NCBI GenBank assembly: GCA_017650305.1
Contig: JAGCFD010000035.1
Location: forward strand, 16,683 to 80,682
Reading direction: 5' to 3'
Source of the DNA: Bacteroidales bacterium
Lineage (GTDB): Bacteria; Bacteroidota; Bacteroidia; Bacteroidales; WCHB1-69
DNA length: 64,000 nucleotides
Below, piece by piece: positions 1-64,000 of this stretch. The notes beneath the pieces are model-generated. The model did not search any database, had not been told where the DNA came from, and saw only the letters and a list, made by a program, of their open reading frames with translations. The translations under genes and the position numbers were made by a program. Each line of letters starts with the position of its first letter. The stretch's first letter is position 1.

Positions 1-644
1 AGAGGACGATTGATTTCTATGTAGCATTCAGTGTTGTCGTCCCAATCGCTAAAGTGGGCACTTGTATGACCGTAGTTGTAATAGGGGACGTCGAATCTGA
101 TGCCGGCATCCGCCATGAAATAGAAGTTGTCGTTGAAAGGCAAATGGAATTCAAATTTAATTGGAAACAGAAGGGCGCCTTGGCTGAACCGATGGTGGTT
201 GGGATTGTGCCCCCAAAACAGGTCGGTGCTGGGGGAGTTCACTCGCAGCACATAGTGGGAGCCAAAACCCACCCCTACGGCCACACCGAAATACTTGGCG
301 AAATGGTAGGAGAATTCGAAACCTCCTGCGAACCCGCTCCCCATTTTGCTTGTGGGAGACCCGGGAGTGCCGTCGGCAGCGGTAAAAACTGCAGCTTGCG
401 TCATATTGTATTGTGCCGTGTAGCCGAAATGAAACCCTTTGAAGACATCGGGTACGAACTTTGCCGCCGGCTTGGACACGATGGGCGTGTCGGGCTGCGA
501 GGCTACGAATTGGTAGATGGTGTCGTGTAGATAGACGGTGTCATAGACAATTCGCTCCTCGTGGATGTAGATGGTGTCGCGCGCCTGCCCGTGCAAACCG
601 GTACACAAAAGCAGGGCGAATAGTAAAAATGTGGTCTTATGCAT
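1..644 (-). CDS. Outer-membrane beta-barrel protein (PorT/OMP-like), runs off left edge; not in ORF track
   Basis: Manual translation from ATG at 644: MHKTTFLLFALLLCTGLHGQARDTIYIHEERIVYDTVYLHDTIYQF...FKGFHFGYTAQY...GFAGGFEFSYHFAKYFGVAVGVGF...LLFPIKFEFHLPFNDNFYFMADAGIRF. Signal peptide plus amphipathic aromatic beta-strands; no stop before position 1. Confidence 0.75.
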   Translation of the reverse strand, partial: MHKTTFLLFALLLCTGLHGQARDTIYIHEERIVYDTVYLHDTIYQFVASQPDTPIVSKPAAKFVPDVFKGFHFGYTAQYNMTQAAVFTAADGTPGSPTSKMGSGFAGGFEFSYHFAKYFGVAVGVGFGSHYVLRVNSPSTDLFWGHNPNHHRFSQGALLFPIKFEFHLPFNDNFYFMADAGIRFDVPYYNYGHTSAHFSDWDDNTECYIEINRP

Positions 645-659
645 AGCGTTGTTTTTTTT

Positions 660-1706
660 TCATTGTTGATGGTTTTGGGGTGTTGGGGCATATACCGTGT
701 CGTGAACCACTTTCACCACGGTTTTATATACGGTATCGTGAATGATGATGTATTCTTTCTCACGGATAGAGTCAGCGGCACTGCCTGCCGGTGCCAGGTC
801 CTCCCTTTGGGTATTTTGGGTGGTGGTAGTCGCCATGACGGGATCGCTTTGTGCAGCCTCTGTTCCAGCGGAAAGGGTGGTGTCGGTGGCTACGGCGACG
901 GGAATAGGTGCTGTCGTCGGTGCCGGCGACGGGGCGACGGGTGTGCGGGACGACAGCATAAAGTAGGATGCCGTTCCCGCAGCAGCGCACAACAGCAGGC
1001 TGACCAGCAGTTTCTTGAGGATGCCGGACAGGCGCATGGCGATAGTGGCCGAAGGTAAGGTGCCCCACGACAGGGCCGCAATGTCAAGCTCGACTGTCGG
1101 CTCCACTTCGAAGTCCCTCAAAGTGCGCCAGCAAACGTTGTCCACGGCATGTCCCCTTTTGAAAATGGTTAAAAATGGAATCATAAGCAATCTTTTTTCG
1201 TTCTTTATCTCTTTCAGATGTTGTTGCAGTTGCAATCTGGCTTGAGCAAGATGCAACTTGGAGGTGCGTACTGCAATGTGGAGCGTGTCGGCAATCTGGC
1301 GATGACTGTATCTCTCGAAGACAAAAAGGTTGAACACCGTGCGTTGAGGTGCTGGCAAGGCCGCGATGGCTCCTATGATTTCCTCTTTGGAGAAGTCGGT
1401 GCGCTCCAGGTCTTCGGCTTCCTCATTCTGTAAGGAATCCAACTCAGGGCCTGCACTGTCAATACTGACGAGGCATTTTGCTTTCCGAAGATGCTGCAAT
1501 GCCGTGTTCACCGTGATGCGCATCATCCAGCCGTCAAAATCTCCCAATCCCTTGAATGTGTGCGACTTCTCGATGGCCGACAGGAAGGCCTCGTGTGCCA
1601 AGTCTTCGGCCTCCTGCGGGTTGGGTACATACCGCCGGCACAATCCAATCATCCTGCCGATGTTCCTCCGGTATTTTTTTGTCCAAAATTCCTGTGTGTT
1701 TTTCAT
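660..1706 (-). CDS. ECF sigma-70 factor fused to anti-sigma-like segment, transmembrane helix and Pro/Thr/Ala-rich tail
   Basis: Region 2 (EAEDLAHEAFLSAIEK, WMMRITVNTALQHLRK) and region 4 (LPAPQRTVFNLFVFERYSHRQIADTLHIAVRTSKLHLAQARLQL), then TM LLVSLLLCAAAGTASYFML. Start moved to ATG 1706 (MKNTQEF), downstream of a TATCTTTG promoter motif. Confidence 0.85.
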   Translation of the reverse strand: MKNTQEFWTKKYRRNIGRMIGLCRRYVPNPQEAEDLAHEAFLSAIEKSHTFKGLGDFDGWMMRITVNTALQHLRKAKCLVSIDSAGPELDSLQNEEAEDLERTDFSKEEIIGAIAALPAPQRTVFNLFVFERYSHRQIADTLHIAVRTSKLHLAQARLQLQQHLKEIKNEKRLLMIPFLTIFKRGHAVDNVCWRTLRDFEVEPTVELDIAALSWGTLPSATIAMRLSGILKKLLVSLLLCAAAGTASYFMLSSRTPVAPSPAPTTAPIPVAVATDTTLSAGTEAAQSDPVMATTTTQNTQREDLAPAGSAADSIREKEYIIIHDTVYKTVVKVVHDTVYAPTPQNHQQ

Positions 1707-1743
1707 ACGCTCTTTATGTACGATGCGAAAATTCTGAAAGGGG

Positions 1744-1751
1744 CAAAGATA
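1744..1751 (-). promoter_or_regulatory. Bacteroidota -7 promoter element (TATCTTTG) for ECF sigma gene
   Basis: Matches TAnnTTTG consensus, about 40 nt upstream of ATG 1706. Confidence 0.6.
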
Positions 1752-1871
1752 AAGAAAATAATTTTCAGGCATAACGACAGATAAATTATCAAGCACAAAA
1801 GAATAATGCAGATTATTTTTTGGGGTATTTTTTTTGGTGATCTATTATTTCCAATCGCATAACTATTTTTG

Positions 1872-1879
1872 TATCTTTG
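1872..1879 (+). promoter_or_regulatory. Bacteroidota -7 promoter element (TATCTTTG) for hutH operon
   Basis: TAnnTTTG consensus in AT-rich divergent intergenic region. Confidence 0.6.
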
Positions 1880-1922
1880 CACCCTTATTATCTTAGGAGT
1901 ATAATATTATAAAATTACCTAT

Positions 1923-3419
1923 ATGACACGACACAAAATCTCTACCAAGTTCCTCAGTATTGAGAAGGTTGAAAGAATCATCGACCGCAAACAGAAAATA
2001 GAATTGTCGCAGGAGGCCATCGACGCCATCCAGAAATGCCGCGCCTACCTGGACAAGAAAACCGACACCGAGAAGGAGCCCATCTATGGTGTGACTACCG
2101 GCTTCGGCTCCCTGTGCAACCGCAGCATCTCCAAGGAGGACCTCTCCACCTTGCAACGCAACCTTGTGATCTCCCATGCCTGTGGAGTGGGGGAGGAGGT
2201 GCCCCAGGAGATTGTGCAGCTGATGTTGCTGATGAAGATACAGTCTCTCTCTTATGGCCACTCCGGTGTGCAGTTGGCTACTGTGCAACGTCTGATTGAC
2301 TTCTACAACAAGGGTGTCTATCCGGTGGTCTATCAGCAGGGTTCGCTGGGCGCTTCCGGTGACCTGGCCCCGCTGGCCCACCTCAGCCTGCCGATCATCG
2401 GCATGGGCGAGGTGTACTATCGTGGTAAGAAGTACCCCGCCGCTGACATTAACGAGAAGTTCGGCTGGGAGCCTATCACCCTGCAGTCCAAAGAAGGTCT
2501 GGCTCTGCTCAACGGCACTCAGTTCATGAGCTCCTATGCCGTTTGGTTGCTCATCAAGGCCAAGAAGCTCTCCTGGCTCGCCGACATCATCGGCACCGTC
2601 TCCCTGGAGGCCTTCGACGGCTGCCTGAGTCCTTTCAACATCAATGTTCATCTGGTTCGCCCTCATGCTGGACAGATCATCACCGCCACCCATATCTACA
2701 ATATGCTGCAAGGCTCCGAGATTATCAGCCGTCATAAAGAGCATGTGCAGGATCCCTACTCATTCCGCTGCATGCCGCAGGTGCATGGTGCCAGCAAGGA
2801 TGCCATCACCCATGTGCAGGATGTGGTAGAGACCGAGATTAACTCCGTGACCGACAATCCGACGGTCTTCCCCGATGAGGATCTGGTCATCTCCGCCGGC
2901 AACTTCCACGGCCAGCCCCTGGCACTGGTGCTCGACTTCCTGACTATTGCGGTGGCCGAGTTGGGCAACATCTCCGAGCGCCGTATCTATCAATTGATCT
3001 CCGGCAAGCGCGGGCTTCCCTCTTTCCTCGTGAAAAACCCGGGCCTCAACTCCGGGTTCATGATCCCGCAGTATGCTGCCGCCTCTATCGTGAATCAAAA
3101 CAAAGCCTTCACAATGCCTTGCTCTACCGACTCCATCGAGTCTTCCCAAGGCCAAGAGGACCACGTCAGTATGGGTGCCAATGCCGCCACCAAGTGCTAT
3201 CTGGTCGTCAACAACCTCGAGAAGATCCTCGGCATCGAGTTGTTCAACGCTGCCCAGGCCCTGGAGTTCCGCCGCCCGTTGAAGTCCTCCCAGTTCATTG
3301 AGGATTTTGTGGCTGCCTTCCGTCAGGTGGTGCCTTTTGTGGAGAACGACACCTATATGCACGAGCTGATTCAGAAGTCTATCGACTTCGTGAATGGCGT
3401 TAAAGTGTTGATGGATTAA
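1923..3419 (+). CDS. hutH: Histidine ammonia-lyase
   Basis: YGVTTGFG, GSLGASGDLAPLAH (MIO Ala-Ser-Gly), QDPYSFRCMPQVHG, GNFHGQP, QEDHVSMG. Confidence 0.95.
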   Translation: MTRHKISTKFLSIEKVERIIDRKQKIELSQEAIDAIQKCRAYLDKKTDTEKEPIYGVTTGFGSLCNRSISKEDLSTLQRNLVISHACGVGEEVPQEIVQLMLLMKIQSLSYGHSGVQLATVQRLIDFYNKGVYPVVYQQGSLGASGDLAPLAHLSLPIIGMGEVYYRGKKYPAADINEKFGWEPITLQSKEGLALLNGTQFMSSYAVWLLIKAKKLSWLADIIGTVSLEAFDGCLSPFNINVHLVRPHAGQIITATHIYNMLQGSEIISRHKEHVQDPYSFRCMPQVHGASKDAITHVQDVVETEINSVTDNPTVFPDEDLVISAGNFHGQPLALVLDFLTIAVAELGNISERRIYQLISGKRGLPSFLVKNPGLNSGFMIPQYAAASIVNQNKAFTMPCSTDSIESSQGQEDHVSMGANAATKCYLVVNNLEKILGIELFNAAQALEFRRPLKSSQFIEDFVAAFRQVVPFVENDTYMHELIQKSIDFVNGVKVLMD

Positions 3420-3431
3420 AGATTGTTTACG

Positions 3432-3926
3432 ATGAGAGTTAGGCTTTGGATAGTCTGTTTGCTTCTGACTGCACTTGTTGGATGCGGCCGCCGGGAGGTC
3501 TTTCCCGTCGAGCCCCGCATCGAGTTTGTCCGTATCGATAAACTCGATAACGGCACGGGAGTGGACAATCAAGCCGACTTGGTCATCTATTTTGAAGATG
3601 GTGATGGTGATATCGGCCTCGATGAAACAGACGAGGATACCATCTTCAACATCGGTTCAGAGTACTATTACAACTTCTTTATCAATTTTTACGAAAAGCA
3701 AAATGGAGTTTGGACCGAGGTGGAACTATCCATGCCGCTTCATGCACGTTTGCCCCACATGAGTGACAATGTGCCGGAAGCCATCAAAGGCGAAATCACC
3801 ATCACTACCTTTATCAACAACTATACCTCACCGTTTGATACGATCATGCTCTCCTGCCAGCTGGTGGACCGAGCCCTGCATAAGAGCAATGTAGTCACTA
3901 CACCCGAAATTATTGTAAAAAAATGA
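3432..3926 (+). CDS. Conserved Bacteroidota lipoprotein of unknown function
   Basis: Lipobox LVGC after hydrophobic stretch; FEDGDGDIG motif; overlaps nadC start. Confidence 0.7.
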   Translation: MRVRLWIVCLLLTALVGCGRREVFPVEPRIEFVRIDKLDNGTGVDNQADLVIYFEDGDGDIGLDETDEDTIFNIGSEYYYNFFINFYEKQNGVWTEVELSMPLHARLPHMSDNVPEAIKGEITITTFINNYTSPFDTIMLSCQLVDRALHKSNVVTTPEIIVKK

Positions 3927-4774
3927 AAATAGACGAACATATTAAACAGTTGATCGCCATGTCTTTGGCTGAGGATATTGGCGACGGGGACCATTCCTCG
4001 CTTTCTTGCATTCCGACTGATGTCCAGGGCGAAATGAAACTTCTGGTGAAACAGGAAGGTATCCTTTGCGGCGTGGATGTGGCCGAGGAAATCGCCCGGC
4101 AAGTGGACGACAGCATTACCATGGAGCGTTTTTTGGAAGATGGGGCAAAGATCAAAAAAGGCGATATCGCTTTTATCCTGCGTGGACCCGCCCAGAAGAT
4201 GCTGACCGCCGAGCGTACCATTCTTAACTTTATGCAGCGCATGAGTGGCATCGCCACTTCGACCCATGCATACGTGGAGATGGTGAAGGGCACTGGCGTA
4301 ACCCTCTTGGACACCCGGAAGACGACCCCGAATATGCGCTATTTTGAGAAATATGCCGTCAAGGTCGGGGGCGCGGAAAACCACCGCATCGGTCTTTTCG
4401 ACATGATTATGCTGAAAGACAATCATATAGATTTCGCTGGAAGCATCGAGAAGGCCATTGATAAGGCTAACGCATATTTGAAAGAGCACGGCAAGGACCT
4501 CCGCATAGAGGTGGAGACCCGCAGCCTGGATGATGTGCGCCGCGTCATGGCCCACGGAGGAGTGCATCGGATCATGTTCGACAATTTCACGCCAGAGATG
4601 ATAAAGGAGGGCGTTACGATTGTCAATCATATCTATGAGACGGAAGCTTCGGGTGGTATCACGGACGAGACCCTGCGCGACTATGCGGCCACCGGAGTGG
4701 ACTTCATATCCGTAGGAGCACTCACTCACCAGATCCGCAGTCTCGATCTGAGCCTGAAAACTATCATTCTATAA
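3923..4774 (+). CDS. nadC: Nicotinate-nucleotide diphosphorylase (quinolinate phosphoribosyltransferase)
   Basis: LLDTRKTTP, NHRIGLFDMIMLKDNH, EASGGI, ISVGALTH. Confidence 0.95.
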   Translation: MKIDEHIKQLIAMSLAEDIGDGDHSSLSCIPTDVQGEMKLLVKQEGILCGVDVAEEIARQVDDSITMERFLEDGAKIKKGDIAFILRGPAQKMLTAERTILNFMQRMSGIATSTHAYVEMVKGTGVTLLDTRKTTPNMRYFEKYAVKVGGAENHRIGLFDMIMLKDNHIDFAGSIEKAIDKANAYLKEHGKDLRIEVETRSLDDVRRVMAHGGVHRIMFDNFTPEMIKEGVTIVNHIYETEASGGITDETLRDYAATGVDFISVGALTHQIRSLDLSLKTIIL

Positions 4775-4833
4775 GTGATGAAAATGATAATCAGGGCTGA
4801 AAATAGTATGTATGACCATTAATCTTATCTCCT

Positions 4834-5817
4834 ATGCTGTTAGATTTGAACAAGATAAGCGATAAGATTCATGAATGGAGCGAAGACATGGAACGAGTTC
4901 CGGTACTCGGTAAGTTTGTGCATAAGTCCAAGACTCTTACCCTGCCGGGTTTCCAGAAAATTCCTCTGTACGATGTGATGCGCTTTTTCATGCAGTCGCT
5001 TGGTAAAGGTGTCGTGTTTCAACGTGCCGCGGCTATCACATACCGTATCTTTGCAGCCCTCATCCCCATGATTATCGGACTCTTCACCGTTATCGCTTAT
5101 TTGGGTGACAATATTCAACAGACACTTCTGGATTTTCTGGAATCCGCGGTGCCTACCTACGTCTGGCCTGCTATCCAGAATATGATCACGGAGGTCGTTA
5201 CGCGTCAGTATGGCGCCCTCACCTCCTTTATGTTTGTGATAGGTATCTATTTCACTATCGTCATGATTAATTCATTATTGGTTGCGATGAATACCTCCTA
5301 TTTTAATGAGAAGCGTCGTAATGTGGTGAAACAGATATTGTTAAGCGCAGTAGTTATGCTTATCTTCTTTGCTGTGATCGTGCTGGTCCTCGGTCTGTTC
5401 ATCGCAGCTTCCGTAATCATGCGCTATGTGCATACTCATATTTTTGGCACCAGCACAGGTTATTATATCGCTGTCCATGGTGTGAAATGGTTATTGACAT
5501 TCATTGCTATCTATTTTCTTATCAGCATATTATATTACCTTGCTCCCGTCGAGAAGACTAATTACCGTTTCTTCTCGGCAGGCTCATCCATGGCAACTAT
5601 CTCGATGGTCATACTTTTGTGGTTCTTGAATGTTTATTTCTCAAATTTCACCAACTATAACTTGATATATGGTTCATTGGGAGCCTTGTTCGCCGTCTTG
5701 CTTTGGATTAACTGGAACGCTATCATCCTTTTGGTGGGTTATGATCTGAATGTCAGCATTGCCAAAGCGAAAATGGCGAAAGCTGAGGAGACTATTGCCA
5801 AAGAAAATAATGTATAA
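4834..5817 (+). CDS. YihY/virulence factor BrkB family membrane protein
   Basis: RAAAITY, about 6 TM helices, YNLIYGSLGALFAVLLW motif. Confidence 0.85.
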   Translation: MLLDLNKISDKIHEWSEDMERVPVLGKFVHKSKTLTLPGFQKIPLYDVMRFFMQSLGKGVVFQRAAAITYRIFAALIPMIIGLFTVIAYLGDNIQQTLLDFLESAVPTYVWPAIQNMITEVVTRQYGALTSFMFVIGIYFTIVMINSLLVAMNTSYFNEKRRNVVKQILLSAVVMLIFFAVIVLVLGLFIAASVIMRYVHTHIFGTSTGYYIAVHGVKWLLTFIAIYFLISILYYLAPVEKTNYRFFSAGSSMATISMVILLWFLNVYFSNFTNYNLIYGSLGALFAVLLWINWNAIILLVGYDLNVSIAKAKMAKAEETIAKENNV

Positions 5818-5853
5818 TACAATAAAACTATATATACAATTTAAAATATTGTT

Positions 5854-6267
5854 ATGAAAGATATACTGATTTTTCTCATTGTTATGGCGCTGTCATTTGT
5901 GCCTTCATTACTTAAGATGATCAAAAAAGATCTTCAGAAGACCAATCATGCACCTAATCCCAAGCCTAAGCCGGACCCCTATTTCCCGGACGCCGACAAA
6001 GAGAAAAAAACTGCTCGTACGCAAGCCAGAACTTATACGCCGGTCAATCAGAATGATGATTATTTTACCTATGAAACCGCTTCCGAAGAGCGTTTCCCTT
6101 CCGACTTGACATCCTCTGAAGCAGGGTTGTTTGAAGAATCTAAAACGTCAGATTCCAAACCCGAGACGATGCAGCAAGACAAAGGTAAACCTGAGTTTTC
6201 TTTAAATGAAAATGATATATATAAAGGGGTAATATTCTCAGAAATCTTAAAACGAAAATATATTTAA
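5854..6267 (+). CDS. Hypothetical membrane-anchored protein
   Basis: N-terminal TM, disordered middle, C-terminal YKGVIFSEILKRKY motif. Confidence 0.65.
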   Translation: MKDILIFLIVMALSFVPSLLKMIKKDLQKTNHAPNPKPKPDPYFPDADKEKKTARTQARTYTPVNQNDDYFTYETASEERFPSDLTSSEAGLFEESKTSDSKPETMQQDKGKPEFSLNENDIYKGVIFSEILKRKYI

Positions 6268-6386
6268 TTGAGATTAAGGCCGTTGAAAAAAAAAGGGAAA
6301 TATGTTGAAGGCATTGATATTTTTTTTATTTTAGCGGCCCCAAATAGTATGGAAAAAAGTTTAATGTTTAATATAAATAAAAGGCT

Positions 6387-9300
6387 ATGATTAAAAAATT
6401 ACTCTTAACTCTTGGAGTGATCCTTCTTTTCTCTAGCATGGCATTTTCGCAGACGTCCACCATCAAGGGTGTTGTCAAGAACCAAAATGGCGAACCCTTG
6501 GGATACACCTACGTCTATTTGAAGACTGGTGACAAGAATGTGAATATGGCCATGTCAGATGACAAAGGAGAGTATCAGATTTTCGGTGTTGAAGTCGGTA
6601 CCTACGACATGCTGGCCGATGCTCAGATGACTTGCCAGAAAGCACAAAGAATTAGCAATGTGCAAGTCCCGTCAGGACAGGTCGTGTTTATGGACTTCGT
6701 CATTGACTGTTCCGGTGAACTCGACATCGTCGATATCACTTGGGAAGCGCCTGTGTTTGACCCAGGTAGCACTTCTTCCGCCACACGTATTACAGGTGAC
6801 AACCTGAGAACTACCCCTGGTCGTTCAGTGACCGGTGCTTTGGCAAGTTTGGAAGGTGTGACCGGTACCGATGGCTCGATGTCTTCCGTCCGTGGTAACC
6901 GTTCCACAGGTCAAAAGACCGTTGTGGACGGTGTGACCATCCGTGGTAGTAGCAGCGTTGCTATGTCCACTATCGAGGAGGCACAGTTGATCCAGGGCGG
7001 TATCCCCGCTGAGTATGGTGATGGTACCTCCTTCACTGTGATCACCACGAAGTCCGCTCCCCGTGAGTTCCACGGTAGCGTTGAGTTGCGTGGTTCTATC
7101 GATGGCTACAACAACTTCTTGGGTTCCGTTTCTCTTTCTGGTCCTATCTTGAAAGGCAAGAAGAAAGACGATCCTGCCCGTATCGGTTTCTTGTTCAGCG
7201 GTGAGGTTTCCTATGACCATGATAGTCGTCCTCTCCGTGGCGGTTACTGGGTGGCCAATGACGATGTGGTCGATTATTTGATTCAGAATCCTCTGCGTTA
7301 CAGCAACACTGAATATGGTGTTCAATACCAAGAGGGTTGCTACCTGACCAGCGAATCCTTCCACAAAGAGCGCGTTAAAAAGAATGCTGGCACATGGGAC
7401 TACCTCGGTCAGTTGAAATTCGACTTCATGATGGGTAAAACCCACAACATGAAACTCTCCTTGGGTGGATCTTATGAGTATATCAAGGGTAAATCCTGGT
7501 CTCAGACCCAGGCCCTCTTCAACAACAGCCTCAACCCCACCTCCACACAAGGTACTATGCGTGTGTCCGCTCGTTTGAATCACCGTGCGTTTACCGACAC
7601 CAGTGCTACGGCTGTGTTGAAGAACATCATGTATGACATCAATGTCAACTATACCCGTATCAACGGCCTCTCCTATGCTACGGAACATAAAGATCGCATA
7701 TTCGAGTATGGCTATGTGGGTAAATTCCAAACCAATAAAGCAAGGAGCTATAGCCTCGTGGATGAGCTCCACCTTATGGTTGACTCCGTGGAAACGATCC
7801 TCTATGATGCATTCGAGTTCAATGGCTGGTACGACTCTGTCGTCACTTTTGCTGTTAATCCCAACTATAATGTCAACCCGATTCTTTCTCAATATACCCT
7901 CAATTTCGTGAATAACTTCCCTGTTGAGGATATTTATCGTAACTTCTACGATGGATTCCCCTACGACCTGACCCTCTATCAGTCGTTTGGCGCTTTGAGA
8001 AACGGTGACCAACCCAATGGTATTTATTCCATGTACCAATCTCCCGGTGCAGTTTACAATGGATATAGCAAATCTCAAACAGAGCAGTTAGGTGTCAAAG
8101 CCAGTATCTCCATGGCTCTTAAGAACCATGAGTTGAAGTTCGGTTTCGACTTTGAAAAGATTACTTCCCGTGGTTATGGTATCGGACCTATCTCTCTCTG
8201 GACTTTGATGAGAAACGAGGCTAACTACCATATCTCCGAGTTGGATAAGAGCAATCCTCTTATTTGGGACAATGGTGAGAATTTTTATGTTGACTACAAC
8301 CGTTTGATCAGTTTGAGCGACCAGACCTTCTTTGACAGAAACCTCCGTCAAAGTCTTGGCCTGAACCCTGATGGCGATGACTGGTTGGACATTGACAGCT
8401 ATGATCCCAGCGTATTCAGTGTTGACATGTTCTCTGCCGAAGAGCTCTTGCTTGGTACCTCTTCCGGTGAAAGCCCACTGGTAAGCTATTATGGTTATGA
8501 CCATACAGGTAAAATCAACCATAAGAAAACTACCATCGACGACTTCTTCAACGGCATTGATGAAAAGACTGGTCAAAAGACCTACTCTATCGGTGCTTAC
8601 GAACCTGTTTACATGGCTTTCTATCTGCAGGACAAATTCTCCATCAGAAGCTTGCTTTTCAATATCGGTTTGCGTGTTGACCGTTTCGACGCCAACCAAT
8701 CCGTGTTGAAAGATCCTTACCTCTTCCGTGAGGCTTATACGGTTGGAGATCTCCACAACCTGAATCCTAACATCAATTTTGTTGGTAATGCTCAAGACGA
8801 TTGGGTTGTTTACTATCAAGGCAATGATACTTATATGAGCGAGGCTGATATTCAAGGCGACGTGTTCAATTCCTCTTCTATCATTGGTTATCGTAACGGT
8901 GATACCTGGTACGATGCTACCGGTGCCGAGGTTACCGACCCTGAGACTTCTCTCTCTCTCTATGTGAACGGTCCTATTCTCAAGAACGAGATCGACCAGA
9001 TCAACTCCATCACGAAGGTGGAAGCATCTGCATTCAAGGATTACAAGGCTCAGTGGTCTGTTATGCCTCGTATCTCCTTCTCCTTCAATGTAAATGACAA
9101 CTCCTTGTTCTACGCTCACTACAACATTATTACCAACCGTCCTTACAACTTGCAGATTTCTCCTGTTGATTATCTCTTCATTTCCAAGAGAAATTCCGCT
9201 GGTGATATTATCACCAACCCGAACCTGAAACCTGAGCAGAGTATTGACTATGAAATCGGTTTCCGTCAGAAACTGGGTAACAAGTCTGCTATCAGTATTG

Positions 9301-10178
9301 CGGCTTACTATTCTGAGAAACGTAACCAGATTCAGGCATACCGCTTCTCCGGTGCTTATCCGAACACCTATTATTCATATCAGAACATTGACTTCGGTAC
9401 CGTTCAAGGCTTCGTGTTCTCCTACAGAATGAACAGAACCCACAACTTGACCTTCTCTGCCAACTACACCTTGCAGTTCGCAAAAGGTACTGGTTCTGAC
9501 AGCCAATCTCAGTTGAACATCTTGGCCGCCGGCCAGCCTAACTTGAGAACCTTGACCAACCTCTCTCACGACCAGAGACACAGAATCGGTGTCAACCTCG
9601 ACTATCGTTTCTTGAGTGGCCAAGCATACGAAGGACCGAAGAAAGAGAAGACCATCATTCTGGAAGACGGTACTCCTACCACCAAAGAAATTCAATGGTT
9701 AGCTAATACCGGTATCTCCTTGATCTTGACTGCCGCTTCTGGTGAACCTTACACCCGTTCAAGCACTCCTTGGTCCAACATCGTGGGTGGTACTTCATCC
9801 CGTCTTTCCGGTACTATCAACGGTTCTAACAAACCGTGGCAGTTCCAAGCCGACCTCCGTATCGACAAGTCCTTCTCTTTCCTTCTCAACAAGAATGCCA
9901 AGGATGCTGACGGCAACGCCAAGAAGGCCAAACCCGCTGATTTGACCATCTATTTGGATATCACGAACCTCTTTAACTTCAAGAACATTATTTCTGTTTA
10001 TACCTATACCGGCAACCCTGAGGATGATGGTTATCTCTCCGCTACGGAATATCAACAGGCCATCAATTCCCAAGTTTCTGTTGACTCTTACATTTGGTAT
10101 TATCAGATGCGCATGAAGAATCCTTATAACTACAGTCGTCCTATTCACGCTAGTTTGGGTATTATTTTTGGCTTCTAA
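6387..10178 (+). CDS. TonB-dependent receptor-like outer-membrane protein with N-terminal carboxypeptidase-regulatory-like domain
   Basis: Signal peptide; IKGVVKNQNGEPL...SDDKGEY N-domain; plug (VRGNRS...VDGV...GGIPAEYG); NIGLRVDRF, NPNLKPEQSIDYEIG, DITNLFN; C-terminal Phe. Confidence 0.85.
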   Translation: MIKKLLLTLGVILLFSSMAFSQTSTIKGVVKNQNGEPLGYTYVYLKTGDKNVNMAMSDDKGEYQIFGVEVGTYDMLADAQMTCQKAQRISNVQVPSGQVVFMDFVIDCSGELDIVDITWEAPVFDPGSTSSATRITGDNLRTTPGRSVTGALASLEGVTGTDGSMSSVRGNRSTGQKTVVDGVTIRGSSSVAMSTIEEAQLIQGGIPAEYGDGTSFTVITTKSAPREFHGSVELRGSIDGYNNFLGSVSLSGPILKGKKKDDPARIGFLFSGEVSYDHDSRPLRGGYWVANDDVVDYLIQNPLRYSNTEYGVQYQEGCYLTSESFHKERVKKNAGTWDYLGQLKFDFMMGKTHNMKLSLGGSYEYIKGKSWSQTQALFNNSLNPTSTQGTMRVSARLNHRAFTDTSATAVLKNIMYDINVNYTRINGLSYATEHKDRIFEYGYVGKFQTNKARSYSLVDELHLMVDSVETILYDAFEFNGWYDSVVTFAVNPNYNVNPILSQYTLNFVNNFPVEDIYRNFYDGFPYDLTLYQSFGALRNGDQPNGIYSMYQSPGAVYNGYSKSQTEQLGVKASISMALKNHELKFGFDFEKITSRGYGIGPISLWTLMRNEANYHISELDKSNPLIWDNGENFYVDYNRLISLSDQTFFDRNLRQSLGLNPDGDDWLDIDSYDPSVFSVDMFSAEELLLGTSSGESPLVSYYGYDHTGKINHKKTTIDDFFNGIDEKTGQKTYSIGAYEPVYMAFYLQDKFSIRSLLFNIGLRVDRFDANQSVLKDPYLFREAYTVGDLHNLNPNINFVGNAQDDWVVYYQGNDTYMSEADIQGDVFNSSSIIGYRNGDTWYDATGAEVTDPETSLSLYVNGPILKNEIDQINSITKVEASAFKDYKAQWSVMPRISFSFNVNDNSLFYAHYNIITNRPYNLQISPVDYLFISKRNSAGDIITNPNLKPEQSIDYEIGFRQKLGNKSAISIAAYYSEKRNQIQAYRFSGAYPNTYYSYQNIDFGTVQGFVFSYRMNRTHNLTFSANYTLQFAKGTGSDSQSQLNILAAGQPNLRTLTNLSHDQRHRIGVNLDYRFLSGQAYEGPKKEKTIILEDGTPTTKEIQWLANTGISLILTAASGEPYTRSSTPWSNIVGGTSSRLSGTINGSNKPWQFQADLRIDKSFSFLLNKNAKDADGNAKKAKPADLTIYLDITNLFNFKNIISVYTYTGNPEDDGYLSATEYQQAINSQVSVDSYIWYYQMRMKNPYNYSRPIHASLGIIFGF

Positions 10179-10204
10179 TAGTTTTTGATAAAAATATTAT
10201 TACA

Positions 10205-13200
10205 ATGAAAAATATTAATAAAGTTCTTAGTTTGACACTCCTGATGGTTTGTATGGTCTTCGGCACCGTACAGGCTGAAAAATACAAGGGTGTAATCCGG
10301 AAATCTTCCGCACCGAAGGACGAATCAGCCACCTGTCTTCCGGCAAGTAGCTCCAACGAACTTACGGTGAACAACGTACGTGCTTACATTGAGACTGGCG
10401 GTACGATGTGGTTTAAGGAAACCGCTGAATATGAGGTTCCTATCGGATCAGGTATGACCTCCATGTTCTCCGCTGGTTTGTGGATTGGTGGTTATGACGT
10501 CAATGGTCAGTTGAAATTGGCTGCTGTCCGTTTCAGACAGATTGGTGATGACTATTGGCCTGGTCCGTTGAAAATCACGGGTGCAAGTACCACTCAGTCC
10601 GAATGTATCAAATTCGACAAACACTTCAGAATCACCCGTGCTGAGGTTGACCAACACATTAGCGGTTTCAATACCTCCGGTTATGTGATGCCTTCTGACA
10701 TTACGAACTATCCTGCTCACGGCGATGAGGGTTATTCTTACTACTTGGCTCCCTTCAAGGATGTTAATGAGAATGGTGTTTATGATCCTGAAAATGGTGA
10801 CTATCCTTACTATGACATTAACAACGATCTTTGTCCTTGGACAGAAGACAACCTTGCTCGTGCTGCCCAACATGCTCTCCCGAGAACTCCAGAAGACTTG
10901 TTGTATTATGGTCCCGATTGGCAAAACTCCAACGGTATGATCTATGCCGACCACGTCCTTAAAGGCGATGAGACTCTTTATTGGATCTTCAATGATAACG
11001 CTGGTCCTCACACTGAGTCCCAAGGCTCTCCTATCGGTCTTGAAATTCGTGGACAGTGTTTCGGCTTCTCTACCAACGATGACCTTAACAACATGACTTT
11101 CTACTCCTACGAGATCATCAACCGTTCTACTTATACCTTGACCAACACCTTCTTCTCCCAGTGGGTTGACCCCGACTTGGGATATGCAAACGATGACTAT
11201 ATCGGTTGTGATGTGAACCGTGGTCTTGGTTATTGTTATAATGGTTCCAATGTTGATGGTACCGGTCAAATCTGGGCTTACGGTGATCAACCGCCCGCGG
11301 TAGGTGTCGACTTCTTCCAAGGACCCTACATGGATGCTGATAACCGTGATAACCCCAAATTCTATGTCGATAGTGCTCAATTTTCCGGCTATTGCGACAA
11401 ATTCCTCCACAGCCAATATGAAGCTGACCAGATGGCTATCAACGGTGTGAACTTTGGTGATAGTATCATTGATAACGAGCGTTTCGGTATGAGAAGATTC
11501 GTCTATCATGACAACAGAGATGCTTACAATGGCGACCCGAGTGTTGCTTTTGAGTACTACAACTACTTGAGAGGTATTTGGAAAGATAATACCAAGATGC
11601 GTTACGGTGGCAATGCCCACCAGTCTACCGGCGGTAATGGCCCTGAGTGTGACTTCATGTTCCCTGGCCTCTCCGATGTTTGTAACTGGGGTACCCAAGG
11701 TATTGACCCGAACCCGCTGCAGTATGGTCCTGAAGGTTGGACCGAGGCCAGCGCTGGTAACGCTCCTTATGACCGTCGTTTCCTTGAGTCCGCTGGACCT
11801 TTCACCTTGAAACCTGGTGCTGTTAACTATATCACCGTTGGTATTCCATGGGCACGTGCTTCCCAAGGTGGTGCATGGGCTTCTGTTGAGCTCCTCAAGG
11901 TTGCCGACGACAAGTGTCAGTCTCTGTTCGAGAACTGTTTCAAGACTTTGGACGGTCCTGATGCTCCCGATGTCTCCATCCGTGAGTATGAGAATCAACT
12001 TGTACTCCTCCTCTCCAATGACGATCCTAACAGCAACAACTATCACGAGGAATATGTTGAGGTGGATCCTCAAATCCAGAAGACTATCGAAACCACCAAG
12101 CTTGTTGAACACATCGATTCTTTGCACACTTACACTTCAACAGGTGATGATACCATTATCGTTATCCACAATTTTGAGAATGTAACAACTATTGACTCTC
12201 TCAGCCAAGATGATCGTTCCTACAAGTTCGAAGGTTATCAAATTTATCAATTGGCTTCTGCTTCCGTCAGCGTCACCGACCTGAACGATGCCAGTAAGGC
12301 TATCCTCATTGCACAATGCGACGTTACCAATGAGGCTGCCCAATTGGTGAACTGGATTTATAACGATGCTGTTGGAACTTCCGTGGCCACTGAAATGGTG
12401 AATGGTGCCAATAAGGGCATCTCCCACTCCTTCATCGTGACTGAAGATAAGTTCGCTACTGGTACTAACAAGAACCTTGTTAACCATAAAGAATACTACT
12501 TCTTGGTTCTTGCATACGGTTATAACCAATATAAACAATTCTCTTTGGATGCTGATAATCTCGATGGCCAAAAGATCGTTTATCTGGCCGGTCGTAGAAA
12601 TATTAAGACCTATACTGGTATCCCTCACAAACCGGTTGAGCAAATTCTCAATTGTAACTACGGCGATCAGCCTATGATTACACGTATCGAGGGTCAAGGT
12701 AATGGCGGTTTCTTCTTGGATTTGACCGATGAGTCTGTTGAGAAGATTCTGGCTAACAACACCTATAATGATCTCCAGTACAAGAACAACTACGGTCCTC
12801 TGAACATTAAGGTTATCGACCCGCTGAAGGTGAAACCTTACGACTATACTATTAAATTGTTACCGAACGAGACTGCCAATGACGTGAATGACGATACTGA
12901 ATGGCAACTGATCATTTCTGACGAAGTCACGGATGATGAACTTGCTGAATTGGGTCTTCCTCGTGTGACGACGGCGGCTATGCCTATCAGTATGACTAAC
13001 GAAGAGTTGTTCCCTGAATTGGGTATCTCTATTGCTCTTATCAACGACAACTTCAAGATTTATCAAGAAAACCTTGACAAATATGTTCAATCAACAGATG
13101 GTGGTTATTCTTATTCCAATTTGGCTAAATATGGTCAGGTCGATGTGGTTGGTTCTTCTATCGATTATGACGGAGATTATGTATGGCTCTCTGGCCTTGT

Positions 13201-14917
13201 GGATATGGAAGGTGATTATCCTGCCAACTGGATCCACGCCGGTCAGCAGACTGCTACTGCAAAATGGCATGATTGGGGTACAGAAGGTGGTCAGCATGGT
13301 GCCGAATCCAACTACATGGAATGGCGTACTGAAGACTTCTTCTTCGTTATGCCTGCCGGTACTCTGAACGATGATGAGCAAGTTCGTGGTTTCATTGACC
13401 AAAATCAACAATTCGAAGACCTTCTCAGTGGTCTGTGGGCTCCTTACGTGATGTCATCTCCTTACGATGGCGGTCCTAAGGCTAAATACTTGCAGGCTGA
13501 TGTTGAATACAATGATTCCAAAGATGGTCCTGCTAACCCCTATTTCGAGTTCCAGAAGATTGCTGCAGCTCCGTACAATCCTGGTTACAACCAAACTTTG
13601 ACGAACCTCTATTCTGTAGATATCGTTTTCACACCGGATACAACCCTCTGGACAAGAGCACTTGTTCTTGAGTCTGGTAGTGGTGATGCCAATAATGGTT
13701 ACACTGTTGATCAGCATTTCAATGGTCAGACCTTCAAGAATCTGCGTCATGAGCCGAAGAAAGCTCCTTCCGTAGATAAAAATGGTAATCCTGACAACTC
13801 CGGTACTACCGGTTTCGGCTGGTTCCCTGGTTATGCAATCAACGTGGAGACTGGTGAGCGTTTGAATATCATGTTCGCCGAGAACTCTGCTGACGAGTTG
13901 AATAACGGTAACGACATGCTCTTCAACCCGACTAATGTTTATGCTTACTATAAGAACCCGCAAACCGGTGAGTTGATTCTGGACGAAGAGACAGGTGAAC
14001 CTATCCCGATGAGCCAGACTGCTTTCAACAATTACCGCGATGCTTATAGCGTAACGTACGGTGAGCCTCTCAATGGCGGTCGTCACTATGTATATGTCTG
14101 CGGTAGCTCCGGTAATACTTGTAGTATGTACTACAGAAACTCCAACAGACAACGTAACTACAACGATAATGAGACTACGAGCAACTCCAACAGCATGACT
14201 CATGGTGGATCATTCGAATACAATGGTAAATGGTATCCTTGGTATGAATGTGGTCCATACGATAATTGTGAGTGGCTTAATGCTAAGTTCTCCCAGGTTA
14301 CGGCTATTTCCAGTGTGACCAACAATGCTCGTAAACAGCTCAAGATGCAATTGTTCAACAACGTGATGTGGACCAGCATCCCGATGCCGGCCATGAACCA
14401 AGAGGACAACTGGATGGCTTGCGATGCCAAGGTTAAACTGCGTGTTTCTCGTCCGTACTTGAGATACTCTTCTCGTTGGTACAACGATCCCGCTACTGCA
14501 CCGAATGCAAGCGAGAACGCCGGTTATCCTATGTATACGTTCACTACCAAGAATATTGCTCCTGTTAAGTTGGAGACCTCTGAACATTTCGAGACGGCTC
14601 TCGAAGAAATCAACATCGTTCCCAATCCTTACTATGGATTCTCCAATTATGAGTCCACCGCATTGGAAACCTATGTTAGAATCGTGAACCTTCCTGCTAA
14701 ATGTACGATTTCCATCTACACCGTTAACGGTACTCTGATTAGAACTCTTACGAAAGGTGATGCCTCCACTTCATTTGTTCAGTGGGATCTGAAGAACCAC
14801 GCCAACATTCCGATCGCCAGCGGTGTGTATATCATCCACGTCAAGGCTGACGGTATTGGTGAGCGTACGCTCAAGTTCTTCTGCTCTATGCGTCCTACCG
14901 ACTTGAATGGTTTCTAA
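10205..14917 (+). CDS. Large secreted protein with T9SS-type/FlgD-like C-terminal domain
   Basis: Signal peptide; C-terminal INIVPNPYY...CTISIYTVNGTLIRTL...WDLKNHANIPIASGVYIIHVK; Ca-binding-like DVNENGVYD. Confidence 0.8.
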   Translation: MKNINKVLSLTLLMVCMVFGTVQAEKYKGVIRKSSAPKDESATCLPASSSNELTVNNVRAYIETGGTMWFKETAEYEVPIGSGMTSMFSAGLWIGGYDVNGQLKLAAVRFRQIGDDYWPGPLKITGASTTQSECIKFDKHFRITRAEVDQHISGFNTSGYVMPSDITNYPAHGDEGYSYYLAPFKDVNENGVYDPENGDYPYYDINNDLCPWTEDNLARAAQHALPRTPEDLLYYGPDWQNSNGMIYADHVLKGDETLYWIFNDNAGPHTESQGSPIGLEIRGQCFGFSTNDDLNNMTFYSYEIINRSTYTLTNTFFSQWVDPDLGYANDDYIGCDVNRGLGYCYNGSNVDGTGQIWAYGDQPPAVGVDFFQGPYMDADNRDNPKFYVDSAQFSGYCDKFLHSQYEADQMAINGVNFGDSIIDNERFGMRRFVYHDNRDAYNGDPSVAFEYYNYLRGIWKDNTKMRYGGNAHQSTGGNGPECDFMFPGLSDVCNWGTQGIDPNPLQYGPEGWTEASAGNAPYDRRFLESAGPFTLKPGAVNYITVGIPWARASQGGAWASVELLKVADDKCQSLFENCFKTLDGPDAPDVSIREYENQLVLLLSNDDPNSNNYHEEYVEVDPQIQKTIETTKLVEHIDSLHTYTSTGDDTIIVIHNFENVTTIDSLSQDDRSYKFEGYQIYQLASASVSVTDLNDASKAILIAQCDVTNEAAQLVNWIYNDAVGTSVATEMVNGANKGISHSFIVTEDKFATGTNKNLVNHKEYYFLVLAYGYNQYKQFSLDADNLDGQKIVYLAGRRNIKTYTGIPHKPVEQILNCNYGDQPMITRIEGQGNGGFFLDLTDESVEKILANNTYNDLQYKNNYGPLNIKVIDPLKVKPYDYTIKLLPNETANDVNDDTEWQLIISDEVTDDELAELGLPRVTTAAMPISMTNEELFPELGISIALINDNFKIYQENLDKYVQSTDGGYSYSNLAKYGQVDVVGSSIDYDGDYVWLSGLVDMEGDYPANWIHAGQQTATAKWHDWGTEGGQHGAESNYMEWRTEDFFFVMPAGTLNDDEQVRGFIDQNQQFEDLLSGLWAPYVMSSPYDGGPKAKYLQADVEYNDSKDGPANPYFEFQKIAAAPYNPGYNQTLTNLYSVDIVFTPDTTLWTRALVLESGSGDANNGYTVDQHFNGQTFKNLRHEPKKAPSVDKNGNPDNSGTTGFGWFPGYAINVETGERLNIMFAENSADELNNGNDMLFNPTNVYAYYKNPQTGELILDEETGEPIPMSQTAFNNYRDAYSVTYGEPLNGGRHYVYVCGSSGNTCSMYYRNSNRQRNYNDNETTSNSNSMTHGGSFEYNGKWYPWYECGPYDNCEWLNAKFSQVTAISSVTNNARKQLKMQLFNNVMWTSIPMPAMNQEDNWMACDAKVKLRVSRPYLRYSSRWYNDPATAPNASENAGYPMYTFTTKNIAPVKLETSEHFETALEEINIVPNPYYGFSNYESTALETYVRIVNLPAKCTISIYTVNGTLIRTLTKGDASTSFVQWDLKNHANIPIASGVYIIHVKADGIGERTLKFFCSMRPTDLNGF

Positions 14918-14947
14918 AATTATTAATACCGTAAAACTGTCAAGAAT

Positions 14948-16132
14948 ATGAAAAATTTATATAAATCATTAATAATTTGCACATTAGTTGCTCTTATATC
15001 TGTCAGTACGTCTTATAGCGTACTGGCAGGTAATAGAGACCGTTCCGGTCAGGCTGGCGCCTCCCATCTGATGATTGATCCCTGGGCTCACACCAGTGGC
15101 TTCGCAAACGCCGGTGTCGCCGAGATTCGCGGTCTTGAATCTGTATATTCTAATGTGGCCGGTTTATCCTTTGTGAATAAGACGGAGTTTGCTTTCAACC
15201 GTACTCAATATCTCGTTGGCTCCAACTGTGGTATTAATATCAATGCTATTGGTTTTGCCCAGCATATTGGACGTCAGAAAGATTTTGGTACTCTTGGACT
15301 CTCCTTCTTCTCTATGGGTTTTGGTGACATTGATAGAACTACCGTCATGCAGCCTGAAGGCGGTCTGGGTACCTTTAGCCCGACCCTTACCTACATTGGT
15401 TTGCACTATGCCAAGAAGTTCAACCACTTCATTCAGGGTGGTGTTTCTGTCAAGATCATCAATGAGAGTATCTCTGACGCACACGCTATGGGTTTCGCCA
15501 TCGATGCAGGTATTCAATATACCGCCGGTGCATACGATAACTTCAAAATCGGTGTGACCTTGAAGAATATCGGTCTCCCCATGAGTTACAAGGGTGACGG
15601 TCTTGCCGCAAGAGGTCGTATCAACGGTACCTCTTTCGAACAGACTCTCAATGCTCGTTCCGCTGAGTTTGAGATGCCTTCCCTGCTGACCGTGGGTCTG
15701 TCTTATGACTTCCTCTTCTTCGGAGGCGAGTATGCTGAAATGTCCAAGGACGATAGAAAAGAGATGGGTCTTACCAGAGAAGAAGCTATGCACAGAATCA
15801 CCCTGATGGGTGCTTTCACCGCTAACTCTTACTCCCGCGATGTCTTCGCCGTAGGTCTTGAATATGCTTTCATGAACTACTTCATGATTCGCGGTGGCTA
15901 CTCTCTTGAAAGTTTCAGCAAGAAGACCACTACCGACTTCTCCACCAACGAGGTTGTGTCCACCATTCTTGTCAACGGTGACTCCTTCTTCTTGGGACCG
16001 TCTGTAGGTGCAACCGCAGTCATCCCGTTGAAGAAAGGTAACACTGGTGCCAGAATTTATATCGACTATGCTTATCGCTTCACCAGCAAGTGGCGCGGTA
16101 ACCACCTTGTTGGCCTCAAAGTCACATTGTAA
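14948..16132 (+). CDS. PorV/PorQ-family (FadL-like) outer-membrane barrel
   Basis: Signal peptide; GASHLMIDPWA...GFANAGVA...YSNVAGL N-terminal motif; GVSVKIINESI, AIDAGIQY, GVTLKNIG, IDYAY. Confidence 0.8.
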   Translation: MKNLYKSLIICTLVALISVSTSYSVLAGNRDRSGQAGASHLMIDPWAHTSGFANAGVAEIRGLESVYSNVAGLSFVNKTEFAFNRTQYLVGSNCGININAIGFAQHIGRQKDFGTLGLSFFSMGFGDIDRTTVMQPEGGLGTFSPTLTYIGLHYAKKFNHFIQGGVSVKIINESISDAHAMGFAIDAGIQYTAGAYDNFKIGVTLKNIGLPMSYKGDGLAARGRINGTSFEQTLNARSAEFEMPSLLTVGLSYDFLFFGGEYAEMSKDDRKEMGLTREEAMHRITLMGAFTANSYSRDVFAVGLEYAFMNYFMIRGGYSLESFSKKTTTDFSTNEVVSTILVNGDSFFLGPSVGATAVIPLKKGNTGARIYIDYAYRFTSKWRGNHLVGLKVTL

Positions 16133-16155
16133 AACCAATTATTCTTTATAAAAAA

Positions 16156-16185
16156 AAAGAAGAGGCTGTAAAAGGCCTCTTCTTT
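16156..16185 (+). terminator. Intrinsic terminator after TBDR/T9SS/PorV operon
   Basis: AAAGAAGAGGC-tgtaaaag-GCCTCTTCTTT perfect 11-bp stem, preceded by an A-run. Confidence 0.75.
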
Positions 16186-16205
16186 GTGTAATATTAATTC
16201 AAAAA

Positions 16206-16679
16206 ATGGAAGACATTAAGTACTATACACAAGAAGGATTAGATGCTTTGAAGCAAGAACTTGTTCAACTGGAAGCTGTGGAAAGACCCAAGATCTCACA
16301 GGCTATCGCTGATGCCCGCGACAAAGGCGACCTTTCGGAGAATGCGGAGTATGACGCCGCCAAAGAGGCTCAAGGACTCTTGGAACTCAAAATAGCCAAC
16401 CTTAGAAACCTTATTGCCAAAGCACGTATTATTGATGAGTCTAAAATAGATATAAGTAAAGTGCTGATTTATTCTATTGTGACCGTTAAGAATGTCAAAA
16501 CCCAAGCCCAGATGACCTATACGATCGTTCCCGAGTCTGAGTCGGATCTGAAGGCTGGCAAAATCTCTGTTTCCAGTCCTTTGGCAAAGGCCCTCATCGG
16601 CAATTCAAAAGGCGATGTGGTGACCATGCAGGCTCCTGCTGGCGCTATGGACTTTGAGATTCTCGATGTTTCACGCTAA
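16206..16679 (+). CDS. greA: Transcription elongation factor GreA
   Basis: ARDKGDLSENAEYDAAKEAQ, ISVSSPLAKALIG. Confidence 0.95.
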   Translation: MEDIKYYTQEGLDALKQELVQLEAVERPKISQAIADARDKGDLSENAEYDAAKEAQGLLELKIANLRNLIAKARIIDESKIDISKVLIYSIVTVKNVKTQAQMTYTIVPESESDLKAGKISVSSPLAKALIGNSKGDVVTMQAPAGAMDFEILDVSR

Positions 16680-16691
16680 TTGCTTTGAAAG

Positions 16692-17090
16692 ATGGAAGAA
16701 ACTATTTTTACCAAGATTGTTAAAGGGGAAATCCCTTGCTATAAGATTGCCGAAGATGAGAATTTCTTCGCTTTTCTCGATATTTCTCCATTGGCAAAAG
16801 GCCATACCTTGGTGATTACCAAATTACAAAATGACTATATTTTTGACCTTCCCGATGAGTTGTTGGGAAAGATGATGATTTTTGCCAAAAAGGTGGCCTT
16901 AGGTGTTCAGAAAGCGATGCCATGCAAGCGTATTGGAGTGGCAGTTATCGGCATTGACGTGCCACATACCCATATTCACCTGGTTCCTATTAACGGGGTG
17001 GGTGATTTGGATTTTAAGGGCGAACGAGTCAAACTCACACCCGAAGAATTTACGGAGATTGCACAAAAAATCTCTGCATCCATTGAATAA
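16692..17090 (+). CDS. HIT family hydrolase
   Basis: TIFTKIVKGEIPC, GHTLV, VPHTHIHLVP histidine triad. Confidence 0.92.
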   Translation: MEETIFTKIVKGEIPCYKIAEDENFFAFLDISPLAKGHTLVITKLQNDYIFDLPDELLGKMMIFAKKVALGVQKAMPCKRIGVAVIGIDVPHTHIHLVPINGVGDLDFKGERVKLTPEEFTEIAQKISASIE

Positions 17091-17109
17091 TTTTTAATCA
17101 AATATTGTT

Positions 17110-17952
17110 ATGGAAATTAAAGACCTACAGTCAATTGCCTCCCAAGTTAGAAGAGATGTCATCCGGATGGTTCATGGTGCTCAATCAGGTCATCCAGGAG
17201 GTTCCTTGGGTTGTGCTGATTTTATGACCGCGCTCTATTTTGAGATAATGAACATTCAGCCAGACGCTTTTACGAAAGAGGGCGTTGGCGAGGATATGTT
17301 CTTTTTATCCAACGGTCATATCTCTCCAGTCCTTTACAGTGTTATGGCACGCCGTGGCTTTTTCCCTGTTGCAGAATTAGCCACTTTCCGCAAACTCCAT
17401 ACGCGTTTGCAGGGTCATCCCACACCCGTGGAGGGCCTGCCCGGTGTCCGCGTGGCATCTGGCTCCCTGGGCCAAGGAGTCTCAGTGGCTATCGGTGCCG
17501 CCCTGGCCAAGAAAGCTAACCAGGACCCGAATCTTGTGTTCGCCCTCACTGGCGATGGCGAACTTGAGGAAGGTCAAGTCTGGGAAGCCTTCATGTTTGC
17601 ACCCAACAACAAGGTTGACAATCTGATCGTCACCATCGACTACAACGGAAAGCAGATTGACGGACCTGTTGACGAGGTCAATAGTCTCGGCAATCTCCGC
17701 GCCAAGTTAGAGGCTTTCAACTGGCTTGTCCTCGAGATGAATGGCAATGACATGAAGGCGTGTGTGATGACACTCAATCTTGCCAAGAAGCTTTCTCGTA
17801 ATGGAAAACCTATCGCTATCATCATGAAGACTGAAATGGGTATGGGTGTGGATTTCATGATGGGAACGCACAAATGGCACGGCTCTGCGCCTAATGATGA
17901 ACAGGCCGAAGCTGCTCTGGCCCAACTGCCCGAGACGCTTGGCGATTACTAA
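17110..17952 (+). CDS. Transketolase, N-terminal (TPP-binding) subunit of split enzyme
   Basis: SGHPGGSLG, LSNGH, LQGHP, GSLGQG, GDGELEEGQVWEA. Confidence 0.9.
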   Translation: MEIKDLQSIASQVRRDVIRMVHGAQSGHPGGSLGCADFMTALYFEIMNIQPDAFTKEGVGEDMFFLSNGHISPVLYSVMARRGFFPVAELATFRKLHTRLQGHPTPVEGLPGVRVASGSLGQGVSVAIGAALAKKANQDPNLVFALTGDGELEEGQVWEAFMFAPNNKVDNLIVTIDYNGKQIDGPVDEVNSLGNLRAKLEAFNWLVLEMNGNDMKACVMTLNLAKKLSRNGKPIAIIMKTEMGMGVDFMMGTHKWHGSAPNDEQAEAALAQLPETLGDY

Positions 17953-17967
17953 TAGTTTGCCGCTATT

Positions 17968-19434
17968 GTGAAAATCATTGACCGCTATCTGTGCAAAAAC
18001 TTCCTGGGACCCTTTGTCCTGACGTTTTTCGTGGCTCTCTTTGTGCTGCTGATGCAGTTTCTTTGGAAGTGGGTCGATGAGTTGGTCGGAAAGGGTTTGG
18101 AGCTTGGTGTGCTCTTGAAATTGCTCTTCTATGCTTCCATAACCCTCTCCTCAATGGCGTTTCCATTAGCGGTACTGCTGGCCTCCCTGATGACATTCGG
18201 CAATATGGGCGAACGATCTGAAATTGTCGCCCTAAAGTCTGCCGGCATCTCTACCCGACGCATGATGATGCCCCTGACCGTTGTCTCCATCTTGATCGGG
18301 TATGTGGCTTTTGAAGTGTCTAACGACGTGATACCCCGAGCATCTGTCAAGTTGAAAATGCTGCTCTTTGATATTCAAGAACAGAAACCTGCTCTTAATA
18401 TCACAGAGGGCGTTTTTTATACCGACATTGACAACTACGCTATCCGCGTGGGCAAGAAGATGCCAGACGGAGTTACCATCAAGGACATCCTGATTTACGA
18501 CCACTCCAAACACCAGGGCAATGTGAATGTCACCGCAGCCGAGCGGGGCACAATGGTGGTTACCCCAGACAAGCACTATCTGCTCTTTACGCTCTATAAC
18601 GGATCCAGCTGGGATGAGTCCTCCGTGACACGCGGTTCCTACGATTCTCGGAACCATTACCCCCTTATGCGCGCAACCTTCGACAAACAGTATAAACGCT
18701 TTGACATGTCGGACTTTTCTGCGCAAAGTGTTGATGCCAGTTTCTACGAGAATCACTCCACGGCGCTCTCCATCAAACAGCTGAACCAGCAGATAGACAG
18801 TGCGAAATTCCATATCCAGAGCCAGAACCGCAACGCGGCCAACGTCTTTTTCCAATGCCTCTATTTCTATAATTTGTCGGTGGCCCCAAGCGATAAGATT
18901 GAACAAGCCTCAACGGATAATATTCCCAGATTAGAGGATCGAGACGAGGAATTTCGCGCCCGAGTGCTTCAGTTGGCTGAGAATGGTGTCCGAAACACCA
19001 CCTACGCCATCAACTATAACTTCCAGGATGTCAATTACCGTACCCATCAGTTGTGGAATTACCAGATTGAATTCTACAGAAAGTTTACCTTGGCGGTGGC
19101 CTGTCTGCTCTTCTTCTTTATCGGCGCGCCCCTCGGCTCTATTATCCGCAAGGGTGGTATTGGCATACCTTTGGTGATCACAGTGGTGTTTTTCACCTTC
19201 TATTTCGCTATCTCCATTATTGGTGAAAAATTGTCAAAAAGCAGTCCGCTGCCCGTATGGTTCGGCATGTGGCTCTCCTCTTTTGTCTTGCTGCCTATAT
19301 GTGTCTTCCTGACCTATCATGCAACTACGGACTCCTCCGTGCTTTCACCCGATACATATTCCAAATTCTTTGAAAATATTAAACATTTGAAAATATTCAA
19401 GAAACGACATGAAGATTCTCCAACTGTGTCATAA
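17968..19434 (+). CDS. LptF/LptG family LPS export permease
   Basis: MKIIDRYL, LMTFGNMGERSEIVALKSAGIS, IGAPLGSIIRKGG; 3+3 TM arrangement. Confidence 0.9.
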   Translation: MKIIDRYLCKNFLGPFVLTFFVALFVLLMQFLWKWVDELVGKGLELGVLLKLLFYASITLSSMAFPLAVLLASLMTFGNMGERSEIVALKSAGISTRRMMMPLTVVSILIGYVAFEVSNDVIPRASVKLKMLLFDIQEQKPALNITEGVFYTDIDNYAIRVGKKMPDGVTIKDILIYDHSKHQGNVNVTAAERGTMVVTPDKHYLLFTLYNGSSWDESSVTRGSYDSRNHYPLMRATFDKQYKRFDMSDFSAQSVDASFYENHSTALSIKQLNQQIDSAKFHIQSQNRNAANVFFQCLYFYNLSVAPSDKIEQASTDNIPRLEDRDEEFRARVLQLAENGVRNTTYAINYNFQDVNYRTHQLWNYQIEFYRKFTLAVACLLFFFIGAPLGSIIRKGGIGIPLVITVVFFTFYFAISIIGEKLSKSSPLPVWFGMWLSSFVLLPICVFLTYHATTDSSVLSPDTYSKFFENIKHLKIFKKRHEDSPTVS

Positions 19435-20617
19435 GCCGCCCCATCCAATGGTAGATGGCGGTTGCGTGGCCATTCATAATATTACCGACATGCTGCTGAA
19501 AAGCGGGCACGATGTCAAAGTGATAGCGGTCGAAACGCCCAAGCACCCGGTGCGCCTTGACGCATTCCCGGACGGGTATCTGCAGAAAACTCGCTTTGAG
19601 TCCGTTTTTGTGGATACCACCCTGCATTTTCTGGATGCGTTAAAGACACTCTTCTCAGGTACATCCTATCATATCAGCCGCTTTTATTCAAAGCAGATGG
19701 TCTCCCTGCTTACCGAAGTTCTTAAAAGGGAAACCTTTGACATTATTCATATAGAGTCAATCTATATGATGCCTTATATTGCGGTGATTAGAAAACTTAC
19801 CACTACTCCTGTGGTGATGCGCATGCACAATATCGAACATGAGATATGGGAGCGCCTGGCGCAGAACGAGCGCAATCCTTTCAAGAAGATTGCCTATAGG
19901 GTAAACGCTCACCAACTTGAACGTGTGGAACGCCGTATTCTTCATTCTGTGGATGGTTATCTGACAATCTCCGGGCCAGATTACGAATATTTCCACGCGC
20001 TTTCTCCTAATTCCAAAGGTGAAATCTTGACATTTGGTATCGATCTGGATAGATATGAGGACGAAGATGACTACATCGCGTCTGACGAGCCATCCCTGTT
20101 TCATCTGGGTAGCATGAATTGGACCCCCAATGTGGAAGGTATTGAATGGTTTTTGGATGAGGTGTGGCCTGAAATTTTGCGGGAGCATCCGGAACTGACA
20201 TTCACCATCGCGGGACACCATATCCCCGAGAAATTGTTCCAACGTCAGGATCCTAACGTGCAAATGGTCGGTTCCGTGCCCGACGCTAATGAGTTTATGC
20301 TCCAGCATGACATCATGATCGTACCTTTGCTGTCAGGTAGCGGTATCCGCATCAAAATTATCGAAGGTATGGCCTTGGGCAAAGTTGTTGTTACTACATC
20401 GGTGGGTGCACAAGGTCTTGATGTGGAGAACGGCAAACACCTTTTCATCGCTGATACCCCAGAAGAATTTGTGGCCGTAGTGAACAAGTGTGTGGCCACA
20501 CCCGACATCTGCTCCATTATCGGTGAGAATGCCCGCGAATTCATCTCCGTACATCACAACAATGCACTCTTGCAAGAACAGTTGGTTGATTTTTATCATC
20601 TAATGCTGAAAAAATAG
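19409..20617 (+). CDS. Glycosyltransferase family 4
   Basis: HNIEH, GSMNWTPNVEG, VPLLSGSGIRIKIIEGMALGKVVVTT. Confidence 0.88.
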   Translation: MKILQLCHKPPHPMVDGGCVAIHNITDMLLKSGHDVKVIAVETPKHPVRLDAFPDGYLQKTRFESVFVDTTLHFLDALKTLFSGTSYHISRFYSKQMVSLLTEVLKRETFDIIHIESIYMMPYIAVIRKLTTTPVVMRMHNIEHEIWERLAQNERNPFKKIAYRVNAHQLERVERRILHSVDGYLTISGPDYEYFHALSPNSKGEILTFGIDLDRYEDEDDYIASDEPSLFHLGSMNWTPNVEGIEWFLDEVWPEILREHPELTFTIAGHHIPEKLFQRQDPNVQMVGSVPDANEFMLQHDIMIVPLLSGSGIRIKIIEGMALGKVVVTTSVGAQGLDVENGKHLFIADTPEEFVAVVNKCVATPDICSIIGENAREFISVHHNNALLQEQLVDFYHLMLKK

Positions 20618-20619
20618 TC

Positions 20620-22527
20620 ATGTCCTATTTAGATATCATTCATACACCCGAAGATCTGCGAAAACTCTCCCTTGAAGAGCTGCCGGCATTGTGTCAGGAA
20701 CTGCGTCGCTTCATCATTGAACAGACTGCTGAACATCCGGGACACTTGGGCTCCAGTTTAGGGGTTGTGGAATTGACTGTCGCTCTGCATTATGTCTTCG
20801 ATACACCCCATGACAAGTTGGTATGGGATGTGGGGCATCAGGCATACTGCCATAAGATTCTGACAGGACGGAAAGAGCAGTTCTCCACCAACCGGTGTTA
20901 TGGCGGCATCAGTGGCTTCCCGCGCCGTGAGGAGAGCGAATTCGATGCTTTTGGTACAGGACACTCTTCCACCTCCATCTCGGCTGTTCTGGGCATGGCT
21001 ATGGCTGCCAAATTGAATGGCGAGAAGGATAGAAACCATATCGCGGTCATCGGTGATGGCGCCATCGGAGGCGGTATGGCCTTTGAGGCTATGAACCAGG
21101 CCGCATACCGCGATGTGAATATGCTCGTTATCCTCAATGATAACAAAATCTCCATCGACCAAAGTACTGGAGCCATGAGCAAATATTTGCTTTCGCTGAC
21201 CGCCTCACCTGCCTATAACCGTTTTAAAAACAGAGTTTGGAATCTTTTTACCTTTAAATCCAAAAGCTCTAACCGCATTACCCGCTTTTTCAGTAAGATG
21301 GGTAATGGCATCAAAGGCTATCTGCTGGGTGGTAGCAACTTGTTCCAAAGTCTTGGCTACCGCTACTTTGGACCGGCCGACGGACATGATGTCGTCTATC
21401 TGGTCAAGACTTTGCAAAGTCTGAAGCAACTTCCGGGACTGCAGTTGTTGCATGTCGTTACAGTGAAGGGTAAAGGCCTGGAGCTGGCAGAACAGGATCA
21501 GACCGCCTACCACGCACCTGGAAAGTTTGATCCCGAGACAGGACAGATTATAAGGCCAGAGAGTGCCAACCAACCTCCTAAGTATCAGGATGTGTTTGGC
21601 AATACCTTGTTGGAGCTGGCCCGCCAGGATGAAAAGGTGGTGGGTATCACGCCTGCTATGGCCACAGGGTGCTCGATGACCATTATGAACGATGTCTTTC
21701 CCGAGCGCGTTTTTGATGTCGGTATCGCAGAACAACATGCGGTGACGCTGGCAGCCGGCATGGTGACCGACGGACTGACCGTTTTTTGTAATATCTATTC
21801 CTCCTTCTTGCAACGTGGTTATGATCAAGTAATACATGATGTGGCCTTGCAGAAACTGCCGGTTGTTCTCTGTATTGATCGTGCTGGACTGGTGGGGGAG
21901 GACGGTGCCACACACCAGGGCGCCTTTGACCTTGCCTTTCTGCGCGCAGTCCCAGACCTCATCATATCCTCACCCCGTAACGAACACGAGCTGCGTAATC
22001 TGATGCTGACAGCCTACCATAATGCCAAGTCAAACGGTCTGCCATTCGTGATTCGCTACCCCCGTGGGCGCGGTGTGCTGCTGGAATGGCACAATGAACC
22101 CCATGATCTGACCATCGGTCAAAGCGAAATGCTCCAAGACGGTAAAGATTTGCTGGTGCTCTCACTTGGACCCTTGGCCAATTACGTTACAGACGCAATT
22201 CAAAAAGTTCAAGAAGACGGAATTACGCCTGCCCATCTGGATGTCCGTTTCCTGAAACCTCTCGACGAACAGAAACTCCTTGAGTTGGCTGAACGCTTCC
22301 CCGTGTGGATGACCGTGGAGGATGGTACGGAAACGGGTGGACTCTTCTCTGCCGTGTCCGAGTTCCTTGAAAGCCATCAACTCAATCGCATTGCTCTTCA
22401 CCATGCTGCTCTCCCTGACCGCTTCATCTCTCATGGTGACATCCCGTCACTATATAAAGAGGTGGGCTTCGATGCCGACAGCTTGGCCAATATGATGCGA
22501 CAAGCCCTGGGCGTGCATAAGCAGTAG
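20620..22527 (+). CDS. dxs: 1-deoxy-D-xylulose-5-phosphate synthase
   Basis: WDVGHQAY, FGTGHSSTSISA, GDGAIGGGMAFEA..ILNDN, DVGIAEQH, DRAGLVGEDGATHQG. Confidence 0.95.
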   Translation: MSYLDIIHTPEDLRKLSLEELPALCQELRRFIIEQTAEHPGHLGSSLGVVELTVALHYVFDTPHDKLVWDVGHQAYCHKILTGRKEQFSTNRCYGGISGFPRREESEFDAFGTGHSSTSISAVLGMAMAAKLNGEKDRNHIAVIGDGAIGGGMAFEAMNQAAYRDVNMLVILNDNKISIDQSTGAMSKYLLSLTASPAYNRFKNRVWNLFTFKSKSSNRITRFFSKMGNGIKGYLLGGSNLFQSLGYRYFGPADGHDVVYLVKTLQSLKQLPGLQLLHVVTVKGKGLELAEQDQTAYHAPGKFDPETGQIIRPESANQPPKYQDVFGNTLLELARQDEKVVGITPAMATGCSMTIMNDVFPERVFDVGIAEQHAVTLAAGMVTDGLTVFCNIYSSFLQRGYDQVIHDVALQKLPVVLCIDRAGLVGEDGATHQGAFDLAFLRAVPDLIISSPRNEHELRNLMLTAYHNAKSNGLPFVIRYPRGRGVLLEWHNEPHDLTIGQSEMLQDGKDLLVLSLGPLANYVTDAIQKVQEDGITPAHLDVRFLKPLDEQKLLELAERFPVWMTVEDGTETGGLFSAVSEFLESHQLNRIALHHAALPDRFISHGDIPSLYKEVGFDADSLANMMRQALGVHKQ

Positions 22528-22584
22528 GCTGTCTGCAAACCTGATTCGTTACACCCTCTCATATTTGGAGAACTCCAATGCTTG

Positions 22585-23145
22585 TTATGCCTCGGCTGTT
22601 GTGCCGGCTGATGCCAAATAATCACTTTCACGAACCTTCCGAATATTCATGATGGATAAGTCTGTGCTGTATTCTGACAAGGAGGTCGCTTCAAATATTT
22701 CAGATATCAATTTGTTGACGCGATCAAGGTGATGATTTTTGGATTCGACATCCATATCCGGATCCTCCAAGACTTTAGATAACAGGTGCGAAAGCGTTTG
22801 CAACTTGGCAAATGTTTTGACAATTCTGTCCGACCAGAATGCTGAGAATTCGTTATGCAGCAAACATCCAATCATATAGATGCCGAGATTGCTGAAGGCA
22901 AATACGGGTTTGTCTCCTTCCAAGACATTTCCGGGACTTTTTCCCCATCTTGTAAAAATTTCTTCCGACTCCTTTTCGGTCAAGGTGATGGCGAAGTCAT
23001 CTGTAAACTTTAACGGATAATCCGCCACAACCCTTCTGATCTCTTCTGCTTCCACTTCAAAAATAGACGCCACATCCAAGTCAATCATCAGTTCTTTCTC
23101 CCTGATGAGATAATACTGCATTTTAGGAAATGAATTTTCTTTCAT
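22585..23145 (-). CDS. Divergent ORF6N-domain putative DNA-binding protein
   Basis: LIREKELMIDLDVASIFEVE...KFTDDFAITLTEKE...PVFAFSNLGIYMIGCLL resembles the ORF6N pattern; start set at ATG 23145 (MKENSF). Confidence 0.6.
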   Translation of the reverse strand: MKENSFPKMQYYLIREKELMIDLDVASIFEVEAEEIRRVVADYPLKFTDDFAITLTEKESEEIFTRWGKSPGNVLEGDKPVFAFSNLGIYMIGCLLHNEFSAFWSDRIVKTFAKLQTLSHLLSKVLEDPDMDVESKNHHLDRVNKLISEIFEATSLSEYSTDLSIMNIRKVRESDYLASAGTTAEA

Positions 23146-23446
23146 AGTTATTTTGTTAAATTTTTCCACAAAAATACACTCCTTTTCTTTCTCTGTCAAG
23201 AATTTGAGTAATTTTTTTATTGTTGTATTTCAATGTGTTACAAAATCACAATTAATAGATTAACAATTAATAGTTAAATATGTGATTTATAATCTCTAAT
23301 TTTGTGGCAATATTGGCAAAATATGTATGGTGTGTAGATAGTGTGCCGTCGGGTTTTTCTTCAAGATACTTCACATGGATGGTTGTTTTCATTTGACTTT
23401 TGATGGTGGTGTTTTGTCTTTTGTCGGAATGTTACGGAATTATTGT

Positions 23447-23454
23447 TATCTTTG
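23447..23454 (+). promoter_or_regulatory. Bacteroidota -7 promoter element (TATCTTTG)
   Basis: TAnnTTTG upstream of the LMW phosphatase gene. Confidence 0.55.
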
Positions 23455-23506
23455 CTTTTCCATTTATGAATGGTTTAGAATGAATCTTTCAGTATCTTGA
23501 AGTGTT

Positions 23507-23974
23507 ATGTATAAAATATTGTTTGTTTGCCATGGTAACATCTGTCGCAGTCCTATGGCTGAGTTTGTGATGAAACAGAAGGTGGCGGATTTGGGTCTCT
23601 CCTCGCAATTTGAGATTGCTTCTGCTGCCACGAGTCGGGAAGAAATAGGCAATCCTGTCTATCCGCCCGCCCGAAGCATGTTGCAGATCCATGGCATCAC
23701 CTGTGAAGGCAAGACGGCTCGTCAAATGACGCGAGCCGATTACCACCACTATGACTATATCATTGCCATGGACCGAAACAATCTCCGGAACATAGATCGG
23801 CTGATAGGTCCTGATGTGGATGGGAAGATTTCGTTGTTGTTGGACTATACTGACAGCCCTCGCGACGTGGCCGATCCTTGGTACACGGGAGATTTCCAGA
23901 TCACGTGGGATGATGTTCAGCGTGGTTGCGATGGTCTTCTGCAACAGCTAACGGCTAATGACCCAAGACGTTAA
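23507..23974 (+). CDS. Low-molecular-weight protein-tyrosine phosphatase
   Basis: ILFVCHGNICRSPMAE P-loop, DVADPWY. Confidence 0.93.
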   Translation: MYKILFVCHGNICRSPMAEFVMKQKVADLGLSSQFEIASAATSREEIGNPVYPPARSMLQIHGITCEGKTARQMTRADYHHYDYIIAMDRNNLRNIDRLIGPDVDGKISLLLDYTDSPRDVADPWYTGDFQITWDDVQRGCDGLLQQLTANDPRR

Positions 23975-25614
23975 CGTCCGATTTTGACTTTTGTCAAATC
24001 AAGCATGTTGATGGGGTTGATGCCGAGTCCTGTTACCTCTTTGCGGGTAAATCGTACCACTTTGTCGTAATAGAGCACTACCACAGGTGCATCTGCCATG
24101 AGCAGGGAATCCATGCGAATGTAATAATCGTTGCGCTTTTCGTCATCCGTGCAGCGTTGGGAGGCTTCATACAACTTGTCGAAGGTCTTGTTCACATAGT
24201 GTGTATAGTTAGAGCCTGTCGGTTGAAGATTCTTGGAGTAGAAAAGTGCCAGGTAGTTTTCCGCATCGGGGTAGTCGCAAATCCATGAGCCTCGGAAGAA
24301 GGGCAGTTGGTAGCTGCGCATCATTTCGCGCTGCTGTGCGCCTTGGGTTACGTCCAGTCGGAGGTCTATGCCGATTTGTGAGAGTTCGTGTTGGATGTAC
24401 TGGCATAAGTCTGCATAGTTGGCGGAAACAGCCACGCTGATGGGTGGCAGGCCTTTGCCATGAGGATAGCCGGCTTCCGCTAAGAGCGCTGCGGCTTTTT
24501 CAGGGTTGTAGTCATAACCTTTGACCCTATTCGGGTTGAAGGCTGCCATGCCCCTGGGGATGAAGCCCGCCGTGCCCGCATAACCCACGTTATTGCGCAA
24601 GAATTTCATCATTTTGTCACGATCAAAGCCGTAATTTATGGCCTGACGCACCTTCTTGTTCAATAATGGATTGTTGTCACCCTTGTCTTTCAACATGAAG
24701 CCAAGGTATTCTGTATTTAGATAAGGCCCTGTCAGCAACGTGATATTATCCTTGTATTCCGGATTCAGTTTTCCGTCTTTGGTCAGCAATGCGTCTTTGT
24801 AGCAAGCTTCCACACCCGACATGAAATCAATGCTGCCTTTCATGAATTCCATGAACACAGACTGTTTGTCAACAATAAAAGAGATGGCAACAGCATCGAG
24901 ATAAGGCAGGGAATGGCCGTATTCATCTTTCTCAAAATAGTCCGGATTCTTGCGTAGTACCAGTTTGACACCCTCTTGCCAAAGTTGGAATTTGAATGGG
25001 CCGGTGCCGACGGGATGGTTGCGGAAATCTTTGCCGTAATGATCCACCACCTCTTTAGGCACCACAGAACAGTATTTCATCGTGAGGATGCCTAAGAAAG
25101 GCGGAAAAGCCTCCGACAGGGTGATTCTGAAGACGGTGTCGTTGACAGCCTCAAAACAGGGGCTTCCGTCAGATTTGCGCTGTACTTTTTGGAATACCCA
25201 CGCGCCGGGGGAAGCAACCTCGCCGTCCAAAATACGGTTGAAACTGTACACGAAATCCTGGGCTTTAACTAATCTTTTTTCTTTGAAAGGGAAAAAATCA
25301 GTGTTGTGAAAGGAGACATCGTTGCGCAGGATGAAGGTGTAGGTGCGCCCATCTTCGGATATGGTCCAACTTTTGGCGATGGCGGGTACGATGTGCATGG
25401 AGTCGTCTAAGTCCACCAATCCATTGTAGAGGTGGTTGCAGGCCCAAATGACTGACTGTCCGGAAGAGTAGGCGGGATCCAGCGTCTGGATGCCGGCAGA
25501 TTCATTATAATGGAAGATCATTTTGTCGTCATTGCGCCCCTTTTGCGAGCAGGAGAGGCACAATAAAGCCAAAACAGACAGAAGCAGCGGGCGGATGGTT
25601 CGTACGATCTTCAT
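23971..25614 (-). CDS. ABC-type peptide/nickel substrate-binding lipoprotein (SBP family 5)
   Basis: Lipobox CLSC; TLDPA, PAIAKSWTISEDGRTYTFILR, PVGTGPF, VRQAINY. Confidence 0.88.
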   Translation of the reverse strand: MKIVRTIRPLLLSVLALLCLSCSQKGRNDDKMIFHYNESAGIQTLDPAYSSGQSVIWACNHLYNGLVDLDDSMHIVPAIAKSWTISEDGRTYTFILRNDVSFHNTDFFPFKEKRLVKAQDFVYSFNRILDGEVASPGAWVFQKVQRKSDGSPCFEAVNDTVFRITLSEAFPPFLGILTMKYCSVVPKEVVDHYGKDFRNHPVGTGPFKFQLWQEGVKLVLRKNPDYFEKDEYGHSLPYLDAVAISFIVDKQSVFMEFMKGSIDFMSGVEACYKDALLTKDGKLNPEYKDNITLLTGPYLNTEYLGFMLKDKGDNNPLLNKKVRQAINYGFDRDKMMKFLRNNVGYAGTAGFIPRGMAAFNPNRVKGYDYNPEKAAALLAEAGYPHGKGLPPISVAVSANYADLCQYIQHELSQIGIDLRLDVTQGAQQREMMRSYQLPFFRGSWICDYPDAENYLALFYSKNLQPTGSNYTHYVNKTFDKLYEASQRCTDDEKRNDYYIRMDSLLMADAPVVVLYYDKVVRFTRKEVTGLGINPINMLDLTKVKIGR

Positions 25615-26576
25615 TATGAGAGGGATTGGTTCACTTTCTTGGAGGACTCGAGGATGGCGTTGTACTCCTCTGGGGTGATGTCACTGTAGAAGTAGTAAAC
25701 AGGGTTGACACGCTGGTCGCCTTTGATGACTTCATAGTGCAGGTGCGATCCTGTCGCCATGCCTGTGGCACCGACATAGCCTATGAGTTGTCCACGCTTG
25801 ACGCGTTGTCCAGGCTTGACAGCCTTCTTAGACATGTGGGCATAAAGAGTCTTGTAGGAATAGCCATGGGAGATGACCACGCAGATCCCGTAGCCGCCAC
25901 CGGGGTTCTCGCTCGTCACCACTCCGTCAGCGGTGGCGTATATGGGCGTGCCTTTGGGCGCCGTGATATCAACTCCTGTGTGGGGTCGTAATGTCTTCAA
26001 GACAGGATGGTACCGCCGTCCGAAGCCTGAGGTGACAGTGTACATATTCTTCAAAGGACGGATGGCGGGAATGCAGTTGAGCATCTCCGATTTCTTGCCA
26101 GCAATCTGTTCCAACTCCTGCAAGGATCTGGTCTGTGCGGCTAAGCGAACCATCAGCTTATCGGCTTTTTTGTTTGCTCCCTTCAGCAAGGCGCTGGCCT
26201 CGGAGCGTGACAGGCTGTCGCCACCAGAATGTTCAACGAGCAATGGATAGCGCTCGGAGGCAGGCACGGGGTCCGCCTCCAGAATGGTGCGGTACACGTT
26301 GTCGTCCCGATCTTCTATGTCGAGAAGCACTTTCGACATCAGGTCTATTCTCGTGTTGAGTTCCTCCACCTCCGCCTTTAGCTCATTGTTCTCTTTCTCC
26401 AAAAGTTTCTCCTTCGGTGAGTCAATCACGTAGAAGGCAATCCAGATGAAAAGGATGGCAAAAGCGATGCCACTCAGGAATACCCATACCATCCTCTTGG
26501 CGATATGCTTGAAATTCAGCTTCACCTTTTCAAAAGAGAGTGTCTTGGGGTTGAACTTGTAAAATCCGTTGGGCAT
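25614..26576 (-). CDS. M23 family metalloendopeptidase, membrane-anchored with coiled coil
   Basis: HTGVD, YAHM, GSHLHYEV motifs. Confidence 0.92.
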   Translation of the reverse strand: MPNGFYKFNPKTLSFEKVKLNFKHIAKRMVWVFLSGIAFAILFIWIAFYVIDSPKEKLLEKENNELKAEVEELNTRIDLMSKVLLDIEDRDDNVYRTILEADPVPASERYPLLVEHSGGDSLSRSEASALLKGANKKADKLMVRLAAQTRSLQELEQIAGKKSEMLNCIPAIRPLKNMYTVTSGFGRRYHPVLKTLRPHTGVDITAPKGTPIYATADGVVTSENPGGGYGICVVISHGYSYKTLYAHMSKKAVKPGQRVKRGQLIGYVGATGMATGSHLHYEVIKGDQRVNPVYYFYSDITPEEYNAILESSKKVNQSLS

Positions 26577-26597
26577 AGTGAAAGAAGTGTCAGTGGG

Positions 26598-27893
26598 TTA
26601 TTTGCAGCCGATGCAGATATTGTCGCCGGCGCCATAAGTGCTGATGGCACCGCTGTTACGTTTGATGATGATCTTTAGCTGTATGCCATATTTCTGGGCG
26701 ATGTAGCGGTAGGTGTCGCCCTCCGCCAAGGTGTGGAATTCCACTGGCGATTTGGTACTTTTCATCTCCAGATAGATGACCTCATCCTCGATGGGCTCGG
26801 ATTCATCATAGACATCGTTATAAGCTCTCAGATTTTTCTCAGACATCTGCATGGCGGCAGCCAGCTTAGCGTATGTGTCGCCGCGTTTGGCAAGGATGAA
26901 GCGTGTCTTGTTGTTCTCAAAAACAGGGCGACTGGTATAAGGGTAATATGCCTGCTTGAAAGGAACGTTATATGGATCCAAGATGAAGACGTTCTTGCCT
27001 TCCACTTTGGCTGCGGAGGGCACTGAGGCAGGTGTTGTCACGGTGCTGCTGGCGGGCGCGGGAGTCTCCGTTTTGGTCTCTTTGGGCTTGGTCTCCACCT
27101 TGGGTTCTTCCTTAGCCGGTTTCTCTACGGGTTTGGCCTCAGGCTTCTTCTCCTCTGTTTTGGGCTGTGGTTTTTCTGTGATGGTGGAGGTGGTGGTCTT
27201 GGGGGTCTCCTGTTGTGCGACAGGCTGAGGCGCTGGTTTGGCCGGTTTCTCCACCGTCTCCGGCTTGAATGCTGGAGTGGTTACGGCTGTTTCGCTCTTG
27301 GGAGCTTCTGTAATCATGTCGGGCGATGGTGCCTCGACCTTCTTTAAAGCTATTGTGTCACCTAACTTTTGCGCAACCTTCCGGTCGTAGTGCATCAGAT
27401 AGTACTTTTCAATAATGGAAATGAGCGTGTCGGCATATTTCGGATTGCCGGAATAGCCAGCCTCCTTGAGTCCGTATGCCCATGATTTGTAGTCTGTTAT
27501 GGGATAATAGAACAATTTTACATACCGGCTTCTCTGCGAAAGAAACAATGAGTGGTCGCGGTACGAATCCTCTACTGAGGCATATTTGCGGAAACAATAG
27601 TCACGACTGTGGTTCTCAGTCTCATAGAAAGTCTCGCCTTGCCATTCGTTAGTGTGGCACATGATGCCGAAATGGTTGTTGGCCTCCGTTGCCTGCCGGT
27701 TTGTGCCGACCTTGGAGGCGTATATGGCTTGCGCCAGCGTGATACTGGCTGGCACCTTGTACAATTCCATCTCCCGCATGGCCAGATCTTTGTATTGGTC
27801 AATGTAGTCGTAAATCTGGTCTTCCATGGTGTATTGGGAAAAACCAGTCATGCAGACCCATAAGAATGCTGAAATGGTAAGTATCTTTTTCAT
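26598..27893 (-). CDS. GH73 glucosaminidase-LysM paralog, catalytically degenerate, with long low-complexity linker
   Basis: PASITLAQAIYAS (Glu absent), NNHFGI, GYSGNPKY; Pro/Lys/Glu/Thr-rich linker; two LysM-like repeats. Confidence 0.8.
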   Translation of the reverse strand: MKKILTISAFLWVCMTGFSQYTMEDQIYDYIDQYKDLAMREMELYKVPASITLAQAIYASKVGTNRQATEANNHFGIMCHTNEWQGETFYETENHSRDYCFRKYASVEDSYRDHSLFLSQRSRYVKLFYYPITDYKSWAYGLKEAGYSGNPKYADTLISIIEKYYLMHYDRKVAQKLGDTIALKKVEAPSPDMITEAPKSETAVTTPAFKPETVEKPAKPAPQPVAQQETPKTTTSTITEKPQPKTEEKKPEAKPVEKPAKEEPKVETKPKETKTETPAPASSTVTTPASVPSAAKVEGKNVFILDPYNVPFKQAYYPYTSRPVFENNKTRFILAKRGDTYAKLAAAMQMSEKNLRAYNDVYDESEPIEDEVIYLEMKSTKSPVEFHTLAEGDTYRYIAQKYGIQLKIIIKRNSGAISTYGAGDNICIGCK

Positions 27894-27904
27894 AGGTTGA
27901 TATT

Positions 27905-28942
27905 TTAATGTCTTAATAAAATCTGATCGCCAGGATGTATAATCGATTTTTCGTTCAAATTATTGTATTTGAAGATATATTGCAGTTGTACGCCATATCG
28001 TTGAGAGATGTACCTAAGTGTCTCGCCGGCCACAACGATATGGATTTTGGTGGGGTTGTTTTTGCCTTTTGCTTCAATATATACGATTTCGTTCTCCACA
28101 GGTTGGGTGTTCTCGTCCGCGTCGTTGAAGGTTCGGATGTTCGCGGCTGACACCTGCACGTCACCAGCGATGGATTCGTATGTGTCGCCTTTCTTGGCTA
28201 TGACGAAGTATGTTTTGTTGTTCTCGAATACTTTGCGATAGGTGAAGGGGCTGTTTCCGGCAGGATAGTCGTTGCCTAATGCGGTAAAGACCTTTTTCTC
28301 GGCAGGAGCAGGGGGCTGATAGGCCGGGGGCTCGGGTGTGGCTGGGGAAACTGTCTTTACGGGATGATTCTCAGCGATGAACTCAGCTAAAGCGCTATCT
28401 CCTAACATGGCGGCGGTGTCAAGTTTTGCCAGTTGGAAGCGTTCAATCAACCCGATGAGCAAGTCCGGATATTTGGGATTGGTGGCATAGCCATCAGCCT
28501 TCAAGGTCTTGGCCCATGACTCGTAATCCAATACATCCAGCTCAAACAAATTGGCATAGCGTTTCCGGTTTTTCAGGAAGAGGGAGTGGTCGTTATACGA
28601 TTCCTCCGCACTTTCATATTTGCGGAAACACTCCTGCAACTCGTCATCATCCACCAGGATGGTGTCCCCCTCCCAGTTTTCGTGACACTTGATGCCAAAG
28701 TGGTTGTTGCCTTCCGAAGCCAATCGGCTCTTTCCACAGGCACTTTCCAAGATGCCCTGCGCCATGGTGATGCTGGCCGGAATATGATGCTGCTGCATCT
28801 TGTTTACCGCAACAGACTTGTATTGGTCAATGTAGGCATAGATGTCCTGTTCTGTGTATAGCCCTTGGGCATGACTGTCATATCCGGTCAGGCAGAATAA
28901 AAAGATGCTTATCTGTAAGAAATGAACGATGTTCTTTTTCAT
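27905..28942 (-). CDS. GH73 N-acetylglucosaminidase/muramidase with LysM domains
   Basis: PASITMAQGILES, NNHFGIKCH, GYATNPKY; LysM HIVVAGETLRYISQRYGV. Confidence 0.9.
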   Translation of the reverse strand: MKKNIVHFLQISIFLFCLTGYDSHAQGLYTEQDIYAYIDQYKSVAVNKMQQHHIPASITMAQGILESACGKSRLASEGNNHFGIKCHENWEGDTILVDDDELQECFRKYESAEESYNDHSLFLKNRKRYANLFELDVLDYESWAKTLKADGYATNPKYPDLLIGLIERFQLAKLDTAAMLGDSALAEFIAENHPVKTVSPATPEPPAYQPPAPAEKKVFTALGNDYPAGNSPFTYRKVFENNKTYFVIAKKGDTYESIAGDVQVSAANIRTFNDADENTQPVENEIVYIEAKGKNNPTKIHIVVAGETLRYISQRYGVQLQYIFKYNNLNEKSIIHPGDQILLRH

Positions 28943-28969
28943 GAAAACTATAAAGGTGTTAGGTTATGA

Positions 28970-29950
28970 TTATTTGAAAGCCTCCATGATGAGACGAGTA
29001 TAGAAGTCAACCAGGTCAAGACCATTGTGGCGCACCTGCTCCGGGATGATGCTCAATGCGGTTTGTCCTGGGATGGTGTTGATTTCCAAAAAGTAGGGGA
29101 TGCCATCTTCTTGAGAGTGGATAAAGTCGATGCGCACCACGCCTTTGCAGTCGAGATTGTGGAAGATGCGTTCGCAATAGTCTTTCAGCACCGTTTCCAA
29201 CTCGGGCGTTATGACGGCAGGAGTCAGCAGCTTGTGGCCCACAGCCGTATATTTGGCATCGTAGTCGTAGAATTCGTTGGAGGCCACCACCTCGGTGATC
29301 GCGAGTGTTTGCACCTTGCCATATACAGCGGTGACACCGCAGGTGAGCTCGCGTCCGCGCACGAACTTCTCCACCATCAACTGGTTGTCGTATTTGAAAG
29401 CCTCCACGAAGGCCTTCTCTAACTCCTCGGCACTGTGCACCTTGGTGACACCCACGCTGGATCCGGAATTACAAGACTTGACAAAGCAGGGATAGCCGCA
29501 CACTTTCTCAATCATCGGATAGTCGATGACATCACTCTTGTAGAAGTGCAGAGACGGAGAGATGGGTACACCCAATGCCGACACTGCCAGATTGCAGTAG
29601 TATTTGTTGAAGGTGAGCGCGGAGCTGAAACTGCCGCAGCCGGTATAAGGGATGCCCAGCATCTCGAAGTAACTCTGCAGTTTGCCATTCTCACCCGGCG
29701 TGCCGTGAATGGCAATGAAGGCCGCGTCAAAGGTGATCTTCTCTCCATCCACCATCAGGGAGAAATCGTTTTTGTCGATAGGATGAATTGCCCCGACAGA
29801 GTCTTTCCAAGTCCACTCAGATCCTTTGAAATGAATAAGATAGGGGTTGAATAAACTCTTGTCCATCATCTGGAAGATGTTGTCCCCAGTCCGCAAGGAA
29901 ACTTCATATTCGCCTGAATCCCCGCCTGCAATAAGTGCTATATTATACAT
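28970..29950 (-). CDS. ddl: D-alanine--D-alanine ligase
   Basis: GGDSGEYEVSL, IHGTPGENG, GSSVGV, YDYDAKY, LEINTIPG. Confidence 0.95.
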   Translation of the reverse strand: MYNIALIAGGDSGEYEVSLRTGDNIFQMMDKSLFNPYLIHFKGSEWTWKDSVGAIHPIDKNDFSLMVDGEKITFDAAFIAIHGTPGENGKLQSYFEMLGIPYTGCGSFSSALTFNKYYCNLAVSALGVPISPSLHFYKSDVIDYPMIEKVCGYPCFVKSCNSGSSVGVTKVHSAEELEKAFVEAFKYDNQLMVEKFVRGRELTCGVTAVYGKVQTLAITEVVASNEFYDYDAKYTAVGHKLLTPAVITPELETVLKDYCERIFHNLDCKGVVRIDFIHSQEDGIPYFLEINTIPGQTALSIIPEQVRHNGLDLVDFYTRLIMEAFK

Positions 29951-29975
29951 GTTTGAATATTTTTATAGTAATCCG

Positions 29976-29983
29976 CAAAGATA
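29976..29983 (-). promoter_or_regulatory. Bacteroidota -7 promoter element (TATCTTTG) for ddl-GH73-M23-SBP operon
   Basis: TAnnTTTG on minus strand just upstream of ddl. Confidence 0.6.
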
Positions 29984-30059
29984 ACCATTATCTCCCAATA
30001 AAACAGGATTCGGCAACTGTTTTGTAAACACCAATTTGTGTAAAAAAAAAGAGGAATAT

Positions 30060-30076
30060 GATTCCCAATGGGAATC
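30060..30076. other. Perfect palindrome GATTCCCA-A-TGGGAATC (terminator-like hairpin or operator)
   Basis: 8-bp inverted repeat between USP gene end and ddl promoter, near an A-run. Confidence 0.4.
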
Positions 30077-30102
30077 TTGATTTTAGACAGAGGCTTGGTC
30101 GC

Positions 30103-30963
30103 TTAGGTGCACAGCACATACAGATCATCCCGCTGGTTGATGCACAATACCGGTAGCGATTGTGCATTGCCGATGATCTTCTTCTCCCGTTTCCCGGTCA
30201 GCAGGTCGCCCAAGGTGACGTATCGCGTCATCATGATAACTGTCAGCGATGCTCCCACTGTGGGCGCATACTCGATGGAGTAACGGTCTATGTCTTGGTT
30301 CACGGACACAGCGTCCAGCTTGTACTCTACTTCCAAATTTTGATAGAGCTTTTCCACAAACGCGATGTTGTCGTTGACTTGCCGCTTGAGCCCCGCATCC
30401 TTGTAATCGTTATGCAGGATATGGATGGTGGATTGGTAAAAGCGGCTGAAGTAGCCCGCCCACAAGGCCTTCTCCTTGGCCTGCCGCTCAATGTCCAAAG
30501 GAAGCACCACATGCTGGTAGATATCTTTGTCGGGCAGTGCAGTGCCGACGGTCATGACGGGCAGTCGGGAGCCCTTGATGAAGCGGAGGGCTTTGCGAAT
30601 GCTGAAGAATCCCTCCTTTCCGCTTCTGTCAACCCCGATGACGTACATGATGGTGTTGGTCTCCTCTGCATACTGGTAGAGGGTCTCAGGGAAGAAGTAG
30701 TGCTCCAGCATGATTGTCTCGATGTTGTGGTCCACGACATTCTGGGCGTATAAGAGCCAAGAGTCCGTGTCAATGCCGGGAGAGTGGTCTTCATAGCTGA
30801 AGCCGAATCTGGAGACAATCGTGAGGGAGCCGGAGAAGACGGCGGCGAGCATGGCGCCATGACACACGGCGGCTCTGCCGTATTCGGAGTCGTCGGCAAT
30901 GGCGAGGATGTTCAGCTTTTTCTTCTGATCAACCGGTTCCTGTATGGTGATGTTCTCCTCCAT
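30103..30963 (-). CDS. Universal stress protein-like (tandem USP domains)
   Basis: ILAIADDSEYGRAAV, SRLPVMTV, VVLPLD, KIIGNAQSLPVLCIN. Confidence 0.75.
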   Translation of the reverse strand: MEENITIQEPVDQKKKLNILAIADDSEYGRAAVCHGAMLAAVFSGSLTIVSRFGFSYEDHSPGIDTDSWLLYAQNVVDHNIETIMLEHYFFPETLYQYAEETNTIMYVIGVDRSGKEGFFSIRKALRFIKGSRLPVMTVGTALPDKDIYQHVVLPLDIERQAKEKALWAGYFSRFYQSTIHILHNDYKDAGLKRQVNDNIAFVEKLYQNLEVEYKLDAVSVNQDIDRYSIEYAPTVGASLTVIMMTRYVTLGDLLTGKREKKIIGNAQSLPVLCINQRDDLYVLCT

Positions 30964-30975
30964 GTCGTTTGTGCT

Positions 30976-31686
30976 TTAGCGCAGTCCCTTGACTACCGGC
31001 TTGGCGGCTACATATTCTTTGAGATAGAATGGCTCAAAATAGGCGGTGTCGGCAAAGTCCTCAGCCTCCCATTTCCGAAGGGCGGGCAAAAGCAGGGACT
31101 GTGCAGACAGCGTGTTGTCGATGAAGAGGGCGTTGGGGTGCTGTGACAACAGCTCCTTGCACTTGGGCATCCCATTGCCGCAGAAGATGACCCGATGCTC
31201 GTCCAATATTGTCCTGAAGGCATTTTCATCCACGATGACCGCAGCGGGCACTTCCGCTTCGCGAAGCTGTTCGTCGTAGTGAGCAGCGAAGACCTCCATG
31301 CGACGGGCGTCAATCATGGAGATATACTGCGGCGCGGGCAGCCCGTCCGACACCCATTGTGCCGCGGCCCCGTATGCGATACTCTCCAGGGTACCCACCG
31401 TGATGACAGGCTTGCCTAAAGAGTAAGCGATGCCCTTGGCGGTGGAAGTCCCGATGCGCAAGCCCGTATAGGACCCAGGACCAATGCTGACGACAATACC
31501 GTCCAATTCCTCCAAACATTTGCCCGTTTCTTTCATCAGACGCTCAATAAAAGGTAATAGATGCTTGGAGTGTGAGTTGCCGTCGGCACTCTCCTCCACA
31601 CCTAAGATGTTCATGCCGAGAGACAACGCTACCGAACATACTTCCGTGGCGGTTTCTATATGCAGTAAAAGAGGTTCTTTAGTCAT
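30976..31686 (-). CDS. tsaB: tRNA threonylcarbamoyladenosine biosynthesis protein TsaB
   Basis: IETATEVCSVAL, GPGSYTGLRIG, IDARRMEV. Confidence 0.95.
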   Translation of the reverse strand: MTKEPLLLHIETATEVCSVALSLGMNILGVEESADGNSHSKHLLPFIERLMKETGKCLEELDGIVVSIGPGSYTGLRIGTSTAKGIAYSLGKPVITVGTLESIAYGAAAQWVSDGLPAPQYISMIDARRMEVFAAHYDEQLREAEVPAAVIVDENAFRTILDEHRVIFCGNGMPKCKELLSQHPNALFIDNTLSAQSLLLPALRKWEAEDFADTAYFEPFYLKEYVAAKPVVKGLR

Positions 31687-31696
31687 AATGATGGGA

Positions 31697-34585
31697 TTAA
31701 TGGGAAAGGCCTTCGTAAATTAATTCGTGAGCCTTAAGGCGTATTCTGCTTTGTGATAATTTGTTGGGGTAGCAATCTGGATATACGCGGTTGGAGAGGA
31801 AGATATATAACAGGCCATTGGCGGGGTCGCACCATACCACCGTGCCCGTGAAGCCCTGGTGCCCGAAGGTGCCAGTGCTGGCCTTGGCAGGAAGGATGGA
31901 GCTGGTGCCCCCGGCTTTGGGGGTGTGAAATCCCAAGCCGCGTTCCACACAACCATGCATCTTGTACATGGTGGTGAAAAGACGGACGGTCTCTTCCGAC
32001 AAGTAGCGTCGTCCTTGGTAAAGACCACCGTTGTATATCATCTGATAGATGATGCCTAACTCTTCAGCAGTGGTGAAAAGTCCCGCATTGCCCGCATTGC
32101 CCGCGAATAGCGCGGAGGTCTGGTCGTGTACATAGCCTTGTACCACCTGTTTGCGGAAGGTCTTGTCCATCTCCGTGGGCGCAATGTCCTGCTTCTTGAA
32201 ACCGTGGTCCAGCGGGTTGAAACTCGTGCGCTTCAGTCCCATGGGTCCATAGAAGTTCTCCGTCAGGAATAGATCCAAAGCCTGCCCACTGATCTGCTCC
32301 ACCATCTCTTTCAGCAGCAAAAAGTTGAGGTCGCTGTATTCATATTGTTTCGCTTTGAGCTTGCTGTGTGCAATGATATGGCGCATGGTGTCCAGATAGT
32401 CGTTGCGGAGATAGAGGTTGTCAGCCACTTGGATGCTGAAGTTGGGAGATTTGTATTTGCGGAGGTATTGCTCGTTGCCTTGAATCTTGCTGTAGAAGGG
32501 GATGAAGGCCGTCAGCCCGGAGGTGTGCGTCAGCAGCTCCGCAATGGTGATGTTGGCCTTGTCGGTGCCTTTCAGGTAGGGCAGATATTGCCCGATGGGA
32601 TCTGTCAGCGCAAACTGATGGTTGTCGTAAAGCTTCATCACGGCCAAGGTGGTGGCAGCTGTCTTGGTGACGGAGGCGATGTCGTACATGGTCTGGGTGG
32701 TCACTCTGTCCTGAGCATCGTAGGTGAAGTGCCCGAATGCTTTGTGGTAGATGACCTGCCCTTCTTTCATGGCCAGGACCACGCAACCCGGATATATCTT
32801 GTCGGTGATGCCTTTTTGCAACATCTTGTCCAACTGCTTGACGACGGTGTCGGGAAGGAGGGAGGTCTGTCCGTCAAAATATCTGGCAGGAGTGATGCCT
32901 GTGCCTGCGGGAAAGTGGTTGGTGCTGACAGGCAAAAACCCTTCGCAGGCCTGTTTGCCGAAGCAGGCATCCACGGCGCAGTGCAAGGTGTTCGGCGTGA
33001 ATTGATAGGCAATCAGAACCGCCTTGACAGCATCCAAGGATGGAAAGAAGTTGAGAGCGTAGGGATTGCCCAGATGGATGAGGGCAACCTCTTTGCTTTT
33101 GGCTAACTCTTGAATGAAAGCCACCGTCTTGGGGTCCACATCGTAGTTCTTGTTCGCCATCTGGTTCGAGCCGCCATAGGCAATAACGACTTTCTTGTAG
33201 GGCGCCAAGGCTTGACGAATTTCATCTTGCTCCTTGACACTGGGAACCTTGGATTTGTAGAGAGAGAAAAAATGATAGTCTTTCAACTCCTGCTTGTATG
33301 CCGAGTGAAGGTCGTTGCGGCCAAGGCAGAGGAATGCGACGGTGTTGTCGTCTTTCAAAGGCAGCAACTGCTCGTTCTTCACTTCCGTGATGGCATAACG
33401 TTCAATCTCGTCATTGACGCGCTGTGCCTCAGGGGTGTTCATCTGCGCTTTTAAATGTTGTATGTTGATGGGCTTGGGGGTGCGCAACAGGCCTTTGCTA
33501 CCCTTGAACTCCAACACCCGCAGACAACGCTCTTCAATGAGCTCCTCCGGGATGGTGCCATCCTCCACAGCCTTCTTGATGGCTTGGATGACAGTCTCGG
33601 TCTTGTCTCCGGGTAGTAGCAGAATGTCCACACCCGCTAATAATGCCTTGATCTCAATGTCCCCAGCAAATTGTCTCTGCTTTTGCACACCTTGCATCTC
33701 CAAGGCGTCTGTGATGATGAGGCCGGTATAGCCATACTCTTTTTTCAGCAACTCAGAAATGATGGGGTAGGAGAGCGATGATACGGAGTTGGGGGCCGGG
33801 TCCAAGGAGGCAATGTTGAGATGCCCCACCATGATCATGTCCGGATTTAGATTGATGAGATGCCGGTAAGGATAGAGCTCCAGCTCATCCAATTCAATTC
33901 GGCTCTTCTTGATGACGGGCAAGCCTAAGTGTGAATCTGTCTCCGTGTCTCCATGACCGGGAAAGTGCTTCAGAGAACCAATGACGCCACCGTCCTGCAT
34001 GCCCTGCATATACAAAGCCCCTTTGGCCGTGACTTTGTCGCGGTTTTCACCGAAGGAACGGCTGTTGATGACGGGATTCTTGGAGTTGTTGTTGATGTCC
34101 ACCACCGGTGCAAAGTTAACGTTGATGCCAACCGCCTTGCACTGCTTGGCAATCTCCATTCCCATCTGATAAATGAGAGTGTCATGCTTTGCGGAGAGAG
34201 CTCCCAAGGTCATCTGCCGAGGGAATGCGATGCAGCTGTCTAACCGCATGGCAGGCCCCCATTCTCCGTCAATGCAGATGAAAAGTGGCACTTTGCTGAC
34301 CGCCTGGATGCGGTTGGTCAAGACAGCCTCCCGCACGGGCCCGCCCTTGAAGAAACAGACACCGCCAACCTGGTATTTCTCAATTTCCGCAATCTTGTCA
34401 AGATTGTAGGCTTCCGTCTCCGTAGAACTGATGCGGATGATTATCAACTGCGCAATCTTCTCTTCCAAGGTCATCTTCGACATTATCTGCAGCGCCCGGC
34501 TTTTGGGTGTCGGATGAGCTGTGAAGCTTGCAAAGACGCTAAGAAGGATGACAGCACACATTATACTGGTCAAGAATCTTCTCAT
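31697..34585 (-). CDS. GH3 beta-N-acetylglucosaminidase (NagZ-like) fused to beta-lactamase-fold serine hydrolase
   Basis: KHFPGHGDTETDSH, IITDALEM; C-terminal ASVTK (SxxK), LLTHTSG, YSD, GHQGFTG; start at ATG 34585 (MRRFLTS signal peptide). Confidence 0.9.
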   Translation of the reverse strand: MRRFLTSIMCAVILLSVFASFTAHPTPKSRALQIMSKMTLEEKIAQLIIIRISSTETEAYNLDKIAEIEKYQVGGVCFFKGGPVREAVLTNRIQAVSKVPLFICIDGEWGPAMRLDSCIAFPRQMTLGALSAKHDTLIYQMGMEIAKQCKAVGINVNFAPVVDINNNSKNPVINSRSFGENRDKVTAKGALYMQGMQDGGVIGSLKHFPGHGDTETDSHLGLPVIKKSRIELDELELYPYRHLINLNPDMIMVGHLNIASLDPAPNSVSSLSYPIISELLKKEYGYTGLIITDALEMQGVQKQRQFAGDIEIKALLAGVDILLLPGDKTETVIQAIKKAVEDGTIPEELIEERCLRVLEFKGSKGLLRTPKPINIQHLKAQMNTPEAQRVNDEIERYAITEVKNEQLLPLKDDNTVAFLCLGRNDLHSAYKQELKDYHFFSLYKSKVPSVKEQDEIRQALAPYKKVVIAYGGSNQMANKNYDVDPKTVAFIQELAKSKEVALIHLGNPYALNFFPSLDAVKAVLIAYQFTPNTLHCAVDACFGKQACEGFLPVSTNHFPAGTGITPARYFDGQTSLLPDTVVKQLDKMLQKGITDKIYPGCVVLAMKEGQVIYHKAFGHFTYDAQDRVTTQTMYDIASVTKTAATTLAVMKLYDNHQFALTDPIGQYLPYLKGTDKANITIAELLTHTSGLTAFIPFYSKIQGNEQYLRKYKSPNFSIQVADNLYLRNDYLDTMRHIIAHSKLKAKQYEYSDLNFLLLKEMVEQISGQALDLFLTENFYGPMGLKRTSFNPLDHGFKKQDIAPTEMDKTFRKQVVQGYVHDQTSALFAGNAGNAGLFTTAEELGIIYQMIYNGGLYQGRRYLSEETVRLFTTMYKMHGCVERGLGFHTPKAGGTSSILPAKASTGTFGHQGFTGTVVWCDPANGLLYIFLSNRVYPDCYPNKLSQSRIRLKAHELIYEGLSH

Positions 34586-34589
34586 AGCC

Positions 34590-34823
34590 TTAGAAAAGTC
34601 GAGGTTCAAAATATCCTTTTTCGTCAATGGTGATGAATTCGGCAATGCTGAACTGCTCGTATGAGTCATCAATCTTGGCAGGACTGTCAATAACAATATC
34701 CTCTGTAGCCCAGTTTATTCCGACTACAATGTCTGTAGGATAATCAAGATGATGAGCAAGATAGTTTTTTGTGACACCATAAAGCTTTTCGCCTATAGCG
34801 TGAAATCGTTCGTGGTTTTCCAT
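34590..34823 (-). CDS. Small acidic hypothetical protein
   Basis: 77-aa ORF MENHERF...GYFEPRLF preceded by TACTTTTG promoter motif at 34853-34860. Confidence 0.55.
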   Translation of the reverse strand: MENHERFHAIGEKLYGVTKNYLAHHLDYPTDIVVGINWATEDIVIDSPAKIDDSYEQFSIAEFITIDEKGYFEPRLF

Positions 34824-34960
34824 AGGTTTGTATGGTTTTGTTAAATTGGCTGCAAAAGTACACAAAAATACTGAGTACTTGACAAAAAAATCAATCTGGT
34901 TTGAGTATTTGTTTGATTCCTTCTTCTTGGGGATGTTAGGATGGAATGATGAAAATATAC

Positions 34961-34968
34961 TATCTTTG
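34961..34968 (+). promoter_or_regulatory. Bacteroidota -7 promoter element (TATCTTTG)
   Basis: TAnnTTTG upstream of DUF456 gene. Confidence 0.55.
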
Positions 34969-34994
34969 CCGCCGGAATATATTGGATAGCAAGA

Positions 34995-35483
34995 ATGGAT
35001 ATTGTCCTGATTGTTTTGGGTTCACTCTGCTTGCTGGCAGGTCTGGTGGGTTGCATTCTGCCCATCCTGCCCGGCGTGCCACTGTCGTACGTCGGTTTGT
35101 GGCTTCTCCAAGCGACCCATAAGGTCCAGTTCAGCTGGAGGTTTCTGCTGATATGGGGCATTGTGACCGTAGTGGTTCAAGTACTGGACGCGGTGGTGCC
35201 TGTTTGGGGTACCAAGGTGCTGGGTGGCACCAAGTCGGGCGTGTGGGGCAGTACGGTCGGACTGGTTGCCGGACTTTTCTTTGGACCGTGGGGCATCGTG
35301 CTCGGCCCCTTCATCGGGGCGGTCGCCGGCGAGATGCTGGCACATAGCGTCCACGACGGGATGACCCTCCCGCAAGCCCTGAAGGCAGGCGCGGGCTCTT
35401 TCGTCGGCCTGATGACCGGCACCGTCCTCAAGCTTGTCTGTGTGGGCCTTATGATCTACTATTTCGTGGCCGCAATCGTGTGA
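34995..35483 (+). CDS. DUF456 family membrane protein
   Basis: GCILPILPGVPL, GSTVGLVAGLFFGPWGIVLGPFIGA; Gly-rich TMs. Confidence 0.85.
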   Translation: MDIVLIVLGSLCLLAGLVGCILPILPGVPLSYVGLWLLQATHKVQFSWRFLLIWGIVTVVVQVLDAVVPVWGTKVLGGTKSGVWGSTVGLVAGLFFGPWGIVLGPFIGAVAGEMLAHSVHDGMTLPQALKAGAGSFVGLMTGTVLKLVCVGLMIYYFVAAIV

Positions 35484-35608
35484 TGCTATACCAATGCCTG
35501 TCATATCCGAAATTTGTGTACATTTGCCCCCTCTTTTTTTCTGCCAGAATCTCAATGCGAATGCTGCCTTAAATGTCTGTACACTGTTCTCCAGACACCA
35601 ACTCCCGC

Positions 35609-35650
35609 AGTCAAAGTTCAAAGTCATAGTCAAAGTTCAAAGTCATAGTC
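35609..35650. repeat. Tandem repeat (AGTCAAAGTTCAAAGTCAT)x2 + AGTC just upstream of the transporter start
   Basis: Read directly from sequence. Confidence 0.85.
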
Positions 35651-35653
35651 GTC

Positions 35654-37006
35654 ATGTCCACAAATTCTCCCCAAAGAGGTTTTACATCCAATCTTGGAGC
35701 AATTCTTGCGGCTGCCGGTGGCGCAGTCGGATTAGGTAATATCTGGCGCTTTCCCTATATGCTGGGACAGAATGGCGGTGGAGCCTTTTTGCTCATCTAT
35801 ATCATCTTTGTTTTGCTGATCGGCATCCCGCTGATGATGACTGAGTTTATCATTGGCCGTCGCTCGCAACGCAATGTGGTGGGAGCCTATAAGGTGCTCG
35901 CTGGTGATCATAAGGGCTGGGTTGTGCTCGGCGTCTTTGGCATCGTGGCAGCCTTTCTCATCTACGCTTTCTATAGTGTGGTCGCTGGCTGGACCCTTAA
36001 TTATCTCGCTCTTGCAGGTAGCGGCCGGCTCGCAGGCTTGGCGCCGGCAGAAGTGGCAGAAGTCTTCACCAACTTTACCAGCGGCTCTTTCTGGCCCTTG
36101 GTAAGCCAACTTCTGTTCCTGGTTCTTACGGGCCTTGTCATCACGATGGGTGTGCAAAAGGGAATTGAAAAGGTCGGAAAGATATTGATGCCCATACTCT
36201 TCCTCCTGCTTGTCCTGATGTGCGTGCGCTCCCTGACACTCTCCGGCTCCCATCAAGGACTGAGTTTCCTCTTCAAGCCCGATTTCAGCAAGTTGACAGG
36301 CGCAAGCGTGCTGTCTGCCCTCGGTCAGTCTTTCTTCTCCCTTAGTATCGGCATGGGCGCCATGGTGACGTACGGTTCCTATATCCGTAAGGAAGACCGC
36401 CTTTTTAAAACCAGCATCTGGATTGCACTTTGCGACCTGTTGGTGGCAGTATTGGCCGGTGTGGTCATTTTCCCCGCTGTGTTCGCCTTTGGCATGGATC
36501 CCGCCAGCGGTCCGGAACTGGTCTATGTGGTCCTGCCCAATGTCTTCAACAATATGCCGGCCGGGACTCTCTTTGCCGTCATCTTCTTTCTGCTGCTGAC
36601 CATCGCTGCGCTTACCTCTACCATCTCCCTGCTGGAGATTATCGTGGCCTTTGCCGTCGAGGAGCTCAACTGGAAACGTTCCACAGCATCCATCCTTAGC
36701 ACCATTCTGGTCTTTGTGGTGGGCGCCTTCTGCACCCTCTCCTTCGGTCCGCTGCAGAACTTCATACTCTTCGACCGTACGATCTTCGACCTCTTTGACC
36801 TTATCACCGCCTCCTATCTGATGCCGGTCGGCGCTCTCTTGATGACTATCTTCCTCGGATGGTGCTACCCCAAAGCGGAGGTCAAAGACGAACTCTCCAA
36901 TAACGGAACCCTGAAGGCCCAGGCATTTGAACTTTATTACATCATCTTGAGATATGTTGCCCCTCTGGCTCTTGTCATCATCCTCATCTCCGGTATAGTC
37001 GGTTAA
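35654..37006 (+). CDS. Sodium-dependent transporter (neurotransmitter:sodium symporter family)
   Basis: GAVGLGNIWRFPY, GGGAFL, QSFFSLSIGMG.MVTYGSY. Confidence 0.93.
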   Translation: MSTNSPQRGFTSNLGAILAAAGGAVGLGNIWRFPYMLGQNGGGAFLLIYIIFVLLIGIPLMMTEFIIGRRSQRNVVGAYKVLAGDHKGWVVLGVFGIVAAFLIYAFYSVVAGWTLNYLALAGSGRLAGLAPAEVAEVFTNFTSGSFWPLVSQLLFLVLTGLVITMGVQKGIEKVGKILMPILFLLLVLMCVRSLTLSGSHQGLSFLFKPDFSKLTGASVLSALGQSFFSLSIGMGAMVTYGSYIRKEDRLFKTSIWIALCDLLVAVLAGVVIFPAVFAFGMDPASGPELVYVVLPNVFNNMPAGTLFAVIFFLLLTIAALTSTISLLEIIVAFAVEELNWKRSTASILSTILVFVVGAFCTLSFGPLQNFILFDRTIFDLFDLITASYLMPVGALLMTIFLGWCYPKAEVKDELSNNGTLKAQAFELYYIILRYVAPLALVIILISGIVG

Positions 37007-37070
37007 AAACCGATTTAAACTTTCCCGGAAAAACACTATCTTTGCACCTCGTTTTTAAAACCAGACCAAA

Positions 37071-38828
37071 ATGCTAAGAACAACCTGTATCTTATTGATA
37101 TCTATATTGTTGTGCTTCTCTTCCCTGATGGCACAAAATCCGAATAAAAACTTCCAGCCCAACAAAATGAAGATGGACCAGCTGCTGAACTCCATCAACA
37201 CGATGTATGTGGATACGGTGGATTTCGATCCGCTCGTCGACAAGGCCGTGGTGGAGATGCTCAAGGAACTGGATCCCCATACCGCCTTCATCCCCAAGAA
37301 GGATGTGGCCGCCATGAACGAACCTCTTCAAGGCTCTTTCGATGGCATCGGCGTGACATTCCAGCTCATCAAAGACACGATCACCGTGATGGAGGTTATC
37401 ATTGACGGCCCAGCCGAGAAAGTGGGTCTCATTGCTGGCGATAAGATCGTCCGTGTGGATGATACGGTCGCTTGTGGCGAGAAGATCACCAACGATTGGG
37501 TGCGCAAACATCTCCGCGGCAAGAAGGGGTCCAAGGTGAAAGTCGGCATTATCCGTGGCCGAAATCCTGAAATCCTCGACTTCACCATCACCCGCGGCGC
37601 CATCCCCATGTACAGCATCAATGTGAGCTTCATGGTCAATGAGACTACGGGCTATGTTAAACTCGAACGCTTTGCTGCCACCTCCACCGACGAGCTCGTC
37701 AAAGCCATCAACAAACTCAAGGCCGAAGGTATGAAGGATCTCATCCTAGACCTCCGCGGCAACGGTGGCGGCTATCTGAACACTGCCTTCGAGATCTGCG
37801 ACCAGTTCATCGCCGGTGTCAAGACCATCGTCTATACCGACAACTTCCGCAAGACAGGCGAGAAATTCACCTCTGGCAAGGCCGGCGTCTTTGAGGAGGG
37901 CAAACTGATCGTGCTGGTGGATGAAAACTCCGCCTCTGCTTCCGAAATCACATCTGGATGTGTCCAAGACTGGGATCGCGGTCTTGTCATCGGTCGCCGT
38001 ACCTTCGGCAAGGGCCTCGTCCAGAAACCTCTCAACCTGGCCGATGGTTCACAGGTGCGTCTCACCATCTCCCACTATTACACCCCCACGGGCCGCTGCA
38101 TACAGAAGCCCTACGACGATGGCCTGGATTCCTATTTCAAGGATATTCAACAACGTGCCAACCATGGTGAGCTCTACACCGCCGACAGCATCAAGTTCCC
38201 CGATTCACTCAAATACAAAACCCCGCGCGGCAGAGTGGTCTATGGCGGCGGCGGCATCATGCCCGACATTTTCGTGCCCCTCGACACAACCCGCTATTCC
38301 ACCCTCTATAATGAAATTGTCCGCAAAGGTATCTTCGGCTCCTATACCGCCGACTATCTCGAACAAAACAGAGAAAAACTCAAACGCCAATATCCTACAT
38401 TCGAAGATTTTGAGAAGAATTATGTCGTCTCAGACGCTCAATATGCCGAATTTATGGAGTTCGCTAAGAAAGAAGGCGTGAAAGACAGTGCCACTTTCAA
38501 ATTCTCCACCTATGCTGAAGCATTCCTCAAAACCAACAAGGAAAAACTCGATACACTCTTTACCTCTCCCCATTTTAGCACCTTGACCCTCGATACAATG
38601 TTCCAGAACTATGTAGATAAGAATTATGGCGAGGCGATGCGCCTCCGTAATGAGGAACACGTCGCCGAATATGTCAAGGACTATATGCGCTTTGAGATCG
38701 CCCGTGGGCTCTATGGCTATGGAGAAGCCTACCGCATCTTCCTCGAAACTGACGATACTTTTAAGAAGGCAGTGGAGATTATGGGCGATAAGAAAATATT
38801 TAGACATTTCAAGGTAGATACTAAATAA
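37071..38828 (+). CDS. S41 family C-terminal processing peptidase with PDZ domain
   Basis: DLRGNGGG, SASASEI, RTFGKGLVQ, YYTPTGR. Confidence 0.93.
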   Translation: MLRTTCILLISILLCFSSLMAQNPNKNFQPNKMKMDQLLNSINTMYVDTVDFDPLVDKAVVEMLKELDPHTAFIPKKDVAAMNEPLQGSFDGIGVTFQLIKDTITVMEVIIDGPAEKVGLIAGDKIVRVDDTVACGEKITNDWVRKHLRGKKGSKVKVGIIRGRNPEILDFTITRGAIPMYSINVSFMVNETTGYVKLERFAATSTDELVKAINKLKAEGMKDLILDLRGNGGGYLNTAFEICDQFIAGVKTIVYTDNFRKTGEKFTSGKAGVFEEGKLIVLVDENSASASEITSGCVQDWDRGLVIGRRTFGKGLVQKPLNLADGSQVRLTISHYYTPTGRCIQKPYDDGLDSYFKDIQQRANHGELYTADSIKFPDSLKYKTPRGRVVYGGGGIMPDIFVPLDTTRYSTLYNEIVRKGIFGSYTADYLEQNREKLKRQYPTFEDFEKNYVVSDAQYAEFMEFAKKEGVKDSATFKFSTYAEAFLKTNKEKLDTLFTSPHFSTLTLDTMFQNYVDKNYGEAMRLRNEEHVAEYVKDYMRFEIARGLYGYGEAYRIFLETDDTFKKAVEIMGDKKIFRHFKVDTK

Positions 38829-38831
38829 TCT

Positions 38832-40808
38832 ATGGCGAAAATTTCGCAGCGAACCATTGATGAAATCTATGCCTCCATGAAGATCGAGGAGGTGGTCGGT
38901 GACTTCGTCTCCCTGAAGAGACAAGGCAGCGGCTTTGTGGGCATTTGCCCCTTTCACGATGATCGCAACCCTTCCATGCACGTTACTCCCCGCTTGGGCA
39001 TCTATAAGTGCTTTGTCTGCGACGCCAAGGGCAACGCTATCAACTTTTTGATGGAGCATGAGAAAATCACCTACCCTGAAGCACTCGAATATCTGGCCAA
39101 GAAATACAGCATCCCGATAGAATATGAACGGAAAGAGACGGAAGAGGAACGAGAACAACGCACCGAAAGGGAAAGCCTCTATCTCGTCAACGCCTTTGCC
39201 GAGAAGTTCTTCATGGACCAGCTGCGCAATACTGAAGAGGGACAGCTGATGGGTATGTCCTACTTCAAGGAGCGCGGTTTCAAAGACAGTACCCTCGACC
39301 AGTTCCATCTCGGCTACTGCCCCGACAAGTGGGATGCCTTTACCTCGGAAGCGCTGAAACAAGGCTACCAAGAGGAGTTCTTGCTGAAACTCGGTCTCAC
39401 ACACAAGTCTTCCAATGGTAAACTGTACGACTTCTATCGCGGGCGCGTCATCTTCCCTATCCATAATGTCTCCGGCAAGGTGATCGGCTTCGGCGGACGC
39501 GTTCTCAAGAAGGACGAGAAGACGGCCAAATACTACAACTCCCCCGAGAACGAGATTTACCACAAGAGAGAAACGCTCTACGATATCTATCTGGCCAAGA
39601 AAGCCATCCGTGCCGCTGACAATATCTATCTCGTGGAAGGCTACACCGATGTCATCTCCATGTTTGAGTCGGGTATTGAGAATGTCGTGGCCTCCTCCGG
39701 CACATCCCTGACCGAGGAGCAGATCCATATCCTCTCCCGCCAAAGCAAGAATATCACGGTCCTCTATGATGGCGACAGAGCCGGCATCAAAGCCTCCCTG
39801 CGCGGTATCGACTTGCTGCTTAACAAGGGAATGAATGTCAAGGTCTGCCTCCTGCCAGATGGCGAAGACCCGGACTCCTTCGCTAAAAAACACCGCGATA
39901 GCGAACTGAAGGAATACCTTGAGCAAAACACCACCGATTTTCTGATCTTTAAGGCACAGATCTTGTCGGAAGATGCAGGAAACGATCCTGTGAAACGTGC
40001 CGCGATGGTCAGCGATATGCTTAAATCCATCGCTGGTATCCAAGACAATATTGTTCGCGCTTTCTACGTGAAAGAGTGTTCCCGACTTTTCAACCTGCCC
40101 GAGGAGACACTTAATACCGAGCTCAAACGCGTGGTGTGGGCCAACATGCGCTCCGCCAAGAGCTCCCCGACCTCCCCTGAGCCGGCTCCCGATTACATCC
40201 CTCATATAACCATTACCGTTCCAAAACAGGAAGAGCCTCGTGGCGATAAACTCTATGAGTCTGAAAAGAATCTCCTCGTACTGATGCTTCAATATGGTTA
40301 TTATGAGATATTCAAAGAACAAGAAGGTGAAAAGGTGCCTATCCGTATTGACCAATATATCTGCGATGAACTTTTTAACGATAATATTATTCTGAAAAGT
40401 CCAGTTGTGGCACGAACCTTTGATGCCTACGTGAAGAGCGCTGAGGTCATCAAAGACCAGACTGCTGTCCAGAAAGCGCTGCTGATGAGCGAGGATTCGG
40501 AGGTACGCAATTTCGTGATTGAAAATCTGCCCACGGAGATTCCCACCGTGAGTCCCAACTGGGAAGATCGATACGACTTGCAGATCTTCTCTATGCATGA
40601 TAATGTGACGGTCCTTCAGCAAGAAGTCCAGAATGTGCTGCTGAATCTCAAGTTCAGAGTGGTGGAGGAGACTATCGAATATATAGAGTCGCAACTGAAA
40701 GAGCCGGATTTGGAGGAAGCCGACACGGAATTGCTTCTTGGCTATATGTGTGAACTCCTGCAAACCCGAAAGGCTATCACTACATTGTTAAACCGTACTG
40801 TGAGTTAA
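38832..40808 (+). CDS. dnaG: DNA primase
   Basis: CPFHDD..CFVC zinc finger, KYYNSPE, VEGYTDV, YDGDRAG TOPRIM. Confidence 0.97.
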   Translation: MAKISQRTIDEIYASMKIEEVVGDFVSLKRQGSGFVGICPFHDDRNPSMHVTPRLGIYKCFVCDAKGNAINFLMEHEKITYPEALEYLAKKYSIPIEYERKETEEEREQRTERESLYLVNAFAEKFFMDQLRNTEEGQLMGMSYFKERGFKDSTLDQFHLGYCPDKWDAFTSEALKQGYQEEFLLKLGLTHKSSNGKLYDFYRGRVIFPIHNVSGKVIGFGGRVLKKDEKTAKYYNSPENEIYHKRETLYDIYLAKKAIRAADNIYLVEGYTDVISMFESGIENVVASSGTSLTEEQIHILSRQSKNITVLYDGDRAGIKASLRGIDLLLNKGMNVKVCLLPDGEDPDSFAKKHRDSELKEYLEQNTTDFLIFKAQILSEDAGNDPVKRAAMVSDMLKSIAGIQDNIVRAFYVKECSRLFNLPEETLNTELKRVVWANMRSAKSSPTSPEPAPDYIPHITITVPKQEEPRGDKLYESEKNLLVLMLQYGYYEIFKEQEGEKVPIRIDQYICDELFNDNIILKSPVVARTFDAYVKSAEVIKDQTAVQKALLMSEDSEVRNFVIENLPTEIPTVSPNWEDRYDLQIFSMHDNVTVLQQEVQNVLLNLKFRVVEETIEYIESQLKEPDLEEADTELLLGYMCELLQTRKAITTLLNRTVS

Positions 40809-40813
40809 TATTT

Positions 40814-41743
40814 ATGAAACTGAAAGTGGATTTGAAAAACATCAATTGGAAGGAAACCCTGAAGACCTATCTGCTTATTGTCTTGGGCACGTTCATCATG
40901 TCCGTTGGTTTTGTGGTCTTCATCTCCCCGTTGAAACTTGCTCCGGGAGGTGTCTATGGTATCGCTATTATCTTGCACCATGTCTTTAATTTCCCCATCG
41001 GTCTTTCTGGTATATGCCTGGACCTTCCTCTACTGCTGATAGGAACGCTGTGGCTTGGGCCGAGATTTGGTGTTAAGACATTGGTAGGCGTCATTACTCT
41101 TCCGGCATTCATCTCTTTATGGGAAAAAATATATGGATATGCCCCGCTTATTGCCATGGCAAGCGATCCCATGTCGCCAGACCCGTCCGCAACCTTCATC
41201 TTGGCACTCTTTGGCGGAGTCCTCATCGGTCTCGGACTCGGTTTGATCTTCAAGACCCGCGCTACCTCGGGTGGTACCGACATCATCGCCATGATCATCG
41301 GCAAATATGTGAAGCATATTCCCTTGGGCACCCTGCTCATAATCGTCGACTCTACCATCGTGCTCGCAGCCCTCGCTGTCTTCAAGGATTGGACCGTGCC
41401 CCTCTACTCATGGCTCGTCATCTATGTGACAGGCGTGGTTATGGACAAGGTCATCGCTGGATTCTCTTCCAACAAAGCCGTGCTCATCATCTCGGACCAG
41501 TACGAGGAGATTCGCCAACATATCTTTGACGAACTTGACCGCGGCGGCACCTACCTCAATGGCGAAGGTATGTATAACCACGATGAGAAAAAGGTGATTT
41601 TCACATCTATCTCCCCGAAACAATTACCGATATTGATACATTTTGTACATGAAATAGATCCTAAAGCCTTTATCTCCATTTTAGATGCGTCTGAGACCCT
41701 TGGAGATGGTTTTATGTCTTTGAAAGAGAAAGCTTTACAATAA
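40814..41743 (+). CDS. YitT family membrane protein
   Basis: LAPGGVYG, ATSGGTDIIA, C-terminal IDPKAFI...GDGF. Confidence 0.9.
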   Translation: MKLKVDLKNINWKETLKTYLLIVLGTFIMSVGFVVFISPLKLAPGGVYGIAIILHHVFNFPIGLSGICLDLPLLLIGTLWLGPRFGVKTLVGVITLPAFISLWEKIYGYAPLIAMASDPMSPDPSATFILALFGGVLIGLGLGLIFKTRATSGGTDIIAMIIGKYVKHIPLGTLLIIVDSTIVLAALAVFKDWTVPLYSWLVIYVTGVVMDKVIAGFSSNKAVLIISDQYEEIRQHIFDELDRGGTYLNGEGMYNHDEKKVIFTSISPKQLPILIHFVHEIDPKAFISILDASETLGDGFMSLKEKALQ

Positions 41744-41747
41744 ATTA

Positions 41748-42047
41748 ATGATGAGAGAAAAAGTAATTCAAGTTCTGCAAGATATCTATGACCCTGAAAT
41801 TCCAGTCAACGTCTGGGAGTTGGGTTTTATATACAAGTTGGAAGTGAATGACCATAACGATGTCTATATCTTGATGACATTGACAGCCCCTAACTGCCCG
41901 GTGGCAGAGTCACTCCCTATGGAGGTGCAGACCCGCGTGCAGATGATTCAAGGCGTGAATAAGGTGGTGGTGGACATCACATTCGATCCCCCCTGGGAGA
42001 TGTCGATGATGTCGGATGCTGCCAAAATTGAACTGGGATTGTTTTAA
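41748..42047 (+). CDS. DUF59/SufT-like Fe-S cluster assembly protein
   Basis: YDPEIPVNVWELG, MTLTAPNCP, FDPPW. Confidence 0.92.
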   Translation: MMREKVIQVLQDIYDPEIPVNVWELGFIYKLEVNDHNDVYILMTLTAPNCPVAESLPMEVQTRVQMIQGVNKVVVDITFDPPWEMSMMSDAAKIELGLF

Positions 42048-42050
42048 GAC

Positions 42051-42085
42051 AGCTGTTAGCCATTGGCTATTGGCTGTTAGCTGAG
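42051..42085. repeat. Degenerate heptamer array (AGCTGTT AGCCATT GGCTATT GGCTGTT AGCTGAG) at convergent gene junction
   Basis: Read directly; overlaps hydF stop. Confidence 0.75.
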
Positions 42086-43266
42086 AGTGGAGGTCGTTGG
42101 ACAAATGGTTTGACGGCCCGGTCAAAGATGCCGTTGAGGTAGGCGATGGCCATGCCATAGTTGCTGACCGGGATTCCTCTCTCCACCGCCGGTTTCAGCC
42201 TGTTTATGAGTTGCCGATGCGTGATCATGCATCCGCCACACTGTATCACCATGGCGTATTGCTTGATGTCGGGGATGGCGTCTAAGCCAGCCACAAAATC
42301 AAAGTGCAACTGCTTTCCTGTATGACGCTGGATCCAGGCCGGTAACTTGTGACGCCCGATGTCGTCGCATGAGGTGCGGTGCGTGCACGACTCCAACATG
42401 AGCACGCGGTCACCGTCCTGCAGTTGATCTATGTGCGGAGTGCCCTCCAAATAGTGGATAAAGTCGCCCTTGTGGTGCGCCAGCACAATGCTGAAACCCG
42501 TCAGCGGCACCTCCTCCGGCACTAACGGCGCCACCCGGCTGAACATCTGACTGTCGGTGATGACTAACTTCGGCGCTTCGTGCGTGTCGAGATAACGCCT
42601 TAACAGGTCCTCTTTCAGCACTACGGAGATGGCATCGTGGTCCAAGACGTCCCGAATCATCTGTACCTGCGGCAATATCAATCTCCCCTCAGGAGCTTCA
42701 GTGTCGATAGGGGTGACCAACACAACGGTGTCGCCTTCCCCAATAAGATCACCCAACAACGAATGCGAGATGTATGCCGATGGCGGCATGATCTTGATCA
42801 TCTCCTCTATCATGCGGTCAATGCCTTCGAGCGTCTTGGCACTTACATCGCAGACTGGAAAGGGCAACGCTGGCAGCGGTGCGGCAATGGTGTCGCATTT
42901 GTTGTTGACTACTAAATAGGGGATGGCATACTCCTCAAATTGCTTGACGAGCTTCTCCTCCGGCTCGCCAAAGTCGCGGTTTGTGATGACTAACAACGCC
43001 AAGTCAATCTGCTTCAAGACTTCCAGGCTCTTCTGGATGCGCTTTTGGCCAACCTCACCCACATCATCGATGCCGGCCGTGTCAATGAGAACCACCGGCC
43101 CGATGCCAAAAATCTCGATGGACTTCTTGACGGGGTCTGTGGTGGTGCCCGCCATCGAGTCCACAATGGCAAGGTCCTGTCCTACAATGGCATTGATCAA
43201 CGAACTCTTGCCGTTGTTGCGCCGGCCAAAGATGCCGATGTGCGGTTTGTTTTCTCTTCCTTTCAT
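42067..43266 (-). CDS. hydF: [FeFe]-hydrogenase maturation GTPase HydF
   Basis: GRRNNGKSS, DTAG, NKCD, PEGRLILPQ, ESCTH, QCGGCM. Confidence 0.93.
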   Translation of the reverse strand: MKGRENKPHIGIFGRRNNGKSSLINAIVGQDLAIVDSMAGTTTDPVKKSIEIFGIGPVVLIDTAGIDDVGEVGQKRIQKSLEVLKQIDLALLVITNRDFGEPEEKLVKQFEEYAIPYLVVNNKCDTIAAPLPALPFPVCDVSAKTLEGIDRMIEEMIKIMPPSAYISHSLLGDLIGEGDTVVLVTPIDTEAPEGRLILPQVQMIRDVLDHDAISVVLKEDLLRRYLDTHEAPKLVITDSQMFSRVAPLVPEEVPLTGFSIVLAHHKGDFIHYLEGTPHIDQLQDGDRVLMLESCTHRTSCDDIGRHKLPAWIQRHTGKQLHFDFVAGLDAIPDIKQYAMVIQCGGCMITHRQLINRLKPAVERGIPVSNYGMAIAYLNGIFDRAVKPFVQRPPLSANSQ

Positions 43267-44540
43267 GCTTCAACAGTGCCAAAAAGATCGTATGGGGCAG
43301 CCTCCGTGATCTTCACTTGGTAAAACCCTCCAATCGTTAATGGATGCTCTTTGGTGATAAACACCAGGTTGTCCACATCCGGCGAGTCAAACTCGGTGCG
43401 GCCCACGTAGAAGTCTTCTTCTTCAGCATCCACGATGACTTTTAACGTCTGTCCCACCTTTTCTTCGTTAAAGGCTAAGGAGATCTCCTCCTGCAACTTC
43501 ATGATGTCGTTGTATCGCTTGGTTTTGACAGACTTCTTGATGGGGTCGCCCAACTCGTAGGCAGGCGTGTGCTCCTCCTGAGAATAGGTGAAAGCCCCCA
43601 ATCGCTCAAAACGCGCCTTGCGAATGAAATCCAGCAACTCCTTGTGTTGCTCGTGCGTCTCTCCGGGATAACCAGTGATGAGCGTGGTTCGTAACGCAAT
43701 GCCCGGCACCCGGTCCCTAATGGTCTCTATCAGCTGGTGAATGTAACGCGAACTGCCCCCGCGCCGCATGCTCTTCAAGATCTCATCGCTGATGTGCTGT
43801 ACCGGAATGTCCAAGTAATGGCAGAACTGCGGATATTTGTTCATCACATCCAGAATCTCAACAGGGAAGTTGAGCGGATAGGTGTAGTGCAAACGAATCC
43901 ACTCGATGCCTTTGACCTGCGCCAAAGCCTCCATCAGTTTTGCCAACTCCTGCTTGCCCGTAAGGTCCACCCCGTAATAGGTGAGGTCCTGGGCAATCAG
44001 CATGATCTCCTTAACCCCTTGGTCTGCAAGCTTCTGCGCCTCCTCTACCACCATGGGAATAGGTTTGGATTCCTGCTTGCCACGGATGAGAGGGATGGAA
44101 CAGTATGAACATTGATGGTCACAACCCTCTGAAATCTTGAGGTAGGCATAATGGCGCGGAGTGGAAAGCAACCGGTCCGTGCTGCCCAACAACTGGAAAT
44201 CTTCGGAGTTTAACATGTCCGCCAACTCGTCAAAGCTGTAGTAACCGTCCACCTCCGGGACCGAATCCAGCAACTCCGGCTTGAAACGCTTCACTAAGCA
44301 TCCTACCACAAAGATCTTTTTGACTTGACGGCGCTTCTTGCGCTCAACCTGGGCCAAGACTTCGTTGACCGACTCCTCACGAGCATCACCGATGAATCCG
44401 CACGTGTTGATGATGACCACATCGGATTTTTCGGGACTTTCGTAAACTACCCGGTGACCCTGCTTCTGCAACTGCGAAGCAATGACCTCCGAATCCACTA
44501 CGTTTTTTGAACAACCAAGCGTGATGATGTTGAATGTCAT
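43263..44540 (-). CDS. rimO: Ribosomal protein S12 methylthiotransferase RimO
   Basis: LGCSKNVVDSE, NTCGFI, KISEGCDHQCSYCSIP radical SAM, TRAM domain. Confidence 0.95.
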   Translation of the reverse strand: MTFNIITLGCSKNVVDSEVIASQLQKQGHRVVYESPEKSDVVIINTCGFIGDAREESVNEVLAQVERKKRRQVKKIFVVGCLVKRFKPELLDSVPEVDGYYSFDELADMLNSEDFQLLGSTDRLLSTPRHYAYLKISEGCDHQCSYCSIPLIRGKQESKPIPMVVEEAQKLADQGVKEIMLIAQDLTYYGVDLTGKQELAKLMEALAQVKGIEWIRLHYTYPLNFPVEILDVMNKYPQFCHYLDIPVQHISDEILKSMRRGGSSRYIHQLIETIRDRVPGIALRTTLITGYPGETHEQHKELLDFIRKARFERLGAFTYSQEEHTPAYELGDPIKKSVKTKRYNDIMKLQEEISLAFNEEKVGQTLKVIVDAEEEDFYVGRTEFDSPDVDNLVFITKEHPLTIGGFYQVKITEAAPYDLFGTVEA

Positions 44541-44694
44541 AATTGAAATACTTTCAAAACAAAGCGCAAAAATAATAAAAATGCAGGATAGACAACCTCT
44601 CTGTTTGACAATAGAAGGCTGAGTTCTATGAATGATGAAAAACGCTTTTTTTGTAGCACAAGGCGTTAATGTGCTGAGATGCTTTATTTTTTTG

Positions 44695-44702
44695 TATTTT
44701 TG
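44695..44702 (+). promoter_or_regulatory. Bacteroidota -7 promoter element (TATTTTTG) for glycosylation cassette
   Basis: TAnnTTTG in divergent intergenic region. Confidence 0.5.
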
Positions 44703-44803
44703 CCTGCTAATAACTTTATCTGCGAATACTGTCGTTTTTACTGCAGCTCAAAGAAAGTTGGTCGGAGAATTTAACTTTTATAGTTCGTAAATATATAGCT
44801 GAT

Positions 44804-45934
44804 ATGCATTTTGATAGAATTATTATAGGTGCGGGTCTTTATGGTTTGTATGCTGCTCTTTTTTGTGCAAAACGGAACCAGCACGTATTGGTTCTTGAAT
44901 GTGAAGATGCAGCATTTAAACGGGCTACTTTTATAAATCAAGCCCGAGTGCACATGGGCTATCATTATCCTCGCAGTTTTAGCACGGCAATAAAATCTGC
45001 CGGATATTTTAATCGTTTTGTTCGGGATTATGGCTTTTGCATACTGACGAAGTTTGACCAGGTGTATGCCACAAGCTCCAATTTCTCTTGGAGTGACGCC
45101 AAGGAGTTTAAGAAATTTTGTGAAGCTGCCCATATCCGTTGCGACGAAGTGCCCCCTTCCCGCTATTTTCAGGATGGGTGCTGCGATGGCGCATTCCTGA
45201 CGGAAGAATATACCTATGACGCACAGATATTGAAAAGTTATTTTCTGGAACAATTAAAGCAGTATCCTAACGTGGTCATCTCCTATGGCTCCCGCATTAC
45301 CAATCTGGCCAAACTGTCACAAACCTTTCAGCTGGAAGTTGAAATGAAGGACGGCAGACAGATCGTTGAGGCCCCCTTTGTCCTGAATGCAACGTATGCG
45401 TCAATAAACCAAATCCAGAATTTTCTCGGATATGAGATGTTCAAAATCAAATATGAACTTTGTGAGATAATACTGTGCGATGTGAACGAAAAACTCAAAG
45501 GCGTAGGCCTGACGGTCATGGATGGTCCCTTTTTCTCGATTATGCCTTTCGGGAAGACCGGATACCATTCGTTGACATCTGTGACCTTTACTCCGCATAT
45601 GGCTTGTAAGGAATCCCTTCCCAGATTCGATTGCCAGGAGCGTAGCGGAGGATTCTGCTCGCCCTTGCAATTGGGAAACTGTAACGACTGCCCGGCAAAA
45701 CCGGAATCCGCATGGCCTTATATGAGTCATCTCGCCCGAAAGTATATGAGAGAAGACTTCGCTTTTGAGTTCAACAGCACGCTCTTTTCTATGAAACCCA
45801 TTTTGTTGGCCTCTGAAATTGACGACAGCAGGCCAACGGTTGTCCGTGTCTTTTCTCAGGAGCCGACCTTCGTCAGCGTTCTTTCCGGAAAAATTAACAC
45901 TGTTTATGATCTTGATGAAATATTAAGCAAATGA
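44804..45934 (+). CDS. FAD-dependent oxidoreductase (DAO/L-2-hydroxyglutarate oxidase-like)
   Basis: IIIGAGLYG Rossmann motif, NQARVHMGYHYPRS, VMDGPF, SVLSGKI; Cys-rich insert. Confidence 0.85.
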   Translation: MHFDRIIIGAGLYGLYAALFCAKRNQHVLVLECEDAAFKRATFINQARVHMGYHYPRSFSTAIKSAGYFNRFVRDYGFCILTKFDQVYATSSNFSWSDAKEFKKFCEAAHIRCDEVPPSRYFQDGCCDGAFLTEEYTYDAQILKSYFLEQLKQYPNVVISYGSRITNLAKLSQTFQLEVEMKDGRQIVEAPFVLNATYASINQIQNFLGYEMFKIKYELCEIILCDVNEKLKGVGLTVMDGPFFSIMPFGKTGYHSLTSVTFTPHMACKESLPRFDCQERSGGFCSPLQLGNCNDCPAKPESAWPYMSHLARKYMREDFAFEFNSTLFSMKPILLASEIDDSRPTVVRVFSQEPTFVSVLSGKINTVYDLDEILSK

Positions 45935-46863
45935 AAATGGAATCTACTAAAGAAGTGAATTTTGTGTCAGCAGTAGTCTATTGCTGTAATGCTTCAACTA
46001 CAATTGGAAGTTTCGTTAAACATCTCGACGAAACACTCTCTGACAATTTCTTGAAATATGAGATTATAGTTGTCAATGACGCTTCAACTGACAATAGTGT
46101 TGACATTGTCAAAAGCCTTGAGGTAAATAAAGAAAGGTGCGTCATGACAATTGTCAATATGAGTCATCGCCAAGGGCTTGAATCTTCAATGAACGCAGGC
46201 GTGGATCTGTCTATAGGTGATTTTGTCTTTGAATTCGATGATCCTGTCCAGGATTTCGAATGGTCTATGCTGATGGACCTCTACCGCCATTCCCTCAAAG
46301 GATATGACATAGTGTCCGCTCGTCCCCAAAGAGGAACCAGACTGTCGTCCAAATTGTTCTATGCGTTGTTTAATCATTATGCAAATTTGCAGTATAAGAT
46401 ATCCACGGAGTCTTTTCGGGTTCTTTCCAGAAGAGCTATTAACAGAGTCCGGAATATCACAGAGCTGTCTCCTTATAGAAAAGCCTCTTATGCCAATAGC
46501 GGGATGGCAATGGATACCCTCCCATACGTTCCTAAGCTGAAAAAGAAAAAAGAAAAGTACTCGGATAGAAAATCCATGGCTGTGGATTCCTTGATCCTGT
46601 ACACCGACATCGCATATCATTTAACTGCCGGAATAGCACTCTTTATGTTCTTGGTGACTATCGGCTTTGCATTGTACGCGCTCTTCACGAAGATCTATTC
46701 GCATCCCGTTGAGGGCTGGACTACTACCATCCTGTTTATCGCGTTCGGATTTTCCGGCTTGTTTGTTATCCTGGCCATGATTCTCAAATATCTCCAGATA
46801 ATTGTCTCTTTGGTGTTTAAGAAAAAATACTACCTTTTTGAATCAATAGAAAAACTTCAATAG
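45931..46863 (+). CDS. GT2 polyprenol-phosphate glycosyltransferase-like (GtrB/ArnC-type) with two C-terminal TMs
   Basis: EIIVVNDASTDNS, FRVLSRRA, EGWTT between two TMs; DxD region atypical (EFDDP). Confidence 0.8.
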   Translation: MKMESTKEVNFVSAVVYCCNASTTIGSFVKHLDETLSDNFLKYEIIVVNDASTDNSVDIVKSLEVNKERCVMTIVNMSHRQGLESSMNAGVDLSIGDFVFEFDDPVQDFEWSMLMDLYRHSLKGYDIVSARPQRGTRLSSKLFYALFNHYANLQYKISTESFRVLSRRAINRVRNITELSPYRKASYANSGMAMDTLPYVPKLKKKKEKYSDRKSMAVDSLILYTDIAYHLTAGIALFMFLVTIGFALYALFTKIYSHPVEGWTTTILFIAFGFSGLFVILAMILKYLQIIVSLVFKKKYYLFESIEKLQ

Positions 46864-46864
46864 C

Positions 46865-47806
46865 ATGAATTACGTAAGATTAGGGAACTCCGGTCTTAAG
46901 ATAACAGAACTCACATTTGGGTTGGCATTGACGATTGGAACTGAAATCACAGATGTGTCTCAAGCCCAAGCGCTGATTGATAAGGCGTGGGAATTAGGCG
47001 TCCGGTCGTTTGACGTTGCCAACAGCTATGGAAACGGTAAGGCAGAGTATTTACTTGGCCAATGTCTGAATAAATATCCAAGGGAGGAATACGTGCTGTT
47101 GACAAAAGGTTCATTGCCGGTTGGGTCTACACCCTACCACCGCGGCTTGTCAAGAAAACATATCATGTGGGCTTTTAACGAATCTCTGAAAAGACTCGGG
47201 AAAGAGTATGTCGATGTCTATTTTGCCCATAGATATGACCCGGAAGTCCCTATGGAGGAAATAGTCAGGACGTTCAATGATCTCGTCCGTTCAAACAGGG
47301 CCCTTTATTGGGGAGTCTCAGAATGGCCGTATGAGGCTTTGGATGAGTGTGTCGCTGTGTGTGACAGATTGGGCATGGAACGCCCTGTGACCGAACAATT
47401 CATCTATTCATTCGCTGTCCAAAAGCATGTAAAGAGCGGCTACAAGGACACGTGTACTAAATATGGCATGGGAACAATGGGCTTCTCTCCCCTCTGTCAA
47501 GGATTCTTGACCGGGAAATATAGAAACGACATCCCTTCCGGCAGCAGGATAGCGAAAAGTGATGATATCGACTATCAGAAAACGAAAAACTTTTATCCGC
47601 AAAACAAAGAAAGAATAGATGGCTTTTTAAATATTTGCGACAAATATAATGCCGATTATGTGGCGGTTGCACTCCAATGGTGCTTGAGAAACGGTGTCTA
47701 TCCTGTATTTGGAAGCAGTAAAGTCACACAGTTGGAGCAGAACGTCAAAGCTTTGGACATGGAGGTTCCTGATGCTATATGGGCAGAGCTGTCTGCAATT
47801 GAATAA
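46865..47806 (+). CDS. Aldo/keto reductase
   Basis: YVRLGNSGLKI, FDVANSYG, LLTK, YFAHRYD, WGVSEW, SPLCQGFLTGKY. Confidence 0.9.
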   Translation: MNYVRLGNSGLKITELTFGLALTIGTEITDVSQAQALIDKAWELGVRSFDVANSYGNGKAEYLLGQCLNKYPREEYVLLTKGSLPVGSTPYHRGLSRKHIMWAFNESLKRLGKEYVDVYFAHRYDPEVPMEEIVRTFNDLVRSNRALYWGVSEWPYEALDECVAVCDRLGMERPVTEQFIYSFAVQKHVKSGYKDTCTKYGMGTMGFSPLCQGFLTGKYRNDIPSGSRIAKSDDIDYQKTKNFYPQNKERIDGFLNICDKYNADYVAVALQWCLRNGVYPVFGSSKVTQLEQNVKALDMEVPDAIWAELSAIE

Positions 47807-47825
47807 TGTTAAAACTATTTACTAT

Positions 47826-48542
47826 ATGAAGAAAATAAATATCTTGTTTCCAGTGCTAAATGAGGAACTGCGATTGGCAGACGGCATAAACAAAACGATG
47901 GAGTTCCTGAAAGGTAATGATTTTATGCCTTTTGAATTGAATATTATTGACAACGGATCCACGGATAAAACCCAACAAGTTGCCGAATCCCTGTGCGCCC
48001 AATATCCCGAAGTCCATTATACTAGAATCACTGAAAGAGGCACGGGAATAGCAATCCGGGAGGGCGTTAAAAATAACACATGTGATTTTGTGGGATATAT
48101 GGATGTTGATTTGTCAACAAACCTGAAACACTTGCTTCAAGTTCAAGATATATTCCTGAAAATGCCCGAGGTGGAGTTCGTCAACGGATCCCGATTCAGC
48201 AAAGAGTCTTCAGTCTCCGGAAGAAAATGGTACCGGAATCTAACCTCCTATGGACTTCTTTTCTTGTTGCACTTTTTCCTCAAAATGAAAGCCTCCGATG
48301 CTATATGCGGCTTCAAGTTTTTCAAGAAAGAGACCGTGGAAAAACTTGTCGAGGCCTCATCAAAGGACGAGAATGGATGGTTCTTTATCATAGAAATGCT
48401 CCTGCGCGCCGAAAGGATGGGGGTGAACATCTATGAGTTGCCTGTCGAGTGGGCCGACGATTCGCGTACTAAGGTGAAACTCTTTGCTACCATAAAGAAT
48501 TACATTAGAAATATCCGCCGCCTAAGAAAGGTTCTTAAATAA
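47826..48542 (+). CDS. GT2 dolichol/polyprenol-phosphate glycosyltransferase (DPM/DPG synthase-like)
   Basis: FPVLNEE, IDNGSTD, YMDVDLST, GSRF, DAICGFK, ELPVEW; start at ATG 47826. Confidence 0.88.
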   Translation: MKKINILFPVLNEELRLADGINKTMEFLKGNDFMPFELNIIDNGSTDKTQQVAESLCAQYPEVHYTRITERGTGIAIREGVKNNTCDFVGYMDVDLSTNLKHLLQVQDIFLKMPEVEFVNGSRFSKESSVSGRKWYRNLTSYGLLFLLHFFLKMKASDAICGFKFFKKETVEKLVEASSKDENGWFFIIEMLLRAERMGVNIYELPVEWADDSRTKVKLFATIKNYIRNIRRLRKVLK

Positions 48543-48574
48543 TATTTTCGACTTTTGCTACTGATTTGTTGGGT

Positions 48575-48973
48575 ATGAAAATCAACTTGGGAGATTTGTG
48601 GAATAAGTATCGCAATTTTATCCTGTACTGCCTTATCGGTGTCGTGAACACAGGGGTGGATTTCGGGGTGTTTACATTGCTGCGCTGGTTCGGCCTGCAC
48701 TATCTCGTGGCCAATCTGATCAGTTATCATTGCGGGATTGTCTGCAGCTTTTTCCTCAATAAATATTACAATTTCAAAGTCTATGACAAGTCCGCAAGAC
48801 GTTTCCTGTCCTTCTATATGATCAGTCTGATAGCGGTAGGAGTCAGCGAAGGTCTTCTGTATCTGTTGATACAGGTTCTGTCGTTGAACGATCTGCTCGC
48901 GAAATTGATCTCAATGGTTATCATTGCCGTTGGGCAGTTTCTGTTTGTCAAGAAATTCACTTTCAAAAAATAA
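48575..48973 (+). CDS. GtrA family flippase
   Basis: YCLIGVVNTGVDF, SFFLNKYYNF, 4 TMs, KKFTF. Confidence 0.88.
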   Translation: MKINLGDLWNKYRNFILYCLIGVVNTGVDFGVFTLLRWFGLHYLVANLISYHCGIVCSFFLNKYYNFKVYDKSARRFLSFYMISLIAVGVSEGLLYLLIQVLSLNDLLAKLISMVIIAVGQFLFVKKFTFKK

Positions 48974-48993
48974 ATCTTTAAAATCTAAATTTC

Positions 48994-51255
48994 ATGTTTG
49001 GTTTTTTCGCTAAGAATAAAGATAATGTTTGGTGTTGGGCCTTTGTCGCTCTTGCAGTAATCATGTTGTTTGCCATGATTTTGATGAGCAAAACGGCTGG
49101 TAATTCCGGAGATGAGGACGGGTTCCAAATACCGCAAGCCAAGAACGTCATTAATTATTACAAAACCGATGGCCAAGATACCACATGCCTTAACTTCAAG
49201 GATGTGATGCAATATTATGGTTCTTCCTTTGATGTCGTGGCTGAATTTTTCAATTCCACATTTCACATTGAGGACATTAGCAAATCTCGGCACATCTTTA
49301 ATTCCATATTGGGTTGGTTGGCCATATTGGCGGTTGGGCTTATAGCCTACCAGCTTGGGGGCGCCCGCGCCGGTGTGTTCGCCCTGTTGCTGATGTTCCT
49401 GTCCCCACGATTTCTGGGCCACTCCTTCAATAATCCCAAAGATATACCATTTGCCGCCGGTGTAATTTGTGCTATTTTGGGTATGATATTGTTCTTCAAA
49501 CAATTCCCGAAGGTGAAATGGTACACCTACTTGATTTTGCTCCTGTCAATTGCATTCTCCATCAGTGTCCGTATTGGCGGATTGATCCTTTTCGGATATT
49601 TCGGTTTGTTAGGCCTGATGTTCCTGATTAGACTCTTTGCCCAAAGACGTCAAGCGTCTAAGATGAATTCTAAGTCCAAACAAGCCACACAACCTTCGTT
49701 GGCAAAATACATCTTAAAATTGGTTTTGTCGGCAGTGGCTGTCTGTGTGGTCGCTTATTTCGCGGGCCTGTTGTTGTGGCCCTATGCGATGCAGGCCCCC
49801 ATTAAGAATCCTATTGAGGCCTTTAAGGCCATGTCCGCGTTCTCCACTTCTATCCGTCAACTCTTCGAGGGTACTATCCAGTGGTCTGATATGCTGCCAT
49901 GGTACTATACGCCAAAGTATATCTTTATCACCATTCCCATAGCGGTTATCCTCGGTTTGGTATTGTTCTTCATTTATTGTTGGCGTAAGAAAGAAGATCG
50001 CTTTTGGGCTTTCTTCGTCTTCTTTACTTTCTTCTTCCCCGTGTTTTGGATAATCTATACTCATGCCAACGTATATGGCGGCTGGCGTCACGCGATGTTC
50101 GCTTACCCGCCGATGGTAGCTGCCGCCGGCTGGGGCTTTGATGCCCTGGTGCGCAAAATCGAGGAGAAGTTGGCGGCCCGAGCAGTCGGGAAAGATCAGT
50201 CAACAGAACCGAAAGCGCAGGCTAAGCCTTTGATAGTCAATGTTGCAAGTGTCGTGGTGCTGCTTCTCCTGCTCGTCGGCCCTATTCGTCACATCATAGC
50301 CAACCACCCATACGAGTATGTCTATTTCAACGAACTCTCCGGTGGCGTGAAAAAAGCTTTTGGCAACTATGAACTCGACTACTACTATCACTCTACCCGC
50401 GAAGCTACAGAGTGGGTGATGGCCAATGCGGAGCCTAAGCCAGACGGCTCTCAAACTATAGTCGGCACCTGGCATACCGCCTCCGTCAGCTATTTCCTGC
50501 GCAACGACACTGCCCGCTTCAAACCAGCCTTCCTGCGTTGGTATGAGCGCGACAACTCCGACTGGGACTATGCCGTCTTTACAATCACGGGTATTAACCC
50601 TGAATACCTGAGGAGCAAGGCTTTCCCACCCAAAAATACCGTCAAGACGATCGAGGTGGATGGCGTCCCTATCGCTATCGTGCTGAAAAGACAGGAAAAG
50701 TTCAGCCATGAGGCCTTCAAACTCAAGAACGCTAACAACCTGGACTCTGCCGCTACCCTTTACCATCAAGCCCTTGCCGTTGATCCAGACAACTACGTCT
50801 CCCTTCTCGGTCTTTCTGAGGTGATGGTCCGTTTTAATCGACCCGATAGCGCCCAATATTATCTGAATAAGGCATTCGCCTTTGAGCCCAACTCCGAAGG
50901 CCTGAAACTCATGTACGCTTATTCTCTGCTCGGACAACAGAAGGAGGATGAAGCGCTTAGCACCCTCCGTCAAATCAGCAAATATAATCCGAAGTATTCC
51001 CAAGCTTACCAACTGGCTATACGCATTTATCTGCAGCGCAACGATCTGGTGTCTGCCAAAAAGGAATTCCTGAAGATTATGGATGTGGACAGAATGGACG
51101 ATGCCACGACCCAACTCTGGCTTCTCTATGAGAGCAAAACAGGCGTCACGAACGAACAACAAGCCTATCGGAATCTTTATAATGAAATGATTAAGAGTCT
51201 GGAGCGGCGCGGTAAACAATCAGATGCGGAAAAACTCCGCCAGCAATTGAAATAA
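48994..51255 (+). CDS. GT-C fold membrane glycosyltransferase (PMT/ArnT-like) with C-terminal TPR repeats
   Basis: DE in first loop (SGDEDG), PRFLGHSFNNPKDIPFA, YGGWRH, about 11 TMs; TPR-like YHQALAVDPDN, YLNKAFAFEPN. Confidence 0.8.
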   Translation: MFGFFAKNKDNVWCWAFVALAVIMLFAMILMSKTAGNSGDEDGFQIPQAKNVINYYKTDGQDTTCLNFKDVMQYYGSSFDVVAEFFNSTFHIEDISKSRHIFNSILGWLAILAVGLIAYQLGGARAGVFALLLMFLSPRFLGHSFNNPKDIPFAAGVICAILGMILFFKQFPKVKWYTYLILLLSIAFSISVRIGGLILFGYFGLLGLMFLIRLFAQRRQASKMNSKSKQATQPSLAKYILKLVLSAVAVCVVAYFAGLLLWPYAMQAPIKNPIEAFKAMSAFSTSIRQLFEGTIQWSDMLPWYYTPKYIFITIPIAVILGLVLFFIYCWRKKEDRFWAFFVFFTFFFPVFWIIYTHANVYGGWRHAMFAYPPMVAAAGWGFDALVRKIEEKLAARAVGKDQSTEPKAQAKPLIVNVASVVVLLLLLVGPIRHIIANHPYEYVYFNELSGGVKKAFGNYELDYYYHSTREATEWVMANAEPKPDGSQTIVGTWHTASVSYFLRNDTARFKPAFLRWYERDNSDWDYAVFTITGINPEYLRSKAFPPKNTVKTIEVDGVPIAIVLKRQEKFSHEAFKLKNANNLDSAATLYHQALAVDPDNYVSLLGLSEVMVRFNRPDSAQYYLNKAFAFEPNSEGLKLMYAYSLLGQQKEDEALSTLRQISKYNPKYSQAYQLAIRIYLQRNDLVSAKKEFLKIMDVDRMDDATTQLWLLYESKTGVTNEQQAYRNLYNEMIKSLERRGKQSDAEKLRQQLK

Positions 51256-51372
51256 TAGACTGTGTCTAACACTGATAGATCCCTGACTGAAAAATACAAC
51301 TATTTGATAATAAGCAATATGATGCTCTGAGAAAAGTGATGGTGGGTATGTTGTAAAAGTCAAAGAATTTTG

Positions 51373-51380
51373 TATTTTTG
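51373..51380 (+). promoter_or_regulatory. Bacteroidota -7 promoter element for rpsP-rimM
   Basis: TATTTTTG followed by CCG. Confidence 0.55.
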
Positions 51381-51415
51381 CCGTCCAAATTTTTAAACAC
51401 TAATATCAATAAATT

Positions 51416-51997
51416 ATGGCAACAAGAATCAGATTACAGAGAAGAGGTAAAAAGAACCAACCTTTTTATCACCTTGTAATTGCGGATGGTCGTGCACCAC
51501 GTGACGGACGTTTTATTGAAGATCTCGGCACCTACAACCCACTGACCAATCCTGCAACCCTCAACATCAATTTTGATCGCGCTTTGTATTGGCTGGAGAA
51601 TGGTGCAACCCCTTCAGACACTGCCCGTGCGATTCTTAAAAGAGAAGGCGTTTATTTGATGAAACACCTCAGAGGTGGTATCGCCAAAGGCGCTATCTCC
51701 GAGTTGGAGGCCGAATCCAAATTCAAACAGTGGAAGGACGAAAAGGCTAACAAGTTGAACAATATCGTTCGCATGGATGCCGAAGCAGCCCGCAACGTTA
51801 GAAAAGAGAGACTGGCCGCTGAAACGAAGGTGAAGGAAGCTATGTCTGCTAAGATTGCCGCTCGCAACGCTGAGATCGCTGCAGCCGCAGCTAAGAAAGC
51901 AGAAGAAGAGGCCGCCGCAGCCGCTGCTGAGGCAGAAGCCGCTGCTGCTCCCGCAACCGACGAGGCCCCCGTTGTTGAAGCTGCTCCTGAAGCATAA
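51416..51997 (+). CDS. rpsP: 30S ribosomal protein S16 with Bacteroidota C-terminal extension
   Basis: RIRLQRRGKKNQPFY, DGRAPRDGRFIE.LGTYNP. Confidence 0.97.
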   Translation: MATRIRLQRRGKKNQPFYHLVIADGRAPRDGRFIEDLGTYNPLTNPATLNINFDRALYWLENGATPSDTARAILKREGVYLMKHLRGGIAKGAISELEAESKFKQWKDEKANKLNNIVRMDAEAARNVRKERLAAETKVKEAMSAKIAARNAEIAAAAAKKAEEEAAAAAAEAEAAAAPATDEAPVVEAAPEA

Positions 51998-52518
51998 TGT
52001 TCAACGACTATTTCTATCTAGGCACACTGACCAAACCCTTCGGATTAAAGGGTGGCCTGTGTGCCTTTTTTGATGCCGATAACCCTGAACGCTATCAAAC
52101 CCTGACTGCCGTATTCCTCGACCTGGATGGGGAACTGATCCCTTATCAAATCGATAAAATCCAATACCGAGGTCGCAACCAGTTCATCATTTTTTTCCAA
52201 GATATTGACGCCGACGAGGCTAAAGACCTCATCCAGGCGGATCTTTATCTCCCGTTATCCGAACTCCCTCCCCTCGAAGGCAATAGATTCTATTTCCACG
52301 AGGTGGTCGGATTCCAAGTTCACGACAAGGCCAAAGGATATATAGGCAATTGCATCGGATTCCTGGAGTTGGCCAACAACCCGGTTATGCAAATCGACCA
52401 CGACGGTGTGGAAATCCTCATTCCCGCATCCCAACAGTTCGTGACAAAAGTCGATAGAGATAATAAGGTGCTCTACGTTGACACGCCGGAAGGATTGATT
52501 GATGTCTATCTGACGTAG
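51997..52518 (+). CDS. rimM: Ribosome maturation factor RimM
   Basis: LGTLTKPFGLKG, FYFHEVVG, EILIP, TPEGL; follows rpsP. Confidence 0.93.
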   Translation: MFNDYFYLGTLTKPFGLKGGLCAFFDADNPERYQTLTAVFLDLDGELIPYQIDKIQYRGRNQFIIFFQDIDADEAKDLIQADLYLPLSELPPLEGNRFYFHEVVGFQVHDKAKGYIGNCIGFLELANNPVMQIDHDGVEILIPASQQFVTKVDRDNKVLYVDTPEGLIDVYLT

Positions 52519-52523
52519 CGGAC

Positions 52524-53030
52524 CTATACACCAACCGTCTTCAATATAATAAATATTGTTACCTCAATGATTAGGATGGCCGCCAGGACCAAATAGTGCC
52601 ATGCTTTCTGCTCCTTCACGTAGGTGAAGTATTTGTTGAGAAAATAATTCAGGAAACCTATGGGCACCGCAACAATCGCGGCTGCAATATAGTTGTTGAT
52701 CTCCCACTGGTCCTTGAATAACCGAATCAGAAAATAATTGCAGAAAAATGTGACGGAATAGACCAGCACAAACTTGAAAATCAACCGGAAATCCTTGTTG
52801 CGGAAAACAATGGCCCCGTAAGTCTTGAAGTTGAAGAGCACACTGATGATGGTGCCAAAGAAGTTGGCCCAGAATAACGCATCAATGTTGGGAATAAGCC
52901 CGAACAGATAACGCAACGAAGCAAAAATACACCAACCAACTGCCGTGTTGAGTGCCGCAGTAAATAAAAAACGGACAAACTGCGGTTCCATAAGCCGGTG
53001 AATGTATGCTTTGATTTTGCTCATATCCAT
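52524..53030 (-). CDS. GtrA family protein
   Basis: QFVRFLFTAALNT, FNFKTYGAIVF, NYFLNKYFTY; 5 TMs. Confidence 0.8.
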   Translation of the reverse strand: MDMSKIKAYIHRLMEPQFVRFLFTAALNTAVGWCIFASLRYLFGLIPNIDALFWANFFGTIISVLFNFKTYGAIVFRNKDFRLIFKFVLVYSVTFFCNYFLIRLFKDQWEINNYIAAAIVAVPIGFLNYFLNKYFTYVKEQKAWHYLVLAAILIIEVTIFIILKTVGV

Positions 53031-53173
53031 AAAAACCGCAAAAATACAAAAATGTGCCGTCTCTCAAACATAAAAAATCAATGCCCCTAGATGCACTTTT
53101 TCTTCGGTTGAAATAATATTTTTAAGATTAGATATTTAATCAGAAAAAAACGTATATTTGCACCCCAAAATTT

Positions 53174-53728
53174 ATGGCAATGGATGAGAAGCGGATAAGA
53201 GAGGATTTTAAGCTCCGTTTGGCAGGAGTTGAGGATGGAAGTTATTCTTTCTCAGTGAATTGCAATAAAGAGTTCTTTGAGTTGGCCGAGATTGAGGAGG
53301 TGCGTGGCGGACAGTTGGATTTGCGGATTGAAATGGTCAGACATGAGAAATTGGTGACCCTTTCCTTCGATTTTGACGGAGAAGTGACGATGACATGCGA
53401 CCGCTGCCTGCTCCCAGTAAACGTCCCGATGAGCTTTGGCTCAAACCTGGTTGTGAAGCTGGTCCCGATAGTGGAGGAAGGCGAAAATGACGACGACGAT
53501 ATCTGGGTGCTGGATGAAAATACGTATGAGCTGGATGTCTTCCACTACGTCTATGAAACTATCATGCTGGCACTTCCCCACAAGGTCTTGCATGAAGACG
53601 ATCCGGACGGGAACCCGACCTGCGACCCTTCAGTAATGGCTATCTTGGACCAGATGTCCACCTCAAAGAATGAGGAAACTACCGATCCCCGTTGGGATGC
53701 ATTGAAGAATTTGAAATTTGAAGATTAA
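53174..53728 (+). CDS. yceD: YceD/DUF177 family protein
   Basis: CDRCL, YETIMLALP, TDPRWDALK; upstream of rpmF. Confidence 0.9.
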   Translation: MAMDEKRIREDFKLRLAGVEDGSYSFSVNCNKEFFELAEIEEVRGGQLDLRIEMVRHEKLVTLSFDFDGEVTMTCDRCLLPVNVPMSFGSNLVVKLVPIVEEGENDDDDIWVLDENTYELDVFHYVYETIMLALPHKVLHEDDPDGNPTCDPSVMAILDQMSTSKNEETTDPRWDALKNLKFED

Positions 53729-53749
53729 AAACTATAAAAATTAAAGATT

Positions 53750-53938
53750 ATGCCTAATCCTAAAAGAAGACACTCAGCAATGAGAAGAGATAAGAGAAGA
53801 GCTCATGATTTTATCACCGCTCCTCAGTTGACCACCTGCAGCCATTGCGGTGCACCGATTTTAACCCATCGCGTATGCCCGGAATGCGGTTACTATAGAG
53901 GCAAACAAGCTGTTGAAATCAGCGGCGCTGCCCAGTAA
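53750..53938 (+). CDS. rpmF: 50S ribosomal protein L32
   Basis: MPNPKRRHS..RRDKRR, CSHCG, HRVCPECGYYRG. Confidence 0.97.
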   Translation: MPNPKRRHSAMRRDKRRAHDFITAPQLTTCSHCGAPILTHRVCPECGYYRGKQAVEISGAAQ

Positions 53939-53966
53939 CATTATTTACCAGATGGTTTAACACAAT

Positions 53967-53996
53967 AGATGACATATTCGCGTATGTCATCTTTTT
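53967..53996 (+). terminator. Intrinsic terminator after rpmF
   Basis: AGATGACATA-ttcgcg-TATGTCATCT followed by T-run. Confidence 0.75.
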
Positions 53997-54007
53997 CTGT
54001 TTATAAT

Positions 54008-54583
54008 ATGAAGATTGTTTTTGCTACCCATAACCGCCATAAACACGCAGAGGTGTCTGCCATATTAGGTCCCCAATGGGAAGTGCTGGCCCTTCCCGAC
54101 ATTGGTTGTAATACGGAGATTCCCGAGACATCCGATACACTCAAAGGCAATGCCCTCCAAAAAGCCTACTATGTGTACGACCATTTTCATACAAACTGCT
54201 TTGCTGACGATACCGGTCTGGAAGTAGAAGCGCTGAATGGTGCCCCTGGTGTGTTTTCTGCCCGCTACGCCGGCGAAGGATGCTCCTACTCTGACAATGT
54301 GCAGAAACTGCTTCGCGAGATGCAGGGCGCTGAAAATAGAAAAGCCTGCTTTAAGACGGTGGTTGCCTTGATTCTGGACGGCCAGGAATACTTTTTCGAG
54401 GGCCGTGTGGATGGCACTATCCTCTATGAGCCGCGTGGAGGGGAAGGCTTTGGCTACGACCCGGTCTTTCTGCCCGATGGCTTTGACCAATCTTTTGCCG
54501 AGATGGATGCCGCTTTGAAAAACTCCATTAGCCACCGCGGCCGCGCGATGCAGAAACTCATCGATTTCTTGAATAATCGCTGA
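54008..54583 (+). CDS. rdgB: Non-canonical purine NTP pyrophosphatase (RdgB/HAM1)
   Basis: FATHNRHK, ADDTGLEVEALNGAPGVFSARYA, GFGYDPVF, KNSISHRGRA. Confidence 0.95.
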   Translation: MKIVFATHNRHKHAEVSAILGPQWEVLALPDIGCNTEIPETSDTLKGNALQKAYYVYDHFHTNCFADDTGLEVEALNGAPGVFSARYAGEGCSYSDNVQKLLREMQGAENRKACFKTVVALILDGQEYFFEGRVDGTILYEPRGGEGFGYDPVFLPDGFDQSFAEMDAALKNSISHRGRAMQKLIDFLNNR

Positions 54584-54970
54584 TTAGCTCTCTTCCAAGA
54601 TCTTCAGAAAACGTAATAACACCCCCTTGATTTCCAGGAGTGAGGCTACAATGGTGGCATTGTCCGCTTCCTGAATGAAGTTGTTTTTCATGGCCTCTTT
54701 GGTCCGCTGGATAGAATACCCCTTCACCCTTGTCAGATAGTAGATGGTGCGCAGGATCGCTATGTCGTTTTTGGAAAAATAGCGGTTCCCTTTTTTATTT
54801 GTGCGAGGCTTTAGAATATGGTCGAATTCGTTGGACCAGAAACGTATGGTCGATACTGGAACCTGAAATATACTCGCCGTCTCCCCGATACTGTAATACA
54901 GCCGGTCTTTGTCGTTGTACGACTCTGGCAGCGGAATCCGCCGGTCCATTTCTTCATTGATATCATTCAT
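54584..54970 (-). CDS. MerR-family HTH protein
   Basis: [38 protein letters not shown]; start ATG 54970 overlapping smpB end. Confidence 0.85.
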
Positions 54971-55424
54971 CTTCGTGTTGTTTGCGACGACGCTCGTCCT
55001 TCTCCTTGATGCTCTCCCGCTTGTCGTATAATTTCTTTCCTCGCGCCAAGGAAATGTCCAGCTTGGCATATCCTTTCTCGTTAATCCACAACAAAGTGGG
55101 GATGATGGTGAACCCGCGCTCGTTCAATTTGCTCATCAATTTGCGTAACTCTTTCTTGTTTAAGAGCAACTTGCGATCGCGCTTGGGCTGGTGGTTGTTG
55201 TAACTGCCATGCGAGTATTCGCTGATATGCATGTTATGCACCCACAACTCGTTGTTGGTGAAAGAACAATAGGCATCGGTGATGTTGGCCCGACCAGCAC
55301 GAATGGATTTGATTTCCGTACCAGTAAGTACGATGCCCGCAGTGAACGAGGTGGTCAGAAAATATTGGTATTCGGCCTTCCTGTTCTTGATAGCAATCTG
55401 TGTGTCTGATGTGTTCTTTCCCAT
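54963..55424 (-). CDS. smpB: SsrA-binding protein SmpB
   Basis: [34 protein letters not shown]; start ATG 55424. Confidence 0.97.
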
Positions 55425-55569
55425 ATTGTGATTGATGCCTGCAAAAATACACTTTTCTTCCGATACGACAGTCCCTCTTTGACAGCTTCCGAAAAAAATG
55501 TCGCTATCGTAATATGCGGTGGCAACGGAACCACTTTTATTGTAATTTTGCACCCTGTAGAAATCTAAT

Positions 55570-56304
55570 ATGGAAATGGAACCAGTAAATGATGTAGCTG
55601 AATTCACTCTCACCAATGTTGCTGTGGTCTTGGCGGGAGGCGCAGGTAACCGTTTTGGCGCTGAGAAACCCAAACAATTTCTCCAAGTGGGCCGAATGTC
55701 CATCCTGGAACGTTCCGTTTCCGCTTTCGAGTCACACCCGGCTATTGACGAGATTGCCGTGGTGGTACATCCCGACTATTTGGCAGAGGTGTCTCGGATG
55801 GTGTCGTCCAATGGCTGGCATAAGGTGAAACAGCTGCTTCCTGGCGGCCATGAGCGTTACGAGTCCTCTCTGGCAGCCTTGCGTGCCTATGAACACATCA
55901 AAGTCCGTAATATGCTGTTCCATGACGCTGCCCGTCCGCTGGTGTCAGCACGCATCATCTCTGATGTGCTCAACGCTCTCCAGAACCATGAGGCCGTTGA
56001 TGTCGCAGTGCCCGTAACAGATACGATTCTCCAGACAGACAGCACTGGTGAATTTATAAACGCAGTGCCCGACAGAAATCAGCTGAGAGCCAGCCAGACA
56101 CCACAAGCTTTTCGATTTTCTGTCATCCAAGAGGCTTATAGTCGCGCTCTTGCATCTGGTCCGCTTACTACCACGGATGATTGCGGAGTCCTCCTCCGCT
56201 ATATGCCTGAAATACCAGTCTTCATAGTTCCTGGCGATGAGGCTAACTTTAAGGTGACCTATCCCTCGGATGTTGTGCGATTAAAACAATATCTTGCTGA
56301 ATAA
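55570..56304 (+). CDS. ispD: 2-C-methyl-D-erythritol 4-phosphate cytidylyltransferase (IspD/TarI family)
   Basis: [43 protein letters not shown]. Confidence 0.85.
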
Positions 56305-56318
56305 CCCGTTGAGACACT

Positions 56319-56837
56319 ATGTGCCACCGTCCTGACCAATGCTCTTCCTTGCCAGTAGTGCCGAGCCGTTGGCTCCCACCAAAGGGATATACGGCCATCA
56401 CTGTCTTCGGAAGAGTCCTGACCCGCAAGGATGATTACGATGAGTGGATGCGACATGCTACTTCGAAAGCCTATCAAGAGCTTTATCATCATGAGAGGAT
56501 TCATCTCCGGCAGGCCGTTTCTGTCCGCAATTCCTGGATTTGCTATTATGCCCTTTACCTTTGGTATTATTTGAAAGGACGCCCGCTTCGCTATGGCCAC
56601 GAAGTGGCCTACTTGTCTAATCCATTTGAACTGGAAGCCTATCTCTTTGAAGATGATGACCAGTATGGACAAAACCAGACAAAAGGCTGCATCGGCTGGA
56701 AACGGTTGGCTTCATACCCTCCATCCTTATGGAGAGCCTTGATGTTGGATGTCTCTTCCAACCAGTGCCCTCCCCGCAAACTGCCAAGGTCGGAGTTTCT
56801 CAAGAGAGTCAAATTATTTATGACGGATAAATGGTAA
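56319..56837 (+). CDS. Hypothetical zincin-like protein (HExxH)
   Basis: AITVFG, HHERIHLRQ, NPFELEAY. Confidence 0.6.
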   Translation: MCHRPDQCSSLPVVPSRWLPPKGYTAITVFGRVLTRKDDYDEWMRHATSKAYQELYHHERIHLRQAVSVRNSWICYYALYLWYYLKGRPLRYGHEVAYLSNPFELEAYLFEDDDQYGQNQTKGCIGWKRLASYPPSLWRALMLDVSSNQCPPRKLPRSEFLKRVKLFMTDKW

Positions 56838-56841
56838 AAAA

Positions 56842-56865
56842 AAGGATGGTTCGAAAACCATCCTT
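56842..56865 (-). terminator. Intrinsic terminator after tonB (likely bidirectional)
   Basis: AAGGATGGTT-cgaa-AACCATCCTT with T-run on minus strand. Confidence 0.8.
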
Positions 56866-56887
56866 GTAAGTCTGTGAAGCGCTGCGA

Positions 56888-57577
56888 CTACATGGAGAAA
56901 CGTACGGGAACTTTAAAGTAGCAACGTACCGGGCGACCATTGTTCTTGGCCGGTTTCCACTTGGGCATGGCCATGATACCACGAACAGCCTCTTTGTCAC
57001 AATCCGGGAAGAGTGGAGCTACAACCTTGGCGTTACTTACACGACCGTCTTTCTCAACAACGAACTCCACAAGTACAATACCTTGGATGTTGTTGTCACG
57101 GGCCATCTGCGGATATTGAATCTCATTTCTTAAGAATAAGTTCAATGCTTCCATACCGCCAGGGAATTCGGGTTGCTCAGCTGCGAAGTGGACGGGAGTC
57201 TCTTCCTCATCTTGAGTCTCAATAGATTCTACTTCCAGGTCGGGCAGATCTTCAATCGTCTCGTTCTCATCAAACTCAGAATCAAAGGTGAAGTCCATGT
57301 CAACATCTGTGGCATTGTCCACAAGGTTGATGATCACCTCGGTTTGCTGGGCCTGTGTGGGAGCGGGAGGGGGAGGAGTCTGGTCTGTTGCGATTACGTC
57401 TTCGTCGGATACTTCAATGAAGTCATCATCTGGCGCGACGAAACCGGGAGCCTTTGTTTCGCTTGCAAACAACTCAAAGCCGGCATATACCAGACATAGT
57501 ACAACGACTAACCCAATGAGAATGAAGAGAGTTCTCTTATTCTCCAGGTTTCCTTTGTCAGTCTTTTTTGCTATCAT
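56888..57577 (-). CDS. tonB: Energy transducer TonB
   Basis: N-terminal TM, TPPPPAP, PEFPGG, YPQMARDNNIQGIVLVEFVVEKDG, WKPAKNNGRPVR. Confidence 0.93.
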   Translation of the reverse strand: MIAKKTDKGNLENKRTLFILIGLVVVLCLVYAGFELFASETKAPGFVAPDDDFIEVSDEDVIATDQTPPPPAPTQAQQTEVIINLVDNATDVDMDFTFDSEFDENETIEDLPDLEVESIETQDEEETPVHFAAEQPEFPGGMEALNLFLRNEIQYPQMARDNNIQGIVLVEFVVEKDGRVSNAKVVAPLFPDCDKEAVRGIMAMPKWKPAKNNGRPVRCYFKVPVRFSM

Positions 57578-57669
57578 AGCAGGTGTATTTTTAGGTTATA
57601 CTTATTCTAATAACGACAGCGCAAAAATAATATTTTATTCTTGAAAAAAAAAGGGTGAAGAAAAATTTT

Positions 57670-58731
57670 TTACAGATAAATTGCACCGCCTATGTTGTCG
57701 CGTTCTGCCCCTGTTACACTTTTAAGGCAATTTATTTTGTTTGAGACTCTTAGCATCCCCAGGAATGCAAAAATCAATGCTTCTTTGTAGTTGACGATTT
57801 GAGCATCAGGTTTTACGAACTTGGCTGTGCTTAGTTCTCTGAATTTCTCTAAAAGGAAACAGTTGTGCGCTCCACCGCCTGTTGTCAAGACTGAAGACGC
57901 ATTTTGGGGAATAGCTCTTGAAATCATCATTGCGATGTGCTCTGTCGTGGTCCGGGCCAATTCAGCAGGTGAAAGGGTACTGTACTTTTGAAGGATGGGG
58001 AGAAATGTCTCGTCAAACCACTCCTTGCCAAGTGATTTTGGAGGTGTTTGCTGGTAATAAGCCAAGTTGTTCAATTCTTCAAGCAATGATGCGACTATTG
58101 TTCCGCTTCTTGCGAGCAGCCCGTCTTTGTCGTACTCCTTTCCAGCCTTTGAGGCAATGAGGTTTAATGCCATGTTGCAAGGTGAGATGTCAAAAGATAT
58201 GCGTCTGCCATCAGTCCAGAAAGAGATGTTGGAGAACCCGCCCAAATTGAGGCAGGCATCGTATTCGCTGAAAAGAAATTCGTCGCCAATGGGTACTAAT
58301 GGGGCTCCTTGTCCGCCTAAAGCGACATCTGTGGCGCGGAAATCGCAGATGGTCATAATACCGGTGCGGGCGGCGATAGCGGCCCCGGAGCCGATTTGAG
58401 TGGTGAGATGCAAATCAGGACGATGAAATACCGTATGCCCGTGAGAGGCAATGAACTGCGGTCTACTACGCCCCTGAAGCCATCCGTTAATGCAATTCCC
58501 AATGTATTCTCCCAATTGTACGTTTAACAATGCATATTCAAAAGCCGGCAATTGCATGGCCCCGCGCAGTCTCTGTTGCCACGTGTCTGGATAAGGGATG
58601 GTTACAGCATCCTGGATGGCATAAAGCCACTTGCCCTTTTTATCTTCTCTAAAAGTACACCACGCCAGATCAAGGCCGTCGAGCGATGTGCCCGACATCA
58701 CGCCAATGCCATTATATTCCATTGATTCCAT
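57670..58731 (-). CDS. anmK: Anhydro-N-acetylmuramic acid kinase
   Basis: GVMSGTSLDGLD, SHGHTVFH, DVALGGQGAPLVP, NLGGFSN, GGGAHN. Confidence 0.95.
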   Translation of the reverse strand: MESMEYNGIGVMSGTSLDGLDLAWCTFREDKKGKWLYAIQDAVTIPYPDTWQQRLRGAMQLPAFEYALLNVQLGEYIGNCINGWLQGRSRPQFIASHGHTVFHRPDLHLTTQIGSGAAIAARTGIMTICDFRATDVALGGQGAPLVPIGDEFLFSEYDACLNLGGFSNISFWTDGRRISFDISPCNMALNLIASKAGKEYDKDGLLARSGTIVASLLEELNNLAYYQQTPPKSLGKEWFDETFLPILQKYSTLSPAELARTTTEHIAMMISRAIPQNASSVLTTGGGAHNCFLLEKFRELSTAKFVKPDAQIVNYKEALIFAFLGMLRVSNKINCLKSVTGAERDNIGGAIYL

Positions 58732-58735
58732 AACG

Positions 58736-59980
58736 CTACAACAGGGATAACCGACCTAAATGCATTCCATTAGACCCTTTGACTAAAATAAGATGGTTCT
58801 CAATGTGTTGCCCTTGCAGCACCGCATTCAAATCTTCAATGGTCAGGAAAGAGTGCTCTGGATGATGCTCTGCAAAGTTTGCCCCCACGAAGAAAGCCTC
58901 AATGCCGAGCTCCTGACACAGATTGATGATGTGCAAGTGTTCCTGATGACTGATAGCTCCAAGCTCTAACATGTCCCCTAAAATAGCCAGCTTGTGAGGC
59001 GCTTTCAATAATGACAGATTCCGCAACGCAGCCTCCATACTGGTCGGATTAGCGTTGTAGTAGTCCGAAATAATAGTGTTTCCCTTGATTTCATCGATTT
59101 GCGAACGATGATTGGAGGGCTCGTAATGGCTGAGCGCGTGGGCAATCTGTTCTTCCGTGACCCCAAAAAAACGACCAATGGCAGCTGCACCCAGACAATT
59201 GTAAACATTGTAGCTTCCCGTAAGATGCGTCAAGACAGTGCAATGCTCCAAAGAAATCTCCAGATAAGGGGCTAATGATGCAATACGCTTTTCTCCCCCT
59301 TCAGCATAGTAGATTACATTCTCATAATCCAAGCCTTGTTGCAAAATCGTGTCATTGATATTTACAAAAAGAGTGCCGTGGTCTTCCATGACTGATCTGT
59401 ACAGCGCTTTTTTAGTATGGATAATCTCATCAACAGAGCCAAATCCCTCAATGTGCGCTTTCCCAATATTCGTGATAAGACCATGATTGGGCCGGGCAAT
59501 TCGACAAAGATCGGCAATCTCGCCAGGATGGTTGGCCCCCATCTCTACAATGGCAATCTCATGCTCTGGACGGATGGAAAGCAAAGTCAACGGAACACCG
59601 ATATGATTGTTGAAGTTTCCCTGCGTGCACGCTGTCTTGAACTTCTCAGACAACACCGCCGCCGTCAACTCTTTGGTCGTGGTTTTGCCATTGGTGCCGG
59701 TGATGCCAATGACGGGAATTCGCAACTGCTGCCGATGATGTGCTGCCAACTGCTGTAAGGTTTCCAAAACATCTTGTACGACAACCATCTGAGGATTCTC
59801 AATCAAGTCAGTGCGCTCCGTCACGACATAACTGGCTCCAGCTTGCAGCGCCTGCTCTGCAAATTGATTGCCGTCAAACCGCTCGCCTTTCAGACAAAAA
59901 AACATACATCCGGGAACAATATTCCGACTGTCAGTGCAAACGTCAGGGTGTTCCAGATATTTTTGATACAAATCTTTCAT
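58736..59980 (-). CDS. murF: UDP-MurNAc-tripeptide--D-Ala-D-Ala ligase
   Basis: ITGTNGKTTTKE, NFNNHIGVPLT, EMGANH, DYYNANPTSM, LGDMLELG. Confidence 0.95.
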   Translation of the reverse strand: MKDLYQKYLEHPDVCTDSRNIVPGCMFFCLKGERFDGNQFAEQALQAGASYVVTERTDLIENPQMVVVQDVLETLQQLAAHHRQQLRIPVIGITGTNGKTTTKELTAAVLSEKFKTACTQGNFNNHIGVPLTLLSIRPEHEIAIVEMGANHPGEIADLCRIARPNHGLITNIGKAHIEGFGSVDEIIHTKKALYRSVMEDHGTLFVNINDTILQQGLDYENVIYYAEGGEKRIASLAPYLEISLEHCTVLTHLTGSYNVYNCLGAAAIGRFFGVTEEQIAHALSHYEPSNHRSQIDEIKGNTIISDYYNANPTSMEAALRNLSLLKAPHKLAILGDMLELGAISHQEHLHIINLCQELGIEAFFVGANFAEHHPEHSFLTIEDLNAVLQGQHIENHLILVKGSNGMHLGRLSLL

Positions 59981-59999
59981 GAGTAAATAGGTTGAATGA

Positions 60000-62900
60000 T
60001 TAGAAATCTGTTCCGATAGAGAATAAAAACATGCCCTTTTTGTTTACAATGGAGAAGTCTTCCACTCCCCAAGCGTAATCAAAACGTAGGAAATAGCCAA
60101 TGAGTGAGAATCTCAAGCCCAAACCAAATCCTCCAACAAAGGGATCCACCTGCCGTTTGATCATGATGGATATAGGCCCATTGTTGATATAGCGAGTGTA
60201 AAGGCAGTTTTCTTCAGAATAGGGCGTGAGTCCAGTCCACGCGGTGCCGATGTCACCGAAAATGTTCAATTGCATGGAGTTGAATAGCTCCAAGCCAACC
60301 TGGTGACCTGCGATGAGTTGCACAAATGGAATACGAAGTTCGCCGGAGAACAAGACAAAAGAGGTGCCGTTCCGAATGTTCTGTCTGAAACCTCTCATGT
60401 TGGTGGCTAAAGTCTGATACACGTAGTTCTTGGATTGATCCACCCAAATGTCGCTGTTGAACTTCGCATTAACCCAATTGTCCACACCTCCCATAAAATA
60501 GACGAGTCTGGCAGAACCGATGTTGGTGGATGCTGCTGCGCGAAAAGCCAATGTCATATTTTTGTAAAGATGGAAGGAGTGCCGGGCATCGAAGCCGACC
60601 ACCAGAAGATTCTGTGTCTCCCGCTCTGCCCGCTGGTCATATTCTGCAAAGATCTTGATCTTACTGCCTTTCCAGAGGTTGGTGAACAATTGTTTGGAGG
60701 AGTCATAAACGTATTCCAACTTGGCACCAGCCCAAAGATGATGTGTGGTTGGCTCCCGTAAGGTGTTGTCACTCAGAGATCCCACAACATTGGTCTCGTA
60801 TCGACCCTTTAATGTCAGCCGGAGGCTATTGCTTTTGTCAAATGGGAATTTCAAAATGTAAAACAAACTGTTAGAAGTCTGTTTCAAGGCATAATCAGAG
60901 GCGTCGGCACCGATAGCTTGACGATATAACACAATCTGGCGGTCAAGCCGTTTCGACAAATTCTCAAAACTGAACATGAACTCGTTGTTCTGCAAGTTGA
61001 ATGAGAAACGTATGCCCGCAGTGATGCGATAATCTTCGAAAAGATCATGAATGCCTAACATGAAGAGCGCGTTGATGCCCGTGTTGAGATAGATGGGCTT
61101 CGTGCCTCCTTCAAATTGTTGGTATGAGGTGTTGAGAAAGGAAAAGTCCGCTTGGGTGATGACCTTGTTGATTGAATACTGTACGCGATACCCAGTGCCA
61201 ACAGGAATCTCCATGCGCTCTTTGTTCTCCGTCTTTGTGGAGTCCCTTTTCTGCCCGTTTTCGGATGTTGACACAGGATCCAAATCGGAAGAATATACAG
61301 GCAGAAAACCATGATGCTCTTCTTCCTTCTCTCGACTGGCGTTGTCAAGCTTTGACTGTTTTAGACTGTCAGATTCTTGCTCCGCTTGTATGATCTTCTG
61401 ATGGAACTTCGTGGGTGAGACCGTGGGTGTGTAAAGCGGATTCAATTTCCGCATGTACATTCGTTCAGCTTTGTTTTTTAATTGAATATCCGCTACCATT
61501 TCAGTGGCAGGGTTGTAGGTGTGGTCTAAAATGCTGTATGCACCATCCGTCAAGGAACTGCTTTTGGCAAAGTAGGCGTAATGAATGGCAGTGTCAATGC
61601 GACTGATGGTACTGTCAAATACGGCTGTGTAACGATTGACAATACCTTCTTTGTCACTGAGATAGAGAATCTGATTCCCACTCATGACGCAAGGGTCGTA
61701 CTCGTTGGCGTATTCTGTGGAGGTGGCGCGCATGACCTTTGAGTCCTTTTTAGCATAGTCATACAGAAAAAGATCATACCACTTCTGTGGTTTGGCATCC
61801 ATAAAGTCGTCTTTCAACAGTATGGAGTCCGTTGGACGATTGGACGAAAAGACAATCTGCTGCGGGTTGAGAAACACAGGCCCATAGTCATCGTAAAAAT
61901 CGTTGGTCAGATTCTGGAAGGAGTGGGAGAGGAAGCTGTAAAGGAAAAGATCCGACTGCCCATTCTGAAAGCCGGAAAACAACATCATCATACCATCGTT
62001 TGAAAATGTCCAGGATGTGATCTTCTCTACATCAACTAAAGAACGTTTTTCCCATTTTTTCTCGGATAGACTGTATGGATAATAGTAACAATGCCCTTTG
62101 GATTCTAATGTGAGACCAATGCCCTCTCCTGTGGGGAACCAATTGATAATAGGATAAGACAAGTCAGGATTGTCCTCGGTTTTTTGATACCGCTTGAAGA
62201 TGCATTTTGGACGCTTGCGGTCGCCAGTCTGCAACCATACTTTGACTTGGCCGGCCTCATTGGTGACGTAAGCATATCCGTCCCCGTTGGGCTGGAAACA
62301 TACATGCTGGTAGTGGCGACTGCTTCTGGGCCGCGGTATGATGCCATCGTCTGCAGGCTGAGTCTTTTCAAGATTTTGATGGTACATGACATAATAATAC
62401 TTGTACCAGTTGAGCAACAGAGTGCGATATGGGATGCCGGTGGAATAATAGAGGCTTCGCTCTACCATCTTGGTGGAACGGGTGTTGTGCAGAATGCGGG
62501 AAATAATCTTTTCCCCATAGGTGTCCACTACAAACTTCCAAAACGAATGCCCGGCATAGGTGGCATCCACGGGCGACAAGTATTCAATGTCGGCGTACCG
62601 CTGGGTTAGAATACCATCCATGACATGGGCGTCAATGTCCGCATTCCAACGCTCTCCAAAATATGAGGAGAGTCCACTGTAAAACCAAGAAGGTACGTTG
62701 ATGAGATAGTCGGAAGAGATGTTTGCTCCCATGGATGATCCTTCCGCAAGCCATCGCGCGTACACATTCATGATGCCGCTGCGTATCATCCTGTCCAGAT
62801 GGGCGTGGTTGCCGTCAAAATACAAATAGATCTTTGTGCCGGAAATGTTGGTCACGCCCCCTTGGTTGTAAAAATCCTCATCGTCGTACGCAAAGTTGGA

Positions 62901-63230
62901 TTCCCGGAAGTCAGCCTGCGTATTATATACGATTAACTGTAACTTCTTGTTTGAAGTGTAGTTGAGTAGCCGCTCAATTTCTTCTGTAATCTCCGGCACT
63001 TTGTAATAGACGTACTGTGCAAGCGCTCGCCCTGTGGGGTAATAATACACATCGTACTGATCTGACCGGAGGTACTGCCAATTGAAGTTTTGATGTTGAA
63101 CACGGTTCTTGCCAAAGCTGATTTGCGAACCATTGTAAAATTGTGCCTGCAAGAAGGTGGGCATAAAAAGCCCTATCATACATAGTTGTATGCTGATAAT
63201 CAATTTCTTATATGTTGATGCTGGTCTCAA
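60000..63230 (-). CDS. Omp85-family outer-membrane protein with N-terminal peptidase-MA-like and PD40/TolB-like propeller domains
   Basis: FGKNRVQ N-terminus; propeller repeats (NLTNDFYDDYGP, VFSSNRP); MRGF loop motif, FGDIGTAW, GFGLGLR, LRFDYAWG, C-terminal Phe. Confidence 0.75.
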   Translation of the reverse strand: MRPASTYKKLIISIQLCMIGLFMPTFLQAQFYNGSQISFGKNRVQHQNFNWQYLRSDQYDVYYYPTGRALAQYVYYKVPEITEEIERLLNYTSNKKLQLIVYNTQADFRESNFAYDDEDFYNQGGVTNISGTKIYLYFDGNHAHLDRMIRSGIMNVYARWLAEGSSMGANISSDYLINVPSWFYSGLSSYFGERWNADIDAHVMDGILTQRYADIEYLSPVDATYAGHSFWKFVVDTYGEKIISRILHNTRSTKMVERSLYYSTGIPYRTLLLNWYKYYYVMYHQNLEKTQPADDGIIPRPRSSRHYQHVCFQPNGDGYAYVTNEAGQVKVWLQTGDRKRPKCIFKRYQKTEDNPDLSYPIINWFPTGEGIGLTLESKGHCYYYPYSLSEKKWEKRSLVDVEKITSWTFSNDGMMMLFSGFQNGQSDLFLYSFLSHSFQNLTNDFYDDYGPVFLNPQQIVFSSNRPTDSILLKDDFMDAKPQKWYDLFLYDYAKKDSKVMRATSTEYANEYDPCVMSGNQILYLSDKEGIVNRYTAVFDSTISRIDTAIHYAYFAKSSSLTDGAYSILDHTYNPATEMVADIQLKNKAERMYMRKLNPLYTPTVSPTKFHQKIIQAEQESDSLKQSKLDNASREKEEEHHGFLPVYSSDLDPVSTSENGQKRDSTKTENKERMEIPVGTGYRVQYSINKVITQADFSFLNTSYQQFEGGTKPIYLNTGINALFMLGIHDLFEDYRITAGIRFSFNLQNNEFMFSFENLSKRLDRQIVLYRQAIGADASDYALKQTSNSLFYILKFPFDKSNSLRLTLKGRYETNVVGSLSDNTLREPTTHHLWAGAKLEYVYDSSKQLFTNLWKGSKIKIFAEYDQRAERETQNLLVVGFDARHSFHLYKNMTLAFRAAASTNIGSARLVYFMGGVDNWVNAKFNSDIWVDQSKNYVYQTLATNMRGFRQNIRNGTSFVLFSGELRIPFVQLIAGHQVGLELFNSMQLNIFGDIGTAWTGLTPYSEENCLYTRYINNGPISIMIKRQVDPFVGGFGLGLRFSLIGYFLRFDYAWGVEDFSIVNKKGMFLFSIGTDF

Positions 63231-63431
63231 CGCTTATTCTTTTCCAAAATCGCTGCAAATCTACATAAATTATGTAAGATTTGGGAATCACTATGGAAAA
63301 AATCCACTTTCCCCTTGATGCTTCCGCATGCTTGGGGCTGATAGACGTGACGATCAACGGTGGATATGGCGTTTTCAACAATTCGTTGATAACTATTCCT
63401 GTTGTCATGATTCAAAAAAAATGAAAAAATG

Positions 63432-63439
63432 TATTTTTG
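63432..63439 (+). promoter_or_regulatory. Bacteroidota -7 promoter element for purF
   Basis: TATTTTTG followed by CCG. Confidence 0.55.
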
Positions 63440-63482
63440 CCGGCTGTTCACTGAGTCATTAACCTATTTAGTTTATAGCACA

Positions 63483-64000
63483 ATGGGAGGTTTCTTTGGA
63501 GTAGTCTCAAAAGAGAGCTGTTCAACCGATTTGTTTTATGGCATAGACTATCATTCTCACCTTGGTACGAAACGAGGCGGTATGGTCACTATGCATAATA
63601 ATGTTTTTTATCGCTCTATCCACAACATAGAGAATTCTTATTTCCGTACAAAATTCGGAGATGCCATCGGAAAATTCAAAGGCAATATCGGCATTGGTGT
63701 GATCAGTGATACCGATGCGCAACCGATCGTGGTGAATTCCCATCTGGGTCGCTTTGCTATCGTGACGGTAGCCAAGATCAATAATCTGAATGAGCTTGAG
63801 AAAGAGTGCCTCGACAACCATCAGCAGTTTACAGAATTGAGTTCAGGCAAGACTAACCCCACAGAGTTGATAGCCTTGATGATATCCCAAGGTGCCGACT
63901 TTGTCTCTGGCATTCAGAATGTCTTCAAAAAGGTCAAAGGCTCTTGCTCAATGCTGATTATGACACAGGAGGGCATCATCGCAGCCCGCGATTATTTGGG
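63483..64000 (+). CDS. purF: Amidophosphoribosyltransferase (Bacteroidales MGGFFG type), runs off right edge; not in ORF track
   Basis: Manual translation MGGFFGVVSKESCSTDLFYGIDYHSHLGTKRGG...SIHNIENSYFRTKF...GIGVISDTDAQP...KGSCSMLIMT.EGIIAARD. Confidence 0.8.
   Translation, partial: MGGFFGVVSKESCSTDLFYGIDYHSHLGTKRGGMVTMHNNVFYRSIHNIENSYFRTKFGDAIGKFKGNIGIGVISDTDAQPIVVNSHLGRFAIVTVAKINNLNELEKECLDNHQQFTELSSGKTNPTELIALMISQGADFVSGIQNVFKKVKGSCSMLIMTQEGIIAARDYL

Follow-up and report, generated by a model that had tools for sequence, protein, structure and literature searches.

At the left edge of the 64,000 nucleotide stretch of Bacteroidales DNA analysed here (the window), two adjacent genes on the minus strand raise the question of whether the parts of a dual membrane-spanning anti-sigma (Dma) system can be divided between polypeptides at other places than those known. 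In Dma1 and Dma2 (BT_4721 and BT_1558), which occur with Das1 and Das2, and in Reo/EcfO of B. fragilis, the order is a sigma-binding N-terminus, a transmembrane (TM) helix, a disordered tether and an outer membrane (OM) barrel. In Dma1 and Dma2 the sigma factor is separate and tether and barrel form one polypeptide, whereas in the present pair the cut lies between tether and barrel. A sequence-only reading of the locus had proposed that Dma-type parts were re-cut in this manner, and held the architecture to be undescribed.

Anatomy of gene 1

Gene 1 (660..1706, minus strand, as are all features of the pair) encodes P0001, a 348 amino acid ECF sigma factor whose C-terminal extension spans the membrane; the ORF begins with ATG, has zero internal stops and ends with the stop codon at 660-662. 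Sigma region 2 (aa 12-77; 1476..1673) was identified by Pfam PF04542 (Sigma70_r2, E-value 4.6e-16) and modelled by AlphaFold2 with a pLDDT of about 90, and sigma region 4 (aa 108-160; 1227..1385) by PF08281 (Sigma70_r4_2, E-value 5.7e-12). The score against TIGR02937 (sigma70-ECF) is 75.1 bits, above the curated cut-off of 42.9, and since only the sigma2 and sigma4 domains are present, gene 1 belongs to the ECF (group 4) members of the sigma-70 family. The best NCBIfam subfamily, TIGR02985, scores below its cut-off (83 versus 126.4 bits).

Region 4 is followed by a juxtamembrane segment (aa 173-232; 1011..1190), a candidate built-in anti-sigma element, in which a short hydrophobic stretch precedes a conserved helix (aa 187-203). 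Across 25 aligned homologs D189 and L196 never vary, and aa 191-210 have pLDDT values of 79-85 in the AlphaFold2 model. A single TM helix is predicted at aa 233-251 (954..1010) from a hydrophobic 19-mer (Kyte-Doolittle >1.6); the model places a helix at aa 222-250, and KK at the N-terminal flank fits an N-in, C-out topology. The Pro/Thr/Ala/Ser-rich periplasmic linker which comes next (aa 252-317; 756..953) is marked by its composition and low pLDDT: these four residues make up 60% of the 62 amino acids at 256-317, pLDDT falls below 40, and homologs differ in both the length and the sequence of the linker. The segment, the one TM helix and the disordered Pro/Thr/Ala-rich tail that the sequence-only reading had described after region 4 are thus all found in one unbroken ORF. 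The product ends with a strand-repeat (hairpin-like) motif at aa 318-339 (690..755), which includes two HDTVY units and is kept at the C-terminus across homolog subtypes. This repeat was absent from the list of features drawn up in the earlier reading.

Integrity and spread of the fusion

The fusion of sigma factor and extension is real and not an artefact. Contigs from three DNA runs of three independent studies lack any indel inside 660-1706, and one independent contig spans 566-1948 unbroken; neither a stop nor a frameshift, either of which would have separated sigma from tail, occurs at the junction (aa 165-175) in the contigs of the three studies. Their substitutions create zero stops and are mostly synonymous, with 22, 11 and 3 changes giving 7, 2 and 2 amino acid changes, respectively. 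Among the matches listed, 74 of 78 clusters, from several sources, are fused homologs of 328-463 aa, which align over the full length of gene 1. A library search returned 826 representatives at E<=1e-30; among the best 150 of these, 139 are at least 283 aa long and a hydrophobic 19-mer lies beyond residue 190 in 124. The neighbour is conserved as well as the fusion, since a separate barrel ORF with its own signal peptide is likewise present in orthologs and in the independent contigs.

It could still be supposed that a frameshift, a lost stop or a mis-assembly joined a sigma gene to an anti-sigma gene, or that the gene is decaying. Three rare clusters of 172-174 aa contain the extension alone, starting at the internal Met175, and elsewhere in the same genome (contig C40) a sigma factor and a 412 amino acid Dma-type protein are set apart only by an in-frame TAG in the contig sequence, a stop at the equivalent place. 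Set against the 74 fused clusters, the 826 representatives and the intact, mostly synonymously varying contigs, with stand-alone short forms making up just 3 of 137 candidates, such an origin has a negligible chance of being correct.

Bacteroidales of the rumen and gut carry the gene 1-type sigma family in abundance, and a single genome often encodes several paralogs; members of the family, where named by their sources at all, are called sigma-70 family or ECF sigma factors. We found no functional study of the family in the literature searched. In view of its size, its abundance in rumen and gut and its paralogs, the family may therefore be a major, overlooked coupling between envelope and transcription in these Bacteroidales. 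An order-level search of 400 genomes gave mostly generic ECF sigma matches (361 of 401) and was not used for counting the fused family; it served to locate paralogs and long frames. Two of these frames, 771 and 769 aa in length and considered as barrel fusions, have WG-repeat tails instead (ORFs of 769 and 767 aa) and were rejected.

The separate barrel gene

Gene 2 lies 16 nt downstream of gene 1. Its 5' part occupies 1..644 and runs off the left edge of the window; the gene is complete in the contig, where it encodes 517 aa (G000:C56; L001:591-2144, minus strand). A signal peptide was read from the sequence at about aa 1-20 (585..644), with a basic N-terminus, a hydrophobic core of 14 residues and small residues after it; a lipoprotein signal is unlikely because orthologs do not share the Cys. 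DT[IV]Y strand repeats, evident in the sequence and in orthologs, stand at the N-terminus of the mature protein (aa 22-44; 513..581). They are missing from barrel homologs of about 439 and about 300 aa.

OM barrels typically end in an aromatic residue, and the C-terminal residue of the gene 2 product is F. The AlphaFold2 model is nearly all beta (mean pLDDT 67), and the PDB matches listed by Foldseek are OM barrels almost throughout, including OprG and OmpW (TMt 0.53-0.56) as well as TodX and FadL. Pfam OMP_b-brl_2 matches weakly, at 24.9 bits with a cut-off of 27. The downstream ORF thus models as the signal-peptide-bearing OM beta-barrel protein that had been read from the sequence, and is predicted to form either one large barrel or two.

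Homology to Dma-type parts

The 412 amino acid Dma-type protein on contig C40 consists of segment, TM helix, linker and barrel. A profile built from aa 168-262 of gene 1 (the post-sigma segment plus the TM helix) has four matches among 13,112 ORFs of its own genome, namely gene 1 itself, two fused paralogs and this Dma-type protein, the last matched over residues 9-86 with an E-value of 8.9e-7. BLASTP of P0001 against the C40 protein gave nothing significant, so that the similarity was detected by the profile search alone, and hhalign of the segment against five stand-alone anti-sigma N-termini gave a modest result (probability 64.6, P 6.3e-5, 21 columns). The C-terminal part of gene 2 (aa 309-517) matches the C40 barrel (aa 227-407) with 32% identity and an E-value of 7e-26. 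As judged from these matches of segment and barrel half, the proposal that the gene pair represents Dma-type parts re-cut elsewhere is largely supported. The extension of gene 1 being homologous to the N-terminal part of a Dma-type protein, the sigma domain would therefore be tethered to the inner membrane.

All-in-one relatives exist within the sigma family of gene 1. Residues 1-351 of P0189 (600 aa) align to a short fusion with 42% identity, and past residue 351 the protein has a barrel-like C-terminus. The barrels of P0189 and P0290 are of other types than the barrel family of gene 2 (A2): a barrel-family HMM had no match among the 148 fused representatives tested, and BLAST was negative too.

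Comparison with described systems

With respect to Dma proteins, gene 1 has one TM helix followed by a long disordered periplasmic region, and differs in that it stops at 660-662, the barrel lying 16 nt downstream and not in the same polypeptide. In Dma1 the barrel has eight strands and is recognised by OMP_b-brl_2, for which gene 2 remains below the cut-off. As in Dma3, a sigma domain is fused at the N-terminus and an adjacent separate sigma gene is absent: the pair is flanked by a convergent methyltransferase-like ORF and a divergent ORF of 498 aa (window 1923-3419, plus strand), neither of which is a sigma factor.

The claim that the architecture was undescribed is not supported. Section 11 of PMC10927553 describes Dma3 (BT_2778) as a sigma factor fused N-terminally to the remaining Dma parts, and the Supplementary Text of PMC7826278 (Casas-Pastor et al. 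2021) describes ECF21 subgroups in which the sigma factor is fused to anti-sigma and barrel (s12 and s29) or in which anti-sigma and barrel are decoupled (s9, s16 and s28). According to the accounts in PMC10927553, PMC13088901 and PMC7826278, Dma3 and ECF21 s12/s29 share with gene 1 the N-terminal sigma, the anti-sigma-like segment, the one TM helix, the disordered linker and the OM barrel, and like the present pair they are described as restricted to Bacteroidota. Against these descriptions, the present pair stands apart as follows: gene 1 ends before the barrel, which has a gene and a signal peptide of its own; the gene 2 product is larger, its 517 aa including an additional barrel-like half at the N-terminus; and gene 2 bears N-terminal strand repeats matching the C-terminus of gene 1. 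ECF21 s9, s16 and s28 also have a separate OM barrel gene downstream of a membrane-spanning regulator, but the sigma gene is followed there by an anti-sigma gene at +1 and the barrel gene at +2, making three genes in all, whereas here sigma and anti-sigma are fused; the entries for these subgroups in the Supplementary Text of PMC7826278 make no mention of matching terminal repeats. The layout of sigma, anti-sigma and TM helix in one protein with a separate barrel, that is, sigma fused and barrel decoupled, is the sole combination that we did not find in the portions of the Dma papers and ECF classification texts searched, and later ECF groups may mention it. Outside these two sources, the literature searched contained nothing on such a layout.

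Two further comparisons are instructive. In FecI/FecR/FecA, similarly in principle, a periplasmic N-terminal extension of the barrel contacts the C-terminus of an inner membrane regulator non-covalently and thereby controls an ECF sigma factor. That system consists of three proteins, among them a TonB-dependent transporter, FecA, whose signalling domain is globular, and FecR, whose domains are defined; no FecR/FecA-type Pfam domain was found in either product of the pair at E<=1, and the pair is not a member of FecR/FecA-type signalling. The Dma authors themselves compare Dma with Fec-type signalling (PMC10927553). Sigma factor and regulator are also combined in a single protein in ECF41, ECF42, ECF249s14/ECF52, ECF204 and ECF270s2, but, as far as the classification texts describe them, their extensions are mostly soluble (SnoaL-like, TPR, zinc-binding) or the groups are actinobacterial, and an OM-barrel docking motif is described there for none of them.

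Matching strand repeats at two termini

Matching DTxY strand repeats stand at the C-terminus of the gene 1 product and at the N-terminus of mature gene 2. Where a fusion is followed by an ORF of 150 aa or more, DTxY falls within the first 90 aa of that ORF in 39 of 41 cases if the fusion is under 400 aa long, two short fusions being without it, and in 0 of 23 cases if it reaches 400 aa or more. A further seven rows lack an ORF of this size downstream; several are at contig ends and two of the seven are the same place. The partner's repeats start only a few residues away from where its signal peptide is predicted to be cleaved. The matching repeats and their distribution suggest a non-covalent periplasmic handshake between the tail of gene 1 and the N-terminus of gene 2. 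In several lineages the tail carries a net charge opposite to that of the partner's repeats (r = -0.65 for 41 related, non-independent pairs), and in the type C lineage both are net negative. Other tail types pair with different outer membrane or periplasmic neighbours: a barrel resembling a TonB-dependent receptor, and DUF2807.

Both repeat modules are of low confidence when folded alone with AlphaFold2 (pLDDT <40 for gene 2), and the predicted complex of gene 2 aa 21-517 with sigma tail aa 256-348 scored 0.04, in a run without controls, and speaks in neither direction on binding. An ad-hoc regular expression for 'hairpin-like' tails found 58 of 98 short representatives and is too crude for counting.

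The same repeats could instead belong to a self-contained, one-component membrane sensor, in which they would serve self-association, binding of peptidoglycan or of a third protein, or targeting, and the barrel would be a co-transcribed target or cargo and not a signalling partner. Regulatory extensions on ECF sigma factors are reportedly the subject of a review by Pinto, Liu and Mascher. Partner-free ECF sigma factors with C-terminal extensions of this kind are common, with 19 groups given in the classification (Casas-Pastor 2021). A paralog in the same genome (C10) has a similar tail and is not followed by any ORF reaching 150 aa, and the repeats are found on differing partners, one of which, about 234 aa long, is not a barrel and has TM helices predicted in it, so they may have a more general role.

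Against a self-contained sensor, the repeats occupy exactly the two termini that would be joined in the one-polypeptide relatives. The covalent C40 form matches the type-C partner only from partner residue 62 on and is without repeats, the first 61 residues of the partner (signal peptide plus repeats) having no counterpart in it. The DTxY association (39 of 41 versus 0 of 23) and the homology of the C-terminal half of gene 2 to a Dma-type barrel point the same way, the barrel of Dma1 being described as part of the regulator (PMC10927553). We consider the self-contained sensor unlikely, if worth keeping in mind.

Proposed mechanism

We think it probable, on balance, that the genes form a two-gene envelope-spanning ECF sigma module, Dma/ECF21-like with an unusual cut, which docks by its repeats and releases the sigma factor by proteolysis. 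The gene 1 sigma would carry its own regulator, in which a helix that putatively binds sigma leads into the single TM helix and then a flexible linker in the periplasm, and, tethered to the inner membrane, its sigma domain would probably be kept inactive in cis. The gene 2 product would be exported by Sec to the outer membrane as a barrel protein. Where Dma proteins are joined covalently, the two products would instead dock in the periplasm, probably via the matching beta-strand repeats. An event at the outer membrane may then loosen the docking and leave the tether open to proteases, whereupon regulated intramembrane proteolysis could release the sigma domain.

The last step is where a different outcome can be envisaged. 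A sigma factor must join the RNA polymerase core on DNA. The gene 1 sigma might do so without ever being released, acting while tethered in the manner of ToxR/CadC, or the extension might only localise it, with the barrel modulating by conformation. Cleavage is not required by the sequence, and no protease gene was found within the two-gene operon; against this, a tether that lies some 60 residues past region 4 and a sigma-binding-like helix would be expected to hinder joining with the core. We regard permanent tethering as quite improbable and retain release by proteolysis as the preferred course.

More speculatively, and with somewhat less than an even chance in our estimation, the two sets of repeats may each supply half of a split beta-sheet and together form a periplasmic docking module that is portable, plugging hundreds of inner membrane-tethered Bacteroidota sigma factors non-covalently into barrels or other envelope proteins, with Dma as its fused form. 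If so, a dual-membrane sensor could be assembled from an ordinary Sec/BAM substrate and an inner membrane protein, and undocking would be the signal triggering sigma release. A bolder addition is that the conserved internal Met at the boundary of sigma and extension might allow this ORF to yield a second product that lacks the sigma part.

The Dma authors ask, in the text of PMC10927553, how a single polypeptide comes to lie in the two membranes and by what means a signal traverses the periplasm. A natural split relative would offer a simpler system for this question: its barrel would be an ordinary secreted protein and the end of its tether matches the N-terminus of that barrel. The joint is open to cutting, swapping and crosslinking, and the halves can be expressed separately.

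Transcription and upstream region

The putative two-gene operon is bordered by convergent or divergent housekeeping genes. The RNA runs cover small shares of the stretch only; one contig of 187 nt from an RNA library covers 624-810 across the junction of gene 1 and gene 2, which is no proof of a single transcript, and the library may contain DNA. The predicted ECF21 promoter is given as GCAACC (-35) and CGTCT (-10) in the ECF21 portion of the Supplementary Text of PMC7826278. Immediately before the ATG of gene 1 lies a conserved element (1707..1752, minus strand), a candidate promoter, which contains CGTA and differs from this published motif; its blocks are invariant in six of six orthologous upstream regions.

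Anatomy of the sigma factor fusion

The source assembly (2.09 Mb, 84.65% complete) has uncultured rumen Bacteroidales MAGs as its nearest named relatives. Gene 1 (window 660-1706, minus strand) is a single open frame from ATG specifying a 348 amino acid protein, P0001, which possesses Pfam Sigma70_r2 (aa 12-77) and Sigma70_r4_2 (aa 108-160) domains. It passes the general ECF model TIGR02937 (75.1 bits; cut-off 42.9) and lies below the cut-off of the Bacteroidetes subfamily model TIGR02985. Region 4 is followed by a short hydrophobic stretch (aa 173-182), a conserved helix (aa 187-203; pLDDT 79-85 in the model), the sole hydrophobic transmembrane segment (aa 233-251) with KK ahead of it, a linker (aa 252-317) in which Pro, Thr, Ala and Ser make up 60% of the 62 residues aa 256-317, and, at the C-terminus, 22 residues (aa 318-339) forming a motif in which HDTVY occurs twice. 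Thus the post-sigma segment, which lies in the helix, the single transmembrane segment and the Pro/Thr/Ala-rich tail described in the sequence-only reading are all present in one uninterrupted frame. The predicted topology shows a sigma domain held by one transmembrane helix, with the C-terminus outside; we estimate that the flexible linker of about 66 residues, if extended, could cross the periplasm.

A methionine at aa 175 (window 1182-1184) marks the boundary between sigma domain and extension. It is found at, or at most two positions from, this site in all 24 alignment rows reaching there, and the homolog P0012 begins later, at the next internal methionine. Stand-alone extensions are rare: of 137 candidates only 3 clusters, with 172-174 aa, are of this form, and each starts at the Met175 equivalent. 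A sigma-less product could conceivably arise by internal initiation; the methionine may, on the other hand, merely belong to the hydrophobic stretch.

Reality and distribution of the fusion

That gene 1 is an artefact or a pseudogene was considered and rejected: it is free of insertions and deletions in contigs of three DNA runs from three different studies, one independent contig covers window 566-1948 without gaps, the substitutions are mostly synonymous with none making a stop, and fused homologs are conserved. The junction between sigma and putative anti-sigma portions, for which a check on independent sequence had been proposed, accordingly carries neither frameshift nor stop in the three studies. 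The fusion is also shared by homologs, as had been asked of it. A word-indexed search with P0001 gave 134 matches; 74 of the first 78 clusters listed are of 328-463 aa, most of them aligning nearly end to end with the query at 31-99% identity. HMMER with an alignment of 25 homologs, in which D189 and L196, past the sigma domain, are invariant, recovered 826 proteins at E<=1e-30 from 1.84 billion representatives scanned. Among the best 150 of these, 139 have at least 283 aa and 124 possess a hydrophobic 19-mer past residue 190. The sigma-fusion family is large and unstudied.

The gene pair and its predicted outer-membrane barrel

Gene 2 starts at window 644 (minus strand), 16 nt past the gene 1 stop, and continues beyond the window, its product having 517 aa in the contig. 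The flanking genes are a convergent methyltransferase-like ORF and a divergent 498-aa ORF (window 1923-3419, plus strand), so genes 1 and 2 stand as a separate pair. In a metatranscriptome library, one 187-nt contig is identical to window 624-810 and runs from the last part of gene 1 across the 16-nt spacer into gene 2; this is compatible with co-transcription, short of proof. Upstream of gene 1, a block (window 1707-1752, minus strand) ending about 10 nt before the ATG at 1706 is invariant in 6/6 orthologous upstream regions. It comprises TTTGCCC and, about 14 nt further downstream, GCATC (in three of these regions with GTA next to it), and after that TTAAAGAG. This candidate promoter, which may be autoregulated, differs from the published ECF21 motif.

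The signal-peptide-like N-terminus of the gene 2 product is directly followed by three DT[IV]Y units (aa 22-44); past these the protein is beta-rich, and its last residue is aromatic. Pfam OMP_b-brl_2 scored 24.9 bits, just below the cut-off of 27. AlphaFold2 predicted nearly all beta strands (mean pLDDT 67 from a 25-row alignment) with a disordered repeat region, and the PDB matches listed by Foldseek are almost exclusively outer-membrane barrels, led by OprG and OmpW (TMt 0.53-0.56) with TodX and FadL next. The left ORF therefore models as an outer-membrane barrel protein, with one large barrel or two, in line with the original proposal. Homologs show the predicted protein to be modular: those of about 300 aa match the first half only, those of about 439 aa are without the N-terminal repeats, and those of 560-590 aa match over the full length at about 30% identity.

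Matching terminal repeats

We surveyed 80 related loci together with loci of the same genome, sorting the fusions into subtypes according to their tails and neighbours. Those below 400 aa have a strand-like motif at the end, and the downstream ORF (counted if at least 150 aa and within 200 nt) possesses DTxY in its first 90 residues in 39/41 cases, with two or more units in 30. Longer fusions, of at least 400 aa, have tails with WG repeats, DUF2807 or other domains, and by the same count DTxY is seen in 0/23 of their downstream ORFs. Two further "long" fusions are short-type proteins called from an upstream ATG, and seven short and three long ones, several at contig ends, have no qualifying ORF. 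The partner repeats start no more than a few residues from the predicted signal cleavage site. Their carriers vary: some are two-part barrels (517-590 aa), others are barrels of the OMP_b-brl_2 type (about 340 aa), and a third kind, of about 234 aa, has predicted transmembrane helices.

Two proteins in which these parts are continuous bear on the function of the repeats. The ORF of 412 aa on contig C40 of the same genome is without the partner's signal peptide and repeats, joining directly to what comes next in the type-C partner (residues 62-132 and 400-580 are matched). The 600-aa library homolog P0189 retains the tail motif, which in the alignment falls on the repeat region (residue 19 onwards) of the type-C partner. 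In several lineages the charges of tail and partner are opposed (+3 to +7 vs -4 to -8; r = -0.65 over 41 related pairs, representing perhaps six to eight independent lineages). Taken together, the distribution and position of the repeats, the comparison with these two proteins and the charges point to a non-covalent strand-pairing joint in place of the Dma peptide bond, as we infer from sequence. In one lineage both modules are negative, and each module was of low confidence when folded alone. As the main rival explanation, the barrel would be no more than a target transcribed together with the sigma gene, and the repeats would serve another role. The matched terminal repeat module has apparently not been reported before.

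Relationship to Dma and ECF21 systems

In Dma1, about 40 N-terminal residues bind the sigma factor Das1 and are followed by one transmembrane helix, a long stretch of disorder and an OMP_b-brl_2 barrel of eight strands; in Dma3 (BT_2778) the sigma factor is fused N-terminally (PMC10927553). The role of Dma3 is unknown (PMC13088901). In ECF21 an anti-sigma factor with barrel lies at +1, or the sigma factor is fused to anti-sigma factor with barrel (s12 and s29), or anti-sigma factor (+1) and barrel (+2) are decoupled (s9, s16 and s28; PMC7826278 Supplementary Text).

At the C40 paralog locus (L097:1064-2827, plus strand) a 173-aa ECF sigma factor is followed by an in-frame TAG, one codon and the 412-aa ORF, which has the conserved post-sigma segment, transmembrane helix, linker and barrel of a Dma-type layout. 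On the assembly sequence the locus is either split in the Dma1 manner or a Dma3-like fusion that was interrupted recently. Searched with a profile of P0001 aa 168-262, the 13,112 ORFs of the genome give only four matches (P0001 itself, fused paralogs on C39 and C10, and the C40 ORF, residues 9-86, E 8.9e-7), and aa 309-517 of the gene 2 product share 32% identity with C40 aa 227-407 (E 7e-26). P0189 aligns with a short fusion over residues 1-351 (42% identity) and has a barrel-like C-terminus beyond, by its sequence an all-in-one Dma3-like layout inside the same sigma family. Modest support for a likeness between the post-sigma helix and anti-sigma N-termini comes from hhalign against five ordinary stand-alone anti-sigma factors adjoining related sigma factors (probability 64.6, P 6.3e-5, 21 columns). 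The C40 ORF, P0189 and this likeness therefore uphold the proposal that the parts are those of Dma, cut elsewhere. As worded, the claim of an undescribed architecture does not stand, since both sigma-fused (Dma3; s12, s29) and barrel-decoupled (s9, s16, s28) layouts are in print; only the combination of fused sigma and separate barrel was absent from the literature searched, a non-exhaustive set including part of the PMC7826278 supplement. The gene pair would work like Dma and cell-surface signalling systems, but lacks the defining feature of the Dma family, one polypeptide spanning both membranes, and is best regarded as a new variant of layout in the Dma/ECF21-like world.

C7 (L084:1426-3146, plus strand) shows yet another way of arranging such parts: an OMP_b-brl_2 barrel with signal peptide (193 aa), an ECF sigma factor (187 aa) and an anti-sigma-like protein with a single TM segment (195 aa) are encoded by three separate genes.

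Proposed mode of action

The post-sigma helix probably holds the sigma domain inactive in cis; it is possible that sigma is active while tethered. The tail motif of P0001 would dock on the N-terminus of the gene 2 barrel, a step we favour slightly. More tentatively, loss of docking or perturbation of the barrel might trigger site-1 and site-2 proteolysis, freeing sigma; the analogy is with membrane anti-sigma factors and with the model that the Dma authors put forward (PMC10927553). The split form lets questions of Dma assembly and signalling be tested directly.

Other tails and partners

On C39 (L096:1692-5931, plus strand) a 451-aa sigma-TM fusion ending in WG-type repeats is followed by a 312-aa DUF2807 protein; further on, past a gap, lies a homolog of the gene 2 protein (482 aa) that has no DTxY repeats. 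The barrel family is thus found with the sigma family also where the proposed repeat joint is missing. Subtype B and C partners (L072:5023-6753; L020, minus strand) possess an internal signal-peptide-like hydrophobic segment (residues ~110-135), which follows the repeats and a helical region, ends in Ala-x-Ala-Gln and is kept in P0189 and C40. A second membrane pass, a cleavage site and a gene-fusion relic are candidates. Subtype D partners (L016:5096-5806, L043:2314-3018; ~234 aa) have a signal peptide, DTxY and two or three predicted transmembrane helices and are without the barrel signature, so the repeat module is also attached to non-barrel proteins. At the end of P0017 and P0018 (446-455 aa) a TonB_C-like domain is weakly matched (17.8 bits, below cut-off), and family members of 619-642 aa (L012:5924-8374) have a TonB-dependent-receptor-like barrel with plug domain downstream. 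There are hints here that different tails touch outer-membrane barrels by different known ways.
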